Below, piece by piece: positions 1-39,041 of a stretch of DNA of 39,041 nucleotides (positions within the stretch are counted from its first letter, which is position 1; every line of letters begins with the position of its first letter). The notes beneath the pieces were generated by a model. The model had not been told where the DNA came from. It did no database searches and worked only from the letters and a program-made list of their open reading frames with translations. Origin of the DNA: a virus (taxonomy: Duplodnaviria > Caudoviricetes); IMG/VR virus record IMGVR_UViG_3300016476_000446, positions 1 through 39,041 of that record; one strand, 5' to 3'. The translations under genes were made by a program, and so were the position numbers.

Positions 1-549
1 AGAATCGCGTCTTAGTTGTAGTTCATCAAAATCCGGTTGTTTTCTCATATGATACAAAACATTCCTTGACGCTATGACGTTATCCAACTTATCTGCTATT
101 TCAGTTGATGGTATTCCTGCCGCCCATAGCTTCCTCATAATTTTAATCATTTCTGGTGTAACTTTATATCCAGTTTGAACACCCGATTGCGTCTTTCGTT
201 TATCAAGTTCTTGTTGAAACTTAGTTTTTCCAACAATTTTTGAAATTAAATAGGACATTCCGTAAATACTTACATCATATGCTTTTGCTAGTTCTGCTAC
301 AGATTTTCCACCAAAGAATGCATCTACAATAGCATTTTTCGATGCGTCGTCCAAGTTTGCAATTTTACTTTCCAATCGTTTAGGACGATCTTTATAGTAT
401 CTATTAAGTGCGTTAATTGCCGATTTAGTATCTATGTTTAATTCGGTTGCGATTTCTCGATAAGTTAGCCCATTGTCGTACATGGATTTTAATTTTTCAA
501 CCATTTCTGGAGTAAATGTTGTTTTTTCAATTAATTCTAAATATCGCAT
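1..549 (-). CDS. Multi-HTH DNA-binding protein with GcrA-like HTH repeats (runs off the window edge)
   Basis: Not in the ORF track. ATG at 549 on the - strand with GAAGGT SD, open to position 1: MRYLELIEKTTFTPEMVEKLKSMYDNGLTYREIATELNI...GKSVAELAKAYDVS...TPEMIKIMRKLWAAGIPSTEIADKL. Three HTH-like units. Confidence 0.75.
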   Translation of the reverse strand, partial: MRYLELIEKTTFTPEMVEKLKSMYDNGLTYREIATELNIDTKSAINALNRYYKDRPKRLESKIANLDDASKNAIVDAFFGGKSVAELAKAYDVSIYGMSYLISKIVGKTKFQQELDKRKTQSGVQTGYKVTPEMIKIMRKLWAAGIPSTEIADKLDNVIASRNVLYHMRKQPDFDELQLRRDS

Positions 550-567
550 AACTTACCTTCTTTATAT

Positions 568-575
568 TATTTATT
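568..575 (-). promoter_or_regulatory. T4-late-like promoter box (AATAAATA)
   Basis: tatttatt on the + strand, upstream of the HTH gene; resembles T4 late TATAAATA. Confidence 0.5.
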
Positions 576-586
576 CAATACACTGC

Positions 587-615
587 TTGACTCAGCTATT
601 TAATTGCTGTATATT
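587..615 (+). promoter_or_regulatory. Sigma70-type early promoter
   Basis: TTGACT-17 nt-TATATT. Confidence 0.7.
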
Positions 616-641
616 TTTTATAACAAGTAAGGATTAATGCA

Positions 642-1085
642 ATGAAAATCGAGTATCGCAAGGGCAACCTATTTGAAACTGATATTCTGCATATTGCACA
701 TGGTTGCAATGCGCAGGGAGTTATGGGTTCCGGTGTTGCACGGATTGTTAAAGAACAGTATTTTGATGCATTTAAATTTTATGCAGAGCAATACGACGAG
801 CATGGTCTCAAACTGGGCGATGTGCAATTTGTTCCCGTAAATGGAAAAGTTATCGTTAATGCCGTTACGCAAAACCTCTATGGCAAAGACGGTAAACGTT
901 TTGTTAATTATGAGGCAGTTGCTGAATGTATGAGGACTATCAACAACGTTCTTAAACAGAGTGGAGAAACGCATGTTGCTATGCCGCAAATCGGTGCAGG
1001 ACTGGGTGGCGGTAGCTGGGCAGTTATTGAGGCTATCATTGAAAGTGAAATGACTGACATTCAGCCTGTGGTTTACGTGTTGTGA
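642..1085 (+). CDS. Macrodomain (ADP-ribose processing) protein
   Basis: YRKGNLF, HGCNAQGVMGSGVA and MPQIGAGLGGGSW motifs. Confidence 0.9.
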   Translation: MKIEYRKGNLFETDILHIAHGCNAQGVMGSGVARIVKEQYFDAFKFYAEQYDEHGLKLGDVQFVPVNGKVIVNAVTQNLYGKDGKRFVNYEAVAECMRTINNVLKQSGETHVAMPQIGAGLGGGSWAVIEAIIESEMTDIQPVVYVL

Positions 1086-1231
1086 TGACTAAAGCAAAAG
1101 CTGATGAAAAAATATTCTCCCTCAATGATCTAATTGATATGGGGCTTGTTACGCACAAAGACATTGAGCATTATCTTCGATATATGGAAGCAAAACGTTT
1201 GGTAAAAGAACTGTTTCCAGGTTTAAATTAA
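1085..1231 (+). CDS. Hypothetical protein (48 aa)
   Basis: TGATG overlap with the upstream stop; fills the gap. Confidence 0.55.
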   Translation: MTKAKADEKIFSLNDLIDMGLVTHKDIEHYLRYMEAKRLVKELFPGLN

Positions 1232-1232
1232 A

Positions 1233-1463
1233 ATGACAGATATTGTTGAAAAACATGCCATGCTGGCTCTTATGTCAGACAGCATTAAGGGGCGTCTAAA
1301 AGATGCTATCCGCGAACAGTTGAGTGATGCACTCTATTGTACTAGAGTGTGGGAAGCCTGGGGATATGGAACGATGACTGAAGATGATTTTGTATGCCTT
1401 GCTGATATCGACGATTATGTTGACGACATGGCTAATACTGTGCTACAAGCACTGATGGGATAA
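1233..1463 (+). CDS. Hypothetical phage protein
   Basis: Packed ORF with YCTRVWEAWGYGTMTEDDF segment. Confidence 0.7.
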   Translation: MTDIVEKHAMLALMSDSIKGRLKDAIREQLSDALYCTRVWEAWGYGTMTEDDFVCLADIDDYVDDMANTVLQALMG

Positions 1464-1474
1464 ATTAATATAGC

Positions 1475-1550
1475 GCCTTCGTAGCTCAACTGGAAGAGCA
1501 AGGGATTTCTACTCCCTAGGTTGTGGGTTCGACTCCTGCCGGGGGCGCCA
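1475..1550 (+). tRNA. tRNA-Arg (anticodon UCU)
   Basis: GCCTTCG/CGGGGGC acceptor, GCTC/GAGC D-stem, AGGGA-TT TCT AC-TCCCT anticodon arm, TTCGA T-loop, encoded CCA. Confidence 0.95.
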
Positions 1551-1557
1551 AAATTTT

Positions 1558-1666
1558 GCTGGGTTTCGCATAGGTGCGGTCGGTCTGGAAGATCCTAGGA
1601 AGTCTGACGAATGGAGAAAAAGGTTAGCATAGCTAATTCGGAGGCAGTAATCCCCGCCCGGCACCA
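1558..1666 (+). ncRNA. tRNA-like structured RNA (109 nt) ending in ACCA
   Basis: GCTGGGT pairs with GCCCGGC followed by ACCA; internal hairpins CGCA/TGCG, GTCGGTCT/AGTCTGAC and GGTTAGC/GCTAATT; 7 nt after tRNA-Arg; no canonical TTC loop. Confidence 0.6.
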
Positions 1667-1680
1667 AATTGAGAATATGA

Positions 1681-1962
1681 ATGCAAGATTTAATTGACGC
1701 ACATAAAATACTAATCAACAGATACAGAAATTTTATCATCGGTAAAAACTTTGTTGATGAAAAAGAACTTCTTGGATTTTGTGATTTGGCAATGGATCTT
1801 CAAAATCCAGATAAATTAAGTAGATGGGTTGGATATCTTCAGGGAATTTTAATTGAAAGAAAAATTGTTTCTGTAGAATCTGAAAGGACCTGGAGCAGAC
1901 CTGTTTACAAGCCAATCTACGAAAAACTTGGCTACGATACAACAACTAAGGAAATAAAATAA
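1681..1962 (+). CDS. Hypothetical protein
   Basis: ORF with KLSRWVGYLQGIL segment. Confidence 0.7.
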   Translation: MQDLIDAHKILINRYRNFIIGKNFVDEKELLGFCDLAMDLQNPDKLSRWVGYLQGILIERKIVSVESERTWSRPVYKPIYEKLGYDTTTKEIK

Positions 1963-2019
1963 TGCACTACAGAAAGTTTTACGACGACTTCTAAGCAATC
2001 TAGCTTAAAAGGAGTCAAT

Positions 2020-2574
2020 ATGAGCAGAACTTATCGCAAACCCAAGTTTGAGCAATTTAAATCTGAATCTCAATACGTGGATGAACACATCAAAGATCTG
2101 GAACTTCGTGCTGCCAGATATCCTAATATGTACAACCTTAAAAAGGTTCGCAAAACTCAGGAAGAATATAAGAACGAACTCGCCGCAGCAGAAGAACACT
2201 ACCAAGCTGACTGCCGTGTTGTTCGCAAACAATACTGGTACTGCTGGAACAATCCCAACAGTATCATGTATAGCTGTTACCTTCGTGCCTTGCCCGAACG
2301 TTACCGCTACTACGTTAGCAAGTACCGTTATGAGCCCTGTGACATCGATTGGGAAGCTGAACGTGATTACGCCCGCCGCACTTTTGCAAAGCGTACCCGT
2401 GACGGTTATTGTAACGAAACTGGTTGCAACACTGCATACAAAACTCTGAGCAAAGAGACTGTTAGAAACGCAGTTCGTCAGCTTGAGCGCCGTGTTGTTA
2501 AAGGAGAAGACTGGGAACACCTTCCATATCCAGACACTTACCTCGGTAAAAAACATATCTGGAGCGTGTGGTAA
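2020..2574 (+). CDS. Hypothetical Arg/Tyr-rich protein
   Basis: AGGAG SD, 184-aa ORF. Confidence 0.75.
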   Translation: MSRTYRKPKFEQFKSESQYVDEHIKDLELRAARYPNMYNLKKVRKTQEEYKNELAAAEEHYQADCRVVRKQYWYCWNNPNSIMYSCYLRALPERYRYYVSKYRYEPCDIDWEAERDYARRTFAKRTRDGYCNETGCNTAYKTLSKETVRNAVRQLERRVVKGEDWEHLPYPDTYLGKKHIWSVW

Positions 2575-2580
2575 TCATTT

Positions 2581-2613
2581 GACTGTAGCGTAGAAATATG
2601 CTACAGTCTTTTT
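2581..2613 (+). terminator. Intrinsic terminator overlapping a sigma70 promoter
   Basis: GACTGTAGCGTA-GAAA-TATGCTACAGTC followed by TTTTT; same DNA reads TTGACT(2579)-17-TACAGT(2602). Confidence 0.7.
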
Positions 2614-2628
2614 GTTAAGGAGTATACC

Positions 2629-2820
2629 ATGGAATTAATTGCAGGCGCCATAATCTACAGTGTTATTGTTATTACACTTGCTGTAATGACTGCGTATTGT
2701 TTAAAAAAAGATTGGCCCCTGCTGGCCGTTCTATTTGGACTAACGCTAGTCACTGTTAGTTGTAATCTGAAAATAAACGACCACGAAACAAAAAACCCAA
2801 CAATAGAGGTTACTGAATAA
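2629..2820 (+). CDS. Small membrane protein
   Basis: AAGGAG SD; two hydrophobic segments. Confidence 0.7.
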   Translation: MELIAGAIIYSVIVITLAVMTAYCLKKDWPLLAVLFGLTLVTVSCNLKINDHETKNPTIEVTE

Positions 2821-3335
2821 TGTCACGATACCTAGTATTTTTAGACATCGATGGAGTATTCACTAGTTCACGTGTTCATTATAGCCGCACTGACGGCTAT
2901 GACATGTGGGCAAAATTTGATCCCGTAGCAGTTGATTTTATGAACAAAATCTCTGATCGTTTTGAAAACGTTGAATTTGTTTGTATGAGCACCTGGAAAA
3001 ATTTCCTTAAAACAGAAGACCTACAAGTGAGCCATTTGTTTGAGTCTACTTGGAGGAACGCTGGATTTAAAGGTAAGTTTGCCAACCCTTGGAAAACTGA
3101 TCCTGATAATACTTTGTTTATGAACGCTGGCAACCACCGCGGACATGAAGTCAAACACTATCTGGAAAACTATGGACCTGACGTCAAAGACTTTATCTTG
3201 TTTGACGACAATGAATATAATTTTGACAGTATCCTGGGTAAGAAACGTCTTGTTCGAACTGACCATGAAAATGGTATGCTCTACAAACATATGACGCACG
3301 CCATGAGCATCATGGGTGCGTGGAATCCAAAATAA
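2820..3335 (+). CDS. HAD-superfamily phosphatase (RNA-repair Swiss-army-knife HAD-like)
   Basis: VFLDIDGV motif I, S/T-W motif II, ILFDD motif IV. Confidence 0.8.
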   Translation: MSRYLVFLDIDGVFTSSRVHYSRTDGYDMWAKFDPVAVDFMNKISDRFENVEFVCMSTWKNFLKTEDLQVSHLFESTWRNAGFKGKFANPWKTDPDNTLFMNAGNHRGHEVKHYLENYGPDVKDFILFDDNEYNFDSILGKKRLVRTDHENGMLYKHMTHAMSIMGAWNPK

Positions 3336-3346
3336 CTGAGGTAAAA

Positions 3347-3925
3347 ATGGAAAATTTGGCTTTGACTGCATTCGTTGGCGGCTTTGGTGGCGCCTGGTTT
3401 GCAATGTTTATGTTGTTCTTTATCGTCGTTGGTGTAATTGCCAATGAAATGGACAGCTTCTGGATGGGGGTTGGCACATTACTGGTTGGCCTCGCTGCGA
3501 TGGAATGGTTATTCCAGATTCCGGTATGGGCCAGCATTGCTGCTAACCCGCTAATGTTAGTCTTGTATGCTGCTGTCTATCTTGCCGTTGGCTCACTGTA
3601 CACTGGTGTTTGGAGTTGGCCTAACTACATTAAGGACCGCGCCGACCATATTAAGATGGATTATGGGTCATTCCTAAATAAGCGTAAATTAAAAGGCGAC
3701 GCTGATTCTTTTGAAGAGTTCCTTGATTCGAGTGAATACCGGTATACTGCAAGTAAAAACAAAGATCGGTTAGCTGCTTGGGTACTTATGTGGCCGTTTG
3801 GATTAATTTGGGATTTGTCACACCGTCCTGCACGTTGGCTTTGGAATAACGTTTATGCTGTACTTGGTACCACGTTTGAGCGAGTAAGTAAAAACACTGC
3901 AAGAAAGATCCATGGTGGATCATGA
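3347..3925 (+). CDS. Multi-pass membrane protein
   Basis: GAGGT SD before ATG 3347; 3-4 hydrophobic segments; AWVLMWPF motif. Confidence 0.75.
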   Translation: MENLALTAFVGGFGGAWFAMFMLFFIVVGVIANEMDSFWMGVGTLLVGLAAMEWLFQIPVWASIAANPLMLVLYAAVYLAVGSLYTGVWSWPNYIKDRADHIKMDYGSFLNKRKLKGDADSFEEFLDSSEYRYTASKNKDRLAAWVLMWPFGLIWDLSHRPARWLWNNVYAVLGTTFERVSKNTARKIHGGS

Positions 3926-4185
3926 ACTACAAGACTGAATTCTTACAGTCAGTCCAGACTCGCCAACTGCAAAGTTGGCGAGATCAGGCTCGCGCTAGTG
4001 GAAACGTATACACTGCGTTTGACCACAAAAATCACAGAACTATGGTCTTCAAGTTAGAAGAAATAGTTGAAGAACTGAAGTCTCGTGATCCTGCCCCAAT
4101 CAGTAGCAATAATAAAAACAAAAAACCCACTAAAGAGTTTAGACCTAAAACTAAATTTAGCAGGGTTGGGAATGGAAATGTATAA
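3922..4185 (+). CDS. Hypothetical basic protein
   Basis: ATGA overlap. Confidence 0.65.
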   Translation: MNYKTEFLQSVQTRQLQSWRDQARASGNVYTAFDHKNHRTMVFKLEEIVEELKSRDPAPISSNNKNKKPTKEFRPKTKFSRVGNGNV

Positions 4186-4576
4186 TTCACCTGTTGATAC
4201 ACTATCTGCTGTGCTCGGTCATGCCGAGCACATTGGATTTTCAAACATAAAAGATCGCCGCAGAAACTGGTTTAAGTCAGACGAAGCCAAGACAGAGATT
4301 TATGAGGATTTTGAAAGACGCCCCTATAGGCATGAGATTGAACTTTTTTCCATGTTTGTACAAGGATGGGGTAGTACTGCACTGGGGTTTGGCGGAGTTG
4401 GCGGTCAAGCGTTTACTGATGCATACACTACAATTCTACAATGTGGTAATGAATTTTTAGTTTACTTTAGTACTAGACTAGCGTATAAGTTAGTAAACCC
4501 AACTCAGGCATTTTATCAGGACGTGTCCAACATGGACTTGGTCGAGGTGTCAAAATCAGGAAAGTATTTAAGATGA
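4178..4576 (+). CDS. Hypothetical phage protein
   Basis: FVQGWGSTALGFGGVGGQAFT Gly-rich segment; start trimmed to ATG 4178. Confidence 0.7.
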   Translation: MYNSPVDTLSAVLGHAEHIGFSNIKDRRRNWFKSDEAKTEIYEDFERRPYRHEIELFSMFVQGWGSTALGFGGVGGQAFTDAYTTILQCGNEFLVYFSTRLAYKLVNPTQAFYQDVSNMDLVEVSKSGKYLR

Positions 4577-4968
4577 AAATTGGTGTTACTGGTACTAGAA
4601 ACGGTATGAAGCCCGACCAAATACAAAGAGTAAGAACGTTCTTATCAGACTTCCCAGCCGGTACTGAACTTCATCACGGCGATTGTGTTGGTGTAGATAT
4701 TGAAGTTGCGGAAATTGCACAAGAACTGGGATTCAAAGTCATCTGCCATCCTCCAGAAAAAGATGAACTACGGGCTTTTCACAAAAGTGACGAAATCCGC
4801 AAACCTTATAACTACTTGCGGCGTGACCGAAATATTGTTGACGAAACTGATATGTTGGTTGTAGTACCTATGCATACAGAATGGCAACCATCCGGTGGCA
4901 CATGGTACACCCACGACTACGCAGAAAAGAAACACAAACCAATCAGAATATTCTTTCCAGGTGAATGA
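4573..4968 (+). CDS. SLOG-superfamily (DprA/YspA-like) nucleotide-binding protein
   Basis: IGVTGTR, HHGDCVGVD, RDRNIVD and SGGTWYT motifs. Confidence 0.75.
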   Translation: MKIGVTGTRNGMKPDQIQRVRTFLSDFPAGTELHHGDCVGVDIEVAEIAQELGFKVICHPPEKDELRAFHKSDEIRKPYNYLRRDRNIVDETDMLVVVPMHTEWQPSGGTWYTHDYAEKKHKPIRIFFPGE

Positions 4969-5309
4969 TGAAATCTAAAAATATGATCAACTTTCTTGAT
5001 TATGGTATACCTGAGCATACTAAAATTAGTTTGGAAAATTACCTTCTATATGGTATACCGCCTGGCGGGTTTTTAACTTCTGTACTAGTTGGAGATTTGT
5101 TTAATGTATTTGCCAAATCTGACTATATGAATAAACCCAAAATAGAAGATATAGTAAATTGGATTAAATTCGAAGCACCTATGAAAAGCTATGGGTCTTA
5201 CGAAAACATGAAATACTGGATTACTGATCCAGATAAACTCAGAGCCAATTATGCTGAACAAATTGAAAAACAATATGTGTGGCGATCATTAAAAACTGTA
5301 GGAAATTAA
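4965..5309 (+). CDS. Hypothetical phage protein
   Basis: YLLYGIPPGGFLTSVL...YGS segment; ATGA overlap. Confidence 0.7.
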   Translation: MMKSKNMINFLDYGIPEHTKISLENYLLYGIPPGGFLTSVLVGDLFNVFAKSDYMNKPKIEDIVNWIKFEAPMKSYGSYENMKYWITDPDKLRANYAEQIEKQYVWRSLKTVGN

Positions 5310-5310
5310 A

Positions 5311-5655
5311 ATGAAACAAATTATTGTAATGCGGAAAGATCTCAAGATGCCCCGCGGTAAGGAAATTGCCCAAGGTGCTCACGCGAGTATGAAAGCCACG
5401 TTGCTACACCAGGAAGACCCAAGGGTTAAAGAATGGTTGAGTGGAAAGTTCACCAAAATTGCAGTTGGGGTTAACAGTGAAGAGGAGTTGCTGGATGTTT
5501 ACAACAAGGCCCGCGCCGCAGGGCTCATCGCAGAGCTTGTCACGGATGCTGGGCTTACTGTGTTTAACGGCGTACCCACGAACACCTGCATTGCTGTAGG
5601 CCCTGACACGCACGAGATCTTGCAACCAATAACTGGTGACCTTAAATTGCTCTAA
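5311..5655 (+). CDS. pth2: Peptidyl-tRNA hydrolase, Pth2 type
   Basis: KQIIVMRKDLKMPRGKEIAQGAHAS, KIAV, DAGLT, TCIAVGP and ITGDLKLL motifs. Confidence 0.93.
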   Translation: MKQIIVMRKDLKMPRGKEIAQGAHASMKATLLHQEDPRVKEWLSGKFTKIAVGVNSEEELLDVYNKARAAGLIAELVTDAGLTVFNGVPTNTCIAVGPDTHEILQPITGDLKLL

Positions 5656-5656
5656 C

Positions 5657-5902
5657 ATGATATTGGTACCATTTAGATTTGACCCAATTGACTGCCATAA
5701 CCGAGATACGGTTATGATGGCCCTTAATGATTTATGTCATATGGATTGGTTGCATTATTTAAAGAGTCACGCAACCAAAATAGAATTTATAGATCCCCAT
5801 TATTTGGCGGCGGTGCATATGTATGAAGTGATTTTCAAGTTTCACCTTGACCCGAAACACGAAACATATTATAATATAAAATATAGTAGAGAAGGATATT
5901 AA
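5657..5902 (+). CDS. Hypothetical protein, possible degenerate LRW-family member
   Basis: C-terminus FKFHLDPKHETYYNIKYS. Confidence 0.65.
   Translation: MILVPFRFDPIDCHNRDTVMMALNDLCHMDWLHYLKSHATKIEFIDPHYLAAVHMYEVIFKFHLDPKHETYYNIKYSREGY
5847..5875 (+). promoter_or_regulatory. Sigma70-type promoter inside a gene end
   Basis: TTGACC-17 nt-TATAAT. Confidence 0.6.
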
Positions 5903-5903
5903 A

Positions 5904-6065
5904 GTGCCTAAATTTATTGTAGACCTTTGGCTTGATGGTTACGATACTGAAGAAGAAATGGTCGAAGCATGTAAAGAATTTATATACGATCAATTGAATT
6001 TTTCAGGCAGCTCTGTAAAAATTGAAGAACTTGTTGAGACTAAAAATGAAAAAGATATGTCCTAA
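5904..6065 (+). CDS. Hypothetical acidic protein (53 aa)
   Basis: GTG start with GAAGGA SD; PKFIVDLWLDGYDTEEEM... Confidence 0.6.
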   Translation: MPKFIVDLWLDGYDTEEEMVEACKEFIYDQLNFSGSSVKIEELVETKNEKDMS

Positions 6066-6135
6066 TAACTTTGCACATGTTGGAAAAAGTTGTGGAAACA
6101 ACTGCACTTGTTTTCCAAAGAAAGCCAAAAAATGA
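6046..6135 (+). CDS. Cys-rich micro-ORF (29 aa)
   Basis: MKKICPNNFAHVGKSCGNNCTCFPKKAKK; ends in ATGA overlap with the next gene. Confidence 0.35.
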   Translation: MKKICPNNFAHVGKSCGNNCTCFPKKAKK

Positions 6136-6284
6136 CAGTTAAAGAACTAATTGAAACTTTGCAGAAGTTTCCTCAAAATGATATTGTGTACTATGAAGGT
6201 GGAGATTATGCCGACGATTGGCGGCCTGTACACAAAGTTTCCAACTTGAATTCATGGGGATCTAGGGGTATTCTTTTAGAATGA
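6132..6284 (+). CDS. Small phage protein, MTVKELI family
   Basis: N-terminus similar to 13192..13449. Confidence 0.65.
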   Translation: MTVKELIETLQKFPQNDIVYYEGGDYADDWRPVHKVSNLNSWGSRGILLE

Positions 6285-6496
6285 CTCCGGCTCAGATACG
6301 ACGCAAATGGGCAAGCATAGACCGTCGTGAAGAAAAACTTGCACATGAACTTGCCAAATTACAAGCACTGTGTACACACCCAAATGTCACAAAAAAGTAT
6401 GACAGCAATACTGGAAATTACGATCCCAGTGCAGATAGTTACTGGATTGACTTTCATTGTCCAGATTGTAGAAAACGCTGGAGGACCGATCAATGA
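6281..6496 (+). CDS. Small Zn-ribbon-like protein
   Basis: CTHP ... CPDCRKRW. Confidence 0.7.
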   Translation: MTPAQIRRKWASIDRREEKLAHELAKLQALCTHPNVTKKYDSNTGNYDPSADSYWIDFHCPDCRKRWRTDQ

Positions 6497-6900
6497 TTTA
6501 TTTTTTTCTAACACTACAAATACTATTTGCACACTGGTTTAGTGATTTTGTATTACAAAGCCATTGGATGGCAACCAACAAAAGTAAGAACATTCTAGCA
6601 CTCAGCTCGCATGTGCTAGTTTATACTGTATCTATGGGAGTTACATTAATAACGATTGGCATACTACTTTCAGTAACGCCCATTTGGGCAAGTGTAATAA
6701 TGGCTATGATGACTCCTGTGACATACGTCAAATGGATACTGTTAAACGGGCTGCTGCATTTTGTTACTGATTTCTTTACGAGTAAAATGACTGCTATTCT
6801 TTGGCAGAAAAACGACTTCCATAACTTTTTTGTTGTAGTTGGGTTGGACCAATTTATTCATTATACTTGTTTGATTTTAACACTGTTGCTGTTTATCTAA
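6493..6900 (+). CDS. DUF3307-like membrane protein
   Basis: AHWFSDFVLQ, HVLVY, HFVTD and GLDQFIH motifs. Confidence 0.8.
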   Translation: MIYFFLTLQILFAHWFSDFVLQSHWMATNKSKNILALSSHVLVYTVSMGVTLITIGILLSVTPIWASVIMAMMTPVTYVKWILLNGLLHFVTDFFTSKMTAILWQKNDFHNFFVVVGLDQFIHYTCLILTLLLFI

Positions 6901-6903
6901 ATA

Positions 6904-6911
6904 GATAAATA
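6904..6911 (+). promoter_or_regulatory. T4-late-like promoter box
   Basis: GATAAATA, 4 nt before ATG 6916, no SD. Confidence 0.6.
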
Positions 6912-6915
6912 ATAT

Positions 6916-7164
6916 ATGAAACTTAGAGACATTATATCAGAACTTACCTTTGCAGGTCGCCAATGCACTAAAGATTGCAGTGGACACAAAGCAGGGTATA
7001 GGTATGCTATGCAAACTGGTAACACTGGACCAAGTAGTCCATACAGTCCAAGTTTCAACAGTGGTCAAGAAGTTGCTGGTGACAAAATGTCTGGAAAGAT
7101 AAAGAACAATCCAAAAGTTCGAACTCCAGCTGGTAAATTTGCCAAAACACCAAAATTAAGATAA
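6916..7164 (+). CDS. Late small basic protein
   Basis: MKLRDIISE N-terminus; CTKDCSGHKAGY motif; late box upstream. Confidence 0.7.
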   Translation: MKLRDIISELTFAGRQCTKDCSGHKAGYRYAMQTGNTGPSSPYSPSFNSGQEVAGDKMSGKIKNNPKVRTPAGKFAKTPKLR

Positions 7165-7166
7165 TT

Positions 7167-7241
7167 GCCTCTGTAGCTCAGCGGAAGAGTACTGGTCTTC
7201 GAAACCAAGGGTCGGGAGTTCGAATCTCTCCAGGGGCACCA
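7167..7241 (+). tRNA. tRNA-Arg (anticodon UCG)
   Basis: GCCTCTG/CAGGGGC acceptor, TGGT-CT TCG AA-ACCA anticodon arm, TTCGAAT T-loop, encoded CCA. Confidence 0.92.
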
Positions 7242-7250
7242 TAAATTTAC

Positions 7251-7303
7251 TTGATAATACCTGCAAGTTCTGCTATGTTGTATGTAGCAAAATTGCAGGT
7301 ATT
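7251..7303 (+). promoter_or_regulatory. Sigma70-type promoter within an inverted repeat covering the downstream RBS
   Basis: TTGATA-17-TATGTT; AATACCTGCAA (7256) / TTGCAGGTATT (7293). Confidence 0.6.
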
Positions 7304-7306
7304 TTT

Positions 7307-7672
7307 ATGAGCAAGGTACAACAACTTATCGCTAAGGCGCTCTCTACTAATAGTGAAGAGGAAGCCTTTACATGTTTACGAATGGCTCGTAAACAATCTG
7401 ACAAAACTTTTACTATGGCTGAGCCCAAGCAACCCACTCCACAGAATACGTTCAGAGAGATTCATCTAGAACAACAACTAACAGTCCTTAACCGGATGTA
7501 TAAAGATGCACACACTCGGGCTGGATATTTCATGGACGAGATGACCAAAGCCAAAATTGAGAAAAATAAACTTGCTTCACAAGTTAGGTCTCTTAATGAA
7601 ACTGTGTCTTTGTATAAATTCGCATTGGCTATCGCTGCCATCAGTGCGGTTGTGTTGGCTATCTTGATCTAA
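7307..7672 (+). CDS. DUF2786-like N-terminus, coiled coil and C-terminal TM anchor
   Basis: KVQQLIAKALSTNSEEEA; hydrophobic tail. Confidence 0.65.
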   Translation: MSKVQQLIAKALSTNSEEEAFTCLRMARKQSDKTFTMAEPKQPTPQNTFREIHLEQQLTVLNRMYKDAHTRAGYFMDEMTKAKIEKNKLASQVRSLNETVSLYKFALAIAAISAVVLAILI

Positions 7673-8085
7673 TGAACGTACTCGGTGTTTTAAAATACAA
7701 GTTTCTAGAATGGAAGTATGACCGTATACTCAAACGTAGCGGTCATACTAGCTGGGAACGATATTTTCGAGCCAACGACCCGGATTTTTTCATTCGTGGT
7801 CAAACAATAAAAGAAATGTTCGCTGGTTACCCATACGTAGCACGGGTTGACTATAAACACCTTGAATACACCGTTGATGGCATGTGGGGCGAAATATGGA
7901 ACGGTGACAACGTTTTAAACTGGTGCAACACTAATTGTCGTGGTAAACATCGTTGGCAGTGGGAACGTGTAATTACTGATCACATGGGGCAATATGCACC
8001 AGATGGTATAGCTGGCAGTGATGAACTGTTTTTTGGTTTCAAAGACGAACGTGATTATTTTTTGTTTATACTGAGGTGGTCATGA
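7672..8085 (+). CDS. LRW-domain family protein 1
   Basis: VLNWCNTNC...FGFKDERDYFLFILRWS. Confidence 0.8.
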   Translation: MNVLGVLKYKFLEWKYDRILKRSGHTSWERYFRANDPDFFIRGQTIKEMFAGYPYVARVDYKHLEYTVDGMWGEIWNGDNVLNWCNTNCRGKHRWQWERVITDHMGQYAPDGIAGSDELFFGFKDERDYFLFILRWS

Positions 8086-8357
8086 TACTTGATTATAGAG
8101 AGTTCGATGAAAAGATCGAACAACATTATTACAATATGATTCTTGAACAAAATATAGCGTATCTTAAAGAACATGGTGTGGGACCATATCACTATGACGG
8201 AAAGTTTGCTAATCGTGTAGAACCCTACTTCGATGCTGGGTATTGGATGCAATATTACAAATGGCTCGAGGCTGAGTACCGTGTGGTTTGTAATAATTAC
8301 AAACTTGTATTTCTATCTGATAAAGACGCATTATTATTCATTTTGAGGTGGTCATGA
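8082..8357 (+). CDS. LRW-domain family protein 2
   Basis: YYKWLEAE...VFLSDKDALLFILRWS; ATGA overlap. Confidence 0.8.
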   Translation: MILDYREFDEKIEQHYYNMILEQNIAYLKEHGVGPYHYDGKFANRVEPYFDAGYWMQYYKWLEAEYRVVCNNYKLVFLSDKDALLFILRWS

Positions 8358-8539
8358 TAAGATGCAACATTACAGACGGTGATGACAGGGTTGACAAAAT
8401 CAAATATGATTGGATTAAACAAAACCTACCCAATGAAGTTTACTGTATAAGAGACACGGGGTTTTTTATTAGTGATTACGTGGTGGAGTTTAAAGACGAA
8501 AAATATGCAACCCTCTATCTGTTACGATTTTCAAAATGA
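8354..8539 (+). CDS. LRW-domain family protein 3
   Basis: YDWIKQNL...VEFKDEKYATLYLLRFSK. Confidence 0.8.
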   Translation: MIRCNITDGDDRVDKIKYDWIKQNLPNEVYCIRDTGFFISDYVVEFKDEKYATLYLLRFSK

Positions 8540-8709
8540 GTTGGATACTTGTTCCCAAAAGAGATAGAAGACACTATGACGGGTTTATTAGGTGGCTTAA
8601 TGAAAATGCAGGGCACTACGAATTTGATGAAAAAGATGGTTACCAATACATTAAAATTAGCGACCCAAAACTCGAAACATTGGCTGTATTAAGATGGCAA
8701 TTATATTAG
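8536..8709 (+). CDS. LRW-domain family protein 4 (57 aa, missed by the ORF track)
   Basis: MSWILVPKRDRRHYDGFIRWLNENAGHYEFDEKDGYQYIKISDPKLETLAVLRWQLY; ATGA overlap. Confidence 0.75.
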   Translation: MSWILVPKRDRRHYDGFIRWLNENAGHYEFDEKDGYQYIKISDPKLETLAVLRWQLY

Positions 8710-8927
8710 AAACTGAGTTGTTAGACAAGGTTTTTCACAAATGGCGGTATTCTAAATTGGATCACTCACGCTATCCTATGAGATACGTTCGTAATCACCG
8801 AGATCAGCGATTTGAAAGTTGGCTTTGGGATCAGGGTTTTACAGTCATCCAACAAAACAAAAAACGCTATTTAAAATTTGACGGTGACGAACGCCGACTA
8901 ACACTATTTTTATTAAAGTGGACATGA
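8694..8927 (+). CDS. LRW-domain family protein 5
   Basis: FESWLWDQG...LKFDGDERRLTLFLLKWT. Confidence 0.8.
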   Translation: MAIILETELLDKVFHKWRYSKLDHSRYPMRYVRNHRDQRFESWLWDQGFTVIQQNKKRYLKFDGDERRLTLFLLKWT

Positions 8928-9181
8928 TGCAAGAATGGGTAGATTTGAAAACTGTTCAATGGGCTTATGCTCATTCGCAGAAGTATCAATCTCCAGAATT
9001 CCCAAAAGGACACGCTGGTATTGAAAATGCATTTGGGTTTAAAGTAGTTACTGACCTTTCTGGCAGTGTTACTAGGTATTACTCATCTACTCGAAAATTT
9101 TATACAGATGAGGATAGACAAATATTAGTTGACTTTAAAGACGAAAAGTGCTTAACTATGTTTCTACTAAGGTGGTCATAA
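8924..9181 (+). CDS. LRW-domain family protein 6
   Basis: VDFKDEKCLTMFLLRWS. Confidence 0.8.
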   Translation: MMQEWVDLKTVQWAYAHSQKYQSPEFPKGHAGIENAFGFKVVTDLSGSVTRYYSSTRKFYTDEDRQILVDFKDEKCLTMFLLRWS

Positions 9182-9411
9182 TGAAAAAATGGGATAATAG
9201 AAAAGACACTCTTTGGTTGTTGACCGAAGAAGAACTTGACGAATTGCCTGATGGCTCTAGACTATTGTCTATTAACAATGACATTGTTCCAAAGACTGCG
9301 GACCTTGACAGAGATACAAGGTTTGGTGTATTGGCTTATGGGCTTACTGAAACCCTTGCAAAACAGCAAGGCCTCGAAGATAAATTTCTTATCTGGATGA
9401 TGAAATCATGA
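9181..9411 (+). CDS. Hypothetical protein
   Basis: TAATG coupling to the upstream LRW gene; DRDTRFGVLAYG segment. Confidence 0.7.
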   Translation: MKKWDNRKDTLWLLTEEELDELPDGSRLLSINNDIVPKTADLDRDTRFGVLAYGLTETLAKQQGLEDKFLIWMMKS

Positions 9412-9629
9412 CACTGTACAACACCACGCAACCTATTTTTCTTCCATGCAACGCTCTTGCAATTTTTGATGTTCCTAGCGAAATGGGATATCGATGCACG
9501 ACATGTTTTGCAATGGTGGGAAGTGTGGGGCAATCCGACCACTGCAAAGCCGAAGCTGAAAAATGGAAAACTATTGAAGCAATGGGCGGGAAAGGATGGG
9601 ATTATAGACTGGGGCAACAAAAAGCATGA
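9408..9629 (+). CDS. Small Cys-containing (Zn-binding?) protein
   Basis: LPCN...YRCTTCFAMVGS...HC. Confidence 0.7.
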   Translation: MTLYNTTQPIFLPCNALAIFDVPSEMGYRCTTCFAMVGSVGQSDHCKAEAEKWKTIEAMGGKGWDYRLGQQKA

Positions 9630-10105
9630 CTGAGTTATATGATCAATCTCGAGCTGCGAGTGTGACTGCAACCGCACAGGTGTTGTTGCCAATAATTCGA
9701 AGAACGTTGCCTACTATAATTGCTAACGATCTTATCGGTGTACAACCCATGACGGGAGCGTTTGCTGGTATATTCAGCGGGTCTAATGGTCGTAGTACAT
9801 TTCAACAGCAAGGCCGAATATTGCGCAATGGTTACCCTGGTAGGATTAACATGGAAAAAATTCATTATCAACACTTTCTTAAAGTATATAATCGCCGCAC
9901 CCGGCATCATCCAGAATATCTTACAGGTCTTGGATATCAGAAAATTAGACTCACGCGCCGTGACGACGTTGCACACAATGCAAACAATGCATTATCTTGG
10001 TGTAAGAAAACTCTAAAACCTGGAAGCTATGTTTACAGTAGTGGCGACTTTTGGTTTGCATATGACCGTGATGCAATGCTTTTTAGTTTGAGATGGGGAT
10101 CATGA
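9626..10105 (+). CDS. LRW-domain family protein 7 with N-terminal gp23 (Gol-region) fragment
   Basis: VLLPIIRRTLPTIIANDLIGVQPMTG at aa 19-44; C-terminus ALSWCKKTL...FWFAYDRDAMLFSLRWGS. Confidence 0.8.
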   Translation: MTELYDQSRAASVTATAQVLLPIIRRTLPTIIANDLIGVQPMTGAFAGIFSGSNGRSTFQQQGRILRNGYPGRINMEKIHYQHFLKVYNRRTRHHPEYLTGLGYQKIRLTRRDDVAHNANNALSWCKKTLKPGSYVYSSGDFWFAYDRDAMLFSLRWGS

Positions 10106-10305
10106 GAGATACAGTTAGAGTAAGATTTATTAAAACTGCTATGGTACACGGCAGAGACGTAAGCTGGGCTGAATATAATTGGAATTCTGATGAAAGCTAC
10201 TGGTACTGCATTGATGGTAAGAGTTCAGAAGGATTCTTTAGAATAAATCCAGAATTTACCAGGATGATGGACGACAGCCATATGACATTTCATTCACTAA
10301 AGTAA
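10102..10305 (+). CDS. Hypothetical protein
   Basis: ATGA overlap. Confidence 0.65.
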   Translation: MRDTVRVRFIKTAMVHGRDVSWAEYNWNSDESYWYCIDGKSSEGFFRINPEFTRMMDDSHMTFHSLK

Positions 10306-10309
10306 CATT

Positions 10310-10528
10310 ATGTTTTTCAAAGTTCTTATAAAAGACACTGGCACCTATCCAGACTATCGAGATGAATTTCTCGATATAGAAAATTGGGCTGAAGACCATT
10401 GCTCCAGTTATGTGTATATGAAAATAACAGACGTAGCTGACGTTACTATGGAATACGATGCTATTGCTGAGTATCATTTTAGAGAAGAACGTGATGTCAC
10501 GTTATTCACGCTGAGGTGGAGTAGATGA
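10310..10528 (+). CDS. LRW-domain family protein 8
   Basis: IENWAEDHC...YHFREERDVTLFTLRWSR. Confidence 0.8.
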   Translation: MFFKVLIKDTGTYPDYRDEFLDIENWAEDHCSSYVYMKITDVADVTMEYDAIAEYHFREERDVTLFTLRWSR

Positions 10529-10875
10529 AACCCTTTAACATAAAAAAAGAAATAGTTACAGCAAAATCACGAACTCTGAAAGCAACTTGGACTGTTGAAA
10601 AGGCACAAGATATTAGCTCTGTGATAGATGACAATCTAGCCAAAATTCTGCAAGAAGAAATAGACAGAGAAGTTTTAAATCAGATAAACTGGGAATTTAT
10701 TAAATCTAAAAATTGGATTGAAGTTAAAATCCCTGCATATTCTGATAAAATCCCCGTTTGGTGTGAGAGTAATCTCAAACACGACTATAAAGAATTTGAT
10801 AAGGTTTATTGGTATTTTGAATCTGAGCAAGATGCTACAATGTTTACACTAAGGTGGAGTTCAAAGTATGAGTGA
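10525..10875 (+). CDS. LRW-domain family protein 9 with N-terminal gp23 (strand plus spine-helix) fragment
   Basis: FNIKKEIVTAKSRTLKATWTVEKAQD...LAKILQEEIDREVL; C-terminus PVWCESNL...WYFESEQDATMFTLRWSS. Confidence 0.8.
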   Translation: MKPFNIKKEIVTAKSRTLKATWTVEKAQDISSVIDDNLAKILQEEIDREVLNQINWEFIKSKNWIEVKIPAYSDKIPVWCESNLKHDYKEFDKVYWYFESEQDATMFTLRWSSKYE

Positions 10876-11191
10876 TCCACTTAGCCTTGCAGATGCATTG
10901 CGGCGCAGGGCACACTGGCTTAATAGTAATAACAAAACCAACAGCCATATGGAATATGGCTGGGCTGATACTAAAAACGTAGTTGGTGCATTGTTGGAAA
11001 TGGCTGATGTTGTTGATAGTTGGAGCGGTGAATATCTTAGCAAAGAGGATGCCGAGGCCGAGTTTTTGCGTAGAAGATATGGCTACACTGATGAAAACGG
11101 CGTGAGACATACTGGAGATTATGACGCAAAGCCCTTGACACTAGACGAGCGTCGTGCTATATCTGCAGAAACCCGCAATACATACAGGTAG
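10868..11191 (+). CDS. Hypothetical protein
   Basis: Coupled ORF; its 3' end overlaps a promoter. Confidence 0.6.
   Translation: MSDPLSLADALRRRAHWLNSNNKTNSHMEYGWADTKNVVGALLEMADVVDSWSGEYLSKEDAEAEFLRRRYGYTDENGVRHTGDYDAKPLTLDERRAISAETRNTYR
11135..11163 (+). promoter_or_regulatory. Sigma70-type promoter
   Basis: TTGACA-17 nt-TATATC with TG before -10. Confidence 0.65.
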
Positions 11192-11195
11192 CAAC

Positions 11196-11948
11196 ATGCC
11201 CGCGATTAAAGTTTACAAAGCACACGGACAAATGGTTCCAGTTGACGATGCAAAAGTGGCAAAAGCCTTCATTTGTCCTTGGACCAAGGAAATTTATTCA
11301 TCCAAACGTAGTTATGTAAGCCACCTAAAACGGTTGCGTACTGAACGTATGCATAAGAGGGCAAAAGATCTACGTTTCCAGCGTAAACTTGAGGACCTGT
11401 GGGATCAGCCAGATTTCAATTCTATTGTCAAATGGATTAATCTCAATTCAGATGTGTTTTGGGAAAATGCAAAACGTCAGGGCTGGGCCAGTGATGCTAG
11501 TCGCTGGGACAAAATTCGTGACAAATTTGAAATTAAAATCGTTCATCTAAGTCTTGATTACAGTGATTGCATCAGTAACAGTCATAATTGCCCCCGCAAT
11601 GGGGTAACCAACTGGGGTGGTACTACTAAACTTAAAGATGGTACCCCCGCGCCCCGTGGGTATCCAGGGTTTAGGGGAAACATTAAGATCCAGTTGCCAG
11701 TTGAACCCCTTAGTTTTGCTAGTGATGTACTGAGAGGTACTGGCATCCATACTGGTTCCGGTGGTGGAGGTGGCAGTGGCCACTATGGATATGACGTTAA
11801 GTTTTTCCTAGACGATTGGCCTGGCTTGGCCAAAAGTGTGAAAACTGCAATCGAAGCACACGAAAAGCAACAAACATTTAATGCAGTGAGCGGAAAATCT
11901 TCTTATCCATTTTCTATGGGTTTTAACTATGGCAAAGATAAAAGATAA
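11196..11948 (+). CDS. Hypothetical phage protein
   Basis: AGGT SD before ATG 11196; SNSHNCPRNGVTNWG, RGYPGFRG and GIHTGSGGG segments. Confidence 0.75.
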   Translation: MPAIKVYKAHGQMVPVDDAKVAKAFICPWTKEIYSSKRSYVSHLKRLRTERMHKRAKDLRFQRKLEDLWDQPDFNSIVKWINLNSDVFWENAKRQGWASDASRWDKIRDKFEIKIVHLSLDYSDCISNSHNCPRNGVTNWGGTTKLKDGTPAPRGYPGFRGNIKIQLPVEPLSFASDVLRGTGIHTGSGGGGGSGHYGYDVKFFLDDWPGLAKSVKTAIEAHEKQQTFNAVSGKSSYPFSMGFNYGKDKR

Positions 11949-11960
11949 TCGCAAAACCCG

Positions 11961-11989
11961 TTGACATATACAGTGTAGCGTGTTAATTT
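11961..11989 (+). promoter_or_regulatory. Sigma70-type promoter
   Basis: TTGACA-17 nt-TAATTT, followed by GGAGGT SD. Confidence 0.65.
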
Positions 11990-12010
11990 AACTTATAAAG
12001 GAGGTGGCCC

Positions 12011-12712
12011 ATGTGGGAAGATACTTATTTAAACGACATTTGGCGACATGGGTCCAGCGATAGTGAAATGCGAACTATCGCAAGTTGGGTCTGTGATCAC
12101 TACGAAAAAACCAAGACCGAGCATAAAACCTCTTGTAAGTTTAAGGTGGGCGACCATGTAAGGCTTAAAGCTGGTCATGCAAAAATGATTGTTGTAAAAG
12201 TCAAAGGCAACACCATTCAAGCTGACTATATTAGCAGAAAGAATGCCGGATATACTGGCAATCTCAAATGGCGTTCAGAAAACGATTATGTGCGTTTTAA
12301 CTCGATTGATAACACTGAAACTGATGAAATCCAAGAAGGGAATACTGAAATGAAGAATAAACTTTACCAAACCAAAGAATCCACCCCGCGTTTCGGCATT
12401 CTGCTTGCCGTTAATAGTCAAGGCAAACTTGTACTTGAAATGAAGGGATCCGGCGATGTGTTGGCTTTTGACAAAGCTGATGTCGAAGTTGTCATGCCCT
12501 ACACGTTTGCAGTCAAGTTCCCCAACACTGGAACTGAGTACCACTACCTTGGTACCGAAGGTGAAGTTGAAGTTAACGATCTCGTCATGCTTGACAGCTC
12601 GCCGATTGGTAAGTTCGACATTGCCAGAGTTACTGCGGTGAATACTCGTAGCGAATCCGCGAACGTTGTATTCAAAGGTTCCAAAATCCTTACCAAACGT
12701 ATTGGTGGATAA
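12011..12712 (+). CDS. Protein with SH3/KOW-like (YodC/DUF2158-like) modules
   Basis: FKVGDHVRLKAGHAKMIV; strong SD. Confidence 0.65.
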   Translation: MWEDTYLNDIWRHGSSDSEMRTIASWVCDHYEKTKTEHKTSCKFKVGDHVRLKAGHAKMIVVKVKGNTIQADYISRKNAGYTGNLKWRSENDYVRFNSIDNTETDEIQEGNTEMKNKLYQTKESTPRFGILLAVNSQGKLVLEMKGSGDVLAFDKADVEVVMPYTFAVKFPNTGTEYHYLGTEGEVEVNDLVMLDSSPIGKFDIARVTAVNTRSESANVVFKGSKILTKRIGG

Positions 12713-12722
12713 GGATAGTAAA

Positions 12723-13190
12723 ATGGACAGCGATGATTGGCACTCTGCTCACGGTCTAGCACCAGCTGGTACACCTGCTTATGGTGTACCAGCACCAAAG
12801 CTAAGTGAAAAGCTTAAGAAAACTCTTGAAGAACTTGAGCAAGCTCGTGTTAAGGGAATTGAAGCCCAAGCTGCTGCTGACATGGAGGCTATCCGTCGCG
12901 CCAGAGCAGACCTTGAAGATTGGTTAGAACATGTTCGAGTTGAACTAGTCTCGCAAATTGAGCGTGGTCGTGTTCCTCTTAAAAAAGTTAGAGACTATAA
13001 TCGACAAGATTGGTTGCGGTCTGCTAACAAAGGCCATGCTACTAATCATGATCTATGGACTAAGTTTAGAGCGTTTTGGGTTAAGGAAGGCCTAGAACCT
13101 GTGTTGGAAGAAGCACACGACGGTGTCGGCGTAGAAAGCTGGATTAACCTTACAGTTAAACTCCTTCCGCCCCGTCCTAGAGGAGTTTAA
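12723..13190 (+). CDS. Hypothetical coiled-coil protein
   Basis: AAGGA SD before ATG 12723; AHDGVGVESWI segment. Confidence 0.7.
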   Translation: MDSDDWHSAHGLAPAGTPAYGVPAPKLSEKLKKTLEELEQARVKGIEAQAAADMEAIRRARADLEDWLEHVRVELVSQIERGRVPLKKVRDYNRQDWLRSANKGHATNHDLWTKFRAFWVKEGLEPVLEEAHDGVGVESWINLTVKLLPPRPRGV

Positions 13191-13191
13191 T

Positions 13192-13449
13192 ATGAAAGTT
13201 AAAGACTTAATTCGTGAACTGCAATTAATGGATCCAGAAATGGAAGTAATTATGCAGGGTGATGCAGAAGGCAACAATTACAGCCCTCTAAGAGGGGTGG
13301 ATGAAAATTGCGTGTATATTGCAGAAACCACCTGGTATGGTGATGTATACAGCACAACCTGGACTCCTGATGAAGCAAACATGGATCCAGAAGATTGGGC
13401 AGAGATCTTAGCTAAACCCAGGTGCGTTGTGCTATATCCTGTAAACTAA
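13192..13449 (+). CDS. Small acidic phage protein, MKVKDLI family
   Basis: AGGAG SD; DAEGNNYSPL...VVLYPVN. Confidence 0.75.
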   Translation: MKVKDLIRELQLMDPEMEVIMQGDAEGNNYSPLRGVDENCVYIAETTWYGDVYSTTWTPDEANMDPEDWAEILAKPRCVVLYPVN

Positions 13450-13450
13450 A

Positions 13451-13714
13451 ATGCGCTGGCAAGTTTACGTTCACAATCCATCAAAACGGGCAGCATTAGT
13501 TGAAAATCTGTTAAAGTGTGATTTTGAAGTTTACCTATGGCGCAATTCAAATAGGGTTACATTTGAAGGCACACCTGCTCGTATAACTATGTTTTTGTTG
13601 AAACATACTATAGATGGAATGCTCTACAAACACAACTTTCCAAATCCAGCAGAGTCGGATCTGTCTTATAGAATTTCAAAATTATCCAAATCATTAGAAA
13701 TTGATTATAAGTAG
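13451..13714 (+). CDS. Hypothetical protein with internal LRW-like motif
   Basis: VTFEGTPARITMFLLKH. Confidence 0.6.
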   Translation: MRWQVYVHNPSKRAALVENLLKCDFEVYLWRNSNRVTFEGTPARITMFLLKHTIDGMLYKHNFPNPAESDLSYRISKLSKSLEIDYK

Positions 13715-13717
13715 GGT

Positions 13718-14503
13718 ATGAAAAAGATAATAGCTGGGCCATGCCAACATGAAAGTTTTGAACAATCATTAGAAATTGCATTAACATGCAAAGAAGTTTG
13801 TGATCAATACGGTTTTGAATATTATTTTAAAGCAAGTTTTGACAAAGCAAACCGCACAAGTGCTGAAAGCCAACGTGGTGTTGGATTTCAAAAGACTATG
13901 GAAGATTTTGGTAAGTTAAAAGATCGTATTCCAGATTTAAAAATATTGACTGATGTGCATACTGTTCCACAAGTCATGATGATCAAGGATTTATACGCAG
14001 ACGAAGTTGACGTAATACAAATTCCTGCATTTTTGTGCAGACAGACTGACCTTGTAGTAGCTGCTTGCAAATCTGGAAAGATCGTTAACATAAAAAAAGG
14101 GCAGTTTCTTGCTCCATGGGACGTGGATGGGGTGTTATCAAAAACAACCTCCGCAAAAGAAGTTTGGATAACTGAAAGGGGAACTAGTTTTGGTTACAAT
14201 ACTCTTGTGGTCGACTTTACTGGTATGCAGTATATTTTGGATAATTGGTGCAATGATCTTGTTTTCGATGCGACACACTCTGTTCAGCGTCCTGGGGGTC
14301 TGGGGAACTCGAGTGGGGGTAATCGCTCCTATGTTCCTGGTCTTTGTCGGGCTGCTAGTGCAATGGGTGTTAATAATTTCTTTATAGAAGTTCACCCAGA
14401 TCCTGACAATGCACCGAGTGATGGCCCAAATACTTTAAAATTATCTGATTTTGAAAATCTAGTATATGAAATCCACCGCTATTCTTATTCCAGCCAGGTA
14501 TAA
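13718..14503 (+). CDS. kdsA: 3-deoxy-D-manno-octulosonate 8-phosphate (KDO8P) synthase
   Basis: IIAGPC, KASFDKANRTS, QIPAFLCRQTDL, NIKKGQF, TERG, FDATHSVQ and EVHPDPDNAPSDG motifs. Confidence 0.97.
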   Translation: MKKIIAGPCQHESFEQSLEIALTCKEVCDQYGFEYYFKASFDKANRTSAESQRGVGFQKTMEDFGKLKDRIPDLKILTDVHTVPQVMMIKDLYADEVDVIQIPAFLCRQTDLVVAACKSGKIVNIKKGQFLAPWDVDGVLSKTTSAKEVWITERGTSFGYNTLVVDFTGMQYILDNWCNDLVFDATHSVQRPGGLGNSSGGNRSYVPGLCRAASAMGVNNFFIEVHPDPDNAPSDGPNTLKLSDFENLVYEIHRYSYSSQV

Positions 14504-15167
14504 CTCATCCAGATTTCCAGGCAAGCCGTTGGCTATTATGGATGGCGATCCATTAATAGTTAGAACCGTAAAGCAGTGTTTGAAAACAGGACTTCCGGTA
14601 TACGTATTAACTGATGATTACAGAATTGAAAGTGCTGTAAGTTCATATACAACTGTATATCTTGATGAAACACGCAAGCCAGATAATGGTACTGAACGGT
14701 GTGCAAATGCTATTCAAACCCATATGTTTGACAAGTATGATAAATTTGTCAACGTTCAGGGAGATATGCCAGATATCACTCCAGAGATTGTGTTTTCAGT
14801 TATAAAGTGTTTGGAAGACTATTCGGTGTCTACTGCAAACACACACATGCCTGCAAAATACCGTGACGATCCAAACACAGTTAAGTTGGTACGCAGCAAC
14901 CGTGAATGTCTTTGGTTCGGAAGAGGAATGGTGGGTTATGGTGAATGGCACTTAGGGGTATACGGTTATTCACGTAGTGCATTGGAAGCATACCCACGTT
15001 TGGGGTTTTCTATTGAAGAAGAAGTCGAAAAATTGGAGCAACTTAGGTGGTTGAAAAATGGCTATAAAATTGGATGCGCTTATGTTGAGTTTAAGGGTGT
15101 AGAAATCAATACACCAGAAGATATTGAGAAATGGTATGAAGTCAGGAAAAGTTTGGGGAACCACTGA
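14466..15167 (+). CDS. kdsB: CMP-KDO synthetase
   Basis: IPARYNSSRFPGKPLA, GTER, VNVQGD, HLGVYGY and EKLEQLRWL motifs. Confidence 0.95.
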   Translation: MKSTAILIPARYNSSRFPGKPLAIMDGDPLIVRTVKQCLKTGLPVYVLTDDYRIESAVSSYTTVYLDETRKPDNGTERCANAIQTHMFDKYDKFVNVQGDMPDITPEIVFSVIKCLEDYSVSTANTHMPAKYRDDPNTVKLVRSNRECLWFGRGMVGYGEWHLGVYGYSRSALEAYPRLGFSIEEEVEKLEQLRWLKNGYKIGCAYVEFKGVEINTPEDIEKWYEVRKSLGNH

Positions 15168-15489
15168 GTTAGTGGAGGCTAACGGAACGTTAGAGTTCCA
15201 TAGAATTGAAATGGAAGCGGGCGGAGTGTGCTCTAAGCATCTTCACGAATACAAATGGAATGGATTTTTTGTCGAGTCCGGTAAAATGTTGATCCGTGTT
15301 TGGCAAAAAGATTATGATCTGGTTGATGAAACGATTCTTGAAGCTGGAGAATACACTAAGGTAAAACCCGGGGTTTACCACCAATTTGAGTGTATTGAAT
15401 CCGGTGTTGCGTTTGAGTTGTATTGGGCAGAATTCAACCACAACGACATTAAAAGAGAAACTGTTGGATTTAAAAATGAAAACCTCTAG
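15136..15489 (+). CDS. Cupin-domain protein (sugar isomerase-like)
   Basis: KVWG...CSKHLHEYKWNGFFVESG...VKPGVYHQF. Confidence 0.8.
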   Translation: MKSGKVWGTTELVEANGTLEFHRIEMEAGGVCSKHLHEYKWNGFFVESGKMLIRVWQKDYDLVDETILEAGEYTKVKPGVYHQFECIESGVAFELYWAEFNHNDIKRETVGFKNENL

Positions 15490-15766
15490 ACAAGACATAG
15501 ATACTATGTTAAAGTTTAGGAACTTTCCACACAATACATGCCCTGCATCAAGACATGTACAAATGATAGCGGAAAGTTTAAACGAGATCAAGGATTATCC
15601 TTTACTCCGGGATGATCCCGAACACTGTGCAGGCAGTATTGCCAGTGTTGTTAGCAGTCTATACCAAACTAGAAGCTTTTTGCTGTCACTAGGGTATAGT
15701 TGGAGTACAAATGATGACGGCAGTATAGAATGGAAGAAAGATGCACAGGGGATAGATCCAGTGTAA
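15476..15766 (+). CDS. Hypothetical protein
   Basis: Start trimmed to ATG 15476 (MKTSRQD). Confidence 0.6.
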   Translation: MKTSRQDIDTMLKFRNFPHNTCPASRHVQMIAESLNEIKDYPLLRDDPEHCAGSIASVVSSLYQTRSFLLSLGYSWSTNDDGSIEWKKDAQGIDPV

Positions 15767-15785
15767 GGTAAAAGAGGAAAATATT

Positions 15786-16268
15786 ATGTTCACACAAAAG
15801 CAGATAGAAGAACTAGTAGATTTATTATCAGGGTTGAGCCATGAGACAAAAATTTATCTAGGATGCGACAGTGTTCGTTTTCGTAAAGACGGGCGTTGGT
15901 ACGCAAGATACGCCACAGTAGCTATAGTTCATATGAACGGCAAAAATGGTTGCAGAATTTTTAGCACAAGGTCTGTAGAACCAGATTACGATGTTAAAAA
16001 GTCAAGACCAAGTATGCGTCTAATGAATGAAGTTATTAAGGTGTGTGAACTATACACTCAACTTATACCGTTTATAGACGAATATGACGTTGAAATCCAT
16101 TTGGATGTTAACACGGACCCAATACACGGAAGCAACTGTGTTGCTAACCAAGCAGCTGGCTATGTGTTAGGCGTAACTGGTATAAACCCGAAGCTAAAAC
16201 CGGATGGGTTTGCTGCGAGTTACGGTGCGGATGGCGTTGCTCACGGAAGAGGGTACGTGGAAGCATAA
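15786..16268 (+). CDS. RNase H-like YkuK/DUF458 family protein
   Basis: IYLGCDS, RLMNEV, EIHLDVN and AASYGAD motifs. Confidence 0.85.
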   Translation: MFTQKQIEELVDLLSGLSHETKIYLGCDSVRFRKDGRWYARYATVAIVHMNGKNGCRIFSTRSVEPDYDVKKSRPSMRLMNEVIKVCELYTQLIPFIDEYDVEIHLDVNTDPIHGSNCVANQAAGYVLGVTGINPKLKPDGFAASYGADGVAHGRGYVEA

Positions 16269-16269
16269 C

Positions 16270-16301
16270 AAAAACCGGCTACATAACGTAGCCGGTTTTT
16301 T
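16270..16301 (+). terminator. Intrinsic terminator, possibly bidirectional
   Basis: AAAAACCGGCTAC-ATAAC-GTAGCCGGTTTTTT. Confidence 0.9.
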
Positions 16302-16302
16302 C

Positions 16303-16310
16303 AATAAATA
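16303..16310 (+). promoter_or_regulatory. T4-late-like promoter box
   Basis: AATAAATA, 4 nt before ATG 16315. Confidence 0.6.
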
Positions 16311-16314
16311 TCAT

Positions 16315-16962
16315 ATGAGATTGATATTTGGTATTTTAGTTTTTTTATTAGTTGTATTGTTTGCAAATCAGTCAGTTTCTGAACCACTGGTGGTGAATAG
16401 AGATTACGTTATAACAAAAATTGACGACAATACCATAAAGTTTAGTGGTAGTTTTGTAGAGCAAGCCGGCTTAATGTTGGTTATGTCTGCTACTTCAATG
16501 GATACAAAGACTTTAATAATATCTAGCCCCGGCGGCTTAATGAGCGAAGCTGCAATGGTGGGGCTATACCTAGCTGATGCAAATGTTCGTGTTATCATTG
16601 AAAAAGACACTATGTGCGTCAGTGCTTGCGCATATGCAATTATGAAAGCACCTGATGTTGACATACGGGGAAAGGTAGTTTTTCATCCACCTTATTATCC
16701 GTATGTTCCAACAGAAGAAACACTGTATAGTGTTTTGCATAGTTCAAGTATGATGAATTTAGAACTTGTTTCCTGGTTCATCGAGTCTGGTTATACTTTG
16801 GAATTTTTAAAGTTAATACATGAGACAACTGATAATCAAACATTCATGGTCTTTGACAACTTTGAATCACTAAAAAAGTTCAAATCTGATGATATATCAT
16901 ACTTGCCAGATAATTTTACAGAATACTACACATTAATGACAGGTGACGAGCTGTTTAAATAA
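16315..16962 (+). CDS. Exported ClpP/crotonase-fold putative protease
   Basis: Signal-like MRLIFGILVFLLVVLFA; ISSPGG, CVSACAY and VFHPP motifs; start trimmed from 16204. Confidence 0.7.
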   Translation: MRLIFGILVFLLVVLFANQSVSEPLVVNRDYVITKIDDNTIKFSGSFVEQAGLMLVMSATSMDTKTLIISSPGGLMSEAAMVGLYLADANVRVIIEKDTMCVSACAYAIMKAPDVDIRGKVVFHPPYYPYVPTEETLYSVLHSSSMMNLELVSWFIESGYTLEFLKLIHETTDNQTFMVFDNFESLKKFKSDDISYLPDNFTEYYTLMTGDELFK

Positions 16963-16965
16963 CGC

Positions 16966-16995
16966 TTGACATACAACATAGTCAGCGTATATAAT
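16966..16995 (+). promoter_or_regulatory. Sigma70-type promoter
   Basis: TTGACA-18 nt-TATAAT; ATG 17002 lies 6 nt downstream. Confidence 0.6.
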
Positions 16996-17001
16996 CTATG
17001 C

Positions 17002-17244
17002 ATGTTAGTAGAAATAGGTTCTATCCCAGTATCAACGTCTGCGCTTGTCTTTCAAGAACAAGCCAACACTGAACTTCTCATGAAGTTTGTTATGAGTAAA
17101 ATGAATGAAAATCAAAGAGCATTCATTAATGAAAATAACGTTTATGTGCAGGTTCGTGAAGATCCTGCTGCAATAGGGCATAGAGCTTATTTTTTCTTAG
17201 ATGACCGAAACACAAACATTACTATAGGGATGATGCTATTTTGA
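17002..17244 (+). CDS. Hypothetical protein
   Basis: Start trimmed to the ATG after the promoter. Confidence 0.6.
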   Translation: MLVEIGSIPVSTSALVFQEQANTELLMKFVMSKMNENQRAFINENNVYVQVREDPAAIGHRAYFFLDDRNTNITIGMMLF

Positions 17245-18575
17245 CTAGAACGCAACCGGATTTTATTATTCGTCGACTACAGGAACATAACAGCAGACTG
17301 GACAAAGAAGCTATCGTTGCGGATGCTGTAAAAGAAGGATTAGATGAATTCTTCCAGGGCGTCAAAATGGCGCTGGACCCTCTGTGTACTTTTGGTGTTA
17401 AGCAAGTACCTATTAAAGAAGACACCGAAACTGCTCAGGGGCTTCCCTGGAATGTGTTCCTTAAACTAGCGGAAGATTTACAAAGTAGATCTCTAACTGG
17501 AAATGCTGCCCGTGATGCTATTAAGTTGGCAATGGATGTGGCTACTACACGGCAATGGAATGACTGGTATCGTCGTATTCTTATTAAAGACTTGCGTTGC
17601 GGTGTGAGTGAAAAAACAGTCAACAAGGTATGCAAAAAGCATCCAGCATATCAAGTTCCTGTTTTCGAATGTCAGCTTGCCCATGACAGTGCAAACCACG
17701 AAGGCAAGATGACTGGTAAAAAGCAAATCGAGATAAAACTTGATGGAGTTAGGGTCTTGACTGTTGTAAAACCAGACGGTACTGTTGAGATGTTTAGCCG
17801 AAATGGTAAACAACTTCACAACTTTGAACATATTTGTAACCAAATTGCGGAAGTCTTAAAACGTACTCCTGCACCATACGGTCTTGTACTGGATGGTGAA
17901 GTTATGAGCGCAAGTTTCCAAGATTTGATGAAACAACTCTATAGAAAAGAAGATGTTGAATCAAATGATGCTGTGCTTTATCTTTTTGACATGTGCCCGC
18001 TTGTAAACTTCACTGAAGGTCAATGGAGTTTTAGCCAATCTGTAAGAAGTCAGATGATACATGCATGGGTCGATGCAAATGTTGACATTCTTAAAAATGT
18101 GCGTAAACTAGAATACGAAACTGTTGACTTGAGTTCCGTGGATGGCAAGCGTAGATTTATGGAGATTAACCGCAAAGCTATTGAAGGCGGATACGAGGGC
18201 GTTATGATCAAGGATCCTGATGCATCGTATGAGTGCAAGAGATCAACTAGCTGGCTTAAACTTAAACCATTCATTGAAGTTACATTGGAGGTAATTGGCC
18301 TTGAAGAAGGAACCGGAAAAAATGCAGGAAGACTCGGGGCTCTGGTATGCGCTGGGGAAGATGACGGGAAGAATATTGTCGTCAATGTCGGCAGTGGGTT
18401 CACCGACGAACAGCGCGATGCTTTTTGGGCTGCAACTGGTAACGATAATAGTGTTGTTGGATCTCTTGTTGAAGTTAGGGCTGATGCAGTAACGCAGAAC
18501 CAGGATGGCAGTTACAGTCTGCGTTTTCCACGTTTTAAAACATTCCGTGGATTTGCTAAAGGTGAAAAACTATGA
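17241..18575 (+). CDS. ATP-dependent DNA ligase
   Basis: EIKLDGVR (KxDG), LDGE, FD, YEGVMIK, WLKLK, VGSGF and SLRFPRF motifs. Confidence 0.97.
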   Translation: MTRTQPDFIIRRLQEHNSRLDKEAIVADAVKEGLDEFFQGVKMALDPLCTFGVKQVPIKEDTETAQGLPWNVFLKLAEDLQSRSLTGNAARDAIKLAMDVATTRQWNDWYRRILIKDLRCGVSEKTVNKVCKKHPAYQVPVFECQLAHDSANHEGKMTGKKQIEIKLDGVRVLTVVKPDGTVEMFSRNGKQLHNFEHICNQIAEVLKRTPAPYGLVLDGEVMSASFQDLMKQLYRKEDVESNDAVLYLFDMCPLVNFTEGQWSFSQSVRSQMIHAWVDANVDILKNVRKLEYETVDLSSVDGKRRFMEINRKAIEGGYEGVMIKDPDASYECKRSTSWLKLKPFIEVTLEVIGLEEGTGKNAGRLGALVCAGEDDGKNIVVNVGSGFTDEQRDAFWAATGNDNSVVGSLVEVRADAVTQNQDGSYSLRFPRFKTFRGFAKGEKL

Positions 18576-18913
18576 GTTCTAAAACATGTGTCGATACTTT
18601 AATAAAATGGACCACTGAAAATTATGACAGTCTTCCTAAAGGAGATTGGAATTTTGTTGGTGAAAAAAGACTTACAGTTTTAAAAAACGGCCACACTAGA
18701 ACTAGTAATTGGAAACGACGAGCAATTAAAAAAGACTCCACCCGTGTCTACAGATTGTTTGAATGCAATGAATGTATGTTTACGTCAGGTTTAATGTTTC
18801 TCGTTGTAGAAGATAATGCTGACATTAACTATACTCACGTTATGGCTGGTACTAGAGAAGAATTTAAACACCATTTTAACAAAGTTGGTTGGGGTTGGGG
18901 GGATTGGGATTAA
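18572..18913 (+). CDS. Hypothetical protein
   Basis: ATGA overlap. Confidence 0.65.
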   Translation: MSSKTCVDTLIKWTTENYDSLPKGDWNFVGEKRLTVLKNGHTRTSNWKRRAIKKDSTRVYRLFECNECMFTSGLMFLVVEDNADINYTHVMAGTREEFKHHFNKVGWGWGDWD

Positions 18914-19026
18914 TGAGAACTATTTACAAAAGTAAAATTATACGTAGAAATCGAACGCTTGCATCTTTTATAGAACGGCAAGATGAAAAACTAAAAAAAG
19001 AATTTGAATCGGATAACACGAAATGA
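18913..19026 (+). CDS. Micro-ORF (37 aa)
   Basis: Coupled at both ends (TAATG and ATGA). Confidence 0.45.
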   Translation: MRTIYKSKIIRRNRTLASFIERQDEKLKKEFESDNTK

Positions 19027-19265
19027 ACCAAAGAATTAAAGAACTTGCTAAACAAGCAGGACTTATGCAAACTAAATGGGCAGATGCAGAAACTGGTAGA
19101 GAACCTGTTCGTATTTGGCAGGAGTCACTCAACAATCCTGGATCATTGGAAAAGTTTGCAGAGTTGATTGTAAAAGAATGTAATGCAGTCATCAATGACG
19201 GTTCTAATCCGTCAATATTTTATCAACGTCAAATTTTAAAACGGTTTGGAATCGAAAATGACTAA
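19023..19265 (+). CDS. Small phage protein, MNxRIKEL...FAELIVKEC family
   Basis: Paralogue of the next ORF. Confidence 0.75.
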   Translation: MNQRIKELAKQAGLMQTKWADAETGREPVRIWQESLNNPGSLEKFAELIVKECNAVINDGSNPSIFYQRQILKRFGIEND

Positions 19266-19437
19266 CCGCATCGAAGCTATTGCTGAAAAATGCCGCAACG
19301 AAAATTGGGAACGTGCAGATCTTGATTATGTGCAGTTTGCAAAAATGATCATTAAAGAGTGTGCAGACGTTGCCGACGACAATTACGATAAAGGCTTTTG
19401 TCCGGTTGGCGGATTCATTTTAGATCATTTCAAATGA
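19258..19437 (+). CDS. Small phage protein, same family
   Basis: MTNRIEAIA...FAKMIIKEC...ILDHFK. Confidence 0.7.
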   Translation: MTNRIEAIAEKCRNENWERADLDYVQFAKMIIKECADVADDNYDKGFCPVGGFILDHFK

Positions 19438-19452
19438 GAAAATGCATAAGAA

Positions 19453-19683
19453 ATGTCATCAACTGATAAAGAAAACACTATACGAATACTAAAGGGGCAA
19501 AACCCCATACAAAAGTATAGATGCCGGTTGGGGTTTCATAGGTGGACTTCTTGGGAGTATCAACCACCGAGCTCAACACGGGCATTCGACGGTATGGTTG
19601 AACTTGTAAGGTGCCATTGTGCAGACTGTGGGTTGGTAAGGGTTGAGCGACCATACAGTAAATCTTTGAAATACAAGGGTTGA
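19453..19683 (+). CDS. Small Zn-binding protein
   Basis: CRLGFHRWT...CADCG. Confidence 0.7.
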   Translation: MSSTDKENTIRILKGQNPIQKYRCRLGFHRWTSWEYQPPSSTRAFDGMVELVRCHCADCGLVRVERPYSKSLKYKG

Positions 19684-19684
19684 T

Positions 19685-19891
19685 ATGGGGTTAGGACCAC
19701 CAGTTTGTGAAAAATGCCTAGTTCTATACGAGTACAAGCACTCGTATGGGTGGGAATGTCCGTTTTGTAAAATAAACAGCCTTGAGCACCTTAACGCATG
19801 GAGTTGTGGGTTGAGTGAAGAACAACTTGAAGCAAATAAGAGATTGCAAACATTTTTAAGATCGGTAGAAACACATGCACAACGAACATGA
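19685..19891 (+). CDS. Small Zn-ribbon protein
   Basis: CEKC...CPFC. Confidence 0.7.
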   Translation: MGLGPPVCEKCLVLYEYKHSYGWECPFCKINSLEHLNAWSCGLSEEQLEANKRLQTFLRSVETHAQRT

Positions 19892-20270
19892 CGGATACCC
19901 AAGAGGTAAAAGTATTTTAGAAAAGCAATATCGTGCTAGTCTTGACAGATCTAGACGTAAGTACTATACTGAAATTCAAGAATATGGATTCCTTGGTGGG
20001 ATCAACACCCCTATTGAAACCAAGACTGAATTTGGATACGAGATAACTCTTTCCGAGAGAGATTTTTTAAATCTCTGTGATGATATTTGTAAGTTAGAGA
20101 ATTTGCGACAACTTGAAAGACGCATAGACGAGCAATACAACCGTATGTTAAGTGACAGCCGTGCCGAACAACGTTTACGTGAAGCTAATCCCAGTCTTCA
20201 AAAAGCATATGAGAAATATAAACTCATGCTAGATATGGTATCAGGGAGGCAAGATGGGAAGAGTAGTTGA
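19875..20270 (+). CDS. Hypothetical phage protein
   Basis: LREANPSLQKAYEKYKLML C-terminus. Confidence 0.7.
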   Translation: MHNEHDGYPRGKSILEKQYRASLDRSRRKYYTEIQEYGFLGGINTPIETKTEFGYEITLSERDFLNLCDDICKLENLRQLERRIDEQYNRMLSDSRAEQRLREANPSLQKAYEKYKLMLDMVSGRQDGKSS

Positions 20271-20514
20271 ACATATACACTATAGTCCGTTTAGAAGTGA
20301 TATTCGTGGTACAGACTATGAAATTATTAATGAATGGTCTAAATCTGACAAAGCGCAATACTTAATTCAAAATGGTGAATACGTTCGTCATGAAAGAATT
20401 AAAGTTATAACGGAATATGGCTATGACGATTGTATAGTTATATCATTTGATATTCCAGACAAACTGGAAACAGCATATTATTTAAAGTTTAAAAAAGATG
20501 GCAGTAGCAGTTAA
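20254..20514 (+). CDS. Hypothetical protein, possible degenerate LRW-family member
   Basis: GGAGG SD; NEWSKS...FDIPDKLETAYYLKF. Confidence 0.65.
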   Translation: MGRVVEHIHYSPFRSDIRGTDYEIINEWSKSDKAQYLIQNGEYVRHERIKVITEYGYDDCIVISFDIPDKLETAYYLKFKKDGSSS

Positions 20515-21691
20515 ACAAAGAACCCCAAGAGCTAAGAAAAAAGTACCAAGAGTTGCTAGACGACTCACTGGGTTTGCAGCAATGCCCAGGGACGACCTGA
20601 ACAAAGCAAAGCATTATGTTCAATATGAAATTGAAAATCGAGAATATTCAAAAGTATTAAAGGACTATATAAAGAAGTTCTTTAGTAAAGCTGACTACAC
20701 TGCGGCTATGTTACTTCCTGAATGGAAGTTTACGTATGCAAGTCATTGGGCAACTTTTGCATTTTGGATGACTGAGGGCCTTGAACTAGAACCCTATGCT
20801 AAAGCAGCACTTGAAAAGTACTGTGCTGGCTTAGTAGAGGAAGGCAAGGTTGTTCAAGAAAAGAAAAAAACTGAAGAAAAAACAAAAACAGCCAGTCCCA
20901 TAATGACTATCCAGGATCGTATTATGGAAAAGTCACAGGAAGTTGTGGAAGATATAGATGAATGGTTAGAAGGTCTTATACGAGACCCTGATACTTTTGA
21001 TCCCAAGGGATTTGATTTTACTGCACACTTTACTAAACATGAAGTAACACAGGCTCATGCTAGAAAGATTGCTTCATTCTACCAAGGTGAATTTGAAGAA
21101 GCAAACTTGGTAGTAAACATGCCCACTGCTGCACAAGTTGCAAAGATTAAAGATGCCCGTGAGCGTGATTTAGCAGAGCAGCTACGAGAAGGCTACGCAC
21201 ACATGACGAAGAAGCGAGCACAGACGTGGCTGGAAGCCCTTACTGCCCTTCTCGCAGCCTGCGAACACCTCGTAGACAAGAGTAAGGCTGTACGTAAACC
21301 CAGAGTTAAAAAGCCTGTTAGCAAAGAAAAAGTAGTTGCAAAGGTAAAGTATTGTGCAAGTGACGACAAGTTCAAAGTTGTAAGTGTCAATCCTATCGAA
21401 ATACTTGACAGTACTGAGGTTTGGGTGTTTAACGTCAAAACCCGAAAATTAGGTAGATACTTGGCAGCAACGGATGTGTCAACACTGGGCATTAAAGGTT
21501 CTGCTATACTTGGATTTGATGAAACGACAAGTATACAAAAGACTCTCAGAAAGCCAGAAGAGACTCTTAAAGAGTTTAAAACGGCTAGTAAGGTTAAGCT
21601 TCGTAAGTTTCTTGACGAAATAAAGACGACTGACACAAAACTCAATGGTAGGCTTAACGAAGACACTGTTATTCTTAAAGTGATGCGTTAA
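20498..21691 (+). CDS. Hypothetical protein of T4-like phages (basic, 397 aa)
   Basis: TIQDRI, VWVFNVKTRKLG, KTLRKP and LNGRLNEDTVILKV segments. Confidence 0.8.
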   Translation: MAVAVKQRTPRAKKKVPRVARRLTGFAAMPRDDLNKAKHYVQYEIENREYSKVLKDYIKKFFSKADYTAAMLLPEWKFTYASHWATFAFWMTEGLELEPYAKAALEKYCAGLVEEGKVVQEKKKTEEKTKTASPIMTIQDRIMEKSQEVVEDIDEWLEGLIRDPDTFDPKGFDFTAHFTKHEVTQAHARKIASFYQGEFEEANLVVNMPTAAQVAKIKDARERDLAEQLREGYAHMTKKRAQTWLEALTALLAACEHLVDKSKAVRKPRVKKPVSKEKVVAKVKYCASDDKFKVVSVNPIEILDSTEVWVFNVKTRKLGRYLAATDVSTLGIKGSAILGFDETTSIQKTLRKPEETLKEFKTASKVKLRKFLDEIKTTDTKLNGRLNEDTVILKVMR

Positions 21692-21707
21692 AAAACACCG
21701 AATCCAT

Positions 21708-21715
21708 ATTAAATA
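21708..21715 (+). promoter_or_regulatory. T4-late-like promoter box
   Basis: ATTAAATA, 4 nt before ATG 21720. Confidence 0.5.
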
Positions 21716-21719
21716 CTAT

Positions 21720-22052
21720 ATGGACGAAATAGAAAAAACAATAAAAACAATACCCGTTCATGTAAAACGATGGAATCTGTTTGCTTTGATTGCTCCGCCG
21801 ATATTTTTATCGGCGGGGACTTCCCTGCTCTTGTCCGACATAATAGAATTTGGTTCTTTATTTTGGGTAGGAGTGGGTCTCATGGCCGGAGTGTCTTTCC
21901 TGTGGTGGATATGGATTTTAAATACCATTTTCAAACTAGCAAGATACCTTTGGTCAACACATGCTGAGTTGACTAACGCTATAACTGAATTATCTGAACT
22001 AAGAAGAGACATAAATAAAAGTAAAAAAGAAACAGATGGCAAAGACCTTTAA
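21720..22052 (+). CDS. Late two-TM membrane protein
   Basis: Two hydrophobic segments and a charged C-terminal coil. Confidence 0.7.
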   Translation: MDEIEKTIKTIPVHVKRWNLFALIAPPIFLSAGTSLLLSDIIEFGSLFWVGVGLMAGVSFLWWIWILNTIFKLARYLWSTHAELTNAITELSELRRDINKSKKETDGKDL

Positions 22053-22386
22053 TTTACTTTCATATGTTATTTCAGGATTGTGTTTTTCGATAATAGTATC
22101 GATATGGATAGGGTATGTCAAATTTTTAGACCTAAACCCATCCGTCAACGTAGTTATGAATAATACTCCTGATAATAGTGCATATGGTGAAGTTGTCATA
22201 AACAACGAGCATTGTTATTTGGAAAACACTGTTTCTTGGCCAAGAAACAGTGTTTTCAGTAAAGACGGAAGACTTTTTTTCAATAATACCGAAGTTACAA
22301 CAATCCCCATCTTTGTAAATTACAAATGTGAATTTGTATTTTTTAAAAAATACGGCAATCAAATGATTTACGCATATAATAAATAA
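22036..22386 (+). CDS. Single-TM protein with probable periplasmic domain
   Basis: N-terminal hydrophobic helix; two Cys in the soluble part. Confidence 0.6.
   Translation: MAKTFNLLSYVISGLCFSIIVSIWIGYVKFLDLNPSVNVVMNNTPDNSAYGEVVINNEHCYLENTVSWPRNSVFSKDGRLFFNNTEVTTIPIFVNYKCEFVFFKKYGNQMIYAYNK
22222..22257. repeat. Perfect 36-bp palindrome
   Basis: GAAAACACTGTTTCTTGG followed by CCAAGAAACAGTGTTTTC, no loop. Confidence 0.95.
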
Positions 22387-22391
22387 AATAC

Positions 22392-22419
22392 TAGACAGAA
22401 ACCTAAAATATGTTATAGT
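22392..22419 (+). promoter_or_regulatory. Sigma70-type promoter for queD
   Basis: TAGACA-16 nt-TATAGT with TG before -10. Confidence 0.5.
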
Positions 22420-22425
22420 AAATGC

Positions 22426-22483
22426 AGTGGACTTAGTGTTCGTTCCCACTATAAACATTCCGCACACTCCAACTACTAGGAGT
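22426..22483 (+). promoter_or_regulatory. Candidate preQ1-I-like riboswitch / structured leader
   Basis: AGTGG/CCACT stem followed by ATAAAC; loop GTGTT can pair with AACAT; ACTCC/GGAGT hairpin covers the SD of queD. Confidence 0.45.
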
Positions 22484-22489
22484 TTTTAA

Positions 22490-22963
22490 ATGGTAAAAAA
22501 ATACGTTAGTACAAAAGAATACAAAGAAATTGGACCCGTTGCTTATCGCCAATGGCGAGCAGATAGTCATTGTAACTTAATACATGGGTATGCATTAAGC
22601 TTTAAATTTGAATTTGAAACAGACAACTTAGATGCCCGTAACTGGGCCATGGACTACGGTGGTCTAAAACCACTCAAGGCATTGTTAGAAGAATGGTTTG
22701 ATCATACACTGTTGGTTGCAGTAGACGACCCAAAGCGTGATGAACTAATGAAACTAGGCACTCTTGGGTTAGCAAAAATAACAGAAGTTGAAAAAACTGG
22801 TTGTGAAGGTATTGCAGACTTTCTTTATGAATACATCAATACTATTTTCTTAAAAGATTATGGTGAAGCTGACCGACTTTGGTGTAGCAGAGTTGAAGTT
22901 CGCGAAACTGGAGCCAACATGGCATATCGTCAAGGACATCGTGAAGACGGTGAGTTTAAATAA
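22490..22963 (+). CDS. queD: 6-carboxytetrahydropterin synthase (QueD/PTPS family)
   Basis: HCNLIHGY, MDYGGLK, FDHTLL, GCEGIA and VEVRET motifs. Confidence 0.9.
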   Translation: MVKKYVSTKEYKEIGPVAYRQWRADSHCNLIHGYALSFKFEFETDNLDARNWAMDYGGLKPLKALLEEWFDHTLLVAVDDPKRDELMKLGTLGLAKITEVEKTGCEGIADFLYEYINTIFLKDYGEADRLWCSRVEVRETGANMAYRQGHREDGEFK

Positions 22964-23651
22964 TAGGTATGTTTTCTGCCTCAAATGGGGTGACAAATAC
23001 AGTTCAGATTACGTAAATCGATTGTATAATATGGTGGAGGAAAACCTTTCTCCACCATATACATTTGTATGTTTGACTGAAAACACCAATGGGTTAAACA
23101 ACAATATACAGGTAATGGACCTACCCAACTTGCAAACATCTGGGTGGTGGTATAAGCTATCTATGTTTAACGACTTAGGTATTTCCGGAACCGCATTATT
23201 CATGGACCTTGACGTAGTCATATATAGAAACATTGATAAATTTTTTGAATTTTCACCAGGTGATTTTTGTATCATACGGGATTTTAACAGATGCAACATA
23301 CCCAAAATTCAAAAAATGAACAGTAGTGTTTTTAGGTTGGAATTAAATTCATTACAACACGTTTATAGAAATTATGTGTCAGCTACCCAAGTATACAATA
23401 AAAGATTCAGGGGTGACCAAGAGTTCATTGAAAATCAAGTAAAAAACTTTTCCTATTGGCCAGATAGCTGGGCATTAAGTTACAAATGGGAAATGCATAA
23501 CAGACATTCAGTAAAATTTGATGGGAAATTATACAAGTTTACTGACAGATTAGATCCATTGGATACTGATGAAACAAGTATAGCAGTATTTCATGGAACT
23601 CCCAATCCACACGAATGCACTGACCCTTGGGTCATTCAACATTGGCGTTGA
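22941..23651 (+). CDS. Glycosyltransferase (GT-A fold)
   Basis: CLKWGDKYSSDYVNRL, WWYKL, DLD (DxD), NSSV, GDQ and VFHGTPNPH motifs; GTG start inferred from AAGGA SD. Confidence 0.8.
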   Translation: MKTVSLNNRYVFCLKWGDKYSSDYVNRLYNMVEENLSPPYTFVCLTENTNGLNNNIQVMDLPNLQTSGWWYKLSMFNDLGISGTALFMDLDVVIYRNIDKFFEFSPGDFCIIRDFNRCNIPKIQKMNSSVFRLELNSLQHVYRNYVSATQVYNKRFRGDQEFIENQVKNFSYWPDSWALSYKWEMHNRHSVKFDGKLYKFTDRLDPLDTDETSIAVFHGTPNPHECTDPWVIQHWR

Positions 23652-23676
23652 CACACTTTACAAAATGCTCTATGTT
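23648..23676 (+). promoter_or_regulatory. Sigma70-type promoter
   Basis: TTGACA-17 nt-TATGTT. Confidence 0.65.
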
Positions 23677-23714
23677 GTAAGCTAATACACTAGTCTACTC
23701 CGAGGAAGTAGAGG

Positions 23715-23933
23715 ATGACACCCAAGCAGAAACGAACTGAAATCAAACGTATACTATCTAAATTAGAGGATGATAATCGCATGATATTTAAACGCATGTA
23801 TTCTCACAACAATTTGGATAAAGACATCAACTTAGTAGTTGACGCAATGCCTGCTAAAAAATTAGACTGGGCACTGCAACAGTGTAAGAATACATATTAT
23901 AGAATATTCAAAATTTTGGCAGGCAAGGAATGA
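23715..23933 (+). CDS. Hypothetical protein
   Basis: FKRMYS...KLDWALQQ segment. Confidence 0.7.
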   Translation: MTPKQKRTEIKRILSKLEDDNRMIFKRMYSHNNLDKDINLVVDAMPAKKLDWALQQCKNTYYRIFKILAGKE

Positions 23934-24955
23934 ATACAACTAAAAAGCGCATCGGGTTTGCTTGCAAGTACATGCATCACGATCAGACTCTTTCAGCAAA
24001 ACTGTTGGAGGAGAAACAACGACTTCTTACAGAAAAGTCCACAACTCTTGCTTGGCTCAACCGTCAAAAGAAGTCAGTTGCTGAGGATAAACTGTGGGAA
24101 ATCATGCAGCACAACACTCGTGCAGCATACAATCTTGTAAAATATGTTGGGAGTTTACCTAATGAGTTACGTATGGTACGTCTCGGTTCAAATCAGCTGC
24201 CTGTTTATACTGAGCCATCTTGGAGTTATTTTTGGCGCCAAACGGATGTTATTAACTATGCCGCTAGAGAGTATAGTAAAGTGGGTGACCTTGCACGTAG
24301 CCTTGATGTTCGCATGTCTATGCACCCTGGTCAGTTTACCGTTCTTGCTAGTGATAATCCAGATATTGTAAGCCGTAGTATCGAAGAGTTTGAATACCAT
24401 TGTGACTTGATTCGTTGGATGGGTTTCGGCAAAATCTGGCAAGATTTCAAATGCAACGTTCATATCAGTGGTAGACAAGGACCGCAGGGTATTATTGATG
24501 TTCTACCCAAACTTAGCCCCGAAGCCAGAAATGTAATTACTATTGAGAATGATGAAAACAGCTGGGGGTTGGACGCTAGTCTTGAACTCGAGAAGCATGT
24601 TGCATTGGTCCTCGACATTCATCATCATTGGTGTAAAACTGGTGAATACATCGAGTCAAATGATGATCGAGTCAAGCGTGTAGTAGACAGCTGGCGTGGT
24701 CATCGTCCAGTTATCCATTACAGTGTGAGTCGAGAAGATTGCCTAGTTGACCATGACAAAAACATCAGGCCCGACTTTGCGGATCTACTCACAAACGGTC
24801 ACAAAAAGGCCAAACTTAGAGCACACAGTGACTATTACTGGAACACTGCTGTAAATGAATGGGCATTAAGCTTCTGGGATATTGCTGACATCATGTGTGA
24901 AGCAAAGATGAAGAATCTTGCCAGCATCGAGTTGTATGAACATGCAGTTCGATGA
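23930..24955 (+). CDS. uvsE: UV damage endonuclease
   Basis: RIGFACK, RMSMHPGQF, NVHISG, TIENDE, LDIHHH, HYS, RAHSD and MCEAKMK motifs. Confidence 0.95.
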   Translation: MNTTKKRIGFACKYMHHDQTLSAKLLEEKQRLLTEKSTTLAWLNRQKKSVAEDKLWEIMQHNTRAAYNLVKYVGSLPNELRMVRLGSNQLPVYTEPSWSYFWRQTDVINYAAREYSKVGDLARSLDVRMSMHPGQFTVLASDNPDIVSRSIEEFEYHCDLIRWMGFGKIWQDFKCNVHISGRQGPQGIIDVLPKLSPEARNVITIENDENSWGLDASLELEKHVALVLDIHHHWCKTGEYIESNDDRVKRVVDSWRGHRPVIHYSVSREDCLVDHDKNIRPDFADLLTNGHKKAKLRAHSDYYWNTAVNEWALSFWDIADIMCEAKMKNLASIELYEHAVR

Positions 24956-25211
24956 ACAAACCTCAGAGGAAATATACTACGAAAACGAAGATCCTAGGGT
25001 CTGGGGTGAGATTGATCTCAAACGCAGAGTGGTGTCAGTGTCTCAAGTAATATGTTTACGCCCGTTTGAGCGGTGTTGGGATTCTAGTAAACGTTTGTTC
25101 TTGAAAAAGTGTGTAAAGGTTACTTGTGCAATATACGGACCGGGTGAACCAGTTTACACATTTTATTATTTTGAACCTAAAAGATGGACACTGAGACTAC
25201 TAAAACAATAA
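24942..25211 (+). CDS. Hypothetical protein
   Basis: Overlaps the uvsE stop; IYGPGEPV segment. Confidence 0.6.
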   Translation: MQFDEQTSEEIYYENEDPRVWGEIDLKRRVVSVSQVICLRPFERCWDSSKRLFLKKCVKVTCAIYGPGEPVYTFYYFEPKRWTLRLLKQ

Positions 25212-25214
25212 ATA
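25207..25214 (+). promoter_or_regulatory. T4-late-like promoter box
   Basis: AATAAATA, 4 nt before ATG 25219. Confidence 0.6.
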
Positions 25215-25218
25215 GTGT

Positions 25219-25530
25219 ATGAGCTATTTACATCGTATGTATGGCGGGAAAACAACCCCGTCCCCTGAATCAAATAAAAACTCCAATAGAGTACTTGGTG
25301 GTCTACGCGGCCAAGGCGCGGATCACTATTCAATACTTGGTGAAGATGGAGTTGAACGCAGTGTACCAACACAAAAGTATGTTCAAGGTCTTGAACAAAA
25401 GATAAGAGAACAAGACACACGAATAAGTGTATTAGAAAAAAGATTAAGGAGCCTTTCTAATGAACAACGAAATTCTAATTCAAGCCAAAGAGTGGCTATC
25501 CAAGCGTTTAAAAGAACGGACGACCTATGA
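25219..25530 (+). CDS. Late coiled-coil protein
   Basis: NRVLGGLRGQG...YVQGLEQKIREQ. Confidence 0.7.
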   Translation: MSYLHRMYGGKTTPSPESNKNSNRVLGGLRGQGADHYSILGEDGVERSVPTQKYVQGLEQKIREQDTRISVLEKRLRSLSNEQRNSNSSQRVAIQAFKRTDDL

Positions 25531-25654
25531 TGGTGCAGTAATGGTTGGGGCTGGGGTTGCTTATCTAATAGCTAAACCCATAGCATCACTCATCGCATAT
25601 GCTGCTATTGCATATGGAATTTGGACTATTTGGAAAAAAGAAACTGAAAAATAA
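25460..25654 (+). CDS. Small membrane protein
   Basis: AAGGAG SD; RLKERTTYDG...AIAYGIWTIWKKE. Confidence 0.7.
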   Translation: MNNEILIQAKEWLSKRLKERTTYDGAVMVGAGVAYLIAKPIASLIAYAAIAYGIWTIWKKETEK

Positions 25655-25821
25655 TGAATTGGATCGAAATCGATAAAATTTTATTAGATTTGTATGATAA
25701 ACATTATGAGAAAAGTCCGGATGCTTTTATAAAGGCAGCTATGAAACGATTCAGTTGGGAAGAAAAACAAGCAAAAGACAATACTGAATTTATTGTAAAG
25801 CAAAAATCCAAAATGCTATAA
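25654..25821 (+). CDS. Hypothetical protein (55 aa)
   Basis: TAATG coupling; MNWIEIDKILL... Confidence 0.55.
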   Translation: MNWIEIDKILLDLYDKHYEKSPDAFIKAAMKRFSWEEKQAKDNTEFIVKQKSKML

Positions 25822-26103
25822 TCTTCCTACCGGAAGTTCACTACTAGCAGGAATGTCCCAAACCTTTTTACGCTCAACGCCCTTGCGTTGGGCGAATTTC
25901 TTTGAGTTGCAATCACCACACACATGAAAATAGTTGTTACTCAGCCGTTTAGGATCCATGTTTCCACGATTTCTGGTAAATTCTTTTCCACAATTATCAC
26001 AAAAAAAGTGTACAATCGTTCGAGTTCGTGTATAATTATGTTTGACACCAGTCTTGCTTGTTCGGCAATGCTGTGTTACTTCATATGTTTCTTTAATAAA
26101 CAT
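25816..26103 (-). CDS. Zn-binding basic protein
   Basis: CDNCG...HVCGDC; late box CATAAATA (26115-26108) 4 nt upstream. Confidence 0.75.
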   Translation of the reverse strand: MFIKETYEVTQHCRTSKTGVKHNYTRTRTIVHFFCDNCGKEFTRNRGNMDPKRLSNNYFHVCGDCNSKKFAQRKGVERKKVWDIPASSELPVGRL

Positions 26104-26107
26104 ATGA

Positions 26108-26148
26108 TATTTATGTCACATTAAGATTATAGAATTTTACGATAAATA
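26108..26148. promoter_or_regulatory. Divergent pair of T4-late-like promoter boxes
   Basis: CATAAATA on - strand (26115-26108) and GATAAATA on + strand (26141-26148). Confidence 0.55.
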
Positions 26149-26163
26149 TTAGAGAGGTAAAAA

Positions 26164-26526
26164 ATGACTATTTGCACGATAACCGAAAATGCCAAAATCC
26201 AAATCAACAAACTATGTGAAGAACATGGTGTATATGGAATCAGCCTAAACATAAAGGGTGGCGGGTGCGCCGGGTTTGAGTATGACTGGGGAACTGTTGC
26301 CACAGAACAAGACGTTGAAAAAAACGACACTGTTATGTCAACAGGAACAGGTAACTTTATTATAGGTGCTTCTAGCTTAATGTTCTTATTTGGAACAGAA
26401 GTAGATTACATAAAAAGTTTAACCGGTAGTAACTTTGAAATAAACAACCCAAATGCCAAAAGCAGTTGTGGATGTGGCGTAAGTGTAAATTTTGATATGG
26501 ACATGTTACCAGATATACATTTTTAA
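26164..26526 (+). CDS. iscA: Fe-S cluster assembly accessory protein (IscA/HesB family)
   Basis: GGGCAGFEY and NPNAKSSCGCGVS motifs. Confidence 0.92.
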   Translation: MTICTITENAKIQINKLCEEHGVYGISLNIKGGGCAGFEYDWGTVATEQDVEKNDTVMSTGTGNFIIGASSLMFLFGTEVDYIKSLTGSNFEINNPNAKSSCGCGVSVNFDMDMLPDIHF

Positions 26527-26538
26527 TGGAGTTTAAGT

Positions 26539-29500
26539 ATGGCAAGACAAGTTGTAGACATTGGCGTTGAAGGCAACGACGGAACTGGTGATAGCATTCG
26601 TGAAAGTTTTCGTAAAACAAACGAAAACTTCCGCGAACTATACGCAGTATTTGGTCAAGGTGCCCAGATTGGGTTCACTAACCTAAATGACACCCCAACT
26701 TCCTATGTGAACCAGGGAGGTAAAGTCACACTTGTCAATCCAGACGAATCAGGGCTAGGATTTTATGAACTGGTTTCTGACGCTGGAACTAATGACCCCA
26801 ACGATCCTAATAATAGTATAACTTTTGAAATAGATGGTAGCAAACTAAAAGTAAGTGCAGCGAATACTAAACTTAGCCAAGACCAACATCCTGATTTGGG
26901 AGCACCACTAAATGCTGCTGAGGTTATAGCATACGACAATACTACCAACTCCAAATTACTTAACACTGGTGCTGGATTGAACATTGACAGTCTAGTATCA
27001 GATTGGAACAGTGTTCATTCTGAAATATCACCGATAACAACTAGTAATATACTAGTTAGCAAAGGTTATACAGACCAGAATTACGTTAGTTTGAGTGGTG
27101 ACACTATGACAGGACCACTAGTAGTCCCTGCAAATGCTATTGGCACACAAGTTCCAAGAAGAAATGAAGTTGTTGGATTAGCTGGTGATACTATGACTGG
27201 GTTCTTGACACTCAGTGGTGACCCGTCTAGTGACTTACACGCAGCAACAAAGCAATATGTGGACAACAACAGTTTCAGCAGCACAACTAACTACTATGTA
27301 AGTAAAACTGGACGCACGTATAGTGAAATGGTATCGGATGGTGTACCAACGTCTAAAATCGGGCGTGGATTAGCTTATGCATTTAGTACTATTGGAGAAG
27401 CTTGCTACTATGCAGAAGAAGTAGTGTTTAACTCAAGTGTTGAACTTGGCCCATACGCACAACCAATTACTGTAAATGATGCAGCATCTTTAGCTGTGAC
27501 TGATGCAACTCCATTAGTTAGCACTGGTACTTATAGCAGACTTAGAATAGTAAACAACACCGGACTACACGTTGACCAAGGCGACCCAGCTAACTTGGAT
27601 CTCATACCTGGCAAGGTCATAGTTGGAAAGATTAGCGGCGCGCGAGGCATGATTGCTGGATATGTTGGTCCGAGCGGGCTAGTAGACCTTGTTGATCTTA
27701 ACATGGTTGCTGATGCACAGATTGCAACAGTTTCAAGAAACTCAAATATAGCCACAGTTGTAACAAGTAGCGCACATGGTTTAACAACTGGTACTACAGT
27801 AGTTATAAACTGTTCCGATAATACATATGACGACCTTGATGGGGTGTCAATCACTGTTGTTTCATCAACATCCTTTACATACAGCAATACTGGCGCGAAC
27901 AGTGCATCAGCTTCCGCCAGTGGAGTAGTTGCAAAAGCATTTACTGCTGGTGAAAATCTGTATTTTGATCACATAGTTCCCACAGAACAAGTCACAATTT
28001 TTGTTGAAAGTGGTGAATATGAAGAAGATTTTCCAATACGTGTGCCACAAAATACAAGTATAGTTGGTGACGAACTTAGAAGGGTTATTGTAAAACCGCG
28101 TGACCGCGTTAGCCAATCACCCTGGAACAAGGTTTATTTTTACAGAGACACTACTATTGACGGATTGACTACTGCTAGTCAAAACTATGGGTATCATTAC
28201 CTTTCAAATCCTGGATTAAGAACATCAACTGCCAGAAACAACAAAGAACTTGACTGCTTCATGATGAATGATGCAACAAGCCTTGTACACTTAACTGTTA
28301 TGGGCCACGGTGGTTTTGCCGTAGTACTTGATCCAGAAGGTCAAATTAAAACCAAGAGTCCATATATCCAGGGATGCAGTAGTATAGCAGCAAGCCAAAA
28401 CAAAAAGACATTCAGTGGTGGAATGTTCATAGATGGGTTCTCATCAAGGATTCCAGTCACAGTCACCACGAATTACACTGGGGCTACCCAAATTGTTGTT
28501 ACAGGGCCAGCAGCAAAACTCACAAGACCATTTACTACAGTCACTAGCATACTTCCGAAGACACCAACAAGTTTCTACGTAAGGGGTGTGAGGTATCAGG
28601 TAAACAACATATTGTCATATACTGGTGGTACTGACATTCTCCCAATAACTACATTGACTTTGACATTGGGGACTGCTTATACTGGATCAACTAGTGACGT
28701 TTTGACTCTTGAAACTGCTGGAAACAAGAGTGTATTGGCTACCCACTTTACCCAAATAAATGATTTAGGTTATGGTTGTGTGGCCACTAACAACGCTCTT
28801 CTTGAACTAGTTAGTATTTTCACATATTACAACCATACTGCGTATTATAGCCTAAACGGTGCTCAAATAAGATCTGTAAACGGGTCTAACGCACATGGAT
28901 TTTATGGTTTAAAAGCAGAAGGCAGTGACCCTCTTGAAATACCACGACCAATAAAGTTGCTTGACAATCCTATTCAGATTGCAAGAATTTTCAAACGTGG
29001 TGGCTTTAGTGGCAGTTCATATAATTCTGCAAACAGCAGTTCTATAATAATTTCAGATTTCACTAGCATTCCTTACAGTATAACCGAGTTTGAAGTTTAT
29101 CATCCGATTGCTGGAAAAACTGCATACGTTGCGTCAAATGCAACTATGGTAAAAAGCACAGTTGGTATATCTACTATATCAAGAAGTACAAACGTAGTGA
29201 CAGTTGTTACATCAACCACACACGGATTAAGCACTGGAAACAGTGTTGTAATTGAAGGGGTTAGTGGTGGATCTACAGCGTTTAACGGTACATTCACAGT
29301 AACAGTTACCAACACAACTACATTTACATATGCACAAACTGGTTCAAATGAATCCGGAACAGGCGGTACTGCTACTCTAAACCAAAAGCTAGTAAGATTA
29401 AACATGGGTACTGGATTAGACGGAAACTCATCTCAAATAGTTGAAGATCTAAATGACGGTGATTACGTTGTCCTAAGAGCAAATCAAAACTTTAAGTTCT

Positions 29501-32001
29501 CAGGTGATTTTTCGTCAATCAGCACACGCCCATCAACTGCATTAGAATTCAGTAATGACGGCGATGATAGAACTTATAGAACTATATCACTTGAAACAAC
29601 TTATTATGACAACACACGCCTTCCAGCAAGTGCATTTTATGGTTCCAGTGAATCTATAACACCAAATAATATAATTTCAATAGATACTAACTTTAACTAT
29701 ATAAGTTTAACGCCAGTTGCACAAGCAACAGGTGGAGCAACAAGCATTGTTATAGGTAACCTATCTTCAACTGATGCAGCAAGAGTTGTTGGCTACCAGT
29801 TTGGTTGGGCTGATTCAAACGTAAGCCAAAAAGGATTTATAAGAAGAATAACTGGGTATACTGCTGATACACCAACCACCGGCCAGGCAACTATAACCTT
29901 AGATTCAGCACTTCCTAGCAATACTCTTATCAAAGTAGCGGATACTATAACTGCTGGTATACCAAAGTCGCAGTCTACTACACTTACTACTGCTATAACT
30001 TCCGGGTCAACACCAACTACTATAAGTTTGACAAACAGCTCAACGTTTGCTACCAGTGGGTATGTTCAAATAAACAATGAATATTTTAAGTATACTGGAA
30101 ACAACCGTAGTACAAACGTACTTAGTGGAGTATCTAGAGCGCAACTTGGGTCATTGGCACAAGGTCATAATATAAGTGACACTGTTACTGAACTAAGTGG
30201 ATTGATAACTACAAACATTTCTACAACTAGGGCAACTGGCCACGATTTTCTTAACATAGGAACTGGTGGGTACAACACTAGCAACTTCCCTGGAAACATT
30301 TTTGGTGAACCAGTTGAAAGTAAAGTTGATACAAACAGTGCTGTTGACAGTAACGGCACAAATCCAAAAGCTGAAGTACAGGAAAAAAGCAAGGGAAGAG
30401 TGTTCTTTGCAAGTACCAACCAGGATGGGTTCTTCCGTGTGGGTAGGTTCTTTACCGTTGACCAGGGTACTGGTACTGTTAGCTTCAATGCAAGCATTGT
30501 ACTAAGCAACATTGACGGTCTTGGGTTTAAGCGTGGTGTTGCAATATCTGAATTTAGCAATGATAGTTCAATGCCCGATCTGGGGGATGCTGTACCAACT
30601 AGTTCTGCTGTAAGAGCATATATTAGCCGAAGATTGGGATTTAACGATGCCGGTGCTGTTGACTTAAATCCAATAGGACCAGGTGCGTTAGCAAAGGACG
30701 GTCATGCTGCAATGACTGGAAACTTGCAGATGGGTGGTTTCAAAATAACAAACGTTGACGCTCCATCTTCTGGTACAGATGCTGCAAACAAAAACTACGT
30801 TGACGCAAAAGTTGCCGAAAAGGATACACTTGCTGAAATGAGTGATGTTACTCTCACTACTCCGGCAAATGCAAACTTCTTAGTGTTTACTGGAACTGGA
30901 AACAATACTGTTAACGCAGCACTCAATGGCGATATTACTGTTACCCGTTCAGGAAACACACTTACTGCAAGTATAACTACTAACAGCATAGTCAATGCTG
31001 ACATAAATGCAAGTGCGGCGATATCACAAAGCAAGTTGTCATTAAATGCAGCCACAACTCGTGCTAACGCAACTGGCATAACACAGGGTGACTTAGGTGT
31101 TGCCGCGTTTAACTCAACTGAATTTGCATCAACCAGTGGTTGGATATCATTAGCTGCCGGTGGTATTGCTACTTCAAAACTTGCAAGTAGCAGTGTTACA
31201 ATAGGTAGCTCGTCAGTGTCACTTGGTGGAACCTTAACTACTATAGCCGGATTGTCAAGTGTTAGTTCAACAGCATTTACTGGAACACTAACTGGGGATG
31301 TAACTGGTAACCTAACAGGAAATGTAACTGGTAACGTAACTGGTACAGCAGGGTCTGCAACTAACGTAGATGTAAGAGCACGGAACAGTGATGTTGCAGT
31401 CCATTATATAACATTTGCGACAGCCGTTAGCGGTAGCCAACGTATAAACACTGACACTGGTCTAACATTTGTACCAAGCACAAACGAATTGACTGTCCTT
31501 GGAAACATTGTACCAGGGGCAAACAATCCAACAGACAGTGGATCGAATCTAGGAAGTGCCACTAACAAGTGGAATACCGTGTATGCAACAGTGTTTAACG
31601 GTACTGCTACTCAAGCACAGTATGCCGACTTGGCAGAAAATTACTTGGGTGATGCGTTCTACGAACCAGGAACTGTCTTAGTATTTGGTGGTAACCAAGA
31701 AGTTACAACAACTGTTGTAAAAGGTGACCGGGCAGTTGCAGGTGTAGTGACTACTCATCCAGCACACTTGATGAACAGCACTTTGCAGGGTGACTACGTA
31801 ACTGGAATTGCATTACAGGGAAGAGTTCCAACAAAAGTAATTGGCAAAGTCAACAAGGGTGACATAATAGTGTCCAGTGCTATCCCAGGGTATGGCATTG
31901 TTGACAACGATCCAAAAGTAGGGTCAATTATTGGAAAAGCAGTTGGTGTGAAAACTGATGACGGTCGTGGCGTAGTGGAAGTGGTTGTTGGCAGGAGTTA
32001 A
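26539..32001 (+). CDS. Large tail fibre / baseplate-associated structural protein (1820 aa)
   Basis: N-terminal IGVEGNDGTGDSIRESF motif; GDTMTG and AATKQYVD fibre motifs; Thr/Ser/Gly-rich; C-terminal YADLAENY...IALQGRVP chaperone-like domain. Confidence 0.85.
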   Translation: MARQVVDIGVEGNDGTGDSIRESFRKTNENFRELYAVFGQGAQIGFTNLNDTPTSYVNQGGKVTLVNPDESGLGFYELVSDAGTNDPNDPNNSITFEIDGSKLKVSAANTKLSQDQHPDLGAPLNAAEVIAYDNTTNSKLLNTGAGLNIDSLVSDWNSVHSEISPITTSNILVSKGYTDQNYVSLSGDTMTGPLVVPANAIGTQVPRRNEVVGLAGDTMTGFLTLSGDPSSDLHAATKQYVDNNSFSSTTNYYVSKTGRTYSEMVSDGVPTSKIGRGLAYAFSTIGEACYYAEEVVFNSSVELGPYAQPITVNDAASLAVTDATPLVSTGTYSRLRIVNNTGLHVDQGDPANLDLIPGKVIVGKISGARGMIAGYVGPSGLVDLVDLNMVADAQIATVSRNSNIATVVTSSAHGLTTGTTVVINCSDNTYDDLDGVSITVVSSTSFTYSNTGANSASASASGVVAKAFTAGENLYFDHIVPTEQVTIFVESGEYEEDFPIRVPQNTSIVGDELRRVIVKPRDRVSQSPWNKVYFYRDTTIDGLTTASQNYGYHYLSNPGLRTSTARNNKELDCFMMNDATSLVHLTVMGHGGFAVVLDPEGQIKTKSPYIQGCSSIAASQNKKTFSGGMFIDGFSSRIPVTVTTNYTGATQIVVTGPAAKLTRPFTTVTSILPKTPTSFYVRGVRYQVNNILSYTGGTDILPITTLTLTLGTAYTGSTSDVLTLETAGNKSVLATHFTQINDLGYGCVATNNALLELVSIFTYYNHTAYYSLNGAQIRSVNGSNAHGFYGLKAEGSDPLEIPRPIKLLDNPIQIARIFKRGGFSGSSYNSANSSSIIISDFTSIPYSITEFEVYHPIAGKTAYVASNATMVKSTVGISTISRSTNVVTVVTSTTHGLSTGNSVVIEGVSGGSTAFNGTFTVTVTNTTTFTYAQTGSNESGTGGTATLNQKLVRLNMGTGLDGNSSQIVEDLNDGDYVVLRANQNFKFSGDFSSISTRPSTALEFSNDGDDRTYRTISLETTYYDNTRLPASAFYGSSESITPNNIISIDTNFNYISLTPVAQATGGATSIVIGNLSSTDAARVVGYQFGWADSNVSQKGFIRRITGYTADTPTTGQATITLDSALPSNTLIKVADTITAGIPKSQSTTLTTAITSGSTPTTISLTNSSTFATSGYVQINNEYFKYTGNNRSTNVLSGVSRAQLGSLAQGHNISDTVTELSGLITTNISTTRATGHDFLNIGTGGYNTSNFPGNIFGEPVESKVDTNSAVDSNGTNPKAEVQEKSKGRVFFASTNQDGFFRVGRFFTVDQGTGTVSFNASIVLSNIDGLGFKRGVAISEFSNDSSMPDLGDAVPTSSAVRAYISRRLGFNDAGAVDLNPIGPGALAKDGHAAMTGNLQMGGFKITNVDAPSSGTDAANKNYVDAKVAEKDTLAEMSDVTLTTPANANFLVFTGTGNNTVNAALNGDITVTRSGNTLTASITTNSIVNADINASAAISQSKLSLNAATTRANATGITQGDLGVAAFNSTEFASTSGWISLAAGGIATSKLASSSVTIGSSSVSLGGTLTTIAGLSSVSSTAFTGTLTGDVTGNLTGNVTGNVTGTAGSATNVDVRARNSDVAVHYITFATAVSGSQRINTDTGLTFVPSTNELTVLGNIVPGANNPTDSGSNLGSATNKWNTVYATVFNGTATQAQYADLAENYLGDAFYEPGTVLVFGGNQEVTTTVVKGDRAVAGVVTTHPAHLMNSTLQGDYVTGIALQGRVPTKVIGKVNKGDIIVSSAIPGYGIVDNDPKVGSIIGKAVGVKTDDGRGVVEVVVGRS
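31279..31344 (+). repeat. 12-nt-period coding repeat (TG-x-[LV])n
   Basis: TGTLTGDVTGNLTGNVTGNVTG. Confidence 0.8.
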
Positions 32002-32014
32002 TACTTGCCAACAC

Positions 32015-32022
32015 AATAAATA
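32015..32022 (+). promoter_or_regulatory. T4-late-like promoter box
   Basis: AATAAATA followed by GGAG SD. Confidence 0.6.
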
Positions 32023-32040
32023 TATAAAACGGAGAATAAT

Positions 32041-32691
32041 ATGGCCCTACAATCAATAAACCTTGGGAACTTGGCAAACGACGGAACTGGTGACGACCTA
32101 CGCACCGCATTTGAAAAAGTAAACTATAACTTTGCAACATTGGAAATAGCCGCATCTGACTTAACTGGTGCTACCAATTTGGGCACAACTGGTGGTGACG
32201 TTTTTAAGGAAGTAGTTGACCGAGATCTTAAATTTAGAAGAATTTTAGGTGCTAACGGCATAACAGTATCAAACACCGATACAGCAGTAATAGTAACAGG
32301 CTATACAATACCACAAACTATATTGTCAGGTGATAACGGAAGTTTGCTTTTTAGTCCAGGTGACACTATTAACATAAATGGTGCAACTAACATTAGTGTG
32401 GGAATTGACAATAACACAAAAACAATAACAATTAATGGTAGTTTGACTACATTAGACCAAGACTTGGATGCCAGTGGAAACAGTATAACAAACATAAAAA
32501 ACATAAATGGTATAGATTGGGACGCTGAAATAGCAGCACTGTTTAAAAATATAGACCTTGGCAGAATACCAGCAAACATTACATCATTTATTGATTATTT
32601 AAGAAGCGTTTATGATGTGGATATGGGCACCATTACTTCCCCAAACATTACTGTCATAGATTTTGGTCCTTCTGGATCATTTGTAGGGTAA
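32041..32691 (+). CDS. Baseplate/tail-fibre connector-like structural protein
   Basis: INLGNLANDGTGDDLRTAFEKVNYNF, resembling the T4 gp9/gp10 N-terminal motif. Confidence 0.75.
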   Translation: MALQSINLGNLANDGTGDDLRTAFEKVNYNFATLEIAASDLTGATNLGTTGGDVFKEVVDRDLKFRRILGANGITVSNTDTAVIVTGYTIPQTILSGDNGSLLFSPGDTININGATNISVGIDNNTKTITINGSLTTLDQDLDASGNSITNIKNINGIDWDAEIAALFKNIDLGRIPANITSFIDYLRSVYDVDMGTITSPNITVIDFGPSGSFVG

Positions 32692-32700
32692 GGAATTAAA

Positions 32701-35700
32701 ATGGTTCAACTATGGAGTGAAAAATCCGGGTTTCAGTTAGCTAGGTTAGATGAAAGAACAACCTATAATATACCATTACCCTTAACCCTACCAGGGTCTA
32801 CAGTTACTATCTTTATAAGTGGTCGCTTGCCAGCTGGTATGCGATTGTCAAACAACAGTATTGTTGGTACTCCTTACGAAGTTTCAAGAACTGTAAATTA
32901 TGAATTTGTAATACGTGCAATATCAGGAACAACAGTTTCTGACAGAACTTTTTCAATAATAGTAGATGGTTCTGATAATCCTATATGGGTAACACCTGAA
33001 GGTTTACTACCAGTAAACCCCAACAACTTATACTTTATATTGGATAACACTCCTGTTGACTTTCAGTTAAGGGCAATGGATGCCGACCTCCCAGCTGGTG
33101 ATAATATAAACTATTTTATAGCAGACGGTGACGGTGAGTTACCACCGGGGATATCATTATCATTAAATGGAAGATTAACTGGTATAGTTGATCCAATTCT
33201 TGCACTAGATTTAGAAGCAGGTGACGGTGGGTATGACTCAAGCCCTTACGAAAAATATCCTATAGATTTTGGTATCAAAAAAAGCGTGTTGGGTATAGAT
33301 AGTTTCTATTACGATTTCACAGTATACGATTATGGAGTTGAAGCAAGAACTCCAAGAAAATTAAACCGTAACTATGAGTTCGTAGTCACTGCTACTGACA
33401 ACGTAAGTTACACAAAAAGAAAATTTAGAATATATGTAGTTGGTGATGATTTCTTAAAAGCCGACAATAACATTATGCAGGCTGACACCGGTCTTTATAC
33501 TGCTGACAACACTTTTGTAAGGAGCCCACTGTGGCTTACTCCGTCTGATTTGGGCGTAAGACGTGCAAATAACTTTGTAAGTTTGTATCTAGATGTTTTA
33601 GACCCAAATACACTTTCAGGAGTAGTGTATTACACCCTCGATCAAGTAAACGACGACGGAAGTGTGAGCGCACTACCACCTGGCCTTGAGCTAGATACCG
33701 CAACTGGTGAGATAGCTGGTAGGATCCCCTACCAACCAGCAGTTACCAACGAGTATAAGTTCAGTGTAACTGCTACTAGGTTCAATACTGAACTTGGTAC
33801 TGTTGCTGTAACTGGTGAGTATTTTGAAGATACACTATCTGGCAAAACAAGTATTAAAATTTTCAAACTACCCACTACAACAAACGATTCAATAGACGAC
33901 CTACTAAGTTTAGTTGGCAGGTCAATAACTATAGAAGGCAACGAATATACAGTAACATCGGTCAATGGATCCAACACTGAATACGACATCCTGAACTTAA
34001 ACACTGCATTACTGCCACTTGCAGGTATAAACCAACTTAAAGTAAAACAAACAGCTACTTCTATAGACTATTTTTTTGCAAATTCATTAAATTTTAATTC
34101 AAGAGAATTTTACAAAGGTAAAAAACTAAACATAAGTGATACAGTCTCATATAAAATAGATGATGTGTATCCGTATGTTGAATGGAAAGTAACACCTGTA
34201 GTTGGTTCTGCATACTTGCAACTTGTGGGCGGTGGTGATTTCGAAACTGTTCTGGAATCAGTGTTAGGGTCAACAATTAGACCGGCGTATATTACAACAA
34301 CGTTGAGTGGCGGTAATGTTACAGAAGTCAAGATGGTTGTGCCATCAACTGCCAAAAATCGAAATACAAATTACTTAAAGTCACTGTTTACATCCAACAC
34401 TGCTGCCGATGTAACATTAATTAAAGTAGCTACTAGTGAACGAGTTAAGTTAGAAACCCCAATAGTTGGATCATTTTTAGCAAACCGGGTATTTAAATTT
34501 GCGGCTGTGCTTGGTGGAAGTTTTGAAGAATTATTTAATGTTTCTGAAACAGAATTATATAAAACTCCTAAGACATTTACGCTATCAGTGCTGGGTGAGG
34601 TCGAATCAACTATTAAATGGATAACTCCAGAAGTATTGCCAGATTTGGTTGCTGGAAGGTTGAGTACTCTATTTGTTAAAGCGGAGACTACTTTAGTTGA
34701 TTCTAAAATAAAATACAGTTTAGTTTCTGGTTCTCTACCACCTGGAATAACATTGAAACAAGATGGCGAGTTATCTGGGACTGTTAGGCAATATGATACA
34801 AGTGCAGGGCGAGGAATAACATACTTTGACTTGGGCAATACTACATTCGATGACACAACTACTGAATTTGATAGGGTATTTACGTTTACAGTAATAGCAA
34901 GAGACAGGTTTGGATTCAGTGCAACTACTAGAACATTTAGTATTCATATAACTGATTCCGACAAAGTTGTGTACAGTAACATATATATGAAGCCTTTCCT
35001 AAAAGACAGCCAGAGAATAGTTTATGAAAAATTCATAAACAACAGTAGAATCTTTACCCCGGACTACATTTATAGACCAGGAGATCCAAGTTTTGGATTA
35101 CAACGAGAGCTAAAGTCATTAGTATATGCTGGTATCGAGGCAAAAGACATAAATCATTTTGTTGCTGCTACTGCTAGAAATCATAGAAGAAAAAACTTCT
35201 ATCTTGGTGAAATAAAGACTGCATTTGCAAAAAATCCAGGAAGCAATGATGTAATATATGAAGTTGTATATTTAGAATTGATAGATCCACAGATGCCCAA
35301 AACTGGAAAAACTGCTGAGTCATTTAAAGCAAGATCTCCAAATAAAATAACGGTAGACAGTTTAAGATTTTATAACAACACACTTGGCCAACCATTTAAA
35401 TACAGGCCAATACCTGATAATCCAATAACTATTGATAGCACTGCTGTTAGAATAGATCAAACCACTAATAGCTTACTTCATATAAGTAACTTACAGAATA
35501 TGAGAGCTCGTATAAAAGAAGTTGGAACAAATTCACAGGATTTTCTTCCACTTTGGATGAGAACTCAACAAACGGTTAAAGATCAACTAACCAAGTTTGT
35601 GGCGGCTGTTCCAATTTGCTACACAGTCCCTGGAAAATCTGCCACTATTGTAGAAAACATTATAAACAGTGGATTTGACTTTACTGCACTGAACTATGAA

Positions 35701-35784
35701 ATAGACAGGTATATAATATCAAACACAGCTGGGAACATAAATGAACAGTATGTTCTTTTTGCAAATTACAAGTTTAATGTATAA
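32701..35784 (+). CDS. Structural protein with putative Ig-like (He_PIG) repeats, probable baseplate wedge component
   Basis: Four LP[AP]G[MIL]xL...G.I.G repeats, each followed by Y.F.[VI].A. Confidence 0.8.
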   Translation: MVQLWSEKSGFQLARLDERTTYNIPLPLTLPGSTVTIFISGRLPAGMRLSNNSIVGTPYEVSRTVNYEFVIRAISGTTVSDRTFSIIVDGSDNPIWVTPEGLLPVNPNNLYFILDNTPVDFQLRAMDADLPAGDNINYFIADGDGELPPGISLSLNGRLTGIVDPILALDLEAGDGGYDSSPYEKYPIDFGIKKSVLGIDSFYYDFTVYDYGVEARTPRKLNRNYEFVVTATDNVSYTKRKFRIYVVGDDFLKADNNIMQADTGLYTADNTFVRSPLWLTPSDLGVRRANNFVSLYLDVLDPNTLSGVVYYTLDQVNDDGSVSALPPGLELDTATGEIAGRIPYQPAVTNEYKFSVTATRFNTELGTVAVTGEYFEDTLSGKTSIKIFKLPTTTNDSIDDLLSLVGRSITIEGNEYTVTSVNGSNTEYDILNLNTALLPLAGINQLKVKQTATSIDYFFANSLNFNSREFYKGKKLNISDTVSYKIDDVYPYVEWKVTPVVGSAYLQLVGGGDFETVLESVLGSTIRPAYITTTLSGGNVTEVKMVVPSTAKNRNTNYLKSLFTSNTAADVTLIKVATSERVKLETPIVGSFLANRVFKFAAVLGGSFEELFNVSETELYKTPKTFTLSVLGEVESTIKWITPEVLPDLVAGRLSTLFVKAETTLVDSKIKYSLVSGSLPPGITLKQDGELSGTVRQYDTSAGRGITYFDLGNTTFDDTTTEFDRVFTFTVIARDRFGFSATTRTFSIHITDSDKVVYSNIYMKPFLKDSQRIVYEKFINNSRIFTPDYIYRPGDPSFGLQRELKSLVYAGIEAKDINHFVAATARNHRRKNFYLGEIKTAFAKNPGSNDVIYEVVYLELIDPQMPKTGKTAESFKARSPNKITVDSLRFYNNTLGQPFKYRPIPDNPITIDSTAVRIDQTTNSLLHISNLQNMRARIKEVGTNSQDFLPLWMRTQQTVKDQLTKFVAAVPICYTVPGKSATIVENIINSGFDFTALNYEIDRYIISNTAGNINEQYVLFANYKFNV

Positions 35785-35790
35785 TAAATA
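35783..35790 (+). promoter_or_regulatory. T4-late-like promoter box
   Basis: AATAAATA followed by AAGGA SD. Confidence 0.6.
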
Positions 35791-35808
35791 TATAAAAAGG
35801 AATCAATC

Positions 35809-36414
35809 ATGTCATATGAAATAAGCATAACACAAGAGGACTTCGGACAATATCCATTGCCCGGGGTTAACAATGATACCCAGGGTTTTAGAGACAGATT
35901 TAGCATCATACAAGACAAGTTTGATATACTTGATGGTGCCGTCAACAACTTGGATTTAGTGTCTGCAAAAGTAAACCAAACAAATGATTTTGGTGGAAAC
36001 AGTATAACCGACGCTATATTAAAAGGTAGCGGCGAGTCTGTAAAAACTAGGTCAAATTTAACTTCAGGTGCTGAAGGTGCTGAAGAATTACAATGGATAC
36101 AATATCACTATTTCCCATATACTGTTATGAATGATGCTTATGTAAGGTTTACTGAATGGCCTTTGACATCTGGAATGATGGGTCGTATCACTGTTGAATT
36201 GCGAAACTCAGATGCATCAGCAAAGGATGTTGTATTCATATACGGGTCAAGTGCAATAAAACTAGCATCTGGATCAGGACTTACTCTGGGAACTTACGAA
36301 GGGTATGCCGGTGCAAAAACAACTGTTTCAGCAAATACCACGAAGATATATGAATTTTGGACGCCGGACAAGGGAGTAACACTGTTTGCAAAGCTAATAG
36401 GCACGTTCTCCTAA
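35809..36414 (+). CDS. Putative structural protein
   Basis: YPLPGVNNDTQGFRDRF N-terminus; late context. Confidence 0.7.
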   Translation: MSYEISITQEDFGQYPLPGVNNDTQGFRDRFSIIQDKFDILDGAVNNLDLVSAKVNQTNDFGGNSITDAILKGSGESVKTRSNLTSGAEGAEELQWIQYHYFPYTVMNDAYVRFTEWPLTSGMMGRITVELRNSDASAKDVVFIYGSSAIKLASGSGLTLGTYEGYAGAKTTVSANTTKIYEFWTPDKGVTLFAKLIGTFS

Positions 36415-36641
36415 TGCATCCACTTTTGGGCACTTTAAAAGATCTAACTGACTCTCAACTTGAAACAAAGTTGTATACTTTGAATCGAATGTATTTTATA
36501 ACAGACAACCCGGAAGTAAGGCAACAAATGATCCTTATTATGGACTCTATAAAAATAGAAATGGAAGAGAGACGTACTTCGAGTAGAAATACTCCGGGCA
36601 ATCTTGACGATGATCTTGACAAACTTATTAATGTAAGTTAA
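36414..36641 (+). CDS. Small helical protein
   Basis: TAATG coupling; MHPLLGTLKDLTD...LDKLINVS. Confidence 0.7.
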   Translation: MHPLLGTLKDLTDSQLETKLYTLNRMYFITDNPEVRQQMILIMDSIKIEMEERRTSSRNTPGNLDDDLDKLINVS

Positions 36642-36644
36642 AAT
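36616..36644 (+). promoter_or_regulatory. Sigma70-type promoter
   Basis: TTGACA-17 nt-TAAAAT; ATG 36651 lies 6 nt downstream. Confidence 0.65.
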
Positions 36645-36650
36645 AGTGGA

Positions 36651-37163
36651 ATGCGTAAGAGTAAAGCTGGCTTTCCTGTCTTTAGTAGTCAAGACATCTT
36701 TGATTTAATTTATAAAGGTAGGTCTGATATAATATCAGACCTACTTGTTGAAGATTCTGATGACATAAAAGAATTTAATTCTTTTTCCGACACACAACTT
36801 ACCATTTATGACATGTCTATTGAAGACAGCATCGACTTAGCAACTATAGATACACAACTACAGGCAGCATGGTTTATGCCCGATGATTATGTAAACATGG
36901 ATATTTTAGAATACTTGATATCTAAGTGTAGCACAGAACAAGAAATGTTACGTGTAGCTGAAGAATACATTGAATATGACCGAAGAGGTTATGTAATACT
37001 TCTTAAATTTTTAAAATACCTAGTGGATTTTATGAATGAGAATAAAATACTCTGGGGTGTAGGCAGAGGGTCAAGTGTTGCAAGTTACATACTTTATCTT
37101 ATAGGAATACATAAAATAGACAGTATAAAATATGATCTTGAGTTTTCCGAGTTCATGAGATAA
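36651..37163 (+). CDS. DNA polymerase III alpha (DnaE)-like stand-alone fragment
   Basis: RVAEE..., WGVGRGSSVASYILYLIGIHKIDSIKYDLEFSEFMR matches the DnaE GxGRGS...DP..Y.L.FERF region. Confidence 0.85.
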   Translation: MRKSKAGFPVFSSQDIFDLIYKGRSDIISDLLVEDSDDIKEFNSFSDTQLTIYDMSIEDSIDLATIDTQLQAAWFMPDDYVNMDILEYLISKCSTEQEMLRVAEEYIEYDRRGYVILLKFLKYLVDFMNENKILWGVGRGSSVASYILYLIGIHKIDSIKYDLEFSEFMR

Positions 37164-37169
37164 TAAATA
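37162..37169 (+). promoter_or_regulatory. T4-late-like promoter box
   Basis: AATAAATA followed by AAGGAGG SD. Confidence 0.55.
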
Positions 37170-37194
37170 ACTACACTGTAAAGGAGGCAACAAG

Positions 37195-37521
37195 ATGCCA
37201 GTTAAACAACAAGGACGAAAAATATATAGATCTGCAAATGGAAAGCAAATTGATTTGGATCTATTAGTATCAAGAAATGAACTTACTCCAGCAGTAAGTA
37301 ACGTAAAAATAAATGCGCGGGGCGACGAGTTGGGTGCCGGTGGTAAAATCGTTAGAAGAAGAGAAGACATTCTTCGTGAATATTACAACCAAGGCAAGAA
37401 GATGCCAGATGAAAACGTATCTAAGCAGCCGCCAGCGCCGGAACAAGACTGGGAAGAAGATCCTGAAGGAAACTTCGTAGAAGTAAAAAAGAGATCAAGC
37501 TCACGTAAAAAAGATGTATGA
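37195..37521 (+). CDS. Hypothetical phage protein
   Basis: YRSANGKQID...NARGDELGAGGKI segment; strong SD. Confidence 0.8.
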   Translation: MPVKQQGRKIYRSANGKQIDLDLLVSRNELTPAVSNVKINARGDELGAGGKIVRRREDILREYYNQGKKMPDENVSKQPPAPEQDWEEDPEGNFVEVKKRSSSRKKDV

Positions 37522-37948
37522 GTATAAGTGTATAATTGTAAACCACGTCGACGGTGATACTGTGGACGTGGACCTAGATTTGGGCTTTGACGTATGGCTT
37601 AAAGATGTACGTTTCAGACTTACTGGTATAGATACCCCAGAAAAATTTACCGACGATGCTACAGAACGTATTTTTGGTTTGGCTAGTAGTAAGAGAATAA
37701 CTGAATTACTACCAGTTGGGGCAAAGGTTATAGTAAAAACCGGAGTAAACAAATCTGGAAAAAATGTAAAAGAGAAATATAACAAATGGTTAGGTGAATT
37801 TTACCTAAACAATACAAACATTAACAAACAAATGGTTGATGAAGGATATGCTGTCCCATACTATGGGCAGAACAAGGCAGACTTAGAAATTTCGCATTTA
37901 GCAAATAGACAAAAACTTTTATATGAAGGCAAAGTAAAATTAGGATAA
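37514..37948 (+). CDS. Thermonuclease (staphylococcal nuclease-like)
   Basis: VDGDTVD, RLTGIDTPE, EKY and MVDEGYA motifs. Confidence 0.9.
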   Translation: MYEYKCIIVNHVDGDTVDVDLDLGFDVWLKDVRFRLTGIDTPEKFTDDATERIFGLASSKRITELLPVGAKVIVKTGVNKSGKNVKEKYNKWLGEFYLNNTNINKQMVDEGYAVPYYGQNKADLEISHLANRQKLLYEGKVKLG

Positions 37949-37951
37949 CCA

Positions 37952-38359
37952 ATGGCTATTAATATAGATTATATAGACGGAAGATTGACACCTATCAAAG
38001 ATAATGTTATAGTAACGGATATGTATTTTGGAGAACAAAAAACTAAATCCGGTCTTATCATTACAAGCGATGACGGCGATGTTCGTGGCATCTACCCAAG
38101 ATGGGGTAGAGTATACGCTAAAGGACCAGAAAACCAAGATCCTTACAATGTAGGTGATTGGATTCTTATCGAACATGGTAGATGGACTCGTGGATTTAAA
38201 ATGCGGGATGGCGAAACTGTTGTAGAAGTAAGAATGGTTGAAAAGAAAAGCATTTTAATGTTTAGTGATGAAAAACCCGAAGGCGTACAAATTGGTAAGT
38301 CAAGTGTATCCGACTTCCAATCCGATAAAATAACTCCAGAATCTTTTGCAAGAGGCTAA
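37952..38359 (+). CDS. GroES-like co-chaperonin
   Basis: LTPIKDNVIV, KTKSGLII, G.V.A.G and VGD.I motifs. Confidence 0.85.
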   Translation: MAINIDYIDGRLTPIKDNVIVTDMYFGEQKTKSGLIITSDDGDVRGIYPRWGRVYAKGPENQDPYNVGDWILIEHGRWTRGFKMRDGETVVEVRMVEKKSILMFSDEKPEGVQIGKSSVSDFQSDKITPESFARG

Positions 38360-38361
38360 CA

Positions 38362-38769
38362 TTGACACAACAAATTGACTTAAATAGATACAAAGATTTC
38401 GTAAATGTCGTTACTAGCAATGCTAGTAATGATTTAGAATCATTAATTACAAGACTTCGTGAATTAAACGAAGTCGTAAATATTCCACTACTTATGACAG
38501 GTAGCACTGGTGTTGCAGCAGAGGGTGGAGAATTTGCTGAGATTGTTAAGAAATGTGTTTTCCAAGGAAAACCTATGAATGAAGAAACAATCTTTCACAT
38601 GAAACGAGAATTAGGTGACATTGCATGGTACTGGGTAAATGCATGTAGAGCTATCGGCGTTGACCCAAACGACGTTATAGCCGAGAATGTTCGCAAATTG
38701 GAAGCACGTTACCCAGGTGGTCAATTCGACGTGTTTTATAGTGAAAATAGAAAAGAAGGAGACTTATAA
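38362..38769 (+). CDS. MazG-like nucleotide pyrophosphohydrolase
   Basis: EGGEFAEIVKK...ELGDIAWY...NVRKLEARYP. Confidence 0.9.
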   Translation: MTQQIDLNRYKDFVNVVTSNASNDLESLITRLRELNEVVNIPLLMTGSTGVAAEGGEFAEIVKKCVFQGKPMNEETIFHMKRELGDIAWYWVNACRAIGVDPNDVIAENVRKLEARYPGGQFDVFYSENRKEGDL

Positions 38770-39035
38770 TGGATCCAATTATAGGACAAATAATAGACGT
38801 AGCATTTAATTGGGAAATGCAAGACTGGGCATTGTGCGATGGTCGACTGCTTCAAGTCAACCAATATCAGGCGCTCTTCTCGTTGTTGGGTAATCGTTAT
38901 GGTGGGGATGGTATGCATACTTTTGCTATTCCAGACTTGCGACCGCGCGATGCAAACAAAAACCCACTACCGTGGGACCCCCATCAGCCAGTAAAGCAAA
39001 TAGCCCTACTTGGCATGTATCCTATGCGCCCGTAA
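38769..39035 (+). CDS. Stand-alone phage tail collar domain protein
   Basis: IGQI...WALCDGRLL...YQALFSLLGNRYGGDG..TFAIPDLR. Confidence 0.88.
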   Translation: MDPIIGQIIDVAFNWEMQDWALCDGRLLQVNQYQALFSLLGNRYGGDGMHTFAIPDLRPRDANKNPLPWDPHQPVKQIALLGMYPMRP

Positions 39036-39041
39036 AACCTT

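What the first reader, a model, noticed from the sequence alone, without database searches (positions are those of the whole stretch)
7672..10875. Tandem array of at least 9 modular paralogues: variable N-terminal cargo on a shared C-terminal LRW domain
Seen: nine of 12 consecutive ORFs end in the same motif: FKDERDYFLFILRWS, FLSDKDALLFILRWS, FKDEKYATLYLLRFSK, ISDPKLETLAVLRWQ (57-aa ORF 8536..8709, missed by the track), FDGDERRLTLFLLKWT, FKDEKCLTMFLLRWS, FAYDRDAMLFSLRWGS, FREERDVTLFTLRWSR and FESEQDATMFTLRWSS. Most also have an upstream W in a short helix (NWCNTN, KWLEAE, DWIKQN, RWLNEN, SWLWDQ, SWCKKT, NWAEDH, VWCESN). The rest is unalignable by eye (57-159 aa), and two N-termini are capsid-protein fragments. 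Inference: a roughly 45-60 aa scaffold or oligomerisation domain carrying a diversified library of cargo peptides, expressed early as one coupled operon from the promoter at 7251. This could be a modular anti-defence or host-interaction system. I cannot name a characterised family for it.
Basis: partly seen in the sequence, partly recalled or inferred. Interest (0 to 1): 0.88.

Follow-up and report, generated by a model that had tools for sequence, protein, structure and literature searches.

The report
Chained phage mini-genes carrying capsid pieces
A giant freshwater phage carries nine chained copies of a tiny unnamed protein domain whose shared ending likely also starts the next gene and marks where a whole gene is missing in close strains, and two copies carry long-conserved pieces of the capsid protein that may act as bait for host proteins that detect new capsid.

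Summary
Confirmed: 9 of 12 coupled ORFs (7672-10875) end in one ~55-residue domain (predicted beta-alpha-beta-beta-alpha). It has 12,613 hits among 50%-identity cluster representatives, and no credible Pfam, PHROG, NCBIfam or PDB family. The tail is dual-coded: Arg is AGG in 64 of 101 LRW tails (86 of 1,001 elsewhere), and the next ATG sits at fixed offsets. Contigs from two studies lack exactly one gene, tail to tail (254 nt). 'Cargo' is overstated: about half the members are little more than the domain, and most N-termini travel with their domain. The exception is real. 9626 carries the gp23 Gol-equivalent segment and 10525 a second conserved gp23 segment. Both fusions recur widely. The Gol piece is more conserved than its carrier (67% vs 49%) with saturated synonymous sites, and N-termini are occasionally swapped. 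Best reading: early accessory cassettes, the capsid pieces likely baiting host capsid-recognising proteins; function untested, oligomerisation unsupported. The scan noted LRW arrays and a capsid fusion on other DNA before.

The parts
7167..7241 (+). tRNA-Arg(TCG) just upstream of the array promoter
   Evidence: ARAGORN; tRNA-like genes also precede the array promoter in relative G001 (by eye)
7251..7279 (+). Likely sigma-70-type early promoter with extended -10 (TTGATA-17-TATGTT)
   Evidence: 4 motif sites vs 0.25 expected; motif enriched in G001 (22 vs 1-4) and G006 (12 vs 0-5); syntenic site upstream of the G001 array
7307..7672 (+). First gene of the operon, 121 aa, hydrophobic C-terminus, not an LRW member
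   Evidence: TAATG overlap to 7672
7672..8085 (+). LRW member 1, 137 aa, conserved subfamily with its own N-terminal extension; tail AGG TGG
   Evidence: E 1e-10; full-length orthologues 54-64%
8082..8357 (+). LRW member 2, 91 aa; tail AGG TGG
   Evidence: E 1.7e-7; no orthologue outside the twin locus
8354..8539 (+). LRW member 3, 61 aa, bare domain, ends LRF with no SD-like codons
   Evidence: E 4.6e-8; G001 orthologue 40%; codons
8536..8709 (+). LRW member 4, 57 aa, bare domain; the A-TGG of its tail is the ATG of 8694
   Evidence: weak profile score 9.4 bits; junction
8694..8927 (+). LRW member 5, 77 aa, divergent (LKW)
   Evidence: 12.6 bits; orthologues 41-55%
8924..9181 (+). LRW member 6, ~85 aa (start 8924 or 8927); the gene absent tail-to-tail in close strains (8923-9176 skipped)
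   Evidence: E 1.4e-5; joint 8922->9177 in runs X8 and X9; 254 nt equals the TGG-to-TGG distance
9181..9411 (+). Non-LRW passenger gene, 76 aa
   Evidence: not scored by the profile; orthologues 38-55%
9408..9629 (+). Non-LRW passenger with a CxxC-like motif, 73 aa; directly upstream of the Gol fusion in the window, G001, L004 and L015
   Evidence: orthologues 63-74%
9626..10105 (+). LRW member 7, 159 aa: gp23 Gol-equivalent peptide (residues 19-50 = T4 gp23 94-125), variable linker, conserved middle motif, LRW domain
10102..10305 (+). 67-aa gene, possibly a degenerate member (its G001 orthologue ends in a tail-like helix)
   Evidence: not scored by the profile; orthologue; by eye only
10310..10528 (+). 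LRW member 8, 72 aa, bare domain; tail AGG TGG
   Evidence: E 1.2e-9; orthologues 37-50%; Atlas model pTM 0.64
10525..10875 (+). LRW member 9, 116 aa: second gp23 segment (residues 4-56 = T4 gp23 252-312, strand plus long helix), then LRW domain

Best explanation
The region is a row of chained mini-genes built on one small, predicted-to-fold domain, whose Leu-Arg-Trp ending likely doubles as the next gene's ribosome site or start and as a crossover point for gaining and losing whole genes, and two members carry conserved capsid-protein pieces that likely act early in infection as bait for host proteins that recognise newly made capsid. Step 1 (shown): nine paralogues with overlapping frames; the tail is conserved as protein and as DNA. 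Step 2 (pattern shown, mechanism inferred): exchange between tails removes or adds one gene and keeps the coupling; close strains lack exactly one gene in register, and gene order is permuted among relatives. Step 3 (pattern shown): new N-termini are occasionally captured; two gp23 segments were captured long ago and are held by protein-level selection. Step 4 (inferred): the operon is transcribed early from a host-type promoter, before capsid synthesis. Step 5 (inferred, least certain): the domain is a stable carrier, and the capsid pieces occupy host factors that bind nascent gp23-type capsid, such as EF-Tu with a Lit-type protease or another peptide-level sensor, without triggering them. 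The bare members likely bind other host targets through their variable surfaces.
For: Family and fold. Dual coding: AGG in 64 of 101 LRW Arg codons vs 86 of 1,001 other Arg codons in the same genes, and a downstream ATG at -1, +5 or +8 from the TGG in 128 of 191 tails (genes are related, so not independent). Precise one-gene absence in contigs of two studies, one contig 11.3 kb long. Permuted order of orthologues across the window, G001, L004, L013, L010 and L005. The Gol fusion has 29 relatives at 39-63% identity, 28 of them covering over 80% of the query. Mean pairwise identity is 67% for the Gol piece, 32% for the linker and 49% for the domain. Synonymous sites are saturated (pS 0.71) with pN/pS 0.32 in the fragment vs 0.52 in the domain. 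The fragments are no closer in codons to their own capsid gene than to others', so recent gene conversion is not the cause. The conserved block spans T4 gp23 94-125. Gol, a 29-residue gp23 region, binds EF-Tu and activates Lit (PMC3014915, passage read; residue numbers 94-122 recalled). Three of four small ORFs with a capsid piece in G001 and G006 are LRW genes, though LRW genes are 39 of 4,100 ORFs. Several sensor families detect capsid protein, one with EF-Tu (10.64898/2026.01.04.697583, abstract and passages). Promoter motif.
Against: No experiment; host unknown. Gol activates Lit, so an early Gol copy could be harmful unless it is non-activating. Avs7 recognises the folded capsid by broad shape, mostly the A-domain, and staphylococcal Thoeris has a results section on sensing the hexamer (PMC11312562, outline only); a 30-residue peptide is a poor mimic for such sensors. 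Only 2 of 9 members here carry a capsid piece, and the other seven have no assigned partner. An unbiased test found no excess of non-capsid N-termini matching conserved parts of core genes (2 of 84 hits vs 10 of 317 shuffled). The Gol piece lies upstream of the second piece in 10 of 10 loci holding both, the order in the capsid gene, as a relic of one old capsid duplicate would predict. Only one deletion type was seen, in 2 of 8 runs laid, and its direction (loss or gain) is unknown.
Confidence: 0.42

Rival explanations
1. The LRW domain is itself the working host-binding module, diversified by duplication. The capsid pieces are remnants of one old capsid-gene duplicate split by LRW cassettes, kept only as translation-start or stabilising leaders.
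For: Several members are bare domains (87 of 246 are 80 aa or shorter). The first piece precedes the second in 10 of 10 loci. The second piece is often eroded to its helix, and the first is degenerate in G006 (11 of 26 identical).
Against: The Gol piece is more conserved than its carrier and than the adjacent linker despite saturated synonymous sites. It keeps capsid-specific residues (R, P, A, G, V-Q-P-M) that a generic leader would not need. It sits on at least three scaffold clusters.
Confidence: 0.2
2. The Gol fusion works like Gol itself: it binds EF-Tu-GDP to slow or redirect host translation during takeover, and is no immune bait.
For: Gol binds EF-Tu domains II-III and inhibits its GTPase, and the region is the most conserved part of gp23. 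The window also encodes a PTH2 peptidyl-tRNA hydrolase and two tRNAs.
Against: Does not explain the second capsid piece or the bare members; EF-Tu is very abundant (6-10% of the E. coli proteome).
Confidence: 0.12
3. The capsid pieces act on capsid assembly: they hitchhike into the phage's own prohead for delivery, or poison the assembly of competing gp23-type phages as dominant-negative fragments.
For: Both pieces are conserved cores of the gp23 fold, 55-63% identical to their own capsid protein for the first piece in G001 and G002.
Against: The genes lie about 160 kb from the head module in G001, behind a host-type promoter. A poison would also hit the phage's own near-identical motif.
Confidence: 0.12
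4. One reading: the domain is an oligomerisation scaffold that assembles all members into one complex displaying a freely shuffled cargo library.
For: Shared fold, one operon, some real swaps (L044 vs L043: 83% identical domain, different N-terminus; P0042: second capsid piece on the Gol-fusion scaffold). Some relatives have two domains in one chain.
Against: Several members have no cargo. N-termini mostly track their domain (92 of 108). Copy number runs from 8 to 39 matches per complete genome, in several arrays.
Confidence: 0.09
5. The array is a selfish or neutral by-product: the tail is kept only as DNA (coupling and recombination site), and the proteins do little.
For: Strong DNA-level signal at the tail.
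Against: Upstream W, F, D and F positions are conserved in 74-91% of members. 8354 keeps L-R-F with non-SD codons. pN/pS is below 1, and 29 synonymous vs 18 non-synonymous codon changes were seen among listed strain variants (partial list).
Confidence: 0.05

Closest known systems
PeSL cassettes in hyperplastic regions of T4-type phages (Arbiol et al. 2010, PMC2839356; abstract and outline read)
   Same: Non-essential small genes behind sigma-70-like promoters; recombination between short repeated elements inserts, deletes and reorders genes.
   Different: Here the repeated element lies inside the protein-coding tail of a paralogous domain and also supplies the coupling signal. No promoter or terminator stem-loop lies between the genes.
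Gol region of T4 gp23 with EF-Tu and the e14 Lit protease (PMC3014915, passage read)
   Same: 9626 residues 19-50 align to T4 gp23 94-125 and keep R, R, P, I, A, G, V, Q, P, M.
   Different: Gol is part of the full capsid protein and triggers defence. Here it is a detached copy on a separate, likely early mini-protein; EF-Tu binding and Lit activation are untested.
DSAD1 against DSR2 (PMC10981675, abstract read)
   Same: A small phage protein that blocks a sensor of a virion structural protein.
   Different: DSAD1 inhibits allosterically. No sequence link to DSAD1 was sought or seen, and no sensor is known for these proteins.
Capsid-sensing systems Avs7, Avs8, Avs10 (10.64898/2026.01.04.697583), CapRel (PMC9712102, listing only), staphylococcal Thoeris (PMC11312562, abstract)
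   Same: They supply the selective pressure that a capsid-piece bait would answer; Avs7 uses EF-Tu.
   Different: Avs7 reads the folded capsid surface rather than a short peptide; none is shown to bind these fragments.
Integron cassette arrays (recalled; listing PMC8876359 only)
   Same: Single-gene units behind one promoter, gained, lost and reordered.
   Different: No integrase or attC-like site was seen in the window; the junction is a coding microhomology of under 20 nt.

Membership tests
PeSL cassette array | Promoter plus terminator stem-loop repeated between genes | tested here: not met
   Genes overlap by 1-16 nt or are 4 nt apart; the phage promoter motif has one site before the array and none inside it; the only array repeat with three copies is the 29-nt tail
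PeSL cassette array | Gene indels bounded by the repeated element | tested here: met
   254-nt tail-to-tail skip in runs X8 and X9
PeSL cassette array | Excised mini-circles | tested here: inconclusive
   No backward joint in 8 runs of assembled contigs, which drop rare forms
Gol peptide (Gol/Lit/EF-Tu) | Homology to the Gol region of T4 gp23 | tested here: met
   Ungapped match to T4 gp23 94-125; Gol numbering 94-122 is recalled, the passage read gives only '29-residue region'
Gol peptide (Gol/Lit/EF-Tu) | Binds EF-Tu-GDP and activates Lit | not testable with these tools
   Needs pull-down and cleavage assay; the 13 critical residues (Copeland and Kleanthous 2005) were not read
gp23 major capsid protein | Full HK97-fold chain of about 400 residues | tested here: not met
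   Only 36 and about 52 residues match; complete relatives G001 and G002 encode a separate full capsid gene
Ferredoxin-like / RRM / ABM / KH folds | Clear structural match | tested here: inconclusive
   Best VIA-align Z 5.1 (rmsd 3.1, 69 aligned), level with background; Foldseek PDB none at E<=0.001; Atlas ABM-like rows TM 0.6-0.7, under its naming bar
Any curated protein family | Profile hit over cut-off for the domain | tested here: not met
   0 of 123 members in PHROGs at E<=0.001; 1 of 123 weak Pfam hit (DUF6275, E 0.002); no PDB sequence at E<=1; no NCBIfam hit near its cut-off and no PADLOC hit for the nine window members
Integron | Integrase and attC sites | tested here: inconclusive
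   No integrase among window ORFs scanned, but the window is a 39-kb fragment and inverted repeats were not searched
Anti-defence protein | Rescues phage from a defence system | not testable with these tools
   Needs plating assays

The most novel reading that the evidence does not exclude
Jumbo T4-like phages run a self-chaining display library. An abundant small domain captures short conserved motifs of the phage's own essential proteins (two capsid segments firmly; possibly helicase/terminase Walker A, the ribonucleotide reductase catalytic motif and a third capsid motif) and expresses them early as decoys that saturate host pattern-recognition sensors, with tail-to-tail recombination refreshing the set.
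Probability: 0.2. Interest if true: 0.92.

Novelty: new variant of a known kind. Interest (0 to 1): 0.68.

Why it matters
The domain is one of the larger unnamed phage families (12,613 hits among 50%-identity representatives, some false) and occurs at 8-39 matches per complete jumbo genome. Its tail appears to serve three jobs at once: last helix, translation signal for the next gene, and crossover site. That is a compact way for lytic phages to remodel accessory genes. Capsid proteins are major immune triggers that phages cannot easily change. [quoted passage not shown]

Tried and rejected
Complex prediction of the two capsid fusions (9626 with 10525, each with its alignment) gave no answer: score 0.00, mark 0.32, controls not run. 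Homo-oligomers and EF-Tu binding were not modelled (one job only). Fold searches gave no named family; absence is not exclusion. BFVD returned mostly uncharacterised proteins of uncultured phages, and two Agrobacterium phage Atu_ph07 proteins at E 0.29 and 0.55. Single-protein and nine-sequence searches reached little. No Gol-fusion relative was found in one scan of 185,579 prokaryote genomes (word-based, that subfamily only). Cultured phages gave no hit for 7672 and only capsid-gene hits among the 40 rows shown for 9626. Other cargo donors: Walker-A-like motifs occur in 7 of 375 extensions (about 4 lineages; shuffles 0.01-0.03; 2 of 2,475 other small ORFs), an RNR-like NLCxEI motif in 2 N-termini plus 1 chance hit, and YAP and TNxGSGY motifs in 3 and 2. 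These patterns were chosen after seeing them. PHROGs gave no terminase or helicase hit on them, and the unbiased conserved-target test was flat, so they are leads only. Extra window paralogues 5636, 9181, 10102 and 13451 were not scored by the profile. DmsA hits on 8694 and HEC-08 on 9408 are weak and treated as chance. P0063 (1,176 aa helicase) is a false positive of the family search, so 12,613 is approximate. Joints with sides of 21-26 nt were dismissed as tails of other phages. RNA run X20 has three short contigs on the stretch, which cannot show expression or timing. No tree was built; scaffold groups are BLAST clusters. Nine paper searches and passages of the jumbo-phage survey PMC7824862 showed no description of this family or of capsid-fragment fusions. 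The library lacks most subscription papers, and no supplements were read (those of PMC7824862 could list such families).


Full report
Setting. The window is a 39,041-nt virus record and is all that is held of this genome. It encodes tail-fibre, baseplate, ligase, MazG and GroES-like genes. Its genes near the array match a complete 381,886-nt phage record, G001, at 38-94%, and G001 has a gp23-type capsid gene. Seventeen runs hold half or more of the array's words; they are freshwater, aquatic, wastewater and estuary metagenomes. It is therefore inferred to be a fragment of a T4-related jumbo phage. The host is unknown; KdsA and KdsB-like genes suggest a Gram-negative one.

Observation. The nine C-termini are there, in 9 of 12 consecutive, almost all overlapping ORFs. 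A profile from 245 non-window relatives ranks them 1st-9th of 305 window ORFs. Seven are strong; 8694 and 8536 are near the shuffle ceiling. The shared unit is about 55 residues with conserved W, W/Y, F, D, F, L and W. AlphaFold models of 9626 and 10525 agree on strand-helix-strand-strand-helix, with the LRW in the last helix. Ten-residue mean pLDDT is 86-97 over 9626 residues 71-159 and 79-93 over 10525 residues 31-110, while the Gol-bearing N-terminus scores 43-56. No curated family or solved sequence matches, and fold searches give only background-level alpha/beta sandwiches. The profile hits 12,613 of 1.84 billion cluster representatives at E<=0.001, including at least one clear false positive. 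It gives 8, 39 and 30 matches in three complete jumbo records. Among 246 members from fetched loci the domain is always C-terminal and the median length is about 86 aa.

The tail is dual-coded. In 191 of 241 tails that could be read, Arg before Trp is AGG in 64 of 101 cases, against 86 of 1,001 other Arg codons in the same genes. The next open frame starts at -1 (the A-TGG forms the ATG; 51 cases), +5 (57) or +8 (20) from the Trp codon. AGG TGG in this context gives GAGGTG or AAGGTG, a Shine-Dalgarno-like word (established knowledge of the 16S 3' end). In the window five tails are AGG TGG, two AGA TGG, one AAG TGG and one CGA TTT. The last case and the upstream conserved residues show that the protein is selected too.

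The array changes by whole genes. Seven of the nine members have orthologues in the fetched loci or the protein searches. Their order differs: the 7672 type precedes the Gol fusion here and in L004 and L013 but follows it in G001, and the 8694 type precedes it here and in G001 but follows it in L004. Of 8 runs laid, contigs in two (different studies; one contig 11.3 kb, otherwise about 98% identical) join 8922 to 9177. The 254 skipped bases equal the distance between the Trp codons of the 8694 and 8924 tails, so one gene is absent and the stop-start overlap is kept. Whether this is loss or gain is not known. The site at 7251 fits a motif found 4 times in the window (0.25 expected; pattern partly post hoc) and 22 and 12 times in G001 and G006 (shuffles 1-4 and 0-5), and G001 has such a site before its array. 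Early expression is inferred from this only.

Cargo. The general cargo idea is weaker than proposed. 8354, 8536 and 10310 are essentially bare, and for 92 of 108 testable members the nearest domain shares the N-terminal cluster; 7 differ and 9 partners lack an extension (inflated by one merged cluster). But swaps exist. L044 and L043 share an 83% identical domain under different N-termini, and P0042 has the second capsid piece on the Gol-fusion scaffold. The 44-member scaffold cluster of 9626 holds 36 Gol-type, 4 Walker-A-like, 1 second-type and 3 unlabelled N-termini, and the Gol piece also sits on two other clusters. Against 426 large proteins of related phages, 69 of 375 extensions hit the capsid protein and 1 hit anything else (5 of 1,125 shuffles hit). 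This pool is enriched because fusions were my queries. Fifteen of the best 150 representatives hit the capsid PHROG at E<=0.05, also biased upward because the profile included part of the capsid helix.

The capsid pieces are selected. 9626 residues 19-50 align without gaps to T4 gp23 94-125, and 10525 residues 4-56 align to 252-312. Gol is a 29-residue gp23 region that binds EF-Tu-GDP and lets Lit cleave it, and it is the most conserved part of gp23 (PMC3014915, passage; numbering recalled). Across 29 fusions the piece is 67% identical pairwise, against 32% for the linker, 58% for the middle motif and 49% for the domain. In 12 loci with DNA, synonymous sites are saturated and pN/pS is 0.32 for the piece and 0.52 for the domain. 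For 10 second-type fusions it is 0.46 and 0.40 for the capsid strand and helix and 0.55 for the domain (saturated, so only rough). In three complete genomes the fragment is no closer in codon choice to its own capsid gene than to the others. Both pieces occur together in 10 distinct loci, always in capsid order, but each also occurs alone. One non-LRW small gene in G006 also carries a Gol-like piece.

Mechanism. Shown: family, tail coding bias, in-register gene absence, recurrent and conserved capsid fusions, occasional N-terminal swaps. Inferred: coupling, tail-to-tail recombination, early expression, carrier role. Least certain: the bait role. Capsid protein is a common trigger, with three Avs families sensing it and Avs7 using EF-Tu (10.64898/2026.01.04.697583, abstract and passages), so there is pressure for such a bait. 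Against it, Avs7 reads a broad folded surface, Gol activates Lit, and seven members have no recognisable cargo. I put the architecture at about 0.85 and the full reading including the bait role at about 0.42. The rivals are a domain-as-binder model with relic leaders, EF-Tu-directed takeover, action on capsid assembly, an oligomeric scaffold, and neutrality.

Novelty. It works like PeSL-mediated shuffling (PMC2839356, abstract) but fails membership, since the repeated element is coding and no promoter-terminator lies between genes. The domain and the capsid fusions were not found in nine paper searches, within the limits given. Earlier scan notes on other genomes report LRW arrays with the dual-coded tail and one Gol-like fusion. 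I reached the coupling and Gol ideas before reading the respective notes and tested them here; the PeSL comparison came from those notes. Added here: the in-register natural deletion in this phage's own strains, the second capsid piece and its pairing with the first, the selection and gene-conversion tests, and documented swaps. Verdict: real, undescribed, a new variant of a known kind; interest 0.68.

Noticed in passing
window 13718-15167: Adjacent KdsA (Kdo-8-phosphate synthase, over the NCBIfam cut-off) and KdsB-like CMP-Kdo synthetase genes: a phage-borne LPS core sugar pathway; KdsA is 74-79% identical in relatives.
   Followed up: partly
window 5311-5655: PTH2-type peptidyl-tRNA hydrolase, 92% identical to G001's while neighbours are 38-59%; 6281-6496 is 94% identical. 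This suggests recent exchange.
   Followed up: no
window 1475-1550 and 7167-7241: Two tRNA-Arg genes (TCT, TCG); the TCT one could help read the AGA/AGG codons used in the tails.
   Followed up: no
L086:11469-11810 (G006): LRW member whose N-terminus has 10 of 12 residues identical to the catalytic motif of the same phage's ribonucleotide reductase, followed by a YAP motif like the capsid C-terminal one; L043:6591 has a similar RNR-like motif. E 0.01 only.
   Followed up: partly
L006:9845, L007:9878, L008:9968, L022:521, L034:8470, P0116, P0129: Walker-A-like motifs at LRW N-termini, resembling the phage helicase or terminase P-loop; 7 of 375 vs about 0.02 in shuffles, no donor confirmed.
   Followed up: partly
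L076:13507-13854 (G006): A Gol-like capsid piece on a small non-LRW gene, so capture of this segment is not limited to the LRW carrier.
   Followed up: no
window 5636-5902, 9181-9411, 10102-10305, 13451-13714: Tail-like helices by eye, possibly degenerate members; not scored by the profile.
   Followed up: partly
window 9408-9629: Small CxxC-type gene that lies directly upstream of the Gol fusion in the window, G001, L004 and L015 (63-74% identical) and may work with it.
   Followed up: no
window 2579, 7251, 11961, 37985: Phage-wide promoter-like motif TTGAY-N15-TGYTA-N3-T, also enriched in G001 and G006.
   Followed up: partly
L009:362-763: The near-identical twin locus has a frameshift in the 7672 orthologue at a T run that removes its LRW tail; may be an assembly error.
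   Followed up: no
window 9889-9958: Dense cluster of strain differences inside 9626 (12 listed within 70 nt, mostly synonymous), suggesting an exchanged patch.
   Followed up: no
window 642-1085, 22490-22963, 23930-24955: Likely macro-domain protein (PHROG 'phosphatase'; macro label by eye), QueD-like synthase and UvsE-like UV-repair endonuclease.
   Followed up: no
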